64,000 nt of DNA from Escherichia phage vB-Eco-KMB42, in the sequence record OR539221.1, one strand, 5' to 3'. Shown here in pieces: positions 1-64,000 of this stretch. Under the pieces are notes generated by a model. That model had not been told where the DNA came from. It ran no database searches and saw only the letters and a list, made by a program, of their open reading frames with translations. Position numbers and translations under genes: made by a program. Each line of letters opens with the position of its first letter. Positions within the stretch are counted from its first letter, which is position 1.

Positions 1-1
1 G

Positions 2-1273
2 GTACGTCGTGCTATTCCTAACCTGATTGCTTTCGATATTTGCGGTGTTCAGCCGATGAACAGCCCGACTGGTCAGGTATTCGCACTGCGCGCAGTATAT
101 GGTAAAGACCCAATCGCTTCCGGCGCTAAAGAAGCATTCCACCCAATGTATGGTCCAGATGCAATGTTCTCTGGTCAGGGTGCTGCTAAGAAATTCGCTG
201 CTTTGAAAGCAAGTGATACTCTTGAAGTCGGAACTATTTACACCCACTTCTTCCAGGACACTGGTACTGTGTATCTGCAAGCTACAGCAGCTAAACAAAT
301 TGATTCAGGTGCATCTGACGCAGACAAATTAGATGCTGAAATTAAGAAACAAATGGAAGCTGGTGTACTGGTAGAAATCGCTGAAGGTATGGCTACTTCT
401 ATCGCTGAACTTCAAGAAGGTTTTAACGGTTCTACCGATAACCCGTGGAATGAAATGGGCTTCCGTATCGATAAACAAGTTATCGAAGCTAAATCTCGCC
501 AGCTGAAAGCTGCTTACTCTATTGAATTAGCACAAGACCTCCGCGCTGTTCATGGTATGGATGCTGATGCTGAACTGTCTGGTATTCTGGCTACAGAAAT
601 TATGCTGGAAATCAACCGTGAAGTTGTTGACTGGATTAACTACTCAGCACAGGTTGGTAAATCTGGTATGACCCTGACTCCGGGTTCTAAAGCTGGTGTA
701 TTTGACTTCCAGGACCCAATCGATATTCGTGGTGCTCGCTGGGCAGGTGAATCCTTTAAAGCTCTGTTGTTCCAGATTGATAAAGAAGCAGTTGAAATCG
801 CTCGTCAAACCGGTCGTGGTGAAGGTAACTTCATTATCGCTTCCCGTAACGTAGTTAACGTTCTGGCTTCAGTTGATACCGGCATTTCTTATGCTGCGCA
901 AGGTCTGGCTACCGGCTTTAACACTGATACTACCAAGTCAGTATTTGCTGGTGTTCTGGGTGGTAAATACCGTGTATATATCGACCAGTATGCTAAACAG
1001 GATTATTTCACTGTAGGTTATAAAGGTCCGAACGAAATGGATGCTGGTATTTACTACGCTCCATATGTAGCTCTGACTCCACTGCGTGGTTCTGATCCGA
1101 AGAACTTCCAACCGGTAATGGGGTTCAAAACTCGTTACGGTATCGGTATCAACCCATTTGCAGAATCCGCTGCTCAGGCTCCGGCTTCTCGCATTCAGAG
1201 TGGTATGCCTTCTATCCTGAACAGCCTTGGTAAGAACGCTTACTTCCGCCGTGTATATGTTAAAGGTATCTAA
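2..1273 (+). CDS. 23: major capsid protein gp23, C-terminal ~424 codons (5' end lies outside the window)
   Basis: ORF open to window edge; translation recognised as T4 gp23; followed by hairpin terminator. Confidence 0.93.
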   Translation, partial: VRRAIPNLIAFDICGVQPMNSPTGQVFALRAVYGKDPIASGAKEAFHPMYGPDAMFSGQGAAKKFAALKASDTLEVGTIYTHFFQDTGTVYLQATAAKQIDSGASDADKLDAEIKKQMEAGVLVEIAEGMATSIAELQEGFNGSTDNPWNEMGFRIDKQVIEAKSRQLKAAYSIELAQDLRAVHGMDADAELSGILATEIMLEINREVVDWINYSAQVGKSGMTLTPGSKAGVFDFQDPIDIRGARWAGESFKALLFQIDKEAVEIARQTGRGEGNFIIASRNVVNVLASVDTGISYAAQGLATGFNTDTTKSVFAGVLGGKYRVYIDQYAKQDYFTVGYKGPNEMDAGIYYAPYVALTPLRGSDPKNFQPVMGFKTRYGIGINPFAESAAQAPASRIQSGMPSILNSLGKNAYFRRVYVKGI

Positions 1274-1287
1274 TCTTTGACGATTTA

Positions 1288-1312
1288 AGGGACCTTCGGG
1301 TCCCTTTAGTTG
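1288..1312 (+). terminator. rho-independent terminator after gene 23
   Basis: AGGGACC-TTCG-GGTCCCT hairpin then T-rich tract. Confidence 0.8.
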
Positions 1313-1315
1313 TTT

Positions 1316-1335
1316 TTATGGTATAAATAAATCAT
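1316..1335 (+). promoter_or_regulatory. late promoter (TATAAATA) for gene 24
   Basis: TATAAATA at 1322-1329, ~28 nt upstream of ATG. Confidence 0.7.
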
Positions 1336-1356
1336 ATAAACTGAAAGGAAAGCGCA

Positions 1357-2640
1357 ATGGCTAAAATCAACGAACTTCTGCGCGAATCAACCACAACGAA
1401 TAGCAACTCAATCGGTCGCCCAAATCTCGTTGCTTTGACTCGCGCTACCACTAAATTAATATATTCTGACATTGTAGCAACGCAAAGAACTAATCAACCT
1501 GTTGCTGCTTTTTATGGTATCAAATACCTTAACCCAGACAATGAGTTTACATTTAAAACTGGTGCTACTTACGCTGGCGAAGCTGGATATGTAGACCGAG
1601 AAAAAATCACAGAATTAACAGAAGAGTCTAAATTAACTCTCAATAAAGGCGATTTATTCAAATATAATAATATCGTTTATAAAGTATTAGAAGATACACC
1701 ATTTGCTGATATTGAAGAAAGCGACTTAGAGTTAGCTCTTCAGATTGCAATTGTTCTTTTAAAGGTTCGTCTATTTTCTGACGCAGCGTCAACAAGCAAA
1801 TTTGAAAGCTCTGATAGTGAAATTGCGGATGCTAGATTCCAGATTAATAAATGGCAAACCACAGTTAAATCTCGCAAACTTAAAACTGGTATCACAGTTG
1901 AATTAGCACAAGATTTAGAAGCAAACGGATTCGATGCTCCTAATTTCTTAGAAGATTTGCTTGCAACCGAAATGGCAGATGAAATCAATAAAGATATTCT
2001 GCAGTCTTTGATTACAGTATCAAAACGTTATAAAGTTACAGGAATTACTGATACTGGATTCATTGATTTGAGTTATGCATCTGCACCTGAAGCTGGTCGT
2101 TCATTATACCGAATGGTATGTGAAATGGTTTCGCATATCCAAAAAGAATCAACTTATACAGCAACGTTCTGTGTTGCTTCTGCTCGTGCCGCTGCGATTC
2201 TTGCTGCATCAGGTTGGTTAAAACATAAACCAGAAGATGACAAGTATCTTTCACAAAATGCCTACGGGTTCTTAGCTAATGGTTTACCGCTTTATTGCGA
2301 TACTAACAGCCCATTAGATTATGTAATCGTTGGCGTAGTAGAAAATATCGGTGAAAAAGAAATTGTTGGATCAATTTTCTATGCTCCGTATACAGAAGGT
2401 CTCGACTTGGATGACCCTGAACATGTAGGTGCATTTAAAGTTGTTGTTGATCCAGAAAGCTTGCAACCGTCTATCGGTTTATTAGTTAGATATGCTTTAT
2501 CTGCAAATCCTTACACCGTAGCAAAAGATGAAAAAGAAGCAAGAGTAATTGATGGTGGAGACATGGATAAAATGGCGGGTCGTTCAGATTTGTCTGTTTT
2601 ATTAGGTGTTAAGCTACCAAAAATTATCATTGATGAATAA
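1357..2640 (+). CDS. 24: capsid vertex protein gp24 (427 aa)
   Basis: size and sequence match T4 gp24, paralogous to gp23 C-terminal region; late promoter TATAAATA 1322-1329 and SD upstream. Confidence 0.93.
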   Translation: MAKINELLRESTTTNSNSIGRPNLVALTRATTKLIYSDIVATQRTNQPVAAFYGIKYLNPDNEFTFKTGATYAGEAGYVDREKITELTEESKLTLNKGDLFKYNNIVYKVLEDTPFADIEESDLELALQIAIVLLKVRLFSDAASTSKFESSDSEIADARFQINKWQTTVKSRKLKTGITVELAQDLEANGFDAPNFLEDLLATEMADEINKDILQSLITVSKRYKVTGITDTGFIDLSYASAPEAGRSLYRMVCEMVSHIQKESTYTATFCVASARAAAILAASGWLKHKPEDDKYLSQNAYGFLANGLPLYCDTNSPLDYVIVGVVENIGEKEIVGSIFYAPYTEGLDLDDPEHVGAFKVVVDPESLQPSIGLLVRYALSANPYTVAKDEKEARVIDGGDMDKMAGRSDLSVLLGVKLPKIIIDE

Positions 2641-2643
2641 ATC

Positions 2644-2668
2644 AAAGGGACCGAAAGGTCCCTTTTTA
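2644..2668 (+). terminator. terminator after gene 24 (GAAA tetraloop), also at 3' end of convergent rnlB
   Basis: GGGACC-GAAA-GGTCCC followed by TTTTTATTT. Confidence 0.8.
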
Positions 2669-2669
2669 T

Positions 2670-3674
2670 TTAGCTCACCAACTCAATCCAAGCCGGACGA
2701 AGTACATCTTGTACCATTTTAACTAATTCCTTTTTAACCAAAGAAGGATTATCCGCTTGAGTTAGAGTAATACCTTCACGAGAAGTTTCTTCCAAAATAT
2801 CTTGAACAGTTAGTCCCATCACCTTTCCAAAATCTTTTGGACCAATTTCGCCAATTTTAGAAATAACGTTATTTACTCGGTTCAGTGTAACGTAACAAGC
2901 TAAAATCCCCACCAATTTGTTATCAGCTTCTGACAATTCAACTTTAGCTTTAATAGGCTTATCAGACTTTTTCTTTTCACTAAATTTAGAATTCTTACAT
3001 TTGATGGCTACACGATTTCCATTATGAAGCCAAGAAGGATAACAAGGTTTCAATACATATCCTTCAGCAGTAAATACTTCGCCTTTTGCTTCGGCATTCC
3101 AAACGCATTTATTTGCATCAACTAATCCAGCATGGTCTACTGTAAAATTATAATCTTGGACGACAGAATCTAAATCATTTGGCAATTTAATAAGCTCTTC
3201 AAATTTACCGCGACCTAAAAGTGGAGCCATTTTAAATTTAAATGTATTACAGAATGATTCCATCATATAATCATCGACATAAGTCACATCACCACTTTCT
3301 GTAGTGACAATAATGTCAAATACATAAAAATCTTTATCACCATAATCAACATTCTTCTGAATGCCAGGTCCAGCGAATTCGCCAAAGACTTGATAAGATA
3401 CAACCGCTGAAGTTTCCATAATATCTTGTACTGCTTTAATGGAATCAGCGTAATTCTTTAGAATAATTTCATACCCAAAGAAATCTTCAGCAGGAAGAAT
3501 CGGTCCAGTACGTTTAGCGCAAGTTACTTTATCACGCCCAATAATCAATGAGAAATTTGTGCCGTGAATCTTTTCACGAGCTACCCATTCGCCGCCAGTC
3601 AATCCTAAGCTATAAAGTTTTTCAATAAATTTAGAGTTGTAATGATTTTCAAGACTGCTATACTTTTTAAACAT
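2670..3674 (-). CDS. rnlB: RNA ligase 2 (334 aa)
   Basis: N-terminus [13 protein letters not shown] and KIHGTN nucleotidyltransferase motif; T4 Rnl2 length. Confidence 0.92.
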
Positions 3675-3683
3675 AATTAATCC

Positions 3684-3962
3684 TCAAAATGTAATTTCTA
3701 ACCAATCACCATCACGCTGATCACTATTGACTTTAAAGCTGAATCCTTCTTTTCTCAGCCAATCACCAATTTCTTCAGTAATCAATTTATCACGAGCAGT
3801 ACAATAATAACTAAAATATGTTTTACCTTGTTCAGCTGCTTTATTAGCAAGTTCCGAAAAATCTTTAATAAAACACTCTAGTTTAAACTGTTTGCTTTTA
3901 AGTGCTTTTTCGCGTAATTGATTAGCAAAAGATTCATTTTCATAAAGATCATACTGTTCCAT
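3684..3962 (-). CDS. hypothetical protein (T4 24.2 position)
   Basis: ORF in syntenic position, tightly packed with neighbours. Confidence 0.6.
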   Translation of the reverse strand: MEQYDLYENESFANQLREKALKSKQFKLECFIKDFSELANKAAEQGKTYFSYYCTARDKLITEEIGDWLRKEGFSFKVNSDQRDGDWLEITF

Positions 3963-4164
3963 TTTTCACCTTTTTATTAATATGTCTTTTTCTATAGACA
4001 ACTTTTTCTCGAGTCTCAAATTTATTCTTAGCAGTCATAGCTCGAGCCCATAATACAGCCACTTCTTTTGCCTGTAAGTTCAATTCACGAGCAATTTCAA
4101 TGAATGACTTTCCAGACTCATGAAGAGTAAACACCACAACCTCAGTTCTCATAATCAATCTCAT
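3949..4164 (-). CDS. hypothetical protein (T4 24.3 position)
   Basis: ORF in syntenic position; sigma70-like -10 TATATAAT upstream. Confidence 0.55.
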   Translation of the reverse strand: MRLIMRTEVVVFTLHESGKSFIEIARELNLQAKEVAVLWARAMTAKNKFETREKVVYRKRHINKKVKNGTV

Positions 4165-4230
4165 GTTATCGAGTTGGTGCCATTATATACATCGTTTTCT
4201 GACTATGTTTCGTGTGCTTTCAAAATGAAG

Positions 4231-4250
4231 AAAGGGGCCGAAGCCCCTTA
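4231..4250 (-). terminator. hairpin terminator downstream of hoc
   Basis: minus-strand GGGGC-TTCG-GCCCC then TTTCTTC. Confidence 0.6.
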
Positions 4251-4253
4251 CGA

Positions 4254-5672
4254 TTATGGATAGGTATAGATGATACCAGTTTCTAAAGCAGTTTTATGAA
4301 TGATGTATCCATTGCGCGATTCTTGGACATCAACTTCTGGATAGTCTTTCATCATCTTCTGAAGCGTATAACGATGCAAGTAGTACTTACTATCTGGGTC
4401 GTCAGTTTTCCAATCTTTACCTTCTTCAGTCATTTTTTGGATTTCATCCATAACCCACCAACCGCACCAGATATAAGCTGAAGTACGGTGCGGAAGAGGA
4501 TGAACATAAGGCAATTCACCTTCTGGTTCTGGAGCAACTTTATCAGTCACTTGAACTTGACCTGTTGTTTTAACTGTTTTGCTATCATAATCAGTTGCTG
4601 TAACGACAGCAGTAACTTCAATAGTTTGACTTCCAACAGATGAGGTATCGACAGTATATACGTTAGTTGACCCTTCTACAGGAGAAGAATCTTTCTTCCA
4701 CGAGTAAGTAATTTGTGCTTCTTCTGGAGCATCCGTAACATTAGCCGTAAATGTAGCTGAAGCATCTTGCTGAACGTTAATAGAAGGAGGAGTCAATGTA
4801 ACCTGTGGATTCATTGTCTTCTTATTAACTGTCAATGACACTTCATTAGAAGTAACTTCCTTTTCATTGTAATTTTCTGCTGTTACTTGGGCTACGCATT
4901 TAATTCTTTTTACTCCACTTGTAGTTGGAGTATAGCTAAATGTAGAGTTAGTTTCTCCACCAACTTGTGAATCATCTACATACCACTGATACGTAGCAGA
5001 TGCTCCATCAGGTTGAGAAGCTAAGGCAGCAGTAAATTGAACTGGGGTTCCAATTACTCCAGCTGAAGGACTATCGGGAGTTACTGCCAAAGTAGTTGTC
5101 TGTGTCTTTTTATTAACAGTCAGTGACACTTCATTAGAAGTAACTTCTTTTGCATCATAATCTGTCGCGGTTACTTGAGCTACACACTTAATTGTTTTAA
5201 CTCCACTTGTGTCAGGAGTGTAATTGAATGTAGCGCTAGTCGCTTCGCTCACAGGAGAACTGTCAACGTACCATTGATACGTAGCAGATGCGCCTGATGG
5301 CTGCGAAGCCAAAGCAGCGGTAAATTTAACAGCTGTTCCAATCACTCCAGCCGCAGGACTAGCAGGAGTTACGGCTAAGGTAGTCGTCTGTGTCTTATTT
5401 TTAACTGTGATAGTTGTTGTCGCTTCAGCCGTTTCCGGGCCTCCTTCAGAAAGTGTATTTGTTGCAACTACTTTAATAGTCTTTTGACCAGCAGGACCTT
5501 TTAATACATAATCAAAAGTTGCTTCAGACCCATCTTGTGGAGCATTATCTACACTCCAAGCATAAGTAATAGTTCCACCTCCAGTTTCACCACTGGGTGC
5601 AGCAGTAAACTGCTTGGTTTCATCAATAACTCCTGACGGTGTTTTAGGAGTTATATCAACTGTAAAAGCCAT
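4254..5672 (-). CDS. hoc: Hoc outer capsid decoration protein, 472 aa with tandemly duplicated Ig-like domain
   Basis: N-terminus MAFTVDITPKTP and C-terminal capsid-binding region match T4 Hoc; internal 96-aa repeat. Confidence 0.9.
   Translation of the reverse strand: MAFTVDITPKTPSGVIDETKQFTAAPSGETGGGTITYAWSVDNAPQDGSEATFDYVLKGPAGQKTIKVVATNTLSEGGPETAEATTTITVKNKTQTTTLAVTPASPAAGVIGTAVKFTAALASQPSGASATYQWYVDSSPVSEATSATFNYTPDTSGVKTIKCVAQVTATDYDAKEVTSNEVSLTVNKKTQTTTLAVTPDSPSAGVIGTPVQFTAALASQPDGASATYQWYVDDSQVGGETNSTFSYTPTTSGVKRIKCVAQVTAENYNEKEVTSNEVSLTVNKKTMNPQVTLTPPSINVQQDASATFTANVTDAPEEAQITYSWKKDSSPVEGSTNVYTVDTSSVGSQTIEVTAVVTATDYDSKTVKTTGQVQVTDKVAPEPEGELPYVHPLPHRTSAYIWCGWWVMDEIQKMTEEGKDWKTDDPDSKYYLHRYTLQKMMKDYPEVDVQESRNGYIIHKTALETGIIYTYP
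4821..5396 (-). repeat. tandem 288-bp duplication inside hoc encoding two ~80% identical 96-aa Ig-like domains
   Basis: protein segments KTQTTTLAVTP...EVSLTVNK repeated twice. Confidence 0.85.
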
Positions 5673-5681
5673 AAGTTATCC

Positions 5682-6362
5682 TTATTTTAATGTTACGAAA
5701 GAAGAATTGCGTGTTTCACGAATTAAAACTGATCCGTCGCGATTAATGTAATAAATTAAGCTAAACAGAGTTTGGTGTGCTGACGCGTGTTCAAAACTAG
5801 TTGGATGAGATTTCCAATCAGGAGTTTCAGCGATCCATTGATAAATCCACCAAGGAACCGTACAGAATCCTGGATTTTTCCCCAATAATTGAAGATTCGG
5901 GCTAAAGTTTTCCGGAAGAGTAAATACAGACGGCTTTTCAGATTCAATAATCTCAGCTACAGCTTGTTCAAACTTTTCTTCAACAAAAGGAGTGTCTTCA
6001 ATCAAACCATCAGTATTTTCAGGAATTTTATCCGTTTCTACCACTTCAATTTTAACATCAGATTTAACTGGAGAATCAATCAGAAGTGCTGCTTCTGGAT
6101 TAACTTCTTCATCGTCATATTTTAATCCCTCTGCAGCATCAGCAGCATCAATTAAGTCTTTAATAGATAACCCATCAGTCTCTGGCATAGGTTCACTAGC
6201 GAGCTTCTGGAGGGCTTCTTCAATATCAACAACGATATTATCAAAAGATTTATTCTTTTTGACCTTTATACCAAACTGTTCAGCGTATTCAGCTAATTTA
6301 GCTTTAGCTTCTTTATTATCATCAAGAGCCTTCAGCTCTGCAATATAATCTTTATCTATCAT
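5682..6362 (-). CDS. inh: Inh, inhibitor of prohead protease (226 aa)
   Basis: synteny between hoc and uvsW, T4 Inh size. Confidence 0.8.
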   Translation of the reverse strand: MIDKDYIAELKALDDNKEAKAKLAEYAEQFGIKVKKNKSFDNIVVDIEEALQKLASEPMPETDGLSIKDLIDAADAAEGLKYDDEEVNPEAALLIDSPVKSDVKIEVVETDKIPENTDGLIEDTPFVEEKFEQAVAEIIESEKPSVFTLPENFSPNLQLLGKNPGFCTVPWWIYQWIAETPDWKSHPTSFEHASAHQTLFSLIYYINRDGSVLIRETRNSSFVTLK

Positions 6363-6369
6363 AATATTT

Positions 6370-6390
6370 CCTCAGTATAAATATAGATAT
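6370..6390 (+). promoter_or_regulatory. late promoter (TATAAATA) for uvsW
   Basis: TATAAATA at 6376-6383. Confidence 0.65.
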
Positions 6391-6412
6391 ATTTATTACA
6401 TGGTATTTAGAC

Positions 6413-7924
6413 ATGACTGACATTAAAGTACATTTTTATGATTTTAGTCACGTGAGAATTGATTGTGAAGAAAGTACATTTCATGAACTCCGTGATTTCT
6501 TTAGCTTTGAAGCTGATGGGTATCGTTTTAATCCGAAATACAAATATGGCAACTGGGATGGACGAATCCGTCTTTTAGATTATAATCGTCTTCTTCCATT
6601 CGGCTTAGTCGGGCAAATTAAAAAGTTCTGTGATAACTTTGGCTATAAAGCCTGGATTGACCCACAAATTAACGAAAAAGAAGAATTATCAAGAAAAGAT
6701 TTTGATGAATGGCTTTCTAAATTAGAAATCTATTCAGGAAATAAAAGAATTGAACCACACTGGTATCAAAAAGATGCAGTGTTCGAAGGATTAGTTAATC
6801 GTCGTAGAATTCTTAATCTTCCAACTTCGGCTGGTAAATCTTTAATTCAAGCTTTGCTTGCGCGATATTATTTGGAAAATTATGAAGGTAAAATTCTTAT
6901 CATTGTTCCAACAACTGCTCTGACAACTCAGATGGCTGATGACTTTGTTGATTATCGTTTATTCAGTCACGCAATGATAAAGAAAATTGGTGGCGGAGCA
7001 TCAAAAGATGATAAATATAAAAATGATGCACCAGTCGTTGTTGGTACATGGCAAACTGTAGTAAAACAACCAAAAGAATGGTTCTCACAGTTTGGAATGA
7101 TGATGAATGATGAATGCCATCTTGCTACAGGAAAAAGTATTTCATCTATCATATCAGGTTTAAATAACTGCATGTTCAAATTTGGTCTATCTGGTTCATT
7201 ACGTGATGGCAAAGCCAATATCATGCAGTATGTTGGAATGTTTGGTGAAATATTTAAGCCAGTAACGACTTCTAAATTAATGGAAGATGGGCAAGTAACT
7301 GAGCTAAAAATTAATAGTATTTTTCTTCGCTATCCCGATGAGTTCACTACTAAATTAAAGGGAAAAACTTATCAAGAAGAAATAAAAATTATTACGGGGC
7401 TTAGTAAAAGAAATAAATGGATCGCTAAATTAGCTATTAAGCTTGCGCAAAAAGATGAAAACGCTTTTGTCATGTTTAAACATGTATCGCACGGTAAAGC
7501 TATTTTCGATTTAATTAAAAATGAATACGATAAAGTTTATTACGTATCAGGGGAAGTTGATACCGAAACACGCAATATAATGAAAACCTTAGCTGAAAAT
7601 GGTAAAGGAATAATTATAGTAGCTAGTTATGGTGTATTTTCTACTGGTATTTCAGTTAAAAATCTGCATCACGTTGTTTTAGCGCACGGTGTTAAATCAA
7701 AAATCATTGTATTACAAACAATCGGTCGTGTATTACGTAAGCATGGTTCTAAGACAATAGCAACAGTCTGGGACCTCATAGATGATTGTGGTGTTAAGCC
7801 AAAATCTGCTAATACGAAAAAGAAATATGTTCATTTGAACTATCTTTTAAAACACGGCATTGATCGTATTCAGCGCTACGCAGATGAAAAATTCAATTAC
7901 GTAATGAAAACAGTTAATTTATAA
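6413..7924 (+). CDS. uvsW: UvsW DNA/RNA helicase (503 aa)
   Basis: helicase motifs (Walker A PTSAGKS, DECH box), late promoter TATAAATA 6376-6383. Confidence 0.92.
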   Translation: MTDIKVHFYDFSHVRIDCEESTFHELRDFFSFEADGYRFNPKYKYGNWDGRIRLLDYNRLLPFGLVGQIKKFCDNFGYKAWIDPQINEKEELSRKDFDEWLSKLEIYSGNKRIEPHWYQKDAVFEGLVNRRRILNLPTSAGKSLIQALLARYYLENYEGKILIIVPTTALTTQMADDFVDYRLFSHAMIKKIGGGASKDDKYKNDAPVVVGTWQTVVKQPKEWFSQFGMMMNDECHLATGKSISSIISGLNNCMFKFGLSGSLRDGKANIMQYVGMFGEIFKPVTTSKLMEDGQVTELKINSIFLRYPDEFTTKLKGKTYQEEIKIITGLSKRNKWIAKLAIKLAQKDENAFVMFKHVSHGKAIFDLIKNEYDKVYYVSGEVDTETRNIMKTLAENGKGIIIVASYGVFSTGISVKNLHHVVLAHGVKSKIIVLQTIGRVLRKHGSKTIATVWDLIDDCGVKPKSANTKKKYVHLNYLLKHGIDRIQRYADEKFNYVMKTVNL

Positions 7925-7939
7925 GGGCTTCGGCCCTTT
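7923..7939 (+). terminator. UUCG hairpin after uvsW
   Basis: GGGC-TTCG-GCCC then TTT. Confidence 0.5.
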
Positions 7940-7949
7940 GGAGAAAAAG

Positions 7950-8183
7950 ATGTTACTAGAATTTAAACAATTTCTTTATGAAGCTTCTATTGATGAATTT
8001 ATGGGTAAAATTGCCTCTTGTCAAACATTAGAAGGTTTAGAAGAACTTGAAGCTTATTATAAGAAAAGAGTCAAAGAAACTGAATTAAAAGATACTGATG
8101 ACATCTCTGTGAGAGATGCTTTGGCAGGAAAAAGAGCTGAATTAGAAGATTCAGACGATGATGAAGTAGAAGAAAGTTTTTAA
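7950..8183 (+). CDS. uvsW.1: UvsW.1 small acidic protein; ATG start preferred over TTG start of ORF track
   Basis: SD GGAGAAAAAG before ATG at 7950; synteny. Confidence 0.7.
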   Translation: MLLEFKQFLYEASIDEFMGKIASCQTLEGLEELEAYYKKRVKETELKDTDDISVRDALAGKRAELEDSDDDEVEESF

Positions 8184-8184
8184 A

Positions 8185-8215
8185 TAAAAAAGGCCCAACC
8201 GAAAAGGAAGGGCCA
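8185..8215 (-). terminator. minus-strand hairpin plus T-run after uvsY.-2-position ORF
   Basis: GGCCC / GGGCC stem with 13-nt loop followed (minus) by TTTTTTATTTA. Confidence 0.45.
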
Positions 8216-8237
8216 AAACTATAGACTAAAGGTCACA

Positions 8238-8405
8238 CTATAGCAAAAGTTGTGTTTCATTTAATTGTTCTTCCGAACTTTCTGAAACTGGTAGTTCTTT
8301 AATGTAATTATAGCAAGGCCCAGGATGTACAGGACCTTTGTCTGTTTCAACAACCAATGCAGAATCGATTGGAGTTTTACAGACAACACAAATCTTATCT
8401 GACAT
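8238..8405 (-). CDS. small Cys-containing protein (~55 aa; T4 uvsY.-2 position), not in ORF track
   Basis: ATG with SD GAGGAGACA, late promoter TATAAATA (minus) at 8431-8438; manual translation MSDKICVVCKTP... Confidence 0.45.
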   Translation of the reverse strand: MSDKICVVCKTPIDSALVVETDKGPVHPGPCYNYIKELPVSESSEEQLNETQLLL

Positions 8406-8424
8406 GATTGTCTCCTCTGAATTA

Positions 8425-8445
8425 TATATCTATTTATACAACTCT
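8425..8445 (-). promoter_or_regulatory. late promoter (TATAAATA on minus strand) upstream of uvsY.-2/uvsY region
   Basis: plus-strand TATTTATA at 8431-8438. Confidence 0.55.
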
Positions 8446-8658
8446 CATATGCATATCAATGCCCATATCTTTAGAATAAAAATATTCATCAAGATATCCA
8501 GCAAATTTTCCTTTAATATAAAGGACATCTTCACCACATGGATGGTCGGCCAGGATACGAATATCCTGACGCTTAAGATTATACTTTTTCATTAAGAATT
8601 GAATTTCCGTTTCAAATTCTTCTTCATAATTAAAAGCATCATCAATGTTATATCTCAT
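8434..8658 (-). CDS. hypothetical protein (T4 uvsY.-1 position, 74 aa)
   Basis: ORF, stop overlaps uvsY start. Confidence 0.6.
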   Translation of the reverse strand: MRYNIDDAFNYEEEFETEIQFLMKKYNLKRQDIRILADHPCGEDVLYIKGKFAGYLDEYFYSKDMGIDMHMRVV

Positions 8659-9071
8659 TATTTTCCAGCCTCAAATGCCCGCATGTCTTGAATATGCTTA
8701 ATAGCAAATCCACGTGATTTAATAGCATCAAGAGCTCCGCTACAGAAATCTAATAAAATCCCCCAATATTGTAACGAGGTATCAACCTTTAAAACATCCT
8801 TATCAGCTGATAGAACTGTCTTCATTTCTGATTTCTCGTAACGATCCATACTAAATTCATCACCATCTCCTCGTCCCGAGTAGTAATCTAATTTAGCTTT
8901 AAGAGCAACTTTTTTCTGTGCTTCAATTCTAAGCATTTCCTTTTTAATACTTGAATGCTTATTAAGCCATTTACTATATAACATCACATTATTAGCTGCT
9001 TCATACTGTAATTTAGTCGAATCTATAAACACATCTTTCTTCAATTCTTCTTGAAGATCTTCTAATCTCAT
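8658..9071 (-). CDS. uvsY: UvsY recombination mediator (137 aa)
   Basis: size and sequence match T4 UvsY. Confidence 0.9.
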   Translation of the reverse strand: MRLEDLQEELKKDVFIDSTKLQYEAANNVMLYSKWLNKHSSIKKEMLRIEAQKKVALKAKLDYYSGRGDGDEFSMDRYEKSEMKTVLSADKDVLKVDTSLQYWGILLDFCSGALDAIKSRGFAIKHIQDMRAFEAGK

Positions 9072-9137
9072 ATTGTTCTCTATTCAATTGTTATTGGATG
9101 GACTTAGATTCATTATACCACGTTTTAACGTGAAGCA

Positions 9138-9536
9138 TTATACCCTATTACTGGAAGCCAGTTGCAGTTTTATCTGCTCAATATCATCAGGATTATCGAT
9201 GACCGAAAAGCGTATTTCTACTATCAGAGTATAATCATCATAAACCGGTATTACATTAACTGCTAATTTATCAATACGTGGCTCATAGTTTCTTACTGCG
9301 CTTTCGATATTACGCTCAACCGTGTCAGCAGTAAGAGGAGTCATATTCTCAAAAAGTTGGTCAGATAAATCACATCCAAATTCAGGGTCAAACGGTCTTG
9401 AACCTTTTCTTGTTGTAATAATTCCTAAAAGACTATTTTTAATTGACCTTAATCCAAGTGATCTTGAAACGTCTTTGTTCCAATCCATTTTCATCTCTGG
9501 GTCAATATCAGAATAAAGCTTATTAATATTTGCCAT
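9138..9536 (-). CDS. 25: baseplate wedge protein gp25 (132 aa)
   Basis: sequence/size match T4 gp25; synteny. Confidence 0.9.
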   Translation of the reverse strand: MANINKLYSDIDPEMKMDWNKDVSRSLGLRSIKNSLLGIITTRKGSRPFDPEFGCDLSDQLFENMTPLTADTVERNIESAVRNYEPRIDKLAVNVIPVYDDYTLIVEIRFSVIDNPDDIEQIKLQLASSNRV

Positions 9537-10162
9537 TACAATAGCTCAAAGAATTCTTTGAGTCCTCTTATTACATGAGCGTGAATTTTTCCACACTCTG
9601 GACATTTAATTGGAACAGCCAAATAAACAGTAGGCTTTAAAAGCATATCTTTTATAGCTACAATATCTGACTCTGTGATGATAGAATATAAATCTTCCAA
9701 TTCTTTTTCATTTAAGTCTTCAACTGGAATGCTTTCCCCGTTAGCGTGAATCGTTTCTATACATGATACTATCATGTGGGCTATATTTTTATCATCAAAA
9801 ATTTTAGGGTAATGGAATTTAATTTTAATGTCACCCAGTGTATACCAGAGGTCTTCTGGTGCATCTATTTGTGTATGTAATAGATTTATATGGGTTGGTA
9901 TTTCAGTTCCGCAGGTGCACTTCCAGGAGTTTTCGTGATTAACTTCGCCAAGAGAATGTGCCCATAAATGAATCAACAATAGTTCTGATTCTTGACGATT
10001 TAAATCTTTTGCATTTGTGCAGTCTTTGATTAGCTTTTTAACAATTACTTCTACGGAACCATTATTTTTGGCAGTAATAAGTTCTAGATATTCTTTAAGC
10101 GTGAATGCGCGACAATTGATTATTTTAGAACCAACTCTCACATCAAATTTGTATTCATACAT
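9536..10162 (-). CDS. 26: baseplate hub protein gp26 (208 aa)
   Basis: synteny and size; stop overlaps gene 25 start. Confidence 0.88.
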
Positions 10163-10179
10163 ATTTAGCTCCTTTATTT

Positions 10180-10198
10180 ATCATATTTATAAATAGAA
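10180..10198. promoter_or_regulatory. overlapping divergent late promoters for gene 26 (minus) and gene 51 (plus)
   Basis: TATTTATAAATA: TATTTATA 10184-10191 and TATAAATA 10188-10195 in 51-bp intergenic gap. Confidence 0.6.
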
Positions 10199-10212
10199 TA
10201 AAAGGAGCATCT

Positions 10213-10965
10213 ATGGCAAACATTATTCGTTGTAAATTACCAGATGGTGTTCATCGTTTTAAACCATTTACGGTAGAAGATTATCGAGATTTTTTGTTAG
10301 TTCGAAACGATATAGAACATCGGTCACCACAAGAACAAAAAGAAGTAATTGCTGATTTAATTGCTGATTATTTTGGAGACTATCCAAAGACTTGGCAACC
10401 ATTTATATTTTTGCAGGTATTTGTAGGTTCAATAGGTAAAACTAAAGTACCAGTCACATTTGTATGTCCAAAATGTAAAAAAGAAAAGACAGTTCCATTT
10501 GAAATATATCAAAAAGAATTAAAGGAACCTATTTTTGATGTAGCTAATGTTAAAATTAAATTAAATTTTCCTTCTGAGTTTTATGAAAATAAAGCAAAGA
10601 TGATTACTGAAAATATTCATTCTGTTCAAGTAGATGAAATGTGGTATGATTGGAAGGAAATTAGTGAATCAAGTCAAATAGAACTTGTTGACGCCATCGA
10701 GATAGAAACATTAGAAAAAATTCTCGATGCAATGAATCCTATTAATTTAACATTGCACATGTCGTGTTGTGATAAGTACATTAAAAAATACACTGATATA
10801 GTAGATGTGTTTAAGCTATTAGTTAATCCAGATGAGATATTTACTTTTTATCAAATTAATCACACGCTTGTAAAAAGTAATTATAGCTTAAATTCAATAA
10901 TGAAAATGATTCCTGCCGAGCGCGGATTCGTATTAAAACTGATTGAGAAGGATAAACATCAATGA
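10213..10965 (+). CDS. 51: baseplate hub assembly protein gp51 (250 aa)
   Basis: synteny, size; late promoter 10188-10195. Confidence 0.88.
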
Positions 10966-12134
10966 GTATGTTACAACGTCCTGGATATCCAAATCTCAGC
11001 GTTAAATTATTTGAGAGTTATGACGCTTGGAGTAATAATAGATTTGTTGAATTAGCTGCTACTATTACCACATTAACTATGCGTGACTCTCTTTATGGTC
11101 GAAATGAAGGAATGCTACAATTTTATGATTCTAAAAACATTCATACAAAAATGGATGGAAATGAAATAATTCAGATTTCTGTAGCTAATGCAAACGATAT
11201 TAATAATGTTAAAACACGAATTTATGGATGCAAGCATTTTTCCGTGTCAGTAGATTCAAAAGGCGATAACATCATTGCTATTGAATTGGGAACTATTCAT
11301 TCTATAGAAAATCTTAAATTTGGTAGACCATTTTTCCCTGATGCCGGTGAATCTATAAAGGAAATGCTTGGCGTAATTTATCAAGATCGTACATTATTAA
11401 CTCCAGCGATAAATGCTATTAATGCTTATGTTCCTGATATTCCATGGACTAGCACATTTGAAAACTATTTGTCATATGTAAGAGAAGTTGCTCTAGCGGT
11501 AGGAAGCGATAAGTTCGTATTTGTATGGCAAGACATCATGGGAGTTAACATGATGGACTATGATATGATGATAAATCAAGAACCATATCCAATGATTGTA
11601 GGTGAGCCAACTTTAATAGGTCAATTCGTCCAAGAATTGAAATATCCATTAGCATATGATTTTGTTTGGTTGACTAAATCAAATCCGCATAAACGCGATC
11701 CAATGAAAAATGCTACTATCTATGCTCATTCATTTTTAGATTCTTCATTACCAATGATTACTACAGGAAAGGGTGAAAACTCTATTGTAGTGTCAAGGTC
11801 AGGTGCTTATTCTGAAATGACTTATAGAAATGGATATGAAGAAGCTATTCGTCTTCAGACTATGGCGCAGTATGATGGTTACGCTAAATGTTCTACTGTC
11901 GGTAATTTTAACTTGACTCCTGGCGTTAAAATTATTTTTAATGATAGTAAAAACCAATTTAAAACAGAATTTTACGTTGATGAAGTTATTCACGAATTAT
12001 CAAATAATAATTCCGTAACTCATCTTTATATGTTCACTAATGCAACGAAACTGGAAACAATCGACCCAGTTAAGGTTAAAAATGAATTTAAAACTGATAC
12101 TACCACTGAAGAAAGTAGTTCTTCCGATAAGTAA
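10962..12134 (+). CDS. 27: baseplate hub protein gp27 (390 aa)
   Basis: synteny, size; ATGA overlap with gene 51. Confidence 0.9.
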
Positions 12135-12615
12135 TAAAGAAGTTTCTATTCCTAAGATGGGTCTTAAACATTATAACATTTTAAAAGATGTTAAAGGTCC
12201 TGATGAAAATTTAAAGCTTCTTATTGATTCTATTTGTCCAAATTTATCACCTGCAGAAGTTGATTTCGTTTCTATTCATTTGCTAGAATTTAATGGAAAG
12301 ATTAAATCTCGTAAAGAAATAGATGGTTATACTTATGATATTAATGACGTTTATGTATGTCAAAGATTGGAATTTCAATACCAAGGAAATACATTTTATT
12401 TTAGACCTCCTGGAAAATTTGAACAATTTTTAACTGTAAGCGATATGTTATCCAAATGCTTGCTTAAGGTCAATGATGAAGTTAAAGAAATTAATTTTCT
12501 TGAGATGCCAGCATTTGTTTTAAAATGGGCAAATGATATTTCTACAACTTTAGCAATTCCTGGCCCTAATGGTCCAATAACCGGAATTGGCAATATTATT
12601 GGATTATTTGAATGA
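12082..12615 (+). CDS. 28: baseplate hub distal protein gp28 (177 aa; start moved to internal ATG with SD AAGG)
   Basis: T4 gp28 length 177 aa; ORF-track start would overlap gp27 by 95 nt. Confidence 0.8.
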
Positions 12616-14384
12616 AAAAGCCACAAGAAATGCAAACGATGCGTAGAAAAGTTATTTCAGATAATAAACCAACACAGGAAGCGGCTAAATCCGCTTCCAA
12701 CACTTTATCTGGACTTAATGACATATCTACGAAATTGGATGATGCTCAAGCTGCCTCTGAATTAATAGCTCAAACTGTCGAAGAAAAATCGAATGAAATA
12801 GTTGGAGCAATTGATAACGTTGAAAGCGCAGTAAGTGATACTACTGTCGGTTCTGAGTTAATTGCTGAAACTGTTGAAATTGGCAACAATATTAATAAAG
12901 AAATCGGTGAATCGCTCGGAAGCAAATTAGATAAATTAACAAGTTTACTGGAACAAAAAATTCAGACAGCTGGAATTCAGCAAACTGGAACGAGTTTAGC
13001 AGTAGTCGAAAATGCTATTCCTGTTAAAGTCGTCGAGGATGATACAGCTGAATCTGTGGGTCCTTTATTACCGGCTCCTGAAGCAGTTAATAATGATCCT
13101 GATGCTGATTTTTTCCCTACTCCTCAGCCAATTGAACCAAAACAAGAGTCTCCAGAAGAGAAGCAAAAAAGAGACGCATTTAACTTAAAAATATCTAATG
13201 CATTAGATAAATTAACAAAGACAGTTGATTTCGGATTTAAGAAATCTATTTCAATTACTGATAAAATATCTAGTATGCTATTTAAGTATACCGTCAGTGC
13301 TGCTATTGAAGCTGCTAAAATGGTTGCATTGATAATGGCTGTTGTTATTGGAATAGACCTGCTGATGGTTCATTTTAAATACTGGTCAGATAAATTTTCA
13401 AAAGCCTGGGATTTATTTGGTACTGATTTTACTAAATTCTCTAGCGAAACCGGAACATGGGGTCCTTTATTACAGAGCATCTTTGATTCTATTGATAAAA
13501 TTAAACAACTTTGGGAAGCTGGAGATTGGGGCGGATTAACAGTAGCTATTGTTGAAGGGCTTGGAAGTGTTCTTTATAATTTAGGAGAGCTTATTCAATT
13601 AGGTATGGCTAAATTATCTGCTGCAATTCTTCGAGTCATTCCTGGCATGAAGGATACTGCTGATGAAGTAGAAGGAAGAGCATTAGAAAATTTCCAAAAT
13701 TCTACTGGAGCATCTCTTAATAAAGAAGACCAAGAAAAAGTAGCAAATTATCAAGATAAACGAATGAATGACGATCTTGGCCCAATAGCAAAAGGATTAG
13801 ACAAAATTGCGAACTGGAAAACTCGTGCATCTAACTGGATTCGTGGTGTAGATAATAAAGAAGCATTGACTACTGACGAAGAACGTGCAGCAGAAGAAGA
13901 AAAATTAAAACAACTTTCACCGGAAGAAAGAAAAAATGCTTTAATGAAAGCTAATGAAGCTCGTGCTGCGATGATTCGTTTTGAAAAATACGCTGATTCA
14001 GCTGATATGAGCAAAGACTCGACAGTTAAATCAATTGAAGCTGCTCATGAAGACCTTAAAAAACGAATGAATGATCCGGATTTAAATAATTCACCAGCGG
14101 TTAAAAAAGAGCTTGCTTCTAGATTTGCTAAAATTGATGCCACTTATCAAGAGCTCAAGAAAAATCAACCTGAAGCAAAACCTGAAACTTCTGCTAAATC
14201 ACCAGAAGCAAAACAGGTCCAGGTGATTGAAAAGAACAAAGCACAACAAGCTCCTGTTCAACAAGCATCTCCTTCAATCAATAATACTAATAATGTTATT
14301 AAGAAAAATACTGTCGTTCATAATATGACACCTGTCACAAGCACAACTGCTCCTGGTGTATTTGGTGCGACGGGAGTTAATTAA
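12612..14384 (+). CDS. 29: gp29 baseplate hub / tail length determining (tape measure) protein (590 aa)
   Basis: size, coiled-coil rich, synteny. Confidence 0.9.
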   Translation: MKKPQEMQTMRRKVISDNKPTQEAAKSASNTLSGLNDISTKLDDAQAASELIAQTVEEKSNEIVGAIDNVESAVSDTTVGSELIAETVEIGNNINKEIGESLGSKLDKLTSLLEQKIQTAGIQQTGTSLAVVENAIPVKVVEDDTAESVGPLLPAPEAVNNDPDADFFPTPQPIEPKQESPEEKQKRDAFNLKISNALDKLTKTVDFGFKKSISITDKISSMLFKYTVSAAIEAAKMVALIMAVVIGIDLLMVHFKYWSDKFSKAWDLFGTDFTKFSSETGTWGPLLQSIFDSIDKIKQLWEAGDWGGLTVAIVEGLGSVLYNLGELIQLGMAKLSAAILRVIPGMKDTADEVEGRALENFQNSTGASLNKEDQEKVANYQDKRMNDDLGPIAKGLDKIANWKTRASNWIRGVDNKEALTTDEERAAEEEKLKQLSPEERKNALMKANEARAAMIRFEKYADSADMSKDSTVKSIEAAHEDLKKRMNDPDLNNSPAVKKELASRFAKIDATYQELKKNQPEAKPETSAKSPEAKQVQVIEKNKAQQAPVQQASPSINNTNNVIKKNTVVHNMTPVTSTTAPGVFGATGVN

Positions 14385-14392
14385 GGAATAAT

Positions 14393-15487
14393 ATGGCAAT
14401 TGTTAAAGAAATAACTGCTGATTTAATTAAAAAGTCCGGTGAAACAATTTCAGCCGGACAGAGTACTAAATCAGAAGTAGGAACTAAAACATACACAGCC
14501 CAGTTTCCAACTGGGCGTGCTAGTGGTAATGACACTACAGGGGACTTCCAGGTAACAGATCTATATAAGAATGGATTATTATTTACTGCATACAATATGT
14601 CATCTAGGGATTCTGGAAGTCTTAGAACGATGAGATCTAACTACTCTTCTTCATCTTCGAGTATTTTACGTACAGCCAGAAACACTATCAGTAATACAGT
14701 ATCAAAACTATCAAATGGACTAATATCAGATAATAATTCAGGAACAATAAGTAAAGTTCCTGTTGCAAATATTCTTTTACCTAGATCTAAATCTGACGTC
14801 GATACGTCATCACATAGATTTAATGATGTTCAAGATAGTCTTATTACAAAAGGCGGAGGAACTGCTACTGGTGTGCTAAGCAATATGGCTTCAACCGCAG
14901 TATTTGGAGCGTTGGAAAGTATAACACAAGGTATAATGGCTGATAATAATGAACAGATCTATACAACAGCCAGAAGCATGTACGGCGGTGCTGAAAATAG
15001 AACTAAAGTGTTCACCTGGGATTTAACTCCGCGCTCAACAGAAGATTTAATGGCTATTATTAATATCTATCAGTATTTTAACTATTTTTCTTACGGTGAA
15101 ACTGGTAAATCTCAATATGCTGCTGAAATAAAAGGATATTTAGATGAGTGGTATCGTTCTACATTTATTGAACCATTAACGCCAGAAGACGCGATTAAAA
15201 ACAAGACGTTATTTGAAAAAATGACATCGAGTTTAACGAACGTTCTTGTAGTTTCAAACCCGACAATTTGGATGGTGAAAAACTTTGGTGCAACTTCTAA
15301 ATTTGATGGAAAGACTGAAGTATTCGGTCCATGCCAAATACAGAGTATTAGATTTGATAAAACACCAAATGGTAACTTTAATGGATTAGCTATTGCTCCT
15401 AACCTTCCAAGTTCTTTTACACTCGAGATTACTATGAGAGAGATTATTACGTTAAACCGTGCTTCTTTATATACGGGGACTTTCTAA
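14393..15487 (+). CDS. 48: baseplate tail-tube junction protein gp48 (364 aa)
   Basis: synteny, size. Confidence 0.9.
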   Translation: MAIVKEITADLIKKSGETISAGQSTKSEVGTKTYTAQFPTGRASGNDTTGDFQVTDLYKNGLLFTAYNMSSRDSGSLRTMRSNYSSSSSSILRTARNTISNTVSKLSNGLISDNNSGTISKVPVANILLPRSKSDVDTSSHRFNDVQDSLITKGGGTATGVLSNMASTAVFGALESITQGIMADNNEQIYTTARSMYGGAENRTKVFTWDLTPRSTEDLMAIINIYQYFNYFSYGETGKSQYAAEIKGYLDEWYRSTFIEPLTPEDAIKNKTLFEKMTSSLTNVLVVSNPTIWMVKNFGATSKFDGKTEVFGPCQIQSIRFDKTPNGNFNGLAIAPNLPSSFTLEITMREIITLNRASLYTGTF

Positions 15488-16452
15488 TGTATTCTTTAGA
15501 GGAATTTAATAATCAAGCAATAAACGCAGACTTCCAACGTAATAATATGTTCAGCTGTGTTTTTGCTACAACTCCATCAACTAAAAGCTCATCGTTAATA
15601 AGCTCAATTAGTAACTTTGCTTATAATAACTTGGGTCTAAATTCAGATTGGTTGGGATTAACTCAAGGTGATATTAATCAGGGAATTACCACGCTAATTA
15701 CTGCTGGCACACAAAAACTAATAAGAAAATCGGGAGTCAGTAAATATCTTATTGGCGCTATGAGTCAGCGTACTGTTCAGAGTTTATTAGGCTCATTTAC
15801 AGTTGGTACATATTTAATTGACTTCTTTAACATGGCATATAACTCATCTGGATTGATGATATACTCTGTAAAAATGCCAGAGAATAGATTATCCTATGAA
15901 ACTGACTGGAACTATAATTCTCCTAATATTCGTATAACTGGAAGAGAATTAGACCCTTTGGTTATTTCATTCAGAATGGATTCAGAAGCTTGTAACTATC
16001 GTGCAATGCAAGACTGGGTTAACGCTGTTCAAGACCCAGTAACTGGATTGCGTGCTTTGCCGCAAGATGTCGAGGCAGATATTCAGGTTAATCTTCATTC
16101 TCGCAATGGATTACCTCATACTGCGGTGATGTTCACTGGATGCATTCCAATATCAGTGAGCGCTCCTGAGTTATCATATGATGGAGATAACCAAATAACT
16201 ACATTTGACGTTACTTTTGCGTATAGAGTGATGCAGGCTGGAGCAGTTGATAGACAAGCTGCCCTTGAATGGCTTGAATCTGCTACTATAAATGGTATTC
16301 AAAGCGTTCTCGGAAATAGTGGAGGTGTTACTGGACTATCTAATTCGCTTTCACGACTTAGTAGATTAGGGGGAACTGCAGGAAGCATTTCAAATATTAA
16401 TACTATGACAGGAATTGTCAATTCGCAAAGTAAAATATTAGGAGCAATATAA
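15487..16452 (+). CDS. 54: baseplate tail-tube initiator gp54 (321 aa)
   Basis: synteny, size; ATGA overlap with gene 48; terminator follows. Confidence 0.9.
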   Translation: MYSLEEFNNQAINADFQRNNMFSCVFATTPSTKSSSLISSISNFAYNNLGLNSDWLGLTQGDINQGITTLITAGTQKLIRKSGVSKYLIGAMSQRTVQSLLGSFTVGTYLIDFFNMAYNSSGLMIYSVKMPENRLSYETDWNYNSPNIRITGRELDPLVISFRMDSEACNYRAMQDWVNAVQDPVTGLRALPQDVEADIQVNLHSRNGLPHTAVMFTGCIPISVSAPELSYDGDNQITTFDVTFAYRVMQAGAVDRQAALEWLESATINGIQSVLGNSGGVTGLSNSLSRLSRLGGTAGSISNINTMTGIVNSQSKILGAI

Positions 16453-16454
16453 CA

Positions 16455-16486
16455 ATGGGGACCGAAAGGTCCCCATATTTTTATTT
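16455..16486 (+). terminator. terminator after gene 54
   Basis: GGGGACC-GAAA-GGTCCCC then ATATTTTTATTT. Confidence 0.8.
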
Positions 16487-16771
16487 ACGGAATGAAATAA
16501 AAGCAGCAACTGAAGCAACAGAGGTTTCTTCAATATAAACCTCAATTTTTACCGGAGCTTCTGACTCAAATTTACCTGTTACTACACCTTGGAAAATACT
16601 TTCAGTCTGTTCTGGCTTTGAAAAATTTTCAGAAGGAAAAATTCCAAACTTTTTATCGGTTCCGAAAATTTTAATAAATTCATCATAAACTGCTTCATTG
16701 AAAGCGTTATCAGCGGGAATAACGCCTTCAACGACGAGTTCTTGACCTAAAAAGCGCAAAGAAGATTTCAT
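16481..16771 (-). CDS. hypothetical early protein (96 aa; T4 alt.-3 position)
   Basis: ORF with SD GAGGAA and its own early promoter (16790-16850). Confidence 0.6.
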   Translation of the reverse strand: MKSSLRFLGQELVVEGVIPADNAFNEAVYDEFIKIFGTDKKFGIFPSENFSKPEQTESIFQGVVTGKFESEAPVKIEVYIEETSVASVAAFISFRK

Positions 16772-16789
16772 TTTGTGTTCCTCATGTTA

Positions 16790-16850
16790 TGTCAGTAAAA
16801 CTACTATAACACAATACGAGGGACTTGTAAACTACATTTTGAACTTTTTA
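16790..16850 (-). promoter_or_regulatory. early sigma70-type promoter (-35 GTTTAC, -10 TATAGT)
   Basis: minus-strand GTTTAC at 16827-16832, 18-bp spacer; nearly identical to promoter at 32140-32200. Confidence 0.6.
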
Positions 16851-18889
16851 GACATTCCGTTGATGTTAACCAAAGAAGCTAAGATTTGAGAAACTTCGTT
16901 TTCCTCTTCTTTTGATTCTTCTACAAGGAATTGATTAAATCCAGCCATTGGACGAACTTCACCAGTTTCCATCAGATGGTCGCCATCATATACTGATTCT
17001 TCTAATTGTTCAGAAGGAGAAACGATTGTACCTTCGATTAGATACTTGTTATAAGCAGTTTCTTTCATCATGTACGTACTTACTTTATTAATCTTCAGTA
17101 AAATTCCACGCGGCAAAATAACTTCAGCTTCGGATGGAAATCCTGATAAATGACCTGGAACGATAACTTTAACTCGTTCAGCTCCTTTAATTACCATACC
17201 TACATTAGTTTCAGCGTCTTCATTCGCATATGTAGAATGACTACCCATATGCATTAAATCTTCAGCATCAACTGAACCTTCTCCTTCACCAGAAAATACT
17301 GTTCCAGCGTCATCTAAAGCCATATAATTTTTACCATATTCACCGAAGATATTTGGCTTGAGTGAAGTAGATACAAAGTTCTTGAAATAGAACATTTTAT
17401 TTTCTATATTATGACGTAAAGTTTTAAAAGTAACTTCTTGGCCACGGTAAAGTGTAGTTCCCGGAGGAAGAACTGAACCTTTAGCAAATGCAGAATCCAA
17501 CGTCTCAATGTGCTTAATAGCACGTTCCATATATTCTTCACGTGTAGAATCAGGTTTACCTAAAAGGAATGAGTTCATTTCAACATATGAATCTGCACAA
17601 TAATCTTCAATTACATCAGATTCAGCCTGAGTTAATCCTTTTGGAGTTACTTCAGTGCTTGCATATTCATATGCCTGAGCAGCAGATTCATCAATTAATT
17701 TATAAATTCCATTCATTACAAATTGAATAATAGCTGTCTTTTCATCTGGTGTAGCTTTAGAACCTTTAACTAAATCATTGATAATTTTCTTAATAACATC
17801 AAAACTATTAGAAATATTAATATCAGCAAGATCACTTAAAATTTTATCAGTTTTATAATCAAAGAATTCTTTATTCTTTAAATATTCTTGAGAACCTTGA
17901 TATGTTATATCGCTCTGCAGCTTGATAGATGGATCGCGTAAACGTGCATGGGCCAATGCAATATGATTTCGGAAGCTTTCGAGTTCATAATCACTAGATT
18001 TAAAACGAGAAGCACTTCTCATACCACCGATAGCTCCTTTGCTAAAGTTTGAACCAACCTGAATAACGCCAGAGTTCATTGGTCCTTCTGCTTTATATAC
18101 CGGAACTTTAGATTCAAACTCTTGATATTTCTTAGCAGCGAAGCTATCACCCTGAAGTGAAGCATCAACAGTAGAATATTGAGCTTGCGCTGCTAATCGA
18201 CGACTAATTTTAGTTTTCTGAATAACAGCTTGATCCGTGCGCTTATCATTTTCTAAAGCAATAGAAGCAGCAACAGCAACAGCTTTAGGAACAGCATTAC
18301 CTGTTTTAACGTCTACATAAACATCACCAACCTTTGATTCAACTTTTGTGAATAACTCGGTTGAAATAGGAGGTACACCTGGAATGTCTTCTAAATTGGC
18401 ATTTTTACGGTAAACCATAATATATGCGTACTTTTTATCATAATCCCAGATTTCCTTTAAAAGAACATATCGACCTGCTCCTTTAGTACGTACTAAACGG
18501 TCAGCAATAACTTGCATTTGACGAGCAGCGCCATTTGTTTTACTTTTTAGTACGCGGAATAAGCATGCATCAATTTTATACTGTTTCATTGTTTGAAGAG
18601 CAGTATCAAAAACAGCATTAATGACGCCAATTGGATTTCCACCCAAGTTTTTAAGCTTAACTAATGATAGTTTCTCATTAACACCTATCATTACGATATG
18701 CATCATTTTGTCGCCTGGCTTAACGTTTTTATTCGTATCACCGCCAGAGGTGTATGTACAAAATCTAAATCCAGGAAGCACGCTTTCTTCACCGGCTTGA
18801 ATAGCAAAAATTTGTGGTATTTTATGCTTAGGATTTAAGTTAACAACCGGCGCCGAAGCGCCGTCAAATAATTCTGTAATAAGTTCCAT
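16832..18889 (-). CDS. Alt-family mono-ADP-ribosyltransferase paralog (685 aa; T4 alt.-2/alt.-1 position)
   Basis: N-terminal MELITELFD region highly similar to adjacent alt; C-terminal R-S-E type ART signature (LYRG...FVSTSL...SEAEVILPRG). Confidence 0.82.
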   Translation of the reverse strand: MELITELFDGASAPVVNLNPKHKIPQIFAIQAGEESVLPGFRFCTYTSGGDTNKNVKPGDKMMHIVMIGVNEKLSLVKLKNLGGNPIGVINAVFDTALQTMKQYKIDACLFRVLKSKTNGAARQMQVIADRLVRTKGAGRYVLLKEIWDYDKKYAYIMVYRKNANLEDIPGVPPISTELFTKVESKVGDVYVDVKTGNAVPKAVAVAASIALENDKRTDQAVIQKTKISRRLAAQAQYSTVDASLQGDSFAAKKYQEFESKVPVYKAEGPMNSGVIQVGSNFSKGAIGGMRSASRFKSSDYELESFRNHIALAHARLRDPSIKLQSDITYQGSQEYLKNKEFFDYKTDKILSDLADINISNSFDVIKKIINDLVKGSKATPDEKTAIIQFVMNGIYKLIDESAAQAYEYASTEVTPKGLTQAESDVIEDYCADSYVEMNSFLLGKPDSTREEYMERAIKHIETLDSAFAKGSVLPPGTTLYRGQEVTFKTLRHNIENKMFYFKNFVSTSLKPNIFGEYGKNYMALDDAGTVFSGEGEGSVDAEDLMHMGSHSTYANEDAETNVGMVIKGAERVKVIVPGHLSGFPSEAEVILPRGILLKINKVSTYMMKETAYNKYLIEGTIVSPSEQLEESVYDGDHLMETGEVRPMAGFNQFLVEESKEEENEVSQILASLVNINGMSKKFKM

Positions 18890-18892
18890 GAT

Positions 18893-20986
18893 TTATCCTT
18901 GAACGAACTTGTAAGGCATGTTTGTAATATCTATGCAAGACGCAATAATTCCAAGAGATGATTCTACTTTCTGTTTAATATTTGATGAAACAAATGATGC
19001 AAAGTCAACTCTGTCTTCTATTTCAATATCACCTGTCATTGCAACCAATTCACCAGTTTCCATTAAATGGTCTCCATCATAGATTACCGATTCGGTGAGC
19101 TCTTCCGTGGTCATAACTTCAGCTTGAATGAGTTTTGTATTATTAGATGTTGTTCCGTCATTATTAGAAGCATCAGTTATTTTATTAACCTTGACCATCA
19201 ATCCGCGTGGTAGAATAACTTCAGCTTCTGTTGCTATTCCGAGACTTCCTGGATATACAACATTAACTTTATGAGCTCCATCAATTGCCCATCCTATTTG
19301 AACTTTAACATATTCAGGATTTTCTTTATACGCTCTTATTTCGTTTGGATTAATAGTTATTCCTTCTTCATTTTTATCAACTGTTAATTCGTTACGAGCT
19401 TCTGGTTCTAAAAGACCAATACCAGCATGTGTGATTCCAAAACGTCCAAAAATGATAGGAGTTAAAGAAGTAGATACAAAATTTCTGAAGTAGAACACTT
19501 TATTTTTAACTAACGCTTCATATATAGGAGCAGTCATACTTTGAGCACGATAAACTGTAATGCCTTCTGGTATACGGTCACCATTTTCAAAAGCTGAATC
19601 TAAGTTATTTATAGCAGATTCAATTTCTTTTTCACTCATTACATCGTATCGTTCTGGATTGTAACGACCTAAAAGAAGATTATTGATGTCAGTATATCCT
19701 GAACCGCAATATTCTCTAATGCCACGCTTTTGTGATGGAGTATATTTAGAACCATCGCGGGCAATAGTAATATCAATCATTGGACCAGCACCAATTCCAG
19801 AAAAACTGTAAATCATTCGTTTGAGGAATTTAGTTTTTGCTGCGTTCCAGGAATTTTTAGTTATTTCTTCCCAGACTTCATCTGGTTGTCCTTTACGATT
19901 TTTATTATGATTAGCAAGCCATTTATCTTTATAATCTTCAAAGAATTGATTTACAGCTGCTGCGTATTTCTCTAAACATTTTATTGAAGTAGTTGGTTCA
20001 TTTTTAATTGCATTAAAAATTACTTCTTTAATTTTTTCTGAAACTTCACCGACTTGACTCATTGGAAAGAATTTATAATCATAGTGAAGTTCATCTGCCG
20101 TTCCTTCAGCAATAATTTTTGCTGCCTTTGTTTTAGAAGCTAATGAATTAATTCCAATTTTCATTTCTTCTGCTTCGGGAATTAAAGGTGCAGTAGCTGG
20201 TTTATTAAAATTAGCTGCTGTAGATTCATACTTCTGGAATAATTCACTTTCAAATCTAGAAGATTCCAATGACTGACTTTGTGCAATTGCTCTACGGGAA
20301 ATTTTAACTTTAACGATTACAGCTTGGTCAGAACGTTTATCATTTTCTTGTGCAATTGATGCTGCAATTGCCTCATTTTTAGTTACTTGGGCTCCAGTAT
20401 CTTTATTGATATAAACATCACCGACTTTCGATTCAACTTTAGTAAAGAGTTCAGTGCTAATTTCTGGAACTCCTGGAATGTCTTCTAGTGATACATTTTT
20501 ACGATGTATAAGAATATATGCATACTTTTTATCGTAATCCCAGAGTTCCTTAAGAAGGACGTATCTGCCACCTGAACGACTACGGATAAGTCTATCAGCA
20601 ATAACTTGAATTTGTCTAGCTTGGCCAGCAGTTTTAGACTTAAGAATACGAAGCATACAGGCATCAATTTTATATTGACGCATTGTTTGCATTGCAACAG
20701 TAAAAACTGAATTGATATAATTAATCGGGCTTGGACCAAGACCTTTTAATTTGGCAATTGAACCTTTAGCAGTTAATGTAAAAGGAACAATATGCATCAT
20801 TTTATCGCCCATCTTTAAATCGCGATTAGTATCACCTCCAGATGTATAGGTACATAAACGAAAGCCTGGTTGTTCAATTGCATCATCAACATGAACTGAA
20901 AAAATTTGTGGTATTTTCTTCTTTGGATTTAAGTTTGTAATCGGAAGAGTAGTATCTTCGTCAAATAATTCTGTAATAAGTTCCAT
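18893..20986 (-). CDS. alt: Alt ADP-ribosyltransferase, capsid-packaged (697 aa)
   Basis: MELITELFDEDTTLPITNL N-terminus; ART motifs VYRAQ...FVSTSL...TEAEVILPRG; late promoter TATAAATA (minus) 21010-21017. Confidence 0.85.
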   Translation of the reverse strand: MELITELFDEDTTLPITNLNPKKKIPQIFSVHVDDAIEQPGFRLCTYTSGGDTNRDLKMGDKMMHIVPFTLTAKGSIAKLKGLGPSPINYINSVFTVAMQTMRQYKIDACMLRILKSKTAGQARQIQVIADRLIRSRSGGRYVLLKELWDYDKKYAYILIHRKNVSLEDIPGVPEISTELFTKVESKVGDVYINKDTGAQVTKNEAIAASIAQENDKRSDQAVIVKVKISRRAIAQSQSLESSRFESELFQKYESTAANFNKPATAPLIPEAEEMKIGINSLASKTKAAKIIAEGTADELHYDYKFFPMSQVGEVSEKIKEVIFNAIKNEPTTSIKCLEKYAAAVNQFFEDYKDKWLANHNKNRKGQPDEVWEEITKNSWNAAKTKFLKRMIYSFSGIGAGPMIDITIARDGSKYTPSQKRGIREYCGSGYTDINNLLLGRYNPERYDVMSEKEIESAINNLDSAFENGDRIPEGITVYRAQSMTAPIYEALVKNKVFYFRNFVSTSLTPIIFGRFGITHAGIGLLEPEARNELTVDKNEEGITINPNEIRAYKENPEYVKVQIGWAIDGAHKVNVVYPGSLGIATEAEVILPRGLMVKVNKITDASNNDGTTSNNTKLIQAEVMTTEELTESVIYDGDHLMETGELVAMTGDIEIEDRVDFASFVSSNIKQKVESSLGIIASCIDITNMPYKFVQG

Positions 20987-21004
20987 GTTATCCTCTCTAG
21001 TGTT

Positions 21005-21022
21005 TATTCTATTTATAAAATT
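21005..21022 (-). promoter_or_regulatory. late promoter (minus) for alt
   Basis: plus-strand TATTTATA at 21010-21017, 24 nt upstream of alt ATG. Confidence 0.6.
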
Positions 21023-21040
21023 AAAGGCCCGAAGGCCTTT
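21023..21040 (-). terminator. hairpin after alt.1-position ORF, immediately upstream of alt late promoter
   Basis: AAAGGCC-CGAA-GGCCTTT. Confidence 0.5.
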
Positions 21041-21042
21041 AA

Positions 21043-21228
21043 TTAATAGAGAGCTAAAAGAGTACGATATACTTCAAACTTTGGACCTTTTTCATATGGA
21101 TCAAATCTTTCCGTGAATTCATCATATGCTAGTTTATCTGGGAATTCAAGAATAACCTGCGATACCGCAGTGGAAACATCTCCACCTTCTTTTTGAGCCA
21201 CGACAATTGTTTCTAAGTAAGCTTTCAT
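21043..21228 (-). CDS. hypothetical protein (T4 alt.1 position, 61 aa)
   Basis: ORF, stop overlaps ligase start region. Confidence 0.55.
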   Translation of the reverse strand: MKAYLETIVVAQKEGGDVSTAVSQVILEFPDKLAYDEFTERFDPYEKGPKFEVYRTLLALY

Positions 21229-22688
21229 AAACCAGTTACCTCATGAAAATCGCCAAATACATCTTCGAACGTATTAGCTTTAGTTTTATCTTCACGTAAA
21301 CGAATTGCAATTGGAAGAAATAGCTTAACGTAATCAGTACGTCCATCTAATTTTACCCAGCCGTTGCATTCGCACTCTAGAATTTTTCCAATATAATAAT
21401 TTTGGTTTTCCATAATGCGAGTACGATCAAGTTCATGCGATTTTATACCGGCTTTATCTTTTAAGCCTGAACCAGCATTTACTTTAATTTTTCCACACTC
21501 TGATTCAAGAATGAAACCACCTGCTTTAGTAGGGTCTTTACGGTGAGGATAAATTCCTACAATTTTTAAATCAACATCAATTACTTCTTTAAATTTATAA
21601 AGATTTTTTGAACGAGCATTTTCCCATAATCCATCGATATTTTTAAGAATAATACCTTCAAGACCTTGGTCAATATACTTTTTATAAATTACCTTAGCTT
21701 CATCTAGGTTATTTACTATCTGGTTTTCAATTAAAATTACTTTATCATAGCCTGATGTCATTTGTTCTAGTTTAGAAAAACGTACATCATATTTTAAACG
21801 AAATGCTGGAAGACCATATATTTCTACTAATGGAACATAGTCCCAGACCTGAAACTTCATGCATTGTGCTTCTTTTTCAGAAATGGTTCCCTTTAAAGAT
21901 TTATTAGCGATTCCATTAGAAGTAGTACGTGATTCAGCTACTTCGGCGAATTCTTTAGCTTTACTAATTTCAGGATAAGCATCAAAAAGAAAATCTAGGC
22001 CTTCTGGCTCCTTTTTAACCTGCTCATGGTATACCAATTCGCCATCAATTAACACACCTTCTGGATGAATCTGGCGAGCTTCTGCAGTCATTTTGATTAA
22101 CTCTTCCTTGAGAAGATCTAATCCTAGATATTCATTACCAGCTCGTGATAAAAGACGAACATCATCTAATTCATCACCTCTGACTTCAGCAAAGCACCGA
22201 GCTCCATCAGCTTTTAACTGGGCAAAAGCTGGAAATTTAATATTCTTATTAATGCCTTTTTCATCATAAGAACTTGCCAGCATTTGAGGTTGTTCAGGAA
22301 TTAAACCTGGCCAAACTTTATTTGCAATAGATACAGAAGCACCACATTCAAGGTCTCGCATCATTACTCGACGTAATACTTCAACATCATCTTTTTTACC
22401 ATCGGTGATATATCCGATTAATTCCTCAATTGCCGCATTTCCAGTCAATTTCCGAGTAGCTAACGTGAATTCAATGAAGTCAAGCATATCGGTAAGAGTC
22501 AACATTCCAAAACTCTGGGTAGTAATACCCGGTTTAGGCCATTTCTTGATATAATACTGTAACCCACGAGAATAAGTCAGACGATATACTCGTTTAAGCA
22601 ATTCATTATCTTTATTCTTTTCAAGAATTGCTTGCTTCTGCTTAGTTGAACCAATAGATGCTATTTCGTTCAGAATTTTAAGAATCAT
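21225..22688 (-). CDS. 30: ATP-dependent DNA ligase gp30 (487 aa)
   Basis: N-terminus MILKILNEIASIGSTKQKQAILEK matches T4 DNA ligase; length 487. Confidence 0.95.
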   Translation of the reverse strand: MILKILNEIASIGSTKQKQAILEKNKDNELLKRVYRLTYSRGLQYYIKKWPKPGITTQSFGMLTLTDMLDFIEFTLATRKLTGNAAIEELIGYITDGKKDDVEVLRRVMMRDLECGASVSIANKVWPGLIPEQPQMLASSYDEKGINKNIKFPAFAQLKADGARCFAEVRGDELDDVRLLSRAGNEYLGLDLLKEELIKMTAEARQIHPEGVLIDGELVYHEQVKKEPEGLDFLFDAYPEISKAKEFAEVAESRTTSNGIANKSLKGTISEKEAQCMKFQVWDYVPLVEIYGLPAFRLKYDVRFSKLEQMTSGYDKVILIENQIVNNLDEAKVIYKKYIDQGLEGIILKNIDGLWENARSKNLYKFKEVIDVDLKIVGIYPHRKDPTKAGGFILESECGKIKVNAGSGLKDKAGIKSHELDRTRIMENQNYYIGKILECECNGWVKLDGRTDYVKLFLPIAIRLREDKTKANTFEDVFGDFHEVTGL

Positions 22689-22954
22689 TGTTCATCCTTT
22701 AGAGTTTGGTTTACAGCTCTATTATAAATCAATTCATCATTAAGCTCAGTCAAAGACCTGTGGTACGTGGTTCTAACTTTATTTCCTTGCATCCAGTGCT
22801 TGACGTAAATGAAACCTTGCTCTACACATTTTTTAAAAATTCGTTCGTCTTTTTGAGCTCGGAATTCTGGATTGCATCTAAAAAATTGATTTACGTGACC
22901 GTAATCACGTGTAGTATTACCTTCATTTTCATAAATAGTGTGAACGACAAACAT
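22685..22954 (-). CDS. hypothetical protein (T4 30.1 position)
   Basis: ORF in synteny. Confidence 0.6.
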   Translation of the reverse strand: MFVVHTIYENEGNTTRDYGHVNQFFRCNPEFRAQKDERIFKKCVEQGFIYVKHWMQGNKVRTTYHRSLTELNDELIYNRAVNQTLKDEQ

Positions 22955-23184
22955 TAGAATGCTCCTTGGAAAATATTATCACCACTAGTAGGTCTATTAT
23001 ACAAATACTCTATGCCACCGGGTTTAATATAGTTCCATGTCTGAAACGGATGCGTCTGATATGGATGATATAGATTATAAGGATTAAATCCAGGAGTTCT
23101 CCGGATGCGTCTGATATGGATGATATAGATTATAAGGATTAAATCCAGGAGTTCTCCAGGTAGTGTTCCAAGGAAAAGAATCAT
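22954..23184 (-). pseudogene. 3' fragment of the disrupted 30.2-like gene (shares RTPGFNPYNLYHPYQTHP with upstream ORF)
   Basis: duplicated peptide encoded by both copies of the 55-bp repeat in different register. Confidence 0.55.
23047..23156. repeat. perfect tandem direct duplication, 2 x 55 bp
   Basis: CGGATGCGTCTGATATGGATGATATAGATTATAAGGATTAAATCCAGGAGTTCTC at 23047-23101 and 23102-23156. Confidence 0.95.
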
Positions 23185-23845
23185 TTTTAATCATCTTTTC
23201 AATTACATCTTTTATAGCTTTTTCACTATCAAAACTTTCTTTATTTTCATTCGATGGAAAAAGCTTATTCTCTACATCATTCCATGTATAAACTCGCTGT
23301 GCAGTTTTTGGAATACTGTCACGCTCCCCTCGAGCCATCCAATAAACAGGAACATTTAATATTTCACTCGCATGATCGCAGTGGTGAGCGAGATCGTCAA
23401 TATAACAAATTACGTTATATTTCTCTTTTGCCTTTTTGAACAACTCTTCTTTTGAAGAATCATGACCACACATCAATACTTCTGAGAAGGCACCAGGAAA
23501 AAGAGCATTCAAATTAAATTGACGATTCAGCAGAGCGTCAATAGAATCACCCAGTGCTGTAACAGCTACAAAATTATAATCTTCTTTTAATTTGTTAATT
23601 ACACACAGGGCATCTTTATATGGAGACAAATAGCGAATAAAATCTGAACGATTATACTTTTCGATTAATTTAACACCAAGTTCTTCATCGCAATTAAAGA
23701 GCTTACCAGGAGAAATAAATTTTTCGTCCTGAATCATTTTTAAAATATGTTCCAACGGAAGATTATATTTTTGGGCAAAATAAGGAAGGCCCGATTGCCA
23801 GCTTAAACACACCCCGTCAATATCAGTCAAAATAGTAGGCTTCAT
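23084..23845 (-). CDS. HAD-superfamily hydrolase-like protein (T4 30.2 position), C-terminus truncated by frameshift caused by 55-bp tandem duplication
   Basis: HAD motif I ILTDIDGV and motif IV CYIDD; reading frame continues into ORF 22954-23184 if one repeat copy is removed. Confidence 0.7.
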   Translation of the reverse strand: MKPTILTDIDGVCLSWQSGLPYFAQKYNLPLEHILKMIQDEKFISPGKLFNCDEELGVKLIEKYNRSDFIRYLSPYKDALCVINKLKEDYNFVAVTALGDSIDALLNRQFNLNALFPGAFSEVLMCGHDSSKEELFKKAKEKYNVICYIDDLAHHCDHASEILNVPVYWMARGERDSIPKTAQRVYTWNDVENKLFPSNENKESFDSEKAIKDVIEKMIKNDSFPWNTTWRTPGFNPYNLYHPYQTHPENSWI

Positions 23846-24306
23846 AGAGAGTCTCTTAATAGGTTTAACACATCAATAAATTCAGCTTCGGTTAGTATTG
23901 TATCATCTTTTGTTAGACCACTAGCCATGCTATGCTTCAAAATTTTTCCTTTAGAGGCTTGTAAGGCATCACGAAACCCCTTGTTTTGAATCGCTGCTTC
24001 AAAATATGCATTTGTATACAACTCTTTCCATGCTACAGAGTATCTTGAAAAGGGAATTCCAAGCCAGAAAAGCGTCCCACGGTCCGCAGCTCTTGCATAA
24101 GCTCTTCCACTTTGCTGGGCGGCCAAGCCGGAGAGCCCAAATATACGTTTTTGTTGTTCAACATTTTTCACCTTGCATCCTTGGAGGAATCCTTCAAGAC
24201 CTCCGAATTGAATACCATCCATGACGAAAGGCCATTGGGCGAAATTACTTAATGCACACGATGGCCATCTAAAATTGCTTCTAATCTCTAACTCAGACAT
24301 TTTCAA
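23842..24306 (-). CDS. NADAR/YbiA-like (DUF1768-type) protein (T4 30.3 position, 154 aa)
   Basis: motif LSNFAQWPFVMDG...E..LQ.CK resembles YbiA FSNFAAWP...DG...EH..Q; from memory, unverified. Confidence 0.6.
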   Translation of the reverse strand: MKMSELEIRSNFRWPSCALSNFAQWPFVMDGIQFGGLEGFLQGCKVKNVEQQKRIFGLSGLAAQQSGRAYARAADRGTLFWLGIPFSRYSVAWKELYTNAYFEAAIQNKGFRDALQASKGKILKHSMASGLTKDDTILTEAEFIDVLNLLRDSL

Positions 24307-24499
24307 TACTTATAATTTCAACATCAGCCCAATGACCATAGCAAGGAAGACGAAATTCAACTGGCCAGTTAGGGTCCTTTTCTAATATAATAGACTCAAC
24401 TTGTGGTTCTTCATGTTCATCAGTATATGGATTTTTATCTGTTACTTTATATGTGACCTTAATGTACTGAATTCCAAAAATCTTATTAATTATATTCAT
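24293..24499 (-). CDS. hypothetical protein (30.4 position)
   Basis: ORF in synteny. Confidence 0.5.
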   Translation of the reverse strand: MNIINKIFGIQYIKVTYKVTDKNPYTDEHEEPQVESIILEKDPNWPVEFRLPCYGHWADVEIISIENV

Positions 24500-24693
24500 A
24501 CTAATTCCTTTAATCCGTAAATAGGAGACAATTCATCACCCATACGAAGGTCTTCATTTCCATCTACCCAGGAAACAATATAAGCCTCTTTTATTTGAAC
24601 ACCACTCCATTTAAATGGAGGTAGAACCTTAGAAATTAATCCAGGTATACCAACTCCCTTTAATTCAACAGTTTGACCTAAAAAGAATTTCAT
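24496..24693 (-). CDS. hypothetical protein (30.5 position)
   Basis: ORF in synteny. Confidence 0.5.
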   Translation of the reverse strand: MKFFLGQTVELKGVGIPGLISKVLPPFKWSGVQIKEAYIVSWVDGNEDLRMGDELSPIYGLKELV

Positions 24694-24980
24694 TAGAACC
24701 TCATCTGAAAACCATGCGATTTAACATTACCGCCGCCAATATCAGAAATATTAATTTCACGCGCAATTGAAGGGTCAATGTCAATTTCACGATTAAGTTT
24801 AGCGATAGCTAAAGTATCACGCCCATTTACTGTACGGAATTCTAAAGGACAAACCACATCAACGTAATTTTTAATCGATTCACTGGTAGGCTGCAAATGA
24901 GCAGGAAGGTCTTTAGGTGCCTTTGAGAAAACCACTTCACAAAAATTTTTGCGGGTGTCAAAATAAGTAGTCATAAACAT
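24693..24980 (-). CDS. hypothetical protein (30.6 position)
   Basis: ORF with SD GAGGAAAA; hairpin upstream. Confidence 0.55.
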   Translation of the reverse strand: MFMTTYFDTRKNFCEVVFSKAPKDLPAHLQPTSESIKNYVDVVCPLEFRTVNGRDTLAIAKLNREIDIDPSIAREINISDIGGGNVKSHGFQMRF

Positions 24981-24995
24981 AATATTTTCCTCAGT

Positions 24996-25014
24996 AAGGG
25001 GCCGAAGCCCCTCA
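24996..25014 (-). terminator. hairpin between 30.7- and 30.6-position genes
   Basis: minus-strand GGGGC-TTCG-GCCCC directly upstream of SD. Confidence 0.5.
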
Positions 25015-25021
25015 TTTTATT

Positions 25022-25387
25022 TTAAATATCAAATTCGTTAAGAACTACATCAAAGATTGCTTCAAGATGCTCAGGTTTAGCTCTGTTACTCAGAATATGA
25101 CGAATCCAAGTTTTAACCAAAAGCTTGCGATTATCACCATTCCAGCAAGGATGAGTCCCTAAATCGCGTTGACGAAAATCATCATCTAAAGCGATTTTAA
25201 AATTTGAACCTTCCATTGTGATTGAAACCGTGATGCCATTTTCAAATCGCATATAAACGTAGTTAGGAGTCATATACTGTTCAATTTCGCATACTGATCC
25301 ATTTTGATGTTTCCAAAGGCAAATAGTATCAATAGAACCTGCAATACCATTAGAAACATATTTACGTTCAAAGTTGATGTAGTTCAT
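25022..25387 (-). CDS. hypothetical protein (30.7 position, 121 aa)
   Basis: ORF with SD; early promoter 25405-25465. Confidence 0.6.
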   Translation of the reverse strand: MNYINFERKYVSNGIAGSIDTICLWKHQNGSVCEIEQYMTPNYVYMRFENGITVSITMEGSNFKIALDDDFRQRDLGTHPCWNGDNRKLLVKTWIRHILSNRAKPEHLEAIFDVVLNEFDI

Positions 25388-25404
25388 TTTTGTTCTCCGA
25401 GATG

Positions 25405-25465
25405 TTTAATTGCGGTACAGGTATATAATATCATATCCTGTACCAAAGTAAACAATTATTTTACT
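25405..25465 (-). promoter_or_regulatory. early promoter upstream of 30.7-position gene; -10 region embedded in 7-bp inverted repeat
   Basis: minus-strand GTTTAC (25448-25453), 17-bp spacer, TATTATATA; inverted repeat GTACAGG...CCTGTAC 25415-25445. Confidence 0.55.
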
Positions 25466-25788
25466 ACTTTCCAGTGCTTCATGTCAAGTTTACCGACTTT
25501 TTTCATCTTCTCAATTAAGCGTTCGGCACGTTGGCGAGCTGTAACATAATACCATTCACCTAATTCATTTTGTTCAATTTTTCCAACGATTACTGTATTC
25601 AATTCATAAATCCAACCAGTAAAGAAATTATGAACTTGAATTGTAAAGGTGAAATCTGTTCCCATACCTTCTGTTGTTTCTACTTCAATAATATCACCTT
25701 CAACTGCCATTAAGAACCACATAGTTTCGTTATATTCACCATTGAAGCATTTAGCTTTAACTGCAGCGTTCAGATTAATCGTTTTCAT
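25456..25788 (-). CDS. hypothetical protein (30.8 position, 110 aa)
   Basis: ORF with SD AAGGAG; early promoter 25800-25860. Confidence 0.6.
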   Translation of the reverse strand: MKTINLNAAVKAKCFNGEYNETMWFLMAVEGDIIEVETTEGMGTDFTFTIQVHNFFTGWIYELNTVIVGKIEQNELGEWYYVTARQRAERLIEKMKKVGKLDMKHWKVVK

Positions 25789-25799
25789 TTTATTCTCCT

Positions 25800-25860
25800 T
25801 TGTTTGTGTAAGATAATACTATCACAAAGGAACCATACTGTAAACAACTTTATGCAATCT
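25800..25860 (-). promoter_or_regulatory. early promoter upstream of 30.8-position gene
   Basis: minus-strand GTTTAC (25840-25845), spacer 18, TAGTAT. Confidence 0.55.
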
Positions 25861-25861
25861 T

Positions 25862-25895
25862 TGGAAAATAAAAAAGGACTCCCGAAGGAGTCCTC
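25862..25895 (-). terminator. strong rho-independent terminator after 30.9-position gene
   Basis: minus-strand GGACTCC-TTCG-GGAGTCC followed by TTTTTTATTTT. Confidence 0.8.
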
Positions 25896-25898
25896 AAC

Positions 25899-26075
25899 TT
25901 ATGCTTTCTGCTTACCAAAACGAGAAGCATCATCTCGAAGAACCGCACGTGCTCGGCGCATGATCTTCTCAACAGTTTGATTGATACGAGAGTTCGACCC
26001 ACGCTTGTAGCCAGCGCGTTTAGAATCACCAACTTTCTTTTCAACTGCTTTCTTTGCTTTAGCTTGTTTTGCCAT
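25899..26075 (-). CDS. small highly basic protein (30.9 position; start at internal ATG, ~58 aa)
   Basis: K/R-rich ORF followed by strong hairpin terminator; start uncertain (ORF track extends to 26117). Confidence 0.5.
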   Translation of the reverse strand: MAKQAKAKKAVEKKVGDSKRAGYKRGSNSRINQTVEKIMRRARAVLRDDASRFGKQKA

Positions 26076-26320
26076 TATAAATTCTCTTTTAAATGAAAAT
26101 GCAGGACTTATTGGCATTGCCTGCGCAAGCCCTCAAGGGGAACATAGGTTTTTGGGTATTTAACGACCAGGATAACCATAAACCCGTCATCATTCACATT
26201 CAAGAGGTACACCATAAAACTGCCGGGGTCTTAAAACTATAATGATTCGCAAATCATTAATCAGACAGTTCGATGGCTCCTCGATTTTAGCTCACACTAA
26301 GGCAGTGAATCTCCAATAAA

Positions 26321-26569
26321 TTACTTCAATGTTACCACAAAGTGACGAACTGCTTTTCGTGCAGCAGAAGCCAGAGGCTTAGCATACTTAAGTTCATCTT
26401 TTTCCTGAAGCTCAGCAGCTAATGCAGTTTGAGCAGGATTTAGATGTTTGAAATAACGCAGGATTTCAAGAGCTTCGGCTTCAACATCAATAGATGCGCC
26501 ATAGTTTTCGTGACCATTATTCCATGCGTTTCGTTGCAGTTCAAGAGCGTGTTGTAATTGTTTAATCAT
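26321..26569 (-). CDS. rIII: rIII lysis inhibition accessory protein (82 aa)
   Basis: sequence MIKQLQHALELQRNAWNN and 82-aa length match T4 RIII. Confidence 0.88.
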   Translation of the reverse strand: MIKQLQHALELQRNAWNNGHENYGASIDVEAEALEILRYFKHLNPAQTALAAELQEKDELKYAKPLASAARKAVRHFVVTLK

Positions 26570-26703
26570 TTAAAAATTCTCGTTAGAGATTAAAACTCGG
26601 TAGTCACGTTCTTCTGAATTTCATCTTCTTTCGACAGATCTCTCAGTTGTAGACTACCACATAGAATTGTTCGGTTAACTTATTATTCCGACACCCAATT
26701 CAT

Positions 26704-26720
26704 ATTATTATTTATATCAC
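26704..26720 (-). promoter_or_regulatory. late promoter (minus) upstream of rIII
   Basis: plus-strand TATTTATA at 26709-26716. Confidence 0.5.
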
Positions 26721-27052
26721 TTATAAAGACATGGAATAGCTTTATAGTGGCAAGTGACGAATTTTTGTTTAATTTCTTTTGGCTGCTTAAGACCCAGAGC
26801 TACAAAAGGATGCGGAACATTTCGAATTTGACCAACTGGAAGAGAAGTCAAATCACCAACTTCGCAGAAACCTTCAGGAACATCAGGACCAACAGAGTGA
26901 ACTACACACAGTTCAGGAACTTCACCTTGAACACGTTTACCGATAATAAGTCCTGATTCTGTAACTTCTTCATCACCAGCCTGTGCAGGTTCAGAAACTA
27001 AAATAACATATTCACCGACAGCACGAATTGGTAGCTGTTGTACTTCAGACAT
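26717..27052 (-). CDS. 31: gp31 co-chaperonin (GroES analogue, 111 aa)
   Basis: size, synteny, sequence resemblance to T4 gp31. Confidence 0.88.
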
Positions 27053-27108
27053 CGTTTTTCCTTTTTGTTAACAGATGAATTAATAATAACAAATAATTCT
27101 TAAAGCAT

Positions 27109-27417
27109 TTATTTACCAATAAATTGAAGCAAATGCTCAACTTTCATACCATTAACAGAAATCAATTTGCCAATAGAAAAACCTCGCCATGCGCCAAGTT
27201 CAACATCAAATACTGGAATCATGTCAGTAGATTCTTTCCGAGTAGATTCAGTCAATTTACCAGTTTGCATGGTTGGCATAAAGTCTGCATCACGAGTACC
27301 TTTCATAGTACGAATAGTACCATCAGACTTTTCAAAAACTACGTTTGAAACACCCATGGACAATTTGGTTTTCAAAATTTCGCGAATTGCTACTTTCTGC
27401 TCAGTTGTCAGTTTCAT
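27109..27417 (-). CDS. hypothetical protein (31.1 position)
   Basis: ORF in synteny. Confidence 0.6.
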   Translation of the reverse strand: MKLTTEQKVAIREILKTKLSMGVSNVVFEKSDGTIRTMKGTRDADFMPTMQTGKLTESTRKESTDMIPVFDVELGAWRGFSIGKLISVNGMKVEHLLQFIGK

Positions 27418-27654
27418 TTATTTACCTATTACAGTTTTAATATGAGTTGTTCCACGTTCTTTAAGGGTGGAAAGTAATTTTTGGCATTTTTCTAAATCAG
27501 ATTTCCAACTATACGGTCTATCAATACAAACCCATTCTGACTTATAATACTGCTTCCATTTAGAGAAAAAATATTTCTTATACTCTACAGCAAATGAAAT
27601 GTTCTCGTTAGAATAAGAACTAATTGCTGTGAGCTTTACCAAACGAAATTTCAT
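27418..27654 (-). CDS. hypothetical protein (31.2 position)
   Basis: ORF in synteny. Confidence 0.55.
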   Translation of the reverse strand: MKFRLVKLTAISSYSNENISFAVEYKKYFFSKWKQYYKSEWVCIDRPYSWKSDLEKCQKLLSTLKERGTTHIKTVIGK

Positions 27655-28235
27655 TATTCACCACAGAATTCGTTGATATTTTCCCAGTTTAACTTATTCA
27701 AGTTTTTCTTAGGAACATTAAACACTTCAATACCTGCATTTCGCAGAATATCATCCCAGCCAGGTTTATTTTTATCGTATGTTTCGCAATAAACCAGCTT
27801 TTTAATACCAGATTGAGCTATCGCTTTTGCACAATCTGGACAAGGAGAAAGTGTTACATACATAGTAGCACCTTCAATTGAAGAACCATTTCGTGCAGCA
27901 AACAAAATTGCATTTAGTTCAGCATGAATTTCATTTTTAGACGACCATTCAGAGTGAGCGCTACGGTGTTCTTTCGCCAAGACAAAGCGATCAGTTGAAC
28001 CAAATGATACGCATTCAGGCTTATGGCCTTGGATAATAGTATGTTTAGGTTTATTCAGCAACCAACCTTGCTCAGCGGCATAATCACAACAGTTCACACC
28101 ACCAGCAGGTGAACCATTATATCCGGTAGAAATAATACGTCCATTCTTTTCAATTACTGCTCCTACCTTCCAGGAGCAACATTTGGATTCTTGTGATACT
28201 AAATATGCAATTTGAAGTACTGTACTCGCTTTCAT
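27654..28235 (-). CDS. cd: dCMP deaminase (193 aa)
   Basis: zinc deaminase motifs HAELNAI and PCPDCAKAI. Confidence 0.92.
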   Translation of the reverse strand: MKASTVLQIAYLVSQESKCCSWKVGAVIEKNGRIISTGYNGSPAGGVNCCDYAAEQGWLLNKPKHTIIQGHKPECVSFGSTDRFVLAKEHRSAHSEWSSKNEIHAELNAILFAARNGSSIEGATMYVTLSPCPDCAKAIAQSGIKKLVYCETYDKNKPGWDDILRNAGIEVFNVPKKNLNKLNWENINEFCGE

Positions 28236-28570
28236 TTCATAATCACCAGATAAGCAGATTTAGCAGTTTCAACACGATAAATTTCGTGACGAAGTTTAGT
28301 TATACTTTTAATAACAGAACTAATTATATTCTGCCCATCTTTAAAGCGGTTTTTCTTATCAATAAAAACTGCGCCAACCATCTTTTTGTGAAGCTCAACT
28401 GGATACTTCGTCACAATAATAGCATCATACACAGAAGGATGAATACTATTCACCAGAGTGTCATTCATTAAAGTTATTCTAATGAACTGAGCTGTTTCAG
28501 AATCAAGTGCTCTATGATCGCCAGTATCATTTTCAAGACAATTATCAATTATATCAGTTAAATTCATCAT
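28232..28570 (-). CDS. hypothetical protein (cd.1 position)
   Basis: ORF, ATGA-type overlaps. Confidence 0.55.
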   Translation of the reverse strand: MMNLTDIIDNCLENDTGDHRALDSETAQFIRITLMNDTLVNSIHPSVYDAIIVTKYPVELHKKMVGAVFIDKKNRFKDGQNIISSVIKSITKLRHEIYRVETAKSAYLVIMK

Positions 28571-28806
28571 AGTACGCCATACACCCTTTGTGCTTCAACT
28601 AATCCATCAAAATCTAATTTAAGATGCGATATTTGATCGCCATCACCTGGATTCACAATTACTAATACTGAACGAGGAGTTTCGGTAATAACACGAACCG
28701 ATGTTTCAGGAAATCGTTCAGAAACCTTATTTACCAATTCCTGCGCAAATAGCTTAACTTTTTCTTGGAATTCTTTAACAGTAATCGGTTTTTCACTTAG
28801 CAGCAT
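28567..28806 (-). CDS. hypothetical protein (cd.2 position; start at internal ATG with SD GAGG)
   Basis: ORF-track start would overlap upstream gene by 35 nt. Confidence 0.5.
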   Translation of the reverse strand: MLLSEKPITVKEFQEKVKLFAQELVNKVSERFPETSVRVITETPRSVLVIVNPGDGDQISHLKLDFDGLVEAQRVYGVL

Positions 28807-28867
28807 TTTGTTTTCCTCATTTGTTTGGTAGAGCCATAATATCACAACTCTACCGTAAAGTAAACTA

Positions 28868-29143
28868 TTAAATTGCTTTGAATTCTGATGTCTGTGATTC
28901 AAAACGAATATCGCCTTTGATGACTAGCTCAGCATCAAGACCGAATACGACAATGATATGCGCGGAACCTGGATACAACGTAATGGCAATAGAATCCACC
29001 TGGTCTGGAAGCAAAGTGTTCAATACATGAGTCACTTGAGCATGGATTCGAAGTTCAGCTGCGTTATCAAGCTTTTCAAACATATTATTAGCGATAATTT
29101 GACTAAACACTACTTCTACGATTTTAGAATAAGTCGGAAACAT
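28868..29143 (-). CDS. hypothetical protein (cd.3 position)
   Basis: ORF in synteny. Confidence 0.55.
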   Translation of the reverse strand: MFPTYSKIVEVVFSQIIANNMFEKLDNAAELRIHAQVTHVLNTLLPDQVDSIAITLYPGSAHIIVVFGLDAELVIKGDIRFESQTSEFKAI

Positions 29144-29145
29144 AT

Positions 29146-29346
29146 TTACCTCACATAATTTTCTTCAAGCCAATCAATAACATCCAACGCATTATCAAAA
29201 GTTGAACCATCTACTTTGTCTTCTGTTTCATAATCAAGAACATCTAAACCTACTCTTCCATTAACAATAGGCCATAAACAAAACAGGTATTTCTTTTCTT
29301 TTTCAATTTTATCACAAAGATGATAAATTTTTTCTATGTTATTCAT
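29146..29346 (-). CDS. hypothetical protein (cd.4 position)
   Basis: ORF in synteny. Confidence 0.55.
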   Translation of the reverse strand: MNNIEKIYHLCDKIEKEKKYLFCLWPIVNGRVGLDVLDYETEDKVDGSTFDNALDVIDWLEENYVR

Positions 29347-29535
29347 AAGTTTTCCATGGTAAAGGCAGTTTAGTTTTCTTTACTGTTAGTTCAACATCAG
29401 GATTCTTTTCTCTTAATTTAAGGCATTCCTCCCAAGCTCTGATTTCACTAGTGAATACACAAAATTGCCCATTACTAGTACCGACTAAACCACTATTTAC
29501 AATAATAATAGCCCAAGTTTCATGATGCAATGCCA

Positions 29536-29536
<1 letters not shown>
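29339..29536 (-). CDS. hypothetical protein (cd.5 position)
   Basis: ORF in synteny. Confidence 0.55.
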
Positions 29537-30758
<1,222 letters not shown>

Positions 30759-30992
30759 TTATTTTTTCTCAACCAATGATTGAATATAATCATGCAGGTC
30801 TTTAGATGCTTTGCCCCATTTATTTTGATATTCATTTTTAAGATTAGCCCGAGATTGAGCTAATAAAACATCATTAGTTGGAGGTAAAGATTCTAATCGT
30901 TGAATCTGTCGTCCATAAATCATTGCAGCCATCTCGGATTCATAAATCAATCCTTTGAGATGTTCAAATTGATGCCATGAAATCATTTGCAT
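30759..30992 (-). CDS. hypothetical protein (pseT region)
   Basis: ORF in synteny. Confidence 0.5.
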   Translation of the reverse strand: MQMISWHQFEHLKGLIYESEMAAMIYGRQIQRLESLPPTNDVLLAQSRANLKNEYQNKWGKASKDLHDYIQSLVEKK

Positions 30993-31282
30993 TTATCCTC
31001 TTTTAACTCTCGACGATAATAACATATCATAGTTTTTTGGTCATGTACATATCGTTTTACATCATTAAGCCAAATACGAAATTCCTGGGAATCTTCAAAT
31101 GGCATACCGACCCAAGCTTTACCATCAATAACTTTAACTTGCCAAGATAGTTTAGCTTCATCATATGACTTTATTTGTACAGGCCAATTAGGATGAACTG
31201 TTTCTTTCTTTACTTCTAGAGGCTTTGTCGAACAACCAACTAGAAGACCAATAGATAATATTACTGCTGATAGTTTAATCAT
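30983..31282 (-). CDS. o-spanin (outer-membrane lipoprotein, Rz1 equivalent)
   Basis: lipoprotein signal MIKLSAVILSIGLLVGC; adjacent to i-spanin-like gene with overlapping stop/start. Confidence 0.7.
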   Translation of the reverse strand: MIKLSAVILSIGLLVGCSTKPLEVKKETVHPNWPVQIKSYDEAKLSWQVKVIDGKAWVGMPFEDSQEFRIWLNDVKRYVHDQKTMICYYRRELKEDKCK

Positions 31283-31632
31283 TTAGAAAGGTCCTGGATG
31301 TCTTCTGCGAACTTGTTGAAGGAGTTGTTGATTTGTTTTTCAACCAATCCTGGCTTATGAGCCACCACATCCGCCTTCTTTGCGTCTTTGCGCAGTTTTT
31401 CATTTTCACGCTCAATAGCAGCAATTGCCTCACGATTTTTATTATTCATCGCATCAATATAATTATACTGAATTCGCAAATTATTTAATGCTAAAGCGTT
31501 TTCATTGGCCGTTTTTGTAATTTCTACAACAGACGTTTCTAATCTTTCAATTTTATTTTTTAAAATTAAAGAAGTTCCGCCCAATGCAATTACAATTAAT
31601 AGCAAGCCTGCTGTCGTATTACTTAATTGCAT
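31279..31632 (-). CDS. i-spanin (inner-membrane anchored, Rz equivalent)
   Basis: N-terminal TM segment then coiled-coil periplasmic domain; gene order i- then o-spanin. Confidence 0.7.
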   Translation of the reverse strand: MQLSNTTAGLLLIVIALGGTSLILKNKIERLETSVVEITKTANENALALNNLRIQYNYIDAMNNKNREAIAAIERENEKLRKDAKKADVVAHKPGLVEKQINNSFNKFAEDIQDLSK

Positions 31633-32129
31633 AAAGTTTTAATAACCTCTATAATATCGTCTTGAGAAAGACCGTTAATTAAAATATGATGTTCAGCCGG
31701 AGATTTAGAAATTTTAAAGCATGCCTCAACATTTTCTGCCATATCTGATGCGCTACGATTTGGATTACTAATTCCAAGACGATGTTTTCCCGTCAAAGGA
31801 TTAACGATGATATAGCATTTACAGTTGTTAATATGAACATTAGGTTGAGTCTGATTAATGAACACATCACAATCATATTTCGCAAGCTGATTTTCTAAAA
31901 AGACTTTCATCTCCTCAACTGCATCAGGAAGCATATCACGGGCTTGCTCAAGACGACGATTTCGATATTCTTTAATGGTCGTTTTCCGCTTGACTTGCTT
32001 AGCTAAATCTTTCTTAAGATCGGTGATATATCCAACTCGACGATTTCCTTTGAATACAGAAATCCCATCTGTAGTATCACCGTATGCTTCAACGACCATC
32101 TCAGTAGTAATAAGCTGCAAATCCATCAT
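31623..32129 (-). CDS. alc: Alc, inhibitor of host transcription (allows late gene expression on cytosine DNA)
   Basis: size ~167 aa, synteny; early promoter 32140-32200 upstream. Confidence 0.78.
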   Translation of the reverse strand: MMDLQLITTEMVVEAYGDTTDGISVFKGNRRVGYITDLKKDLAKQVKRKTTIKEYRNRRLEQARDMLPDAVEEMKVFLENQLAKYDCDVFINQTQPNVHINNCKCYIIVNPLTGKHRLGISNPNRSASDMAENVEACFKISKSPAEHHILINGLSQDDIIEVIKTLCN

Positions 32130-32139
32130 AAAGTCCTCA

Positions 32140-33778
<1,639 letters not shown>

Positions 33779-33808
33779 AATAAAATGGGCCTTGCGGCCC
33801 ACTCCTTA
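33779..33808 (-). promoter_or_regulatory. denA translation initiation region: SD AAGGAG separated from ATG by a GCAA-tetraloop hairpin
   Basis: minus-strand AAGGAG-TGGGCC-GCAA-GGCCCA-TTTTATT-ATG. Confidence 0.5.
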
Positions 33809-34984
33809 AAAGTATTTTTTAAAACTCATCATAACTTTATCATCAACATCATTATCAATCTGTGCAACAAGATAAGATGACAGTTCTACTTCTTGCGGCG
33901 CGGATTGAACATTATCAGAATTAAGGTATTCACGAATCCAAGGATATGGATGTTTAACCGGAGCATCGGTAATTGGGCATGGAAGACCACACTGTTTCAT
34001 ACGAGATACAGTTAAGTAATCAATAAAGCTCCACATGCTATTTGTATTTAATCCAGGAACATCGCCATCTTTAAATAAATGAACTGCCCAATCTTTTTCT
34101 TGGCGGTTAACTTCCATGAAAATATCAACTGCTTCTTGTTCACACTCTTTGGCAATTTTAACCCATTCATCACCATCAGTGCCAAGTTGAAGTTGACGAA
34201 TAATATACTGGGTGCCTTTAAGGTGGAGTTGTTCGTCTCGAGCAATGAATTTCATAATCTTCGCATTACCTTCCATGATTTCCATATTTTTATGGAAGTT
34301 GAAAGTACATGCAAAGGATACATAAAAACGAATAGCTTCCAGGGCATTGATAACATGAAGGCAGAGATAAAGCGACTTCATCAATGCATATTTACATTCT
34401 TCCACATGCATAAGACTATTTGAATATGCATCTAAATCATATTCATTTTCGGAAAAACATTTAAAAATTTCTTTTGCATTTTCCCATTCGCGCGTCTTAA
34501 CCAGAACATCATCATAATAACGACCAATAGATTCAGCACGTTTCATGATAGCTTTATCTAATACAATCTCATCAAATACCTTTGACGGATCAGTATAAAG
34601 ATTTCGCATAATATGAGTGTATGAACGACTGTGAATAGTTTCACTAAAAGTCCATGTAGCAACCCATGTATCAAGACTTGGGTCTGAAATTAACGACATA
34701 AGTACAGCAGACGGTGCACGACCCTGAATGCTATCTAGAAGTGATTGATACTTCAGGTTATTAGTAAAAATATCTTGCTGATATTGAGGAAGCTTGTTAA
34801 ATTGCGCAGCATCCATCATTAAGTTTACTTCTTCAGGACGCCAGAAAAATGACAACTGCTTTTCGGTTAAATCTTCAAAAACTTTATGACGTTGAATATC
34901 ATAACGCGCAATACCAAGGCCTGAACCAAAAAACATAGGTTCTTTTAAAACATCAACTGGATTTGTATTAAAAACTGTGCTCAT
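33806..34984 (-). CDS. nrdB: ribonucleotide reductase small subunit, uninterrupted (no intron)
   Basis: continuous 392-codon ORF with di-iron RNR motifs. Confidence 0.94.
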   Translation of the reverse strand: MSTVFNTNPVDVLKEPMFFGSGLGIARYDIQRHKVFEDLTEKQLSFFWRPEEVNLMMDAAQFNKLPQYQQDIFTNNLKYQSLLDSIQGRAPSAVLMSLISDPSLDTWVATWTFSETIHSRSYTHIMRNLYTDPSKVFDEIVLDKAIMKRAESIGRYYDDVLVKTREWENAKEIFKCFSENEYDLDAYSNSLMHVEECKYALMKSLYLCLHVINALEAIRFYVSFACTFNFHKNMEIMEGNAKIMKFIARDEQLHLKGTQYIIRQLQLGTDGDEWVKIAKECEQEAVDIFMEVNRQEKDWAVHLFKDGDVPGLNTNSMWSFIDYLTVSRMKQCGLPCPITDAPVKHPYPWIREYLNSDNVQSAPQEVELSSYLVAQIDNDVDDKVMMSFKKYF

Positions 34985-35035
34985 AAATTTTCCACTTAGT
35001 TAATAGATAGTGACTCGTCCGTGAGTCAAATTATA

Positions 35036-37300
35036 TCATAATTTACAGGATGAACAATCTTCAGCTTTTGGAGTTTCTATTTCATAATCATCAGTACCAG
35101 AACCATCACGGGTATTATGATAATAGAAATTTTTTCCGCCAAAATACCAAAAATACAAAAGGTCATCAATCATTATTGACATTGGAACCTTTCCTTTTGG
35201 AAAAATCTGCGGGTCATAATATGTATTCGCTGAAGCTGATTGACATACCCATTTCAGCATAATAGCTACCTGCGTAAGATAAGGTTTATTACCTTTCTTA
35301 GCTAATTTCCATGTATAATCATAGAGGTCTATGTTATGCTCAATATTGGGCACGACTTGATTAAAGGAGCCCTCTTTTGATTCTTTAACAGAGACTGGTC
35401 CACGTGGAGGCTCGATACCGTTTGTACTGTTAGAAACTTGGGAAGATGACTCACATGGCATAAGTGCTGATAATGTGCTATTACGGATGCCAAAGAGCTT
35501 AAGGTCTTCCCGCAGCGACGACCAGTCACAAACGTATTTTGGAGCTGCGATTTGGTCAATCTTTTTATTGTACCAGTCGATAGGTAATTCGCCTCGAGAC
35601 CAACGAGTGTCTGAATAATATTCGCAAGGTCCTTTTTCTTTGGCGAGCTTAATGGATGCTTTAATGAGTCCATACTGTAATCTCTCAAATAGTTCATGTG
35701 TTAAATCGTTAGCATCTTCATAAGAAGCAAAGTTACTTGCCAGCCAAGCTGCATAGTTAGTAACACCTACACCGAGGTTACGACGCTTTTTAGCTTTTTC
35801 TGCTTCAGGAACTGGATATCCTTGGTAATCCAAAAGATTATCAAGAGCACGAACTTGGACTTCTGCCAATTCATTAATTTTATCTTGGTCTTGCCAGTCA
35901 AAATTATCCAGTACGAATGCAGAGAGAGTACACAATCCAATTTCAGCATCAGGACTATTCACATCATTTGTTGGAATAGCAATTTCACAACACAAGTTAC
36001 TCTGACGAATAGGTGCCTTTTCACGAATAAACGGAGTATAATTATTCGTATTATCGATGAACTGCACATAAATCCTTGCTGTTCCTGAGCGTTCAGTCAT
36101 GAGCAATTCAAATAGTTCACGGGCTTTAATGCGCTTTTTACGAATATTAGGGTCTTTTTCTGCGGCTTCATACAATTCACGGAAACGGTCTTGGTCTTTA
36201 AAATAAGAATAATAAAGCTCGCCACCCATTTCATGTGGACTGAACAAAGTAATGTAATCGTTCTTTCCAAAACGTTCCATCATCAAATCATTCAGCTGGA
36301 CGCCATAATCCATATGACGGATACGGTTTTCTTCTACACCTTTGTTATTTTTTAGAACGAGAAGATTTTCAACTTCCAAATGCCAAATAGGATAATAAGC
36401 AGTAGCAGCGCCGCCACGAATTCCACCCTGTGAGCATGATTTAACAGCAGTCTGAAAATGTTTCCAAAAAGGAATAACACCAGTATGGCGTACTTCACCC
36501 ATGCCAATCTTAGAACCTTCGGCACGAATCATACCAACGTTAATACCAATTCCAGCACGTTTGGAGATATATTCAACAATTGAAGCGGAAGCCTTATTGA
36601 TAGACTTTAATGAATCACCTGCCTCAATAACAACACATGAACTAAACTGTCGAGTCGGAGTACGACAACCAGCCATAATAGGAGTTGGTAATGAAATCTG
36701 TCGAGTAGATACTGCTTCATAAAAATGAATAACATGTTTTAATCTATCAATAGGTTCATCTTGATGCAATGCCATTCCAATAGTCATAAATGCAAACTGA
36801 GGAGTTTCATAAATTTGACCAGTGGTTTTATCTTTAACTAGATATTTTTCTTTTAATTGCATCGCCCCGGAATAAGTAAATTCCATATCCCGCTCGTGCT
36901 TAATTTTTGATTCTAAAAATGTAATTTCTTCTGCTGAATATTTTGACAATAATTCAGGGTCATATTTACCTTCATTTACACAGTAAGAAATATGGTCAAT
37001 AAATGAACGTGGTTCATACTGCCCATAAACATGCTTACGAAGAGCAAACATTAAACAACGTGCAGCTACATATTGATAATCAGGCTCTTCAACCGAAATA
37101 GAATTCGCAGCAGCCTTAATGACAATAGTCTGAATATCATCAGTTGTCATTCCATCACGGAGATAAGATTTAATATTTTCATATAATTCATAAGGATCGA
37201 CTGATGTTCCTTCAGCTGCCCAAGATAAAACTTTAATAATTTTTTGTGGGTCAAAGCTCTGAGAAACACCACTACTTTTGATAACATTAATTAATTGCAT
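35036..37300 (-). CDS. nrdA: ribonucleotide reductase large subunit (754 aa)
   Basis: class I RNR large subunit sequence, length equal to T4 NrdA. Confidence 0.95.
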   Translation of the reverse strand: MQLINVIKSSGVSQSFDPQKIIKVLSWAAEGTSVDPYELYENIKSYLRDGMTTDDIQTIVIKAAANSISVEEPDYQYVAARCLMFALRKHVYGQYEPRSFIDHISYCVNEGKYDPELLSKYSAEEITFLESKIKHERDMEFTYSGAMQLKEKYLVKDKTTGQIYETPQFAFMTIGMALHQDEPIDRLKHVIHFYEAVSTRQISLPTPIMAGCRTPTRQFSSCVVIEAGDSLKSINKASASIVEYISKRAGIGINVGMIRAEGSKIGMGEVRHTGVIPFWKHFQTAVKSCSQGGIRGGAATAYYPIWHLEVENLLVLKNNKGVEENRIRHMDYGVQLNDLMMERFGKNDYITLFSPHEMGGELYYSYFKDQDRFRELYEAAEKDPNIRKKRIKARELFELLMTERSGTARIYVQFIDNTNNYTPFIREKAPIRQSNLCCEIAIPTNDVNSPDAEIGLCTLSAFVLDNFDWQDQDKINELAEVQVRALDNLLDYQGYPVPEAEKAKKRRNLGVGVTNYAAWLASNFASYEDANDLTHELFERLQYGLIKASIKLAKEKGPCEYYSDTRWSRGELPIDWYNKKIDQIAAPKYVCDWSSLREDLKLFGIRNSTLSALMPCESSSQVSNSTNGIEPPRGPVSVKESKEGSFNQVVPNIEHNIDLYDYTWKLAKKGNKPYLTQVAIMLKWVCQSASANTYYDPQIFPKGKVPMSIMIDDLLYFWYFGGKNFYYHNTRDGSGTDDYEIETPKAEDCSSCKL

Positions 37301-37617
37301 AAGTCCTCAACTTGAAAATCGTCTTTAAACAATCGGTTAACTATATGAGCTATTATATCACCATGACACGGCTTTGGTTTACATGTGCATCCTAGCCTCA
37401 TTCCACGTAAAGGCTCTAAATGTGCTTTAGTTATTTCTCCGGATTTAATTCGACGTATAAAATCTTTTTTGAATAATTCAATGGCAGCCTCCCGGCTGCC
37501 AGCATCTTTACCGACGTAATTTCCCCAAAATGTACCACGGTGAATATTAACATCAAAGTCGGATTTATATTTATTCACTACTCGGCATATACGGCCTGCG
37601 CGGTTGTAGGTGTTCAT
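37291..37617 (-). CDS. hypothetical protein (nrdA.1 position)
   Basis: ORF in synteny. Confidence 0.6.
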
Positions 37618-37846
37618 ATTGTTCTTCCGTTAAAACAGTAATATCGTAGTAACAGTCAGAAGAAGTTTTAACTGTAGAAATTTTATTATCAAAATACTCA
37701 CGAGTCATTTTATGAGTATAATATTTTTTGCCATAAATGATAATAGGCTGATTTGGTCCTGGAACTTCTAACTCGCTTGGATTAGGAAGTGTAAAAAGAA
37801 CTACACCAGAAGTATCTTTAAATCGTAAAATCATATATCCTCGCAA
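37571..37846 (-). CDS. hypothetical protein (nrdA.2 position)
   Basis: ORF in synteny. Confidence 0.55.
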
Positions 37847-37857
37847 TTAAATTAAAA

Positions 37858-38718
37858 TTATACCGCCATTTTTCCTTTAATTGGCGGGTGAGATACATAG
37901 TTTTTAAGAACAAAATCATGTGGCTTTGCAAATTGACTCAACCAAAATACCTGCGATTCTGTGTCCCATTCATCAAATTCATCTGGAAATTTTAATTGTA
38001 ATTCGCATAAATCCATAGGTTCACGGCGTAAAATTTCTTTACATTGTTCTACGTGATTCATATAGATATGAGTATTACCACCAGAAAATATCAAATCTCC
38101 AGGAATAAGATTACACATTTTAGCTACAATATGAACTAACGTAGCATATGATGCAATATTAAATGGAAGACCGAGGAAAACATCTACCGAACGTTGATAC
38201 CACTGCAAATCCAAATAGCAATTACGCACATTAAACTGATAGAACATATGACAAGGAGGTAATGCCATATATTTAAGTTCAGCTGGATTCCATGCAGAAA
38301 CAATTTGACGCCTATCATTTGGCAGTTTTTTAATACGATCAACAACTTCTATAATTTGGTCTACACCGCCAAAATCACGCCACTGTTTTCCATAAATTGG
38401 ACCAAGTTCACCGCTATGGTATCCTAAATCTTTTGCCTGATTTTCGTAATTTTCATCCCAAACTGTTTTGCCTTGGATTAACGAATCGTGTTGAATTAAT
38501 CGTAAATCATTGACATTTGTGCTTCCTGATAAAAACCATATTAGCTCAGCAATGCATGCATTCCAGGCGAGCTTTTTAGTTGTTACTGCAGGAAAACCTT
38601 TAGTTAAATCCCAGCGTAATTTAGTACCGAACAAAGCAATTGTTCCTGTGCCTGTTCGATCATCGGTTTCATAGCCATTTTCAAAAATGTCTTTAATTAA
38701 ATCTTGGTATTGTTTCAT
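37858..38718 (-). CDS. td: thymidylate synthase, uninterrupted (no group I intron)
   Basis: continuous 286-codon ORF; ThyA active-site region ALPPCH. Confidence 0.95.
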   Translation of the reverse strand: MKQYQDLIKDIFENGYETDDRTGTGTIALFGTKLRWDLTKGFPAVTTKKLAWNACIAELIWFLSGSTNVNDLRLIQHDSLIQGKTVWDENYENQAKDLGYHSGELGPIYGKQWRDFGGVDQIIEVVDRIKKLPNDRRQIVSAWNPAELKYMALPPCHMFYQFNVRNCYLDLQWYQRSVDVFLGLPFNIASYATLVHIVAKMCNLIPGDLIFSGGNTHIYMNHVEQCKEILRREPMDLCELQLKFPDEFDEWDTESQVFWLSQFAKPHDFVLKNYVSHPPIKGKMAV

Positions 38719-38763
38719 TTAGTACCTTATATAAATTATAATACATTTTATGAAGCTAAATAA

Positions 38764-39111
38764 TCAATACGGTTTAGCATCAAATTTTCTCTCAATTTCA
38801 GGCGTGAAATATAATTCTTTACCACGTTTGGAAAAGCGACCAATAATATGATAATTATTCTCATCAAACGTGATATTACCAATATCCATAGCTTTCAACC
38901 AAATATCAATATTTCTATCCAGCTTTATGTCAAAATTCCAATACGGAGAACTATTACCGAAAATACTGCAAGCGGATTCAGTGAAACAACTGCTATAAAT
39001 CTTGTCTTTAGGAACTACTAATTGATAGACACCTTTAATAAACTGAGGACCCTGCCACTTTGGCTGTTTCTCGTCTTTTTCTAATAGAATAGGGTAATAA
39101 TTAAAATTCAT
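38764..39111 (-). CDS. hypothetical protein of unknown function (115 aa) inserted between frd and td
   Basis: clean ORF with phage-like codon usage; not recognised from T4 gene set; no nuclease motifs seen. Confidence 0.6.
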   Translation of the reverse strand: MNFNYYPILLEKDEKQPKWQGPQFIKGVYQLVVPKDKIYSSCFTESACSIFGNSSPYWNFDIKLDRNIDIWLKAMDIGNITFDENNYHIIGRFSKRGKELYFTPEIERKFDAKPY

Positions 39112-39130
39112 ATTTCCGCCACGCGTTATT

Positions 39131-39953
<823 letters not shown>

Positions 39954-39969
<16 letters not shown>

Positions 39970-40313
39970 TGAAAGGGGCCAGAAGCAAATCCGCTATCTT
40001 TAATCATTTTAACTAAAGTTACCATTCCTCTGTTAACTGCTTGTGCGATTTCATTAAAAACTTCATCACTATCACCATAAAGATCGCTAAAAAGTTCTAA
40101 CACGTTCTTCTGAACCTTTAATTTACAACCAACAAATTCGCCTACAGTAAATTCGTTTCCGCCAACTCCAGCGTAAAACGTAATTACACCAGTTAATGGT
40201 CTTTCACTAGAACATAGGTCGTGTGATAAATTAATATAAGCCGTCCCGGGCGCAGTTTTAAGTTGGCAACGAATACTTACTCGAGCAATTCCAGCTACAC
40301 GAATGTCAGACAT
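39954..40313 (-). CDS. hypothetical protein (frd.2 position)
   Basis: ORF in synteny. Confidence 0.6.
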
Positions 40314-40323
40314 AATATTTTCC

Positions 40324-40566
40324 TCAGACAGACTTTTTCACAATTTTCCAATCAGCTTTAAACTGATCAACATCAGAATGATAAATCCAGAATCCTGCGC
40401 TTTCTCCGTCTTCATAAAGAGGACATCCATCACATTCATCTTCCCATCCCATATCACGTAAAAGATGTTCAGCTTTTTCAACGAGTTCAGAATCTTTACC
40501 GATGATATTAAAATACCATTTACCTCTAACTTCCGAATCTTTAATGCTCTGGCGTTGTAATCTCAT
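40324..40566 (-). CDS. hypothetical protein (frd.3 position)
   Basis: ORF with SD GAGGAG and early promoter 40575-40640. Confidence 0.6.
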   Translation of the reverse strand: MRLQRQSIKDSEVRGKWYFNIIGKDSELVEKAEHLLRDMGWEDECDGCPLYEDGESAGFWIYHSDVDQFKADWKIVKKSV

Positions 40567-40574
40567 TTTATTCT

Positions 40575-40640
40575 CCTCAGTAGTTGATAGGGTAATAGTA
40601 TCACACTACTACCCTGTTGTAAACAATTATTTTTGAATTT
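40575..40640 (-). promoter_or_regulatory. early promoter upstream of frd.3-position gene
   Basis: minus-strand GTTTAC (40619-40624), -10 TACTAT. Confidence 0.55.
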
Positions 40641-40887
40641 TATCGAGCCACTTACCAAGCTTAATCATTTCTTTAGTAGCCTTTTCCATACTTCTGAACT
40701 TAACTAATAGAGGATAGGTATCGACACCCATAACTAAATTGGTTGCAAGACTGTGTTCACCCACAAGCCATAACGAATACGTTTGAATATCGAGTCCGTA
40801 ATTTCTGTCTTTATGGACCCGTACACCCATCACTTCAAATTTCTCACTAGCTTTTTCTACCGCATCCAGGAAATCATCTTTAGTCAT
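40627..40887 (-). CDS. hypothetical protein (variable region between frd.3 and gene 32)
   Basis: ORF; start placed at ATG 1 nt after upstream stop. Confidence 0.5.
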   Translation of the reverse strand: MTKDDFLDAVEKASEKFEVMGVRVHKDRNYGLDIQTYSLWLVGEHSLATNLVMGVDTYPLLVKFRSMEKATKEMIKLGKWLDKIQK

Positions 40888-40888
40888 A

Positions 40889-41275
40889 TTAGGCCTTAAA
40901 AGTTTTTCGCAAAAGTTCAATGATTTCATCTACATTGTTTTCGTCAACAATACAGTGAATTTTTGTTACGCCAGAAACTATACCTTCATTAGCGGATTGA
41001 GGCTTTTCTAAAGCTACCTCAGTAAAGTATTTGAATTCTTCAGGGTAAATCTCAAAATACGTCTCAAGTGGGCCACCCGCCATGTATTCAGTGCCATCTT
41101 CCATAGTTACACGTACCACACATTCACCAGTACAATCATCACTTTCCATTTCATCTACAACAAAACTAGGTCCGTGCTTCTCTATTAAATTTAGCATCAT
41201 TACATTGCAACGGCACTCGTTAGCAAAGTCATTTTTAAATAAAGGGTTAATGATATAAGTTTTTCCAACTTCCAT
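40889..41275 (-). CDS. hypothetical acidic protein (variable region, 128 aa)
   Basis: ORF preceded by hairpin plus SD. Confidence 0.55.
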   Translation of the reverse strand: MEVGKTYIINPLFKNDFANECRCNVMMLNLIEKHGPSFVVDEMESDDCTGECVVRVTMEDGTEYMAGGPLETYFEIYPEEFKYFTEVALEKPQSANEGIVSGVTKIHCIVDENNVDEIIELLRKTFKA

Positions 41276-41284
41276 TTTGATTTC

Positions 41285-41305
41285 CTCATTTTAACGGGGC
41301 TATTA
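41285..41305 (-). terminator. hairpin after variable-region ORF 41320-41550
   Basis: GGGGCTA-TTA-TAGCCCC. Confidence 0.45.
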
Positions 41306-41319
41306 TAGCCCCTTGATAA

Positions 41320-41550
41320 TTATTGTTCAATCAATCCCATGTAAAATTCTGCGTCTTCAGAATCCATACCATCACAATATTCATTAGCCATAAAGCGGGT
41401 GAGGTCTTCAAGAGGACCTTCAATGACAATAGAAAAATTGCAATAATTGGGATCATCATGAATACTTGTGATACTAAGTTCAGGATAACGATTACGAATA
41501 ATCTCTTCAATATATTCAAAATCAACGATGTCAATATCAACTTTAGCCAT
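41320..41550 (-). CDS. hypothetical acidic protein (variable region, 76 aa)
   Basis: start at MAKVDIDIV with SD GAGGAAAA, downstream of early promoter 41570-41650. Confidence 0.5.
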
Positions 41551-41569
41551 ATCATTTTCCTCTTTAATC

Positions 41570-41650
41570 ATCAGCAGTATTGCCGATAGTTGTATAGTAC
41601 CATGGAAGGACAAGGATGTAAACAGTTTTGTGAAAAAATTTTTGAAATAA
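41570..41650 (-). promoter_or_regulatory. early promoter with A/T-rich UP element, between gene 32 terminator and variable-region ORF
   Basis: minus-strand AAAAATTTTTTCACAAAAC UP element, GTTTAC (41617-41622), -10 TACTATACA. Confidence 0.6.
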
Positions 41651-41675
41651 AAAAGGGGACCTCTAGGGTCCCCAA
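41640..41675 (-). terminator. rho-independent terminator after gene 32
   Basis: minus-strand GGGGACCC-TAGA-GGTCCCC followed by TTTTTTATTTC. Confidence 0.8.
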
Positions 41676-41695
41676 TTAATTAGTAATATAATCTA

Positions 41696-42604
41696 TTAAA
41701 GGTCATTCAAAAGGTCATCCAGGTCCGTGTCATCAGCACTAGATGAACTGCCAGAGCTTGAGCTCATAAAATCATCTTCAGTTTTTGTTTTGAAGTCATC
41801 AACATTGAATGCATCTAAATCATCAGCAACTTTATCAGCTTTCTTAGCAGCAGTTGCAGCGGCACCACCCATAGCAGCAGTTCCCATAACTTGACTGAAC
41901 TTAGTGCTCAGTTCTTCAAACGATTTGAATTTATCTTTAGAAGTCATTTCAGAAAGGTCAACCATTTGTTCGAACAGTTCTTTCTGGAAAGATTCATCGT
42001 CAATGTTTGGAATCGCAGATTGATTCAGGAATTTAGATTCGTCGTAGTTACTAAAACCAGAAACTTGTTTAACTTTCAGTACAAAGTTAGCACCTTCCCA
42101 CGGACAAGTTACATCAACAGGAGTTTCACCCATTTCAACATCAACTGCAATCATTGCGTTGATTTTATCCCAGATTTTCTTACCGAAACGGTATTTAAAT
42201 ACTTTACCTTCATTTTCTGGAGCAGCTGGGTCTTTTACTACAAGAATGTTAGCCCAGTAAGAAGTTTTACGTTTAACAAGACCGTACTCTTTATTGTCAG
42301 TGTTGTACAAATCATTTTTACTGATGTACTGACATACTGGACAAGAATCGTAATCACCGTGGGTAGATGAACAGTTTTCAATATACCATTTACCATTTTT
42401 CTTGAAACCGTGATTTACAAGAATTGCGAATGGTGCTTGTTCATCATTTTTAGACGGAAGAAAACGAATTACTGCTTGACCGTTACCCGCATTATCGAGT
42501 TTCAGTTTCCACTCGCCTTTATCTTCAGAAGAAAAACCACCTTTATTTCCAGCCAGTTTAGCCATTTGTGCAGCGAGTTCAGCAGTAGATTTACGTTTAA
42601 ACAT
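41696..42604 (-). CDS. 32: single-stranded DNA-binding protein gp32
   Basis: N-terminus [17 protein letters not shown]; zinc-binding Cys/His region; characteristic autoregulatory leader. Confidence 0.95.
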
Positions 42605-42670
42605 TTTTATTTCCTTTTTAATTTAATTAACAGTTGGTGCTATGACGATGTATGACCTCATAGCTGGTCA
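42605..42670 (-). promoter_or_regulatory. gene 32 mRNA leader: autogenous translational operator (A/U-rich UUAAA repeats) preceded by pseudoknot
   Basis: minus-strand GCTGACCAGCTATGAGGTCATACATCGTCATAGCAC then TTAATTAAATTAAAAAGGAAATAAAAATG. Confidence 0.75.
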
Positions 42671-42681
42671 GTGAGATAATT

Positions 42682-42700
42682 ATAATCTATTTATAATAAG
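42682..42700 (-). promoter_or_regulatory. late promoter (minus) for gene 32
   Basis: plus-strand TATTTATA at 42688-42695. Confidence 0.55.
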
Positions 42701-42703
42701 CAA

Positions 42704-43357
42704 TTAATACTTGCAAGATTTCACAGTTTCAATAAAAACTTTTTTAGCTTCCTGTGAATCAATATTTAAAATTTTTCTATAAGCCTTTAACTTTATAGAA
42801 TAATTATTCCAGACTAAATTATCAGTCTGTTCATCATGTTTATCGATTATATTTAAAAACGAATCAAGCAAGATAAACGTCTCAAACGAAATTATATTCG
42901 ATTGAAGTAGTTTAAAAATATAACTTGACTGAACTTTTGGATTATAATCAAAGATTTCTTTAAAAGCAGAAACTTCAACTTTTTTACTAAAATAATAAAT
43001 GTTGCGAATATCTTCTTCAAACTTAAATTTAATTTGCTTTAAGCGTCCGATATATTCACGATAAAACACAAGTGCATCAGCGTCAGAGATGTCACCAATC
43101 CAAGCATCCTGGTTAGCAACAAGATTGCTTATAAAGATTAAAGCAAGTTCCTTTAATTTATATTTTTCTGATAACTTCTGAAAAAAATACTTATCCCTTC
43201 GCTTTTGATAAGCGGCATCAGACACCCGCATGCACCAATTGTACTTAATAACATCATATTTTCCATTCATATGTTGTTTTATCATTAAGTATAATTTATA
43301 AACTGATTTACCATCAATATATCTTTCACCACCAGCAGGCATGCGGAGTTTAATCAT
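42704..43357 (-). CDS. 59: gp59 helicase loader (217 aa)
   Basis: N-terminus MIKLRMPAGGERYIDGKSVYKLYLMIK; size. Confidence 0.92.
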   Translation of the reverse strand: MIKLRMPAGGERYIDGKSVYKLYLMIKQHMNGKYDVIKYNWCMRVSDAAYQKRRDKYFFQKLSEKYKLKELALIFISNLVANQDAWIGDISDADALVFYREYIGRLKQIKFKFEEDIRNIYYFSKKVEVSAFKEIFDYNPKVQSSYIFKLLQSNIISFETFILLDSFLNIIDKHDEQTDNLVWNNYSIKLKAYRKILNIDSQEAKKVFIETVKSCKY

Positions 43358-43692
43358 AGCAGAAAATCTAATGTATTAGTTTTTTCACAACGAACAACAG
43401 AAGGGCGTAAAAGATTTTCGTCAATAGCTTCTGACTGAATTTTTTCAATTATACCCGAAGGAATAAATTTAGCAAATTGAGTTTCAGGAATAGAGTTTTC
43501 TTCCAAGAATGCTGTTGTAGCTTCAAGATAACTCATTCCAAACTCTTCTACCATTTTTTCAATAATAAATCCATTTTCTTGACGATCAAGAAGCTTTGCT
43601 ATTTCATCCTTTTCTTTCTTGATTGAAAGTTCTTTTTCTGAAAGACCGGTCTCATCGACCGGACGAATATCATTTAGAGAAAACTGTGTCAT
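43354..43692 (-). CDS. 33: gp33 late transcription co-activator (112 aa)
   Basis: start MTQFSLNDIRPVDE; synteny. Confidence 0.85.
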   Translation of the reverse strand: MTQFSLNDIRPVDETGLSEKELSIKKEKDEIAKLLDRQENGFIIEKMVEEFGMSYLEATTAFLEENSIPETQFAKFIPSGIIEKIQSEAIDENLLRPSVVRCEKTNTLDFLL

Positions 43693-43939
43693 AAAGTTCA
43701 ACTACCTCTTCAGTTTCAGCTTCAAACACATCACGGTTATCTTTATGATACAAAGCTAATAGACGATTAAACATCTTACCATCAACGCCAAGTTCATCTT
43801 TGGCACGAATTCGAATGTCTTTAATCAATTCATTATAACCGGAAATTTTCAGTTTATGATCAGATGCTTCTTTAATAAATTTAGCCAAGTCTTCGCCATG
43901 GATAGCTTCATCAAATTCAACCATTTCTTTTTTAGCCAT
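43670..43939 (-). CDS. dsbA: DsbA double-stranded DNA-binding late transcription protein (89 aa)
   Basis: size and synteny between rnh and 33. Confidence 0.8.
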   Translation of the reverse strand: MAKKEMVEFDEAIHGEDLAKFIKEASDHKLKISGYNELIKDIRIRAKDELGVDGKMFNRLLALYHKDNRDVFEAETEEVVELYDTVFSK

Positions 43940-43947
43940 TATTCACC

Positions 43948-44865
43948 TCAAAATTCATTAATGCTATTAGTTAATTTAGAAAGACCCGCTTTTACAAAAT
44001 ATGAATAAATTTTGCCACGCGGTGGTAATTTATATGAATTATAGTAATTCACAATGTTTGAAGCAATATTATCAGGAATATAATCAAAATCAATTAGAAC
44101 TAAATTTTCTTTATAACGATTATATTCAGATTCTGTGAGAAGCACCTTAGCTTGCTCACGGTCATTAGCAATAGCTTCAACGATTGAAGTTTTCATTGAA
44201 GGAGTTCGTTCACCTTCAACTCTGGTAAACCAAAAGTCAGATCGTACTTTAACTGAAGCAACGTTATCCTTTTTGTCGCCTTTAAGGATTTTAGTCATAC
44301 AGTCAATTTCAGCAGAACCGCTTTTAATTTTAACCCATTTCTTATGCATCGGTGACCATTGCTTAACATTTGGGTATTTGTGAAGCTGTGTAAAGTCACC
44401 ATCCGATGAAATGATTAAAATCTTGTGTCCTTCTAAAGAGAACTTTTTAACAAGAACAGCAATATGGTCATCTGCTTCATACTTATCAATATCCATAACA
44501 ATGTATGGCATATAAGCTTTCAATTCATCTATAACTTTATGGCTGGATTCAAAATAACCTTCCCAGTCCCAAGTAGATTCTTCTCGTGCTTTTCCACGGT
44601 TTTTCTTGTAATAGTAAGCGAAATCACGACGCCAGTATCCAGATTTCGCATTATCAATACACAGTACAATTTTAGTGTATCCAAGAGTTTTTGCTTTTTT
44701 GACATTAAACTTAATTGAGTTCAATATCAAATGACGAACCATTGATAAATTAATTTTTTCTTTATCTGGGAAGTTTACTAAAGCAGTTGAAAGCGCAATT
44801 TGACTAAAGTCAATAAAGCAAATTCCTTCTTTGTAATCTTCATCCAGCATCATTTCTAAATCCAT
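43948..44865 (-). CDS. rnh: RNase H (5'-3' exonuclease, FEN family, 305 aa)
   Basis: start MDLEMMLDEDYKEG with SD GAGGT; early promoter 44880-44935. Confidence 0.9.
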   Translation of the reverse strand: MDLEMMLDEDYKEGICFIDFSQIALSTALVNFPDKEKINLSMVRHLILNSIKFNVKKAKTLGYTKIVLCIDNAKSGYWRRDFAYYYKKNRGKAREESTWDWEGYFESSHKVIDELKAYMPYIVMDIDKYEADDHIAVLVKKFSLEGHKILIISSDGDFTQLHKYPNVKQWSPMHKKWVKIKSGSAEIDCMTKILKGDKKDNVASVKVRSDFWFTRVEGERTPSMKTSIVEAIANDREQAKVLLTESEYNRYKENLVLIDFDYIPDNIASNIVNYYNSYKLPPRGKIYSYFVKAGLSKLTNSINEF

Positions 44866-44879
44866 ATGAACCTCGTTCA

Positions 44880-44935
44880 ATTAGTGAGATTTCTATTATA
44901 TACCATCCAAATCTTAAAGTAAACAAGTATAAATA
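44880..44935 (-). promoter_or_regulatory. early promoter for rnh, overlapping the gene 34 late promoter on the other strand
   Basis: minus-strand GTTTAC (44919-44924), 16-bp spacer, TATATAAT. Confidence 0.6.
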
Positions 44936-44940
44936 CTTAT
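44922..44940 (+). promoter_or_regulatory. late promoter for gene 34
   Basis: TATAAATA at 44928-44935. Confidence 0.7.
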
Positions 44941-44969
44941 TATTGAAAACACAATAGGAGCCCGGGAGA

Positions 44970-47900
44970 ATGGCCGAGATTAAAAGAAAGTTCAGAGCAG
45001 AAGACGGTCTGGACGCAGGTGGCGATAAAATAATCAACGTAGCTTTAGCTGATCGTACCGTAGGAACTGACGGTGTTAACGTTGATTACTTAATTCAAGA
45101 AAACACAGTTCAACAATATGATCCAACTCGTGGATATTTAAAAGATTTTGTAATCATTTATGATAACCGCTTTTGGGCTGCTATAAATGATATTCCAAAA
45201 CCAGCAGGAGCTTTTAATAGCGTACGATGGAGAGCGTTACGTACTGATGCAAACTGGACAACTGTTTCGTCAGGACCTTATCAATTAAAATCAGGCGAAT
45301 CGATTTCAGTTAACACTGCAGCGGGTAATGACATTACATTTACTTTGCCATCTTCTCCAATTGATGGTGATACTATCGTTCTCCAAGATATTGGAGGAAA
45401 ACCTGGAGTTAACCAGGTTTTAATTACAGCTCCGGTACAAAGCATTGTAAACTTTAGAGGTCAACAAGTACGCTCAGTACTAATGACTCATCCAAAATCA
45501 CAGATAGTTTTAATTTTTAGTAATCGTCTGTGGCAAATGTATGTTGCTGATTATAGCAGAGAAGCGGCAGTTGTAACGCCAGCGAGTCTTTATCAAGCGC
45601 AATCAAACGATTTTATCGTGCGTAGATTTACTTCTGCTTCAGCAATTAATATTAAACTTCCTAGATTTGCTAATCATGGGGATATTATTAATTTTGTTGA
45701 TTTAGATAAATTAAATCCGTTATATCATACTATCGTTACTACATACGATGAAACGACTTCAGTACAAGAAGTTGGAACTCATTCCATTGAAGGCCGTACA
45801 TCTATTGATGGTTTCTTAATGTTTGATGATAATGAGAAATTGTGGAGATTATTTGACGGGGATAGTAAAGCACGTTTACGCATTATAACGACTAATTCTA
45901 ATATTCGTCCAAATGAAGAAGTCATGGTATTTGGTGCGAATAATGGAACAACCCAAACAATTGAACTTCAGCTTCCAACTGATATTTCTATCGGTGATAC
46001 TGTTAAGATTTCCATGAATTATATGAGAAAAGGACAAACAGTTAAAATCAAAGCTGCTGGTGAAGATAAAATTGCTTCTTCAGTTCAATTGCTGCAATTT
46101 CCAAAACGTTCAGAATACCCACCTGAAACTAAATGGGTAACTGTTCAAGAATTAGTTTTTAATGGCGAAACCAATTATGTTCCAGTTTTACAGCTTGCTT
46201 ATATCGAAGATTCCGATGGAAAATATTGGGTTGTACAGCAAAACGTTCCAACCGTAGAAAGAGTAGACTCTTTAAATAATTCTACTAGAGCAAGATTAGG
46301 TGTAATTGCATTAGCTACACAGGCTCAAGCTAATGCAGATTTAGAAAATTCTCCACAAAAAGAATTGGCAATTACTCCAGAAACGTTAGCTAATCGTACT
46401 GCTACAGAAACTCGTAGAGGTATTGCAAGAATAGCAACAACTGCGCAAGTAAACCAGGATACCACATTCTCTTTTGCAGATGACCTTATCATCACTCCTA
46501 AAAAGTTGAATGAAAGAACTGCTACAGAAACTCGCAGAGGTGTCGCTGAAATTGCTACACAGCAAGAAACTAATGCAGGAACCGATGATACGACAATCAT
46601 CACTCCTAAAAAGCTTCAAGCTCGTCAAGGTTCTGAATCATTATCTGGTATTGTAACTTTTGTATCTACTGCAGGTGCTACTCCGGCTTCTAGCCGTGAA
46701 TTAAATGGTACGAATGTTTATAATAAAAACACTAATAACTTAGTTGTTTCGCCTAAAGCTTTGGATCAGTATAAAGCTACTCCAACGCAACAAGGTGCAG
46801 TAATTTTAGCAGTTGAAAGTGAAGTAATTGCTGGACAAAGCCAAGAAGGATGGGCAAATGCGGTTGTAACGCCAGAAACGTTACATAAAAAGACATCAAC
46901 TGATGGAAGAATTGGTTTAATTGAAATTGCTACTCAAAGTGAAGTTAATACAGGAACTGATTATACTCGTGCAGTCACTCCTAAAACTTTAAATGACCGT
47001 AGAGCAACTGAAAGTTTAAGTGGTATAGCTGAAATTGCTACACAAGTTGAATTCGACGCAGGCGTCGACGATACTCGTATCTCTACACCATTAAAAATTA
47101 AAACTAGATTTAATAGTACTGATCGTACTTCTGTTGTTGCTCTATCTGGATTAGTTGAATCAGGAACTCTCTGGGACCATTATACCCTTAATATTCTTGA
47201 AGCAAATGAGACACAACGTGGTACACTTCGTGTGGCTACACAAGTTGAAGCTGCTGCTGGAAAATTAGATAATGTTTTAATAACTCCTAAAAAGCTTTTA
47301 GGTACTAAATCTACTGAAGCGCAAGAAGGTGTTATTAAAGTTGCAACTCAGTCTGAAACTGTGACTGGAACGTCAGCAAATACTGCTGTATCTCCAAAAA
47401 ATTTAAAATGGATTGTGCAGAGTGAACCTACCTGGGCAGCTACTACTGCAGTAAGAGGCTTTGTTAAAACTTCATCTGGTTCAATTACATTTGTCGGTAA
47501 TGATACAGTCGGTTCTACCCAAGATTTAGAACTGTATGAGAAAAATAGTTATGCAGTATCACCATATGAATTAAACCGTGTATTAGCAAATTATTTGCCA
47601 TTAAAAGCAAAAGCTGCAGATAGTAATTTATTGGATGGTCTAGATTCATCTCAGTTCATTCGTAGGGACATTGCGCAGACGGTTAATGGTTCACTAACCT
47701 TAACTCAACAAACGAATCTGAGTGCCCCTCTTGTATCATCTAGTACTGCTACGTTTGGTGGTTCAGTTACAGCAAATAGTGTACTAACGATTTCTAATAC
47801 TGGAACAGCAACTCGATTGATTTTTGAGAAAGGACCTCAAACTGGAACAAACCCAGCCCAAACGATGACTGTTAGAGTGTGGGGAAATCAATTTAGTGGG

Positions 47901-48839
47901 GAATTAGATACAACACGTTCTACCGTATTTGAAGTTAGTGATGAAACATCTAGTCATTTTTATTCTCAGCGCAATAAAGCCGGAAATATAACATTTAATA
48001 TCAACGGTACAGTAACACCGATAAATGTTAATGCTTCAGGAACATTGAATGCAAATGGCGTAGCAACATTTGGTAATTCAGTCACTGCAACTGGTGAAAT
48101 TATTTCTCGAAGCGCAAATGCTTTCCGTGCTATTAACGGAAATTATGGTTTCATTGTTCGCAATGATGGATCAGTAACGAATTTTATGCTTACTGCATCG
48201 GGTGATCAGACTGGTGGATTTAACGGATTACGTCCTTTGGCTATTAATAATGCATCTGGTCAAGTAACGATTGGTGAAAGCTTAATCATCGCCAAAGGTG
48301 CTACTATAAATTCTGGTGGTTTAACTGTTAATTCGAGAATTCGTTCTCAAGGTACTAAAACTTCTGATTTATATACCCGTGCGCCAACATCTGATACTGT
48401 AGGATTCTGGTCAATTGATATTAATGATTCAGCTACTTATAACCAGTTCCCCGGTTATTTTAAAATGGTTGAAAAAACTAATGAAGTGACTGGACTTCCG
48501 TACTTAGAACGTGGCGAAGAAGTTAAATCTCCTGGTACACTGACACAGTTTGGTAACACACTTGATTCGCTTTACCAAGATTGGATTACTTATCCAACGA
48601 CACCAGAAGCGCGTACCACTCGCTGGACACGTACATGGCAGAAAACCAAAAATTCTTGGTCAAGTTTTGTTCAGGTATTTGATGGAGGTAACCCTCCTCA
48701 ACCGTCTGATATCGGTGCTTTACCATCTGATAATGCTACAATGGGGAATCTTACTATTCGTGATTTCTTACGAATTGGTAATGTTCGCATTATTCCTGAC
48801 CCAGTGAATAAAACTGTTAAATTTGAATGGGTTGAATAA
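44970..48839 (+). CDS. 34: long tail fibre proximal subunit gp34 (1289 aa)
   Basis: size, internal repeats, late promoter 44928-44935. Confidence 0.94.
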   Translation: MAEIKRKFRAEDGLDAGGDKIINVALADRTVGTDGVNVDYLIQENTVQQYDPTRGYLKDFVIIYDNRFWAAINDIPKPAGAFNSVRWRALRTDANWTTVSSGPYQLKSGESISVNTAAGNDITFTLPSSPIDGDTIVLQDIGGKPGVNQVLITAPVQSIVNFRGQQVRSVLMTHPKSQIVLIFSNRLWQMYVADYSREAAVVTPASLYQAQSNDFIVRRFTSASAINIKLPRFANHGDIINFVDLDKLNPLYHTIVTTYDETTSVQEVGTHSIEGRTSIDGFLMFDDNEKLWRLFDGDSKARLRIITTNSNIRPNEEVMVFGANNGTTQTIELQLPTDISIGDTVKISMNYMRKGQTVKIKAAGEDKIASSVQLLQFPKRSEYPPETKWVTVQELVFNGETNYVPVLQLAYIEDSDGKYWVVQQNVPTVERVDSLNNSTRARLGVIALATQAQANADLENSPQKELAITPETLANRTATETRRGIARIATTAQVNQDTTFSFADDLIITPKKLNERTATETRRGVAEIATQQETNAGTDDTTIITPKKLQARQGSESLSGIVTFVSTAGATPASSRELNGTNVYNKNTNNLVVSPKALDQYKATPTQQGAVILAVESEVIAGQSQEGWANAVVTPETLHKKTSTDGRIGLIEIATQSEVNTGTDYTRAVTPKTLNDRRATESLSGIAEIATQVEFDAGVDDTRISTPLKIKTRFNSTDRTSVVALSGLVESGTLWDHYTLNILEANETQRGTLRVATQVEAAAGKLDNVLITPKKLLGTKSTEAQEGVIKVATQSETVTGTSANTAVSPKNLKWIVQSEPTWAATTAVRGFVKTSSGSITFVGNDTVGSTQDLELYEKNSYAVSPYELNRVLANYLPLKAKAADSNLLDGLDSSQFIRRDIAQTVNGSLTLTQQTNLSAPLVSSSTATFGGSVTANSVLTISNTGTATRLIFEKGPQTGTNPAQTMTVRVWGNQFSGELDTTRSTVFEVSDETSSHFYSQRNKAGNITFNINGTVTPINVNASGTLNANGVATFGNSVTATGEIISRSANAFRAINGNYGFIVRNDGSVTNFMLTASGDQTGGFNGLRPLAINNASGQVTIGESLIIAKGATINSGGLTVNSRIRSQGTKTSDLYTRAPTSDTVGFWSIDINDSATYNQFPGYFKMVEKTNEVTGLPYLERGEEVKSPGTLTQFGNTLDSLYQDWITYPTTPEARTTRWTRTWQKTKNSWSSFVQVFDGGNPPQPSDIGALPSDNATMGNLTIRDFLRIGNVRIIPDPVNKTVKFEWVE

Positions 48840-48847
48840 GAGGTATT

Positions 48848-49963
48848 ATGGAAAAATTTATGGCAGAGTTTGGACAAGGATATGTCCAAACGCCATTTTT
48901 ATCGGAAAGCAATTCAGTAAGATATAAAATAAGTATAGCGGGTTCTTGCCCGCTTTCTACCGCAGGACCATACGTTAAATTTCAAGATAATCCTGTAGGA
49001 AGTCAAACATTTAGTGCAGGTCTTCATTTAAGAGTTTTTGACCCTTCCACGGGAGCATTGGTTGATAGTAAGTCATATGTTTTTTCGACTTCAAATGATA
49101 CTACATCAGCTGCTTTTGTTAGTTTCATGAATTCTTTTTCAAACAACAGACTTGTTGCTATATTAACCAGTGGAAAGGTTAATTTTCCTCCTGAAGTAGT
49201 ATCTTGGTTAAGAACAGCAGGAACATCTGCTTTTCCATCTGATTCTTTATTGTCAAGATTTGATGTATCATATGCTGCCTTTTACACTTCTTCTAAAAGA
49301 GCTATCGCACTAGAGCATGTTAAACTGAGTAACAGAAAAAGCACAGATGACTATCAAACTATATTAGATGTAGTATTTGACAGTTTAGAAGATGTTGGAG
49401 CGACAGGATTTCCTAAAAGAACATATGAAAGCGTTGAGCAATTTATGTCAGCTGTTGGTGGAACTAATAACGAAATTGCACGTCTACCTACAGCATCTGC
49501 AATAAGTAAACTCTCTGACTATAATTTAATTCCTGGAGATGTTCTTTATCTTAAAGCACAACTATATGCTGATGCTGATTTACTTGCTCTTGGAACTACA
49601 AATATATCTATCCGTTTTTATAATGCGTCGAATGGATATATTTCCTCGACACAAGCTGAGTTTACTGGACAAGCTGGGTCTTGGGAATTAAAAGAAGATT
49701 ATGTAGTTGTTCCTGAAAATGCAGTAGGATTTACGATATACGCACAGAGAACTGCACAAGCGGGTCAAGGCGGTATGAGAAATTTAAGCTTTTCTGAAGT
49801 GTCAAGAAATGGCGGCATTTCAAAACCTGCTGAGTTTGGCGTCAATGGTATTCGAGTTAATTATATCTGCGAATCTGCTTCACCTCCAGATATAATGGTA
49901 CTTCCTACGCAAGCATCGTCTAAAACTGGTAAAGTGTTTGGGCAAGAATTTAGAGAAGTTTAA
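48848..49963 (+). CDS. 35: long tail fibre hinge protein gp35
   Basis: synteny, size. Confidence 0.88.
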   Translation: MEKFMAEFGQGYVQTPFLSESNSVRYKISIAGSCPLSTAGPYVKFQDNPVGSQTFSAGLHLRVFDPSTGALVDSKSYVFSTSNDTTSAAFVSFMNSFSNNRLVAILTSGKVNFPPEVVSWLRTAGTSAFPSDSLLSRFDVSYAAFYTSSKRAIALEHVKLSNRKSTDDYQTILDVVFDSLEDVGATGFPKRTYESVEQFMSAVGGTNNEIARLPTASAISKLSDYNLIPGDVLYLKAQLYADADLLALGTTNISIRFYNASNGYISSTQAEFTGQAGSWELKEDYVVVPENAVGFTIYAQRTAQAGQGGMRNLSFSEVSRNGGISKPAEFGVNGIRVNYICESASPPDIMVLPTQASSKTGKVFGQEFREV

Positions 49964-49965
49964 AT

Positions 49966-49992
49966 TGAGGGAGCCTTCGGGCTCCCTTTTTC
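49966..49992 (+). terminator. terminator after gene 35
   Basis: GGGAGCC-TTCG-GGCTCCC followed by TTTTTCTTT. Confidence 0.8.
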
Positions 49993-50008
49993 TTTATAAA
50001 TACTATTA
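49990..50008 (+). promoter_or_regulatory. late promoter for gene 36
   Basis: TATAAATA at 49995-50002 directly after terminator hairpin. Confidence 0.7.
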
Positions 50009-50025
50009 AAATAAAGGGGCATACA

Positions 50026-50682
50026 ATGGCTGATTTAAAAGTAGGTTCAACAACTGGAGGCTCTGTCATTTGGCATCAAGGAAATTTTCCATTGAATCCA
50101 GCCGGTGACGATGTACTCTATAAATCATTTAAAATATATTCAGAATATAATAAACCACAAGCTGCTGATAACGATTTCGTTTCTAAAGCTAATGGTGGTA
50201 CATATTTAAATAAAGTAATTTTTAATAAAGGAATGACTGTTCCTGGTGCTGGGTCAGGTGACAACGGTATTTTTGCCGGTCCTGGTGATAATGCCACATA
50301 TGATACTACAAATATGGATATTGTTTCATGGTATGGTATCGGCTTTAAATCATCACAAGGGGCAGCAGGTAGAACTGTAGTAATTAACACACGAAACGGA
50401 GATATTAGCTCAAAGGGTGTAATTGAAGCATCACAAATACGCGCAACTTCGTTATCACCAGTAAATAATTATGACCTTACGAGAAAAGATTATGTTGATG
50501 GAGCAATAAATATTGTTACAACAAATGCAAACTCTAGAGTATTACGCTCTGGAGACACTATGACAGGAAATTTAACTGCGCCAAACCTTTTTTCACAGAA
50601 TCCTGCATCTCAACCCTCGCATGTTCCGCGATTTGACCAAATCGTAATTAAGGATTCTGTTCAAGATTTCGGCTATTATTAA
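50026..50682 (+). CDS. 36: long tail fibre distal connector gp36
   Basis: synteny, size, late promoter 49995-50002. Confidence 0.88.
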   Translation: MADLKVGSTTGGSVIWHQGNFPLNPAGDDVLYKSFKIYSEYNKPQAADNDFVSKANGGTYLNKVIFNKGMTVPGAGSGDNGIFAGPGDNATYDTTNMDIVSWYGIGFKSSQGAAGRTVVINTRNGDISSKGVIEASQIRATSLSPVNNYDLTRKDYVDGAINIVTTNANSRVLRSGDTMTGNLTAPNLFSQNPASQPSHVPRFDQIVIKDSVQDFGYY

Positions 50683-50690
50683 GAGGACTT

Positions 50691-54828
<4,138 letters not shown>

Positions 54829-54860
54829 TTTTTGAATAAATATCCTTAAAAGGAGGGTCT

Positions 54861-55517
54861 ATGGCAGCACCTAGAATATCATTTTCGCCCTCTGATATTC
54901 TATTTGGTGTTCTAGATCGCTTGTTCAAAGATAACGCTACCGGGAAAGTTCTTGCTTCCCGGGTAGCTGTCGTAATTCTTTTGTTTATGATGGCGATTGT
55001 TTGGTATAGGGGAGATAGTTTCTTTGAGTACTATAAGCAATCAAAGTATGAAACATACAGTGAAATTATTGAAAAGGAAAGAAATGCACGCTTTGAATCT
55101 GTCGCCCTGGAACAACTCCAGATAGTTCACATATCATCTGAGGCAGACTTTAGTGCGGTGTATTCTTTCCGCCCTAAAAACTTAAACTATTTTGTCGATA
55201 TTATAGCATATGAAGGAAAATTACCTTCAACAATAAGTGAAAAATCACTTGGAGGATATCCTGTTGATAAAACTATGGATGAATATGCAGTTCATTTAAA
55301 TGGACGTCATTATTATTCCAACTCAAAATTTGCTTTTTTACCAACTAAAAAGCCTACTCCCGAAATAAACTACATGTACAGTTGTCCATATTTTAATTTG
55401 GATAATATCTATGCTGGAACGATAACCATGTACTGGTATAGAAATGATCATATAAGTAATGACCGCCTTGAATCAATATGCGCCCAGGCGGCCAGAATAT
55501 TAGGAAGGGCTAAATAA
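54861..55517 (+). CDS. t: holin T (218 aa)
   Basis: sequence MAAPRISFSPSDILFGVLDRLFKDNATGKVL with single TM; T4 t length. Confidence 0.93.
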   Translation: MAAPRISFSPSDILFGVLDRLFKDNATGKVLASRVAVVILLFMMAIVWYRGDSFFEYYKQSKYETYSEIIEKERNARFESVALEQLQIVHISSEADFSAVYSFRPKNLNYFVDIIAYEGKLPSTISEKSLGGYPVDKTMDEYAVHLNGRHYYSNSKFAFLPTKKPTPEINYMYSCPYFNLDNIYAGTITMYWYRNDHISNDRLESICAQAARILGRAK

Positions 55518-55790
55518 TTATTTGTTCGTATACATCTCTAGATATCGATATACACCCTCAAAACCCTCGTTGAATTCGTCGATGAGGGTTTTCTTATCTT
55601 CTTGGGTTAATTCAGAAACAATTTTACGGAATGAATTCTGATTTAACTTTCTACCTTCATGCGTTACTCCAATCTCATTCAGAAATGCAATAAAATTAGC
55701 ACGATTCTCAACAATATCTTCTCTGGAAAATTTAATCAAAATAGATGCAACAGTAATAATTTCACGAACTGTATCAATGTTTTTATTCAT
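55518..55790 (-). CDS. asiA: AsiA anti-sigma70 factor (90 aa)
   Basis: sequence MNKNIDTVREIITVASILIKFSREDIVENRANFIAFLNEIGVT matches T4 AsiA. Confidence 0.93.
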   Translation of the reverse strand: MNKNIDTVREIITVASILIKFSREDIVENRANFIAFLNEIGVTHEGRKLNQNSFRKIVSELTQEDKKTLIDEFNEGFEGVYRYLEMYTNK

Positions 55791-55802
55791 TAACTATACC
55801 AC

Positions 55803-55955
55803 TCAATTAGTTGACTTTATTATAATATCATCAGACGCTTGATTTGTAAACTGGTCTGTGTTATTTTCTTCAAAAATTTTTTCTACGAATTCCTTGAACG
55901 ACTCACGTTCCTGAGCTACATTATGCTCGATTACCTTTTCAAGATTATGACTCAT
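55803..55955 (-). CDS. small acidic protein (~50 aa; asiA.1 position), not in ORF track
   Basis: ATGA overlap with arn stop; manual translation MSHNLEKVIEHNVAQ... Confidence 0.45.
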   Translation of the reverse strand: MSHNLEKVIEHNVAQERESFKEFVEKIFEENNTDQFTNQASDDIIIKSTN

Positions 55956-56230
55956 TCGAAATAATCTTCAATTTCGTAATCATGGACATAAATCATTATA
56001 GTTTTTAATACATCATCAATACTTTTTCCTGGAGCTGGAATTACGTAGAAATATCCTGCTTTTGAGAGGTCTTTATAAGTTCCAATCAAGAAATCATTAT
56101 TCTCAAGATGCAGTTCTTCAACTAATTCATTAACAATTGAATGGTATAAATTTGGTAGAAACTTATATAGCTTTTCTAGAATATCAATTTTGATTGTGTA
56201 TTGAACCACAGACTGAGAATCAATAATCAT
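55952..56230 (-). CDS. arn: Arn anti-restriction (anti-McrBC) protein (92 aa)
   Basis: 92-aa acidic protein in the asiA-motA interval; assignment by size and position. Confidence 0.7.
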   Translation of the reverse strand: MIIDSQSVVQYTIKIDILEKLYKFLPNLYHSIVNELVEELHLENNDFLIGTYKDLSKAGYFYVIPAPGKSIDDVLKTIMIYVHDYEIEDYFE

Positions 56231-56313
56231 AGACCTTCCCCTTATGTTTCTGTTTGCGATTAGATTCTTTAAACGCTTTCTTCTTATCCTTATGAACAGA
56301 AGCTTTATTAAAA

Positions 56314-56532
56314 TTATGCTTTGCGACTAAATTGTTCATAGTGCTGAATTACCTCTCTTAAACATTTGCATGTGAATGAAAACTTTTTAGCTACACCACA
56401 TTCAAATATATGTTCTCTTAAATCACGTGTATCAGTATATCCCATCTCAACAATAAAATGCCGTATTAGATTTTTATCTTTATCATTGAGAGAATTAAAA
56501 TAATCGGATTTTGAATTAATTTCCCTGGCCAA
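56314..56532 (-). CDS. hypothetical protein (arn.1 position)
   Basis: ORF in synteny. Confidence 0.5.
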   Translation of the reverse strand: MAREINSKSDYFNSLNDKDKNLIRHFIVEMGYTDTRDLREHIFECGVAKKFSFTCKCLREVIQHYEQFSRKA

Positions 56533-56812
56533 ATTGAATCACCTTCAGTTGACGTTTTAGCTCTTTTATCATCTCTTCATTCATCGCAATATAAAGATCA
56601 CGTAAAGCAGGTTTTAACATTCCATTTACTGGAGAACTAAATGGACATACATAATCTTTTCCTACGAGCTTTTTAGTTAATTCCATGTCACAGAACTGAA
56701 ATGCCGGTTCATTGGCATAAATTCCCCAATTGGTTGACATCATTTTATTGGCATATTCCAATGCCTGGATTTGATTCATAATTCCATCAATTTGAAACTT
56801 TTTAATATTCAT
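56516..56812 (-). CDS. hypothetical protein (arn.2 position)
   Basis: ORF in synteny. Confidence 0.55.
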   Translation of the reverse strand: MNIKKFQIDGIMNQIQALEYANKMMSTNWGIYANEPAFQFCDMELTKKLVGKDYVCPFSSPVNGMLKPALRDLYIAMNEEMIKELKRQLKVIQFGQGN

Positions 56813-57273
56813 TAGTAAAGGTCCTCAGAGTAAAGTTCTTTTTCACTACCGCCGCGTTCAATACGTACTTGTCCAGCGTAAGTTGCAATAATCATTGCTT
56901 CTTCACGTGTCCAATAATTACTGTATTGGTCAATAAACCCTTGGTCATCATCACAAACTTGTTGAGTAACTAATTGAGGTTTAACTACATCTAAAACTTC
57001 TGCCATATCTTTAGAATAATGACGAGCACCTGGAATAATAAGAGTTCGTCCATCTTTTAATTTAAAACGATTAGCTGCGCAGACAATTCGTCGTTGATAC
57101 TTTTGGTTTTCATCCCAGTATGCAGACTGCCAGCAAATTTCAGGAACTTCTTTTAGAATATCTTCTTCTGTGCATTTATAACCATGTGCTTTAAATTTTT
57201 CAACAAGACTTTCTGGAGTTTCACGAGATAAAGGAACATTCAGCATTTTTAAACGATTAATAAATGGGTTCAT
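56812..57273 (-). CDS. hypothetical protein (arn.3 position, 153 aa)
   Basis: ORF, ATGA overlap. Confidence 0.6.
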
Positions 57274-57599
57274 TTAAACCATCCTTTAATACGTTTCCAC
57301 AAAGTTTTCTGCTGAGCTTTGTTAACACCAATTGAACGAATAACCGGTTGAGATTCCTGGAATTCTTTATAATCGGCAAGGTAAATTTCGTAAGCTGCAT
57401 CAGTAAATGAACTTATCGCTGCCATAAAATTATTGCGAATACCTACTGGAGCATCTTTACTTTCACGAATAATCATGTATTTACCAGTCTTAATCTTTAC
57501 GATAGTTCCAAGATAAGCTCCATGATACCAGATGTCCCAACCCTCTTGAGTAGGTTCTGCACAACGACGAAGTTCATTAACAATTTCTAACTTGTTCAT
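57270..57599 (-). CDS. hypothetical protein (arn.4 position, 109 aa)
   Basis: ORF in synteny. Confidence 0.6.
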
Positions 57600-57609
57600 T
57601 ATTTATTCC

Positions 57610-58245
57610 TCACAGTTCAGATGCTACAGCGATTACAGCTTCAATGTTTTCTGCCGAGCGTTTAATGTCAAGATACACATTACCGTTTTTAGCGATTTTA
57701 CATGACATTCCGATATCAGTAAATTTCTGAATATGATGTTCCATCATTTTGTATCCAAAAATTCGCATATTTCCATTGTTGTTAATTTCAAAATTGCGAA
57801 TTCCGTGAGTGCGTTTTTCTAAAATAGCGAGATAGTTACTGCGATAAGTTTCAACCTTTTTAAGAACAAATCCATTTTCATCTAAAAGTTTTAACATGAG
57901 GTCTTTATCTTCTTCCATATCAGAAGTAATCTCACGAGCTTTACGAGTTGCTCGTTTTTTCAGTAGTTCCGGAGCATTTTCTTGCGCGTATAAAGTTGCT
58001 GCATTTGAAATAATATCCTGAGCTTCACCAGTAATGATTAATCCATCACCAGATTTCTCCACCAGGCCTTTTTTAATCAACACCCCAATATTACTATTAA
58101 CTACTGCATTACCTAAATCTGGATGCACCTCACGAACTTCTGCAGCTGTAATGAAATCTTTCTTAGCAATAGTAATTAAAATCGCAGCAGTTTTTTCATT
58201 CAGAACATCGTTAGAAGCTTTGATGATGTAAGTTACTTTAGACAT
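57610..58245 (-). CDS. motA: MotA middle-promoter transcription activator (211 aa)
   Basis: sequence MSKVTYIIKASNDVLNEKTAAILITIAKKDFITAAEV matches T4 MotA; early promoter upstream. Confidence 0.93.
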   Translation of the reverse strand: MSKVTYIIKASNDVLNEKTAAILITIAKKDFITAAEVREVHPDLGNAVVNSNIGVLIKKGLVEKSGDGLIITGEAQDIISNAATLYAQENAPELLKKRATRKAREITSDMEEDKDLMLKLLDENGFVLKKVETYRSNYLAILEKRTHGIRNFEINNNGNMRIFGYKMMEHHIQKFTDIGMSCKIAKNGNVYLDIKRSAENIEAVIAVASEL

Positions 58246-58261
58246 TTTCTAATCTCCGTAA

Positions 58262-58345
58262 TTCTGTATCAGTAGTTGATAGTTGTATAGTACCACAGTA
58301 TGCTTTGGTTGTAAACCGTTTTGTGAAAAAATTTTTGAAATAAAA
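58262..58345 (-). promoter_or_regulatory. early promoter for motA with UP element
   Basis: same UP element as 41570-41650, GTTTAC (58311-58316), -10 TACTATACA. Confidence 0.65.
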
Positions 58346-58370
58346 AAGGGAGAGCCGAGGCTCTCCCTAA
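58336..58370 (-). terminator. rho-independent terminator between motA.1 and motA promoter
   Basis: minus-strand GGGAGAGCC-TC-GGCTCTCCC followed by TTTTTTATTTC. Confidence 0.8.
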
Positions 58371-58372
58371 AA

Positions 58373-58522
58373 TTACTGCATGAATGTGATAACTATCATG
58401 ATAACACGTTGAATTCCGAACGCAAGAAGACCTCCTGCTACGGCTGGAACAACGCCTAAACCCGCCAGTAAAATGCTACCAGATACTAATGCAGCGCTTG
58501 TAATACCTATGAATGGACTCAT
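58373..58522 (-). CDS. small hydrophobic membrane protein (49 aa; motA.1 position), not in ORF track
   Basis: manual translation MSPFIGITSAALVSGSILLAGLGVVPAVAGGLLAFGIQRVIMIVITFMQ; ATGA overlap with gene 52. Confidence 0.45.
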   Translation of the reverse strand: MSPFIGITSAALVSGSILLAGLGVVPAVAGGLLAFGIQRVIMIVITFMQ

Positions 58523-59847
58523 TTGATTTCCTCTAAATCTTTGGTGTATTCTGTAACTACATCAGTAGTTTTCCAATATTCGTTTTCTTCTTTTTTAGCT
58601 TTAGCTTCTTCAGCAAGTTTCTTTGCTTCGTCGGAAGTCATATGAAAAATATTCATTCCAACTAGTTTATCAACATAAGAAGAATACATATCAATTTTAG
58701 AAAGTTCTTCGGTCAGTTCTTTACGAGTTTTACCCTGTACAACAATTTCACCTGAAATTACTTTCTTAATGAAATGTGCCTTGGCAAAGGCTAAACGAAA
58801 AGCTGATTCAGTTTCTTTAATTTTGTTATCAATTCGTTTTTGAACATAAGTTTTACGAACTTCAACAAAGTCTTTAATTAAATCAACTACGTTATCGTAA
58901 ACTTGTAGTTTTCCTTTCTCATTAATAACCGTAATATTCTGAGAACGACGCTCAATCAACCCGAAGTCTTTCATAATTTTTGCATGACGTTCTTCTTCAT
59001 TATCGCTCAAAGAATATTCTTTGCGGAATTTAACTTTGAAGCCAAAACCATGCTCACCACAAGCATCATCCCATGTAATGAAGCCTTTATCTTCAAGCGG
59101 GTCTAAAATTTTACTCACATAAGTTTCACGATCATACTTATACGGAATCTCAGTGATATGCATTTGAGTTCGTGAAGTAAACTTATATGTTCCACGAATT
59201 TCATATTGACCGTCAATCTCAACGACTTCACCACGAAATTCTGGGAATTCTACCTTTGGTTTAGTTACTTTCTTTCCTTGAAGAGCTTGTAATACAGCTT
59301 TCTTGACAGAAGAAACACTATGAGGAAGAATGTAAGTTGCATAACCAGTTGCAATACCGGAAACACCATTAAGAAGAACAGTAGGAATAATAGGCAAATA
59401 GAAAGCAGGCGGAATGTGTTCTTTATCTTGATGTACTGGAGCATATTCAGTATCTTTATATACGTTATAGAAATTTTTACTTACACGAGCAAAAATATAA
59501 CGACTTGCTGCTGCTTTTTGAACGGTACGAGAACCAAAGTTTCCTTGACCATCTAACAGAGGAAAGTTATTATTCCAAGTGTTAGCCATCAAAGCGCCAG
59601 CATCTTGTGCAGAGTTTTCGCCATGATGATATCCAAGGTCCGCTACACCACCTGCGATAGAAGCGAGTTTGTGAAACTTATCTTTATTTCCTCGTGCCAA
59701 ATCAAGAGCTCGAGCAATAACAAATCGTTGAACTGGCTTAAATCCATCAATCATATTTGGAATAGCACGATTTTCAACCGTGTACATAGCATAAGCCAAC
59801 GCTTCATTATCAATGATACTTTTTAAATCGCGATTATTCAGTTGCAT
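58519..59847 (-). CDS. 52: DNA topoisomerase II medium subunit gp52 (442 aa)
   Basis: topoisomerase A-subunit sequence, size 442. Confidence 0.92.
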   Translation of the reverse strand: MQLNNRDLKSIIDNEALAYAMYTVENRAIPNMIDGFKPVQRFVIARALDLARGNKDKFHKLASIAGGVADLGYHHGENSAQDAGALMANTWNNNFPLLDGQGNFGSRTVQKAAASRYIFARVSKNFYNVYKDTEYAPVHQDKEHIPPAFYLPIIPTVLLNGVSGIATGYATYILPHSVSSVKKAVLQALQGKKVTKPKVEFPEFRGEVVEIDGQYEIRGTYKFTSRTQMHITEIPYKYDRETYVSKILDPLEDKGFITWDDACGEHGFGFKVKFRKEYSLSDNEEERHAKIMKDFGLIERRSQNITVINEKGKLQVYDNVVDLIKDFVEVRKTYVQKRIDNKIKETESAFRLAFAKAHFIKKVISGEIVVQGKTRKELTEELSKIDMYSSYVDKLVGMNIFHMTSDEAKKLAEEAKAKKEENEYWKTTDVVTEYTKDLEEIK

Positions 59848-59851
59848 AAAT

Positions 59852-59992
59852 TTACCATACTAGTGAATGTAGTGCCATAATAACATCAGAAATGAAAAGC
59901 ACGACTTGAATTAATCCGAACATTATTCCGTAATATAACGCTATCAATAAAATAGCAAGGGCTAATGAATAGCCCAAGATTTTCTTAATCAT
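59852..59992 (-). CDS. small hydrophobic protein (46 aa; 52.1 position), not in ORF track
   Basis: manual translation MIKKILGYSLALAILLIALYYGIMFGLIQVV... Confidence 0.4.
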   Translation of the reverse strand: MIKKILGYSLALAILLIALYYGIMFGLIQVVLFISDVIMALHSLVW

Positions 59993-60140
59993 TAGATAAC
60001 AACACAAATGTTAAATATGCACACATACCCTGAGCTAAAGCCTGTGAAAACACACTGCTGGCATCAATACAGATAGTTAAAACACATGCTACTATCCAAC
60101 AAATAAATGAAATAACTCCTAATAATTTTGCAATATTCAT
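59985..60140 (-). CDS. ac: Ac (acridine sensitivity) small membrane protein (51 aa), not in ORF track
   Basis: 51-aa hydrophobic ORF immediately upstream of stp in transcription order; manual translation MNIAKLLGVISFICWIVACVL... Confidence 0.6.
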   Translation of the reverse strand: MNIAKLLGVISFICWIVACVLTICIDASSVFSQALAQGMCAYLTFVLLSND

Positions 60141-60147
60141 ATTTTCC

Positions 60148-60228
60148 TCACTGGTGTCCGAAGACGCCTTTAGTTTTAAGATTATTACGATAGAACTGCA
60201 TCACGTGTTCGTTGTGGAAATTACTCAT
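60148..60228 (-). CDS. stp: Stp 26-aa peptide, activator of host PrrC anticodon nuclease
   Basis: manual translation [26 protein letters not shown] matches remembered T4 Stp; start overlaps ndd stop (TAATG). Confidence 0.8.
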
Positions 60229-60686
60229 TAATATGCCTGCAAAACGAATTTAAAATTATCAGCCAACATACGGTTCATTTCTTCAAGTGTTTGATACTCA
60301 GAATGATGATTACGAGTAAACGCTAAAGCTAACTGTCCTTTTCCAAATCCCGTCGTCAGAGGTTTCATCTTAGAAGCATGCAGATAAAATACTGTGTATG
60401 GAACATTGTTATTTGCAATAGTACGTGCAAGCTGAGACCGACGTTGACGAATATGACTTAGAACTGCACTGAATCCTTGCTTAGAACGCTGATTACCTAC
60501 ATAAAATCGTGCTGACACACATGGATTACTAAATGGACGACCATCTAATTTACTTACTAAAAAGTAAAATCCAGGTTTAGATAAAATATCTTTATGCGGA
60601 GTTCCCAAAAACCACTCACCACCCTTGATCGTACCAATAACAGTAGCACCTGCATTGTTCAGATCAGTAACAGTCATGTATTTCAT
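60228..60686 (-). CDS. ndd: Ndd nucleoid disruption protein (start at MKYMTVTDL)
   Basis: sequence matches T4 Ndd; ORF-track start 48 nt upstream lacks SD. Confidence 0.87.
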
Positions 60687-60718
60687 ATTGATTTCCTCTA
60701 AATTATTTTCTACTCCAA

Positions 60719-60740
60719 GGCCGCATGAATTCATACGGCC
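60719..60740 (-). terminator. near-perfect 22-bp palindrome (contains GAATTC) between ndd.1-position gene and ndd
   Basis: GGCCGCATGAATTCATACGGCC. Confidence 0.45.
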
Positions 60741-60746
60741 GATAGA

Positions 60747-60962
60747 TTAATCGTCGCAGTCGACGCTCAATTCCCAAAACTCTTCTACGGTATAAGTTTC
60801 AGTATCATTTTCAATACAGAAACGTTCATTACTGTTATTTGCTAAAGTAGCGTTAACTGTCATTTTCTCGCTAGTGCTCTTAAGAGGTGAAATACGAATT
60901 AACTGATCACCATTATCTAAACAAAAAATTTCACCAACTTTTACATCTTTAAAAATTTTCAT
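60747..60962 (-). CDS. hypothetical protein (ndd.1 position)
   Basis: ORF with SD GAGGTGA. Confidence 0.55.
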   Translation of the reverse strand: MKIFKDVKVGEIFCLDNGDQLIRISPLKSTSEKMTVNATLANNSNERFCIENDTETYTVEEFWELSVDCDD

Positions 60963-60970
60963 AATTCACC

Positions 60971-61078
60971 TCAAGGAGTATAAAATCCGAATGCAGTTGT
61001 TGACCATCCCATCCAATATGGAAAATTTGCACCAATGTAAAACATAAGAATATAAAACCAACCGCTCAGCAAATTCAT
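60971..61078 (-). CDS. tiny hydrophobic protein (35 aa), not in ORF track
   Basis: ATGA overlap with upstream gene; manual translation MNLLSGWFYILMFYIGANFPYWMGW... Confidence 0.4.
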   Translation of the reverse strand: MNLLSGWFYILMFYIGANFPYWMGWSTTAFGFYTP

Positions 61079-61275
61079 CATTTTACACCATTCCAAATTG
61101 TTTCAACTACGGATTTTAAACCATTTTGATGAATATCAATTCCGACTACTGTCATCAAATAGATTCCAACTACAACTGAACCTAAGGCAAAAATCAGCAT
61201 GAAAATGAATAAAGCCGGAAAAATATTATCGAAAAACCATTCAATAAATGTAAAAGCACTGCGTTTACGCTTCAT
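61078..61275 (-). CDS. small membrane protein (65 aa; start at MKRKRSAF with SD GAGG)
   Basis: hydrophobic ORF. Confidence 0.5.
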   Translation of the reverse strand: MKRKRSAFTFIEWFFDNIFPALFIFMLIFALGSVVVGIYLMTVVGIDIHQNGLKSVVETIWNGVK

Positions 61276-61282
61276 ATTTTCC

Positions 61283-61396
61283 TCACATAAATCCAAAGTA
61301 AACGTTTAATACATCAATCATTAAAACGATTGGGAATATACTCAAAACTATTAGTATTATAACTACATTCCATATAGCTTTAACAATCTTTTTCAT
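61283..61396 (-). CDS. tiny hydrophobic protein (37 aa) downstream of early promoter
   Basis: start MKKIVKAIWNVV with SD GGAGGAACAG; ORF-track N-terminal extension covers the promoter. Confidence 0.45.
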   Translation of the reverse strand: MKKIVKAIWNVVIILIVLSIFPIVLMIDVLNVYFGFM

Positions 61397-61399
61397 TTT

Positions 61400-61470
61400 C
61401 TGTTCCTCCGTAGTTGATAGGGTAATAGTACCACGGAAGAACAGTCTTGTAAACAACTTTTTAAAAATAT
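61400..61470 (-). promoter_or_regulatory. early promoter inside ndd-denB small-ORF cluster
   Basis: minus-strand GTTTAC (61449-61454), -10 TACTAT. Confidence 0.5.
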
Positions 61471-61559
61471 TCGTAATAAATGTGAATACCAATCACCACT
61501 GCTGAAACCTGTGCAACCCACCACGCACAAGCAATAAGTACAGAATTCAAAATTTTCAT
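61461..61559 (-). CDS. tiny hydrophobic protein (32 aa), not in ORF track
   Basis: manual translation MKILNSVLIACAWWVAQVSAVVIGIHIYYEYF; SD GAGG. Confidence 0.35.
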   Translation of the reverse strand: MKILNSVLIACAWWVAQVSAVVIGIHIYYEYF

Positions 61560-61642
61560 AATAACCTCATCACAAAAGTAAATGTTAAACAAATTAATGG
61601 AATACTAATTAACCAAACGAAACACCACCATAATGAACTCAT
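61556..61642 (-). CDS. tiny hydrophobic protein (28 aa), not in ORF track
   Basis: ATGA overlaps at both ends; manual translation MSSLWWCFVWLISIPLICLTFTFVMRLL. Confidence 0.35.
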   Translation of the reverse strand: MSSLWWCFVWLISIPLICLTFTFVMRLL

Positions 61643-61902
61643 AGCTCAATCTCAGCGATTTTCATTTCATTACTATTAATAGCCGCTTTAAGACTATCTG
61701 AAAGAATTACATTCCAGTGGTCATTCATATGACCATTAACTAAGCGTGTAATTTCTTCGGGAGTTGAAAAATAAGGCGTATCAGACTCCCAATGCGATAA
61801 TCCTAAGCGAGTATAAATCATACCTTCATCATCGCTAGAATATTCAACTGACACAAACTCATCAGTTATTTTATGTTTAGCGTAATAAAATTTAAATTTC
61901 AT
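61639..61902 (-). CDS. hypothetical protein (88 aa; ndd.6 position; start at MKFKFYYAKHK)
   Basis: SD GGAGGAGCGG; downstream of early promoter 61905-61985. Confidence 0.55.
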   Translation of the reverse strand: MKFKFYYAKHKITDEFVSVEYSSDDEGMIYTRLGLSHWESDTPYFSTPEEITRLVNGHMNDHWNVILSDSLKAAINSNEMKIAEIEL

Positions 61903-61904
61903 TT

Positions 61905-61985
61905 TCCGCTCCTCCGTAGTTGATAGTTGTATATTACCACGGTCCTTGTGGTATGTAAACCGTTTTGTGAAAATTTTTAAATGGA
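61905..61985 (-). promoter_or_regulatory. early promoter downstream of denB, upstream of ndd.6-position gene
   Basis: minus-strand GTTTAC (61955-61960), -10 TAATAT. Confidence 0.5.
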
Positions 61986-62534
61986 AAGATACCATCCGTT
62001 GTAGTTGCTTTTTCTTACAACCTTACGAAGGTCTTCTCTGTCACCGATGAACTTCGGAGTGTACTGGATGACACCTGGATGAATTTCTTTAGTGTTGAAT
62101 ATAATTATACAGTCAGCGACTTGATGATTTAGAATGGGCCCTAGATTTATTCCAGAACCATATGGATACTCTCCGCTGCATCCCGTTGTTACCGAAATCC
62201 AACGCGAGTCAGTTTGATGTGTCTTAACTTCTACACGAAGCCCGCAGTATCTTGGATGCGCCAATACATCCCATGCGTATGTATACGGGTCATTAACGTC
62301 CTCTTGGCCTTTGTTAACATACCCGCTTAGCCAATCTGCTACAAAAAACTCTGCGTACACCGCGATACGGCATCTTTCGATAACTTCTGCTTTATCCTGG
62401 TTCGGGTTTTGTTTTAAAGAGTATCTTGCTGTATCAGCAATTTTGACCTTCATTTCACTAGTCAAATCACTGTTCGATAGGGTAAATGTCGGAATCTGAA
62501 ATAGTCTCTGTAAACCCGGATTCGTTTTCTGCAT
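61977..62534 (-). CDS. denB: endonuclease IV (185 aa)
   Basis: 185-aa ORF with strong SD AAAGGAAAG; size and position as T4 DenB. Confidence 0.78.
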   Translation of the reverse strand: MQKTNPGLQRLFQIPTFTLSNSDLTSEMKVKIADTARYSLKQNPNQDKAEVIERCRIAVYAEFFVADWLSGYVNKGQEDVNDPYTYAWDVLAHPRYCGLRVEVKTHQTDSRWISVTTGCSGEYPYGSGINLGPILNHQVADCIIIFNTKEIHPGVIQYTPKFIGDREDLRKVVRKSNYNGWYLSI

Positions 62535-62796
62535 TTAGACTTTCCTTTTTACCGCTGAGATAAGCGTTATATACTTTAAGAGTGCCGTAATAAATTCGGT
62601 CATTTTCATCTAAAGACTCACGGTCAAGTTCATCGAGTTCCTTTTTATCCATGACTATAACATCATTGCAATAAAGAAACCCAAGTTTTTCGTGTCCAAA
62701 CTCAAATTTATTACAGTACACAATATTAGCGTGATGATTACCATGTAGAGAAATTTCTTTTATGTCGGAATCACCGATATTCATACAATAAATCAT
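62467..62796 (-). CDS. hypothetical acidic protein (109 aa), 3' end overlaps denB start by 68 nt
   Basis: ORF with SD AAGGTGA. Confidence 0.5.
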   Translation of the reverse strand: MIYCMNIGDSDIKEISLHGNHHANIVYCNKFEFGHEKLGFLYCNDVIVMDKKELDELDRESLDENDRIYYGTLKVYNAYLSGKKESLNAENESGFTETISDSDIYPIEQ

Positions 62797-62813
62797 AATT
62801 CACCTTAAAACAA

Positions 62814-62843
62814 AAGGGCCGAAGCCCTTATTTAAATTGTTCA
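62814..62843. repeat. 30-bp perfect direct repeat copy 1 (gene 3' end plus hairpin)
   Basis: AAGGGCCGAAGCCCTTATTTAAATTGTTCA identical to 63037-63066. Confidence 0.9.
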
Positions 62844-63022
62844 ATTCTTTTCTCTAAACAATCTGCATAAGATTTCATTGAGATAAACTGTGAAAGCAGT
62901 AATTCTTGCTCAACTGCACTAACCGTTAGAAACTTTGCGCTTTCTAAAAATTTGCTCAGTGCATTAATTTTGAGCATTAATTGATCGTATTCTTCTTTTA
63001 CTCGTGCTTGATAACCTAACAT
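62828..63022 (-). CDS. hypothetical coiled-coil protein (64 aa) ending with same EQFK-stop-hairpin as rIIB
   Basis: ORF with SD AAGGAAAA; 3' end lies in a 30-bp repeat. Confidence 0.5.
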   Translation of the reverse strand: MLGYQARVKEEYDQLMLKINALSKFLESAKFLTVSAVEQELLLSQFISMKSYADCLEKRIEQFK

Positions 63023-63036
63023 AATTTTCCTTAGTT

Positions 63037-63066
63037 AAGGGCCGAAGCCCTTATTTAAATTGTTCA
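63037..63066. repeat. 30-bp perfect direct repeat copy 2 (rIIB 3' end plus hairpin)
   Basis: identical to 62814-62843. Confidence 0.9.
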
Positions 63067-63989
63067 GTAACGTCTTCAATTACTTCGTATTGGCAGGTAC
63101 GCATTTTAGCGTCGTTGTAATCAATCGGAATTGATACTACATCACGAGGATGAACTTTAACTTTTACAACTCGGCTGGTTGAACCACCGAAGTGACGAAT
63201 ATAAGATTTAGAACACACATGCAGACCACGAGAACAAGTTTGTGTATCATCGTCATTCACACGAGTACGCGGCATTTTAACTACTTTACCAGGACTGTTA
63301 TCAAAGGTATTTGAGTGACAGTCAAAGTAATTGTTGCGAACTACTTTCCAAGCATAGAAGTAACCATCTTCTGTAATTTCAATATCGTTTGCTACCAAGA
63401 AATCAAAAAGTCGAGATACCGCTTTCTGGCTTGGGTTTTCCAGCAGATTTTCCAAGAACGGAAAATAAAATTCAAAGTTTTCGCCTTTTTCCATCGAATC
63501 AAGAATACGATCAACCAAACCAGACCGCAATTCAATATTTTGATAGAATAAGCTTCCACCTTCAATTCGAACATCGCCGGAAATATATTTTTCAACAGCG
63601 CGACGAACATTAATTTTTTGTGCCGCTTCTTCCAGCTTATCCGCTACAAGCAGATTGAGAATTTCCTGGAAGTTTGAATGAGTATTAGGTGTTGCATTAT
63701 AAGTTACACCATCGACAGTAATCGAAATGAATTTTTTAGAAGCATTCCAAATAATATCAGATTTAGCAACTGGAGCAATAACTGCATCGCTATTAACTTT
63801 AACTGTAATATCACCGCTAATAGTAACTTTAGAGCGTTTAGCTTCTTCAGCATTTTTCAAAACACGACGGATTGTATCAACCGATACACCTTGCCAATCA
63901 GCCAATTCCTGCTGAGTATAATTACCGCTTGAATACAGTTTAACAATTTCAGCTTGTTCGTTTTTGGTCAGGCATTTAATATTGTACAT
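63051..63989 (-). CDS. rIIB: rIIB membrane-associated protein (312 aa)
   Basis: N-terminus MYNIKCLTKNEQAEIVKLYSSGNYTQQELADWQGVS; length equals T4 rIIB. Confidence 0.92.
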   Translation of the reverse strand: MYNIKCLTKNEQAEIVKLYSSGNYTQQELADWQGVSVDTIRRVLKNAEEAKRSKVTISGDITVKVNSDAVIAPVAKSDIIWNASKKFISITVDGVTYNATPNTHSNFQEILNLLVADKLEEAAQKINVRRAVEKYISGDVRIEGGSLFYQNIELRSGLVDRILDSMEKGENFEFYFPFLENLLENPSQKAVSRLFDFLVANDIEITEDGYFYAWKVVRNNYFDCHSNTFDNSPGKVVKMPRTRVNDDDTQTCSRGLHVCSKSYIRHFGGSTSRVVKVKVHPRDVVSIPIDYNDAKMRTCQYEVIEDVTEQFK

Positions 63990-64000
63990 AATTTTCCTTA

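What the first reader, a model, noticed from the sequence alone, without database searches (positions are those of the whole stretch)
38719..39130. Uncharacterised gene wedged between frd and td, which I recall as overlapping in T4
A 115-codon minus-strand ORF (38764-39111) sits between the frd stop (39131) and the td start (38718). As I recall the classical T4 sequence, frd and td overlap at an ATGA junction, so the whole ~410-bp segment looks like an insertion into the nucleotide-metabolism operon. The junction next to frd (AATAACGCGTGGCGG) is GC-rich and atypical for this AT-rich genome. The protein (MNFNYYPILLEKDEKQPKWQGPQF...) has no GIY-YIG, HNH or LAGLIDADG signature, so it is not an obvious homing endonuclease. 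It is a candidate moron or anti-defence gene carried at a site that in T4 hosts a mobile intron.
Basis: partly seen in the sequence, partly recalled or inferred. Interest (0 to 1): 0.7.

Follow-up and report, generated by a model that had tools for sequence, protein, structure and literature searches.

The report
Accessory gene between frd and td
This is a real but ordinary 115-codon phage gene of unknown function that most T4 relatives (including T2 and T6) carry between their dihydrofolate reductase and thymidylate synthase genes; T4, the textbook reference, is the unusual one for lacking it.

Summary
A 115-codon minus-strand ORF (38764-39111) lies between frd (39131-39712) and an intron-less td (37858-38718). 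In T4 the two genes overlap at ATGA.

The ORF is not a private insertion. The identical protein is already deposited many times. It is PHROG 1928 (unknown function). About 70% of Tequatrovirus genomes carry it at this spot, including T2 and T6. Diverged copies (26-63% identity) sit in the same frd-td slot in at least eight other T4-like genera, often beside a tandem paralogue.

Within Tequatrovirus the slot has three states: this gene (about 71%), an unrelated 68-codon gene (about 24%), or empty as in T4 (about 5%). The window equals T4 plus 416 bp bounded by a 9-bp direct repeat, TAAATGAAA. I lean towards repeat-mediated loss in T4, but gain is not excluded.

The gene is under strong purifying selection (pN/pS 0.07) and has normal base composition. 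It has no nuclease motif, so the 'putative homing endonuclease' label in some GenBank records is unsupported.

A confident AlphaFold model shows a small beta-barrel with OB-like strand order. It has no significant match to any solved structure. Function is unknown; a dispensable binding factor is my best guess.

The parts
38764..39111 (-). Gene 'X': 115-codon CDS (stop included), member of PHROG 1928; predicted small beta-barrel protein
   Evidence: ORF list; PHROG hit E=3.1e-36; 581 phage records; pN/pS 0.07; AF2 model pLDDT 90
39112..39130 (-).
   Evidence: Sequence; 47% GC; conserved in all X-type Tequatrovirus loci
39129..39137 (-). Direct repeat copy 1, TAAATGAAA, spanning the frd stop codon (extended imperfect form TAAATGAAATAA)
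   Evidence: the 9-mer occurs 10 times on both strands of the 64-kb window
38713..38721 (-). Direct repeat copy 2, TAAATGAAA, spanning the td start codon (extended TAAATGAAACAA). T4 has exactly one copy, so the window equals T4 plus 416 bp
38719..38763 (-). 45-nt X-td spacer (16% GC) with a MotA-box-like middle-promoter motif, GCTTCA-N12-TAATTT, at 38756-38733; identical in the 8 X-type alleles compared
   Evidence: (pi = 0). This is a consensus match only; function not shown
39131..39712 (-). frd (dihydrofolate reductase), upstream neighbour; 96% identical to T4 Frd
37858..38718 (-). td (thymidylate synthase), downstream neighbour; intron-less here (286 aa continuous)

Best explanation
WHAT IT IS (well supported). 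The ORF is a genuine protein-coding gene. It belongs to a small family, PHROG 1928, found only in T4-like phages of Enterobacterales. In every locus examined it lies between frd and td. It occurs alone, with a tandem paralogue (X2), or with X2 plus a 68-codon gene (Y).

In the genus Tequatrovirus the frd-td gap is a three-state polymorphic slot. It holds X (about 71% of records; T2, T6 and this window), Y (about 24%), or nothing (about 5%; T4).

HOW THE DIFFERENCE FROM T4 AROSE (inferred, about 0.6). The window equals T4 plus 416 bp bounded by the 9-bp direct repeat TAAATGAAA. That repeat is built from the frd-stop and td-start contexts. The T4 junction is most simply a repeat-mediated deletion of X from an X-type allele. 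Such a deletion recreates a working ATGA stop/start coupling.

HOW THE GENE WORKS (inferred, about 0.3). X is read from the frd-td polycistronic message using its own weak Shine-Dalgarno-like element. The product is a roughly 13-kDa non-enzymatic beta-barrel with OB-like strand order (b1-b2-b3-helix-b4-b5). It has a conserved aromatic/basic face: Q16, K18, W19, H/K26, Y29, R92, F93, K95.

I think it acts by binding a nucleic acid or a protein partner. I take it to be a dispensable accessory factor directed at the host or at competing phages, not a component needed for dTMP synthesis.
For: Real gene:
- PHROG 1928, E=3e-36.
- 581 phage records, one copy each.
- The exact protein is on 80 contigs.
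- pN/pS 0.07, with 68 synonymous against 21 non-synonymous differences.
- Normal GC and GC3.

Restricted family: an HMM search of 1.8 billion representatives gave 23 hits. Of these, 21 are standalone proteins of 95-116 aa; the two longer ones are repetitive and spurious.

Synteny: X lies directly after frd and before td in all 22 loci compared.

Paralogue X2.

Three-state slot: an evenly spaced sample of 544 records gave 39 X, 13 Y and 3 empty. The Y allele was verified in three of them.

Repeat-bounded indel.

Deletion direction:
- T4-type flanks differ from X-type alleles by only 6-7/297 and 4-11/300 nt. X-type alleles differ from each other by up to 84 and 52 nt.
- Empty junctions sit on two td haplotypes, each shared with X-type alleles.
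- X itself has pS 0.07, so it is not a recent arrival.

Dispensable: T4, about 145 Mosigvirus records and the Y-type phages lack X.

Structure:
- AF2 model with pLDDT 90 and pTM 0.83, and OB-like element order.
- There is no invariant His, Asp, Glu or Cys.
- pI is 6.8-9.4 and the proteins are aromatic-rich.
Against: No experiment or database annotation gives a function.

Against the deletion direction:
- RB69 and about 145 Mosigvirus records have exactly the T4 junction.
- X of this phage is 63% identical to X of an unrelated T4-like contig (L027), although Frd is only 49% and other small ORFs 28-45%. That points to lateral exchange.
- The 12-nt imperfect duplication TAAATGAAAyAA would also fit an insertion that duplicated its target.

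Strict placement between frd and td could instead mean a role in thymidylate metabolism.
Confidence: 0.5

Rival explanations
1. Gain rather than loss. The overlapping frd/td junction (T4, RB69) is ancestral for the T-even group. X was brought into most Tequatroviruses by recombination with another T4-like lineage, duplicating about 9-12 nt of the junction.
For: RB69 and about 145 Mosigvirus records, plus TH40 and UPEC07, have the same contiguous junction TATAAATGAAACAATACC. X(window)-X(L027) identity is 63%, against Frd 49%, Td 77% and other small ORFs 28-45%. The segment is flanked by TAAATGAAAyAA, and the left copy reads like a mutated td (or Y) start, ATGAAATAA.
Against: T4-type flanks nest inside X-type allele diversity, and empty junctions occur on two td haplotypes shared with X-type alleles. 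X alleles are as diverse at silent sites (pS 0.07, pi 0.03) as the quiet parts of frd and td. The junction sequence is forced by coding (VYK-stop / MKQYQ), so identical junctions can arise independently. Outgroup genera all carry X.
Confidence: 0.35
2. X is an accessory subunit or adaptor of the thymidylate-synthesis module. It could, for example, bridge DHFR and thymidylate synthase or tether them to DNA or gp32 in the phage dNTP-synthesising complex.
For: X is invariably placed between frd and td. Stop/start overlaps couple it to both neighbours in several genera. OB-like barrels often mediate protein or ssDNA contacts.
Against: T4, in which that complex was defined (my own knowledge), has no X, and neither do RB69 or the Y-type phages. 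Presence/absence polymorphism within one genus is typical of accessory genes. Position may simply reflect inheritance or recombination through conserved flanks.
Confidence: 0.15
3. X is a free-standing homing endonuclease, as annotated ('putative homing endonuclease') in phages TadeuszReichstein, FriedrichMiescher and ValerieMcCarty04.
For: It lies between two conserved genes and is absent from some close relatives, like seg and mob genes. That annotation appears in three GenBank records.
Against: No GIY-YIG, HNH, LAGLIDADG or other nuclease domain, for the query or for any of 24 family members. No invariant His, Asp, Glu or Cys. The predicted fold is a beta-barrel with no nuclease match. At 95-119 aa it is too small to hold both a nuclease and a DNA-binding domain. 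The family is syntenic across genera, not sporadic.
Confidence: 0.03
4. The ORF is a non-functional or decaying reading frame.
For: T4 and others dispense with it. The Shine-Dalgarno element is weak.
Against: pN/pS 0.07. The frame is intact in about 360 genomes. The motifs Q16, W19, G27, G91, K95 and G97 are conserved across 24 sequences down to 26% identity. The fold prediction is confident.
Confidence: 0.02

Closest known systems
PHROG 1928 (uncharacterised phage protein family)
   Same: Full-length HMM match, E=3e-36, covering profile positions 2-125 of 126. The tandem paralogue X2 of other genera falls in the same PHROG.
   Different: Nothing differs; X is a member. The family has no assigned function, no Pfam or NCBIfam model and no solved structure.
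OB-fold nucleic-acid-binding domains (Teb1, RPA, Stn1-Ten1, bacterial SSB, S1 domains)
Free-standing homing endonuclease genes of T4 (segA-G, mobA-E) and the td intron endonuclease I-TevI
   Same: A small gene wedged between conserved nucleotide-metabolism genes, present in some relatives and absent in others. It sits about 550 bp from the I-TevI homing site.
   Different: No nuclease motif or fold. The family is conserved at one syntenic position across genera and is under purifying selection as a binder-like barrel.
Variable small ORFs of T4-like 'hyperplastic' regions (frd.1-frd.3, nrdA.1, nrdA.2 and similar)
   Same: Small, same-strand, early-region ORF whose presence varies between close relatives. 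Neighbouring ORFs 39712-39969 and 39954-40313 are likewise missing from T4.
   Different: The frd-td slot is tightly delimited. It holds only three alternative contents in Tequatrovirus (X, Y or nothing), each joined to frd and td by stop/start overlaps or short spacers.

Membership tests
PHROG 1928 | Significant full-length match to the family HMM | tested here: met
   E=3.1e-36, 124.9 bits, residues 4-111 against profile 2-125/126
Homing endonuclease (GIY-YIG / HNH / LAGLIDADG / His-Cys / PD-(D/E)xK) | A recognisable catalytic motif or domain | tested here: not met
   Pfam and NCBIfam: no hit for X. Of 24 family members none hits a homing-endonuclease family; the one nuclease-named hit (RNAse_A_bac, E 0.14, one member) is below significance. 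The invariant residues are Q, W, G, G, K, G; there is no His, Asp, Glu or Cys
Homing endonuclease | Nuclease fold (alpha/beta GIY-YIG, beta-beta-alpha-metal, LAGLIDADG saddle) | tested here: not met
Homing endonuclease | Sporadic distribution with a cleavable target in genomes lacking the gene; super-Mendelian inheritance | tested here: inconclusive
   Presence/absence polymorphism exists within Tequatrovirus, but the family is syntenic and diverged across at least 8 genera. Inheritance bias is not testable here
OB fold | Five-stranded barrel with a helix between strands 3 and 4 | tested here: inconclusive
   The element order fits, but barrel closure could not be inspected and an extra strand follows the helix
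OB fold | Significant structural superposition on known OB domains | tested here: not met
OB fold | Binding of ssDNA, RNA or oligosaccharide on the b2-b3 / L12 / L45 face | not testable with these tools
   Only the conservation pattern (K18, W19, Y29, R92, F93, K95) is suggestive
Moron (independently expressed inserted gene) | Own promoter and terminator; atypical base composition | tested here: not met
   No terminator, and promoter-like sites are not above the shuffled expectation. GC 32.5% and GC3 29% match the neighbours
Known anti-defence proteins with solved structures | Sequence or fold similarity to a characterised inhibitor | tested here: not met
   No PDB sequence hit and no significant PDB fold hit. 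No dedicated anti-defence HMM library was available; PADLOC, which holds defence systems, gave nothing

The most novel reading that the evidence does not exclude
X (with its paralogue X2) founds a new family of small beta-barrel binders with no solved structural relative. It acts in phage-host or phage-phage conflict, for instance as a counter-defence factor, or as a protector of the neighbouring td gene against I-TevI-driven intron homing and marker exclusion by T4-type phages. The second idea would explain why the td intron is rarer in X-type genomes (6/39) than in Y-type or empty genomes (10/16).
Probability: 0.2. Interest if true: 0.55.

Novelty: already known. Interest (0 to 1): 0.28.

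Why it matters
Because T4 is the reference genome, genes that T4 happens to lack stay invisible to classical genetics. This one is carried by T2, T6 and about 70% of sequenced Tequatroviruses. It is kept under strong purifying selection and has no assigned function or solved structural relative.

The textbook 'overlapping frd/td' arrangement turns out to be the rare state of a three-state slot. That corrects an easy misreading ('insertion') and an unsupported database label ('putative homing endonuclease').

It also gives a clean natural experiment. X-type, Y-type and empty alleles occur on nearly identical backgrounds, so the gene's function, and any link to td-intron spread, can be tested. 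None of this is surprising in kind: small variable ORFs are the norm in T4-like genomes.

Tried and rejected
Homology and structure:
- Pfam, NCBIfam, PADLOC and PDB sequence searches, single-sequence and profile, gave nothing.
- The AFDB50 fold library was unavailable.
- Two long 'homologues', P0021 and P0024, are repetitive eukaryote-like sequences. They are spurious, so there are no domain fusions.

Evolutionary tests:
- I looked for a correlation of X against Frd and Td pairwise identities as a test of vertical descent. It is uninformative because the genera are star-like: rho is about 0 even for Frd against Td.
- I looked for relics of a donor frd 3' end in the GC-rich spacer, and of X2 or Y 3' ends in the X-td spacer. 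There are only weak resemblances (13/17 nt and similar), which I do not rely on.
- The linkage 'empty junction always with td intron' is rejected as absolute, because FL12 is empty and intron-less.

Other:
- Rfam gave only one sub-threshold chance hit.
- Literature searches for the frd-td interval, the PHROG number and the locus tag RB32ORF229c found no paper about this gene.

Full report
**1. The observation**

Reading the minus strand of 38400-39500 and listing ORFs confirms three genes:
- frd at 39131-39712;
- a 115-codon ORF at 38764-39111, starting MNFNYYPILLEKDEKQPKWQGPQF, here called X;
- td at 37858-38718.

td is uninterrupted (286 aa), so this phage has no td intron. The window is a Tequatrovirus genome. 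The 701 bases around the ORF are 99% identical to phages such as vB_EcoM_G4498 and JK23.

In NC_000866 frd is 145109-145690 and td ends at 145112, so the genes overlap by ATGA.

The 'GC-rich junction' is a 19-nt spacer. Its GGCGG lies four nt before the ATG and looks like a Shine-Dalgarno element. The ORF's own composition (32.5% GC, GC3 29%) matches frd and td. Nothing else of note lies on the other strand. Rfam gives only one sub-threshold chance hit.

**2. The ORF is a real gene and a common one**

- It matches PHROG 1928 (unknown function) over its full length at E=3e-36.
- tblastn finds it once per genome in 581 phage records. Of these, 362 are at least 90% identical, including T2, T6, RB5, RB18, RB32 and RB68. 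The other 219 are below 60% identical and come from Klebsiella, Enterobacter, Citrobacter, Salmonella, Serratia and Erwinia phages.
- The exact protein of the window is already in public databases on 80 contigs, always as 'hypothetical protein'.
- Eight Tequatrovirus alleles differ at 68 synonymous and 21 non-synonymous positions summed over pairs. That gives pS 0.072, pN 0.005 and pN/pS 0.07, which is strong purifying selection.
- An exhaustive HMM search of 1.8 billion representative proteins found only 23 hits. Of these, 21 are standalone proteins of 95-116 aa.
- The two longer hits are repetitive junk. The family is therefore small, phage-restricted and never fused to another domain.

**3. 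The position is conserved**

In all 22 loci with a homologue that I compared, X lies immediately after frd and before td. These loci were:
- T2, T6 and a BASEL phage;
- Kanagawavirus, Jiaodavirus and Roskildevirus;
- Moon-like, Serratia, Salmonella and Klebsiella phages;
- IMG/VR contigs;
- two Logan contigs.

Stop/start overlaps are frequent at these junctions. Examples are frd-ATGA-X in L027, and in Jiaodavirus X overlapping both frd and td.

A profile search of all ORFs in these loci shows that most non-Tequatrovirus genera carry a second, diverged copy, X2, next to X. X2 falls in the same PHROG. Some genera also carry a 68-69-codon gene, Y, just before td. The fullest array is frd-X-X2-Y-td.

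No paralogue exists elsewhere in the 64-kb window, nor in the T4 or RB69 regions examined.

**4. T4 is the rare state of a three-state slot**

I ran a megablast with 1.3 kb spanning frd 3', X, td exon 1 and the start of exon 2, and listed 60 hits at even steps through 544 records. Slot and intron state can be read from the span of each match. Of the 55 classifiable rows:

| Slot state | Rows | Share | With td intron |
|---|---|---|---|
| X | 39 | 71% | 6 |
| Different ~206-bp insert (Y) | 13 | 24% | 7 |
| Empty, as in T4 | 3 | 5% | 3 |

Fetching three of the second class (UGKSEcP1, ACG-C40, GRNsp7) shows a 68-codon ORF. Its start overlaps the frd stop and its stop overlaps the td start. It is 79-81% identical to Y of the Logan contig L027 and of a Klebsiella phage. 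It belongs to PHROG 9550, also of unknown function. The other Y-type rows are inferred from span and annotation only.

Empty junctions also occur in e11/2, SG1, JEP6, HY03, G2133 and FL12. They occur as well in RB69 and about 145 Mosigvirus records, and in TH40 and UPEC07.

**5. Anatomy of the difference from T4, and its direction**

The window has TAAATGAAA at the frd stop (39137-39129) and again at the td start (38721-38713). T4 has one copy. The window therefore equals T4 plus 416 bp. The repeat extends imperfectly to TAAATGAAAyAA. The 9-mer is common in this genome, with 10 copies on both strands of the 64-kb window, because T4-like genes often end in TAA/TGA and start ATGAAA.

For loss in T4:
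- Within 300 nt on either side, T4-type alleles differ from X-type alleles such as the window, Bas43 and T6 by only 6-10 and 4-15 nt.
- X-type alleles differ among themselves by up to 84 and 52 nt.
- Empty junctions sit on two distinct td 5' haplotypes, each shared with X-type alleles.
- X has silent-site diversity like the quiet parts of its flanks (pi 0.03).
- All outgroup genera have X.

For gain in the other Tequatroviruses:
- RB69 has the same junction sequence.
- X of the window is 63% identical to X of L027, although Frd is only 49% and other small ORFs 28-45%. X has therefore moved laterally at some point.
- A flanking duplication is what a target-duplicating insertion would leave.

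The RB69 identity is weak evidence. The junction is dictated by the conserved Frd C-terminus (VYK-stop) and Td N-terminus (MKQYQ), so independent repeat-mediated deletions would give the same sequence. Only such deletions leave both genes functional.

I put loss in T4 at about 0.6 and gain at about 0.35. A pairwise-distance correlation test was uninformative.

**6. What the protein is**

- No curated family matches, and there is no PDB sequence relative.
- With a 24-sequence alignment, AlphaFold2 gives a confident model: pLDDT 90.1, pTM 0.83.
- Its elements are strands 6-12, 27-34 and 62-64, a helix at 68-77, a short strand at 80-82, and a hairpin at 86-96 and 99-104. That is the OB-fold order.
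- Foldseek against the PDB finds nothing better than E=1.3.
- In BFVD only uncharacterised T4-like phage proteins match, including the Cronus paralogue.
- The invariant residues are Q16, W19, G27, G91, K95 and G97. Nearly invariant are L9, Y29, N79, F93 and F102, and R92 is conserved in 21 of 24 sequences.
- There is no conserved His, Asp, Glu or Cys.
- pI is 6.8-9.4 and the proteins are rich in aromatics.

This describes a small non-enzymatic binding module, not a nuclease. The 'putative homing endonuclease' label in phages TadeuszReichstein, FriedrichMiescher and ValerieMcCarty04 has no support.

**7. How it probably works**

Shown:
- It is a selected protein-coding gene.
- It is on the same strand as frd and td and tightly packed with them.
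- It has no promoter or terminator of its own.
- It is dispensable, since T4, RB69 and the Y-type phages lack it.

Inferred: it is translated from the frd-td message and acts by binding. Its presence varies within one genus. It can be replaced by an unrelated small gene, and it has been exchanged laterally. I therefore favour an accessory role in host or inter-phage conflict (about 0.3) over a role as an adaptor of the DHFR/thymidylate-synthase module (about 0.15). Neither is demonstrated.

One curiosity may bear on this. The td intron is much rarer in X-type genomes (6/39) than in Y-type or empty genomes (10/16; Fisher p = 0.001). The records are not independent and haplotype structure may explain the pattern.

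**8. Comparison with what is known, and verdict**

X is a member of PHROG 1928. It fails the membership tests for homing endonucleases and for morons. It resembles OB folds only below significance. It resembles the many small variable ORFs of T4-like hyperplastic regions. Two more ORFs just upstream of frd (39712-39969 and 39954-40313) are likewise missing from T4.

I found no paper on this gene.

The finding is a correct observation of an ordinary, already-catalogued but uncharacterised accessory gene. The 'insertion' reading is at best half right. Interest is modest.

Noticed in passing
window 37858-38718 and related loci (sample): td is intron-less here. Across an evenly spaced sample of Tequatrovirus records the td intron is present in 6/39 X-type genomes but in 10/16 Y-type or empty genomes (Fisher p = 0.001; records are not independent). 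All four combinations exist: FL12 is empty and intron-less, while T6 and G8 are X-type with the intron.
   Followed up: partly
L032:1667-1873, L033:1667-1873, L034:1667-1873 (UGKSEcP1, ACG-C40, GRNsp7): About a quarter of Tequatroviruses carry an unrelated 68-codon gene (PHROG 9550, unknown function) in the frd-td slot instead of X, overlapping the frd stop and the td start. It is 79-81% identical to the gene just upstream of td in distant T4-like phages (L027, L007), so it is far better conserved than Frd (49%).
   Followed up: partly
L004:2326-2685, L007:2290-2643, L027:4332-4673, L006:1559-1993 and others: Most non-Tequatrovirus genera have a tandem, diverged paralogue (X2, same PHROG 1928) next to X. 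In Erwinia phage Cronus the paralogue precedes X. A heterodimer is conceivable.
   Followed up: partly
window 38733-38756 (-): The X-td spacer contains GCTTCA-N12-TAATTT, a relaxed match to a T4 MotA-dependent middle promoter (10 such matches on the minus strand of the window). If real, td has its own middle promoter in X-type phages, which the T4-type junction lacks.
   Followed up: no
window 39712-39969 (-) and 39954-40313 (-): Two further small ORFs directly upstream of frd (PHROG 3183; DUF7247 / PHROG 3566) have no counterpart in the corresponding T4 or RB69 region. T2 has the first only, and T6 has both. The whole frd-gene 32 interval is a patchwork.
   Followed up: partly
window 40889-41275 (-) and 40627-40929 (-): The frd.2-like ORF is 70% identical to RB69 frd.2 but only 41-45% to those of T4, T2 and T6, which is a mosaic segment. 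The 100-codon ORF 40627-40929 has no match in the T4, T2, T6 or RB69 regions fetched.
   Followed up: no
L003:2690-3037 (MZ501106), L005:2001-2318 (OR271596), MZ501066: GenBank records of BASEL and related phages label X 'putative homing endonuclease'. Other records call it 'reductase' or 'putative dihydrofolate reductase'. None of these labels is supported by sequence or predicted fold.
   Followed up: yes
frd nt 201-400 and td nt ~100-540 in loci L002-L014: Within Tequatrovirus, frd and td contain patches of high diversity (pi 0.10-0.16) next to quiet stretches (0.01-0.03). L014 has a frd 3' haplotype with 75-84 differences in 297 nt. This is evidence of recombination with divergent alleles inside these genes.
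   Followed up: no
OP978391 (HP3.2) and L034:2425-2672 (GRNsp7): Some Tequatroviruses carry short td introns (about 320 and 250 bp) with no I-TevI ORF. e11/2 has a truncated I-TevI.
   Followed up: no
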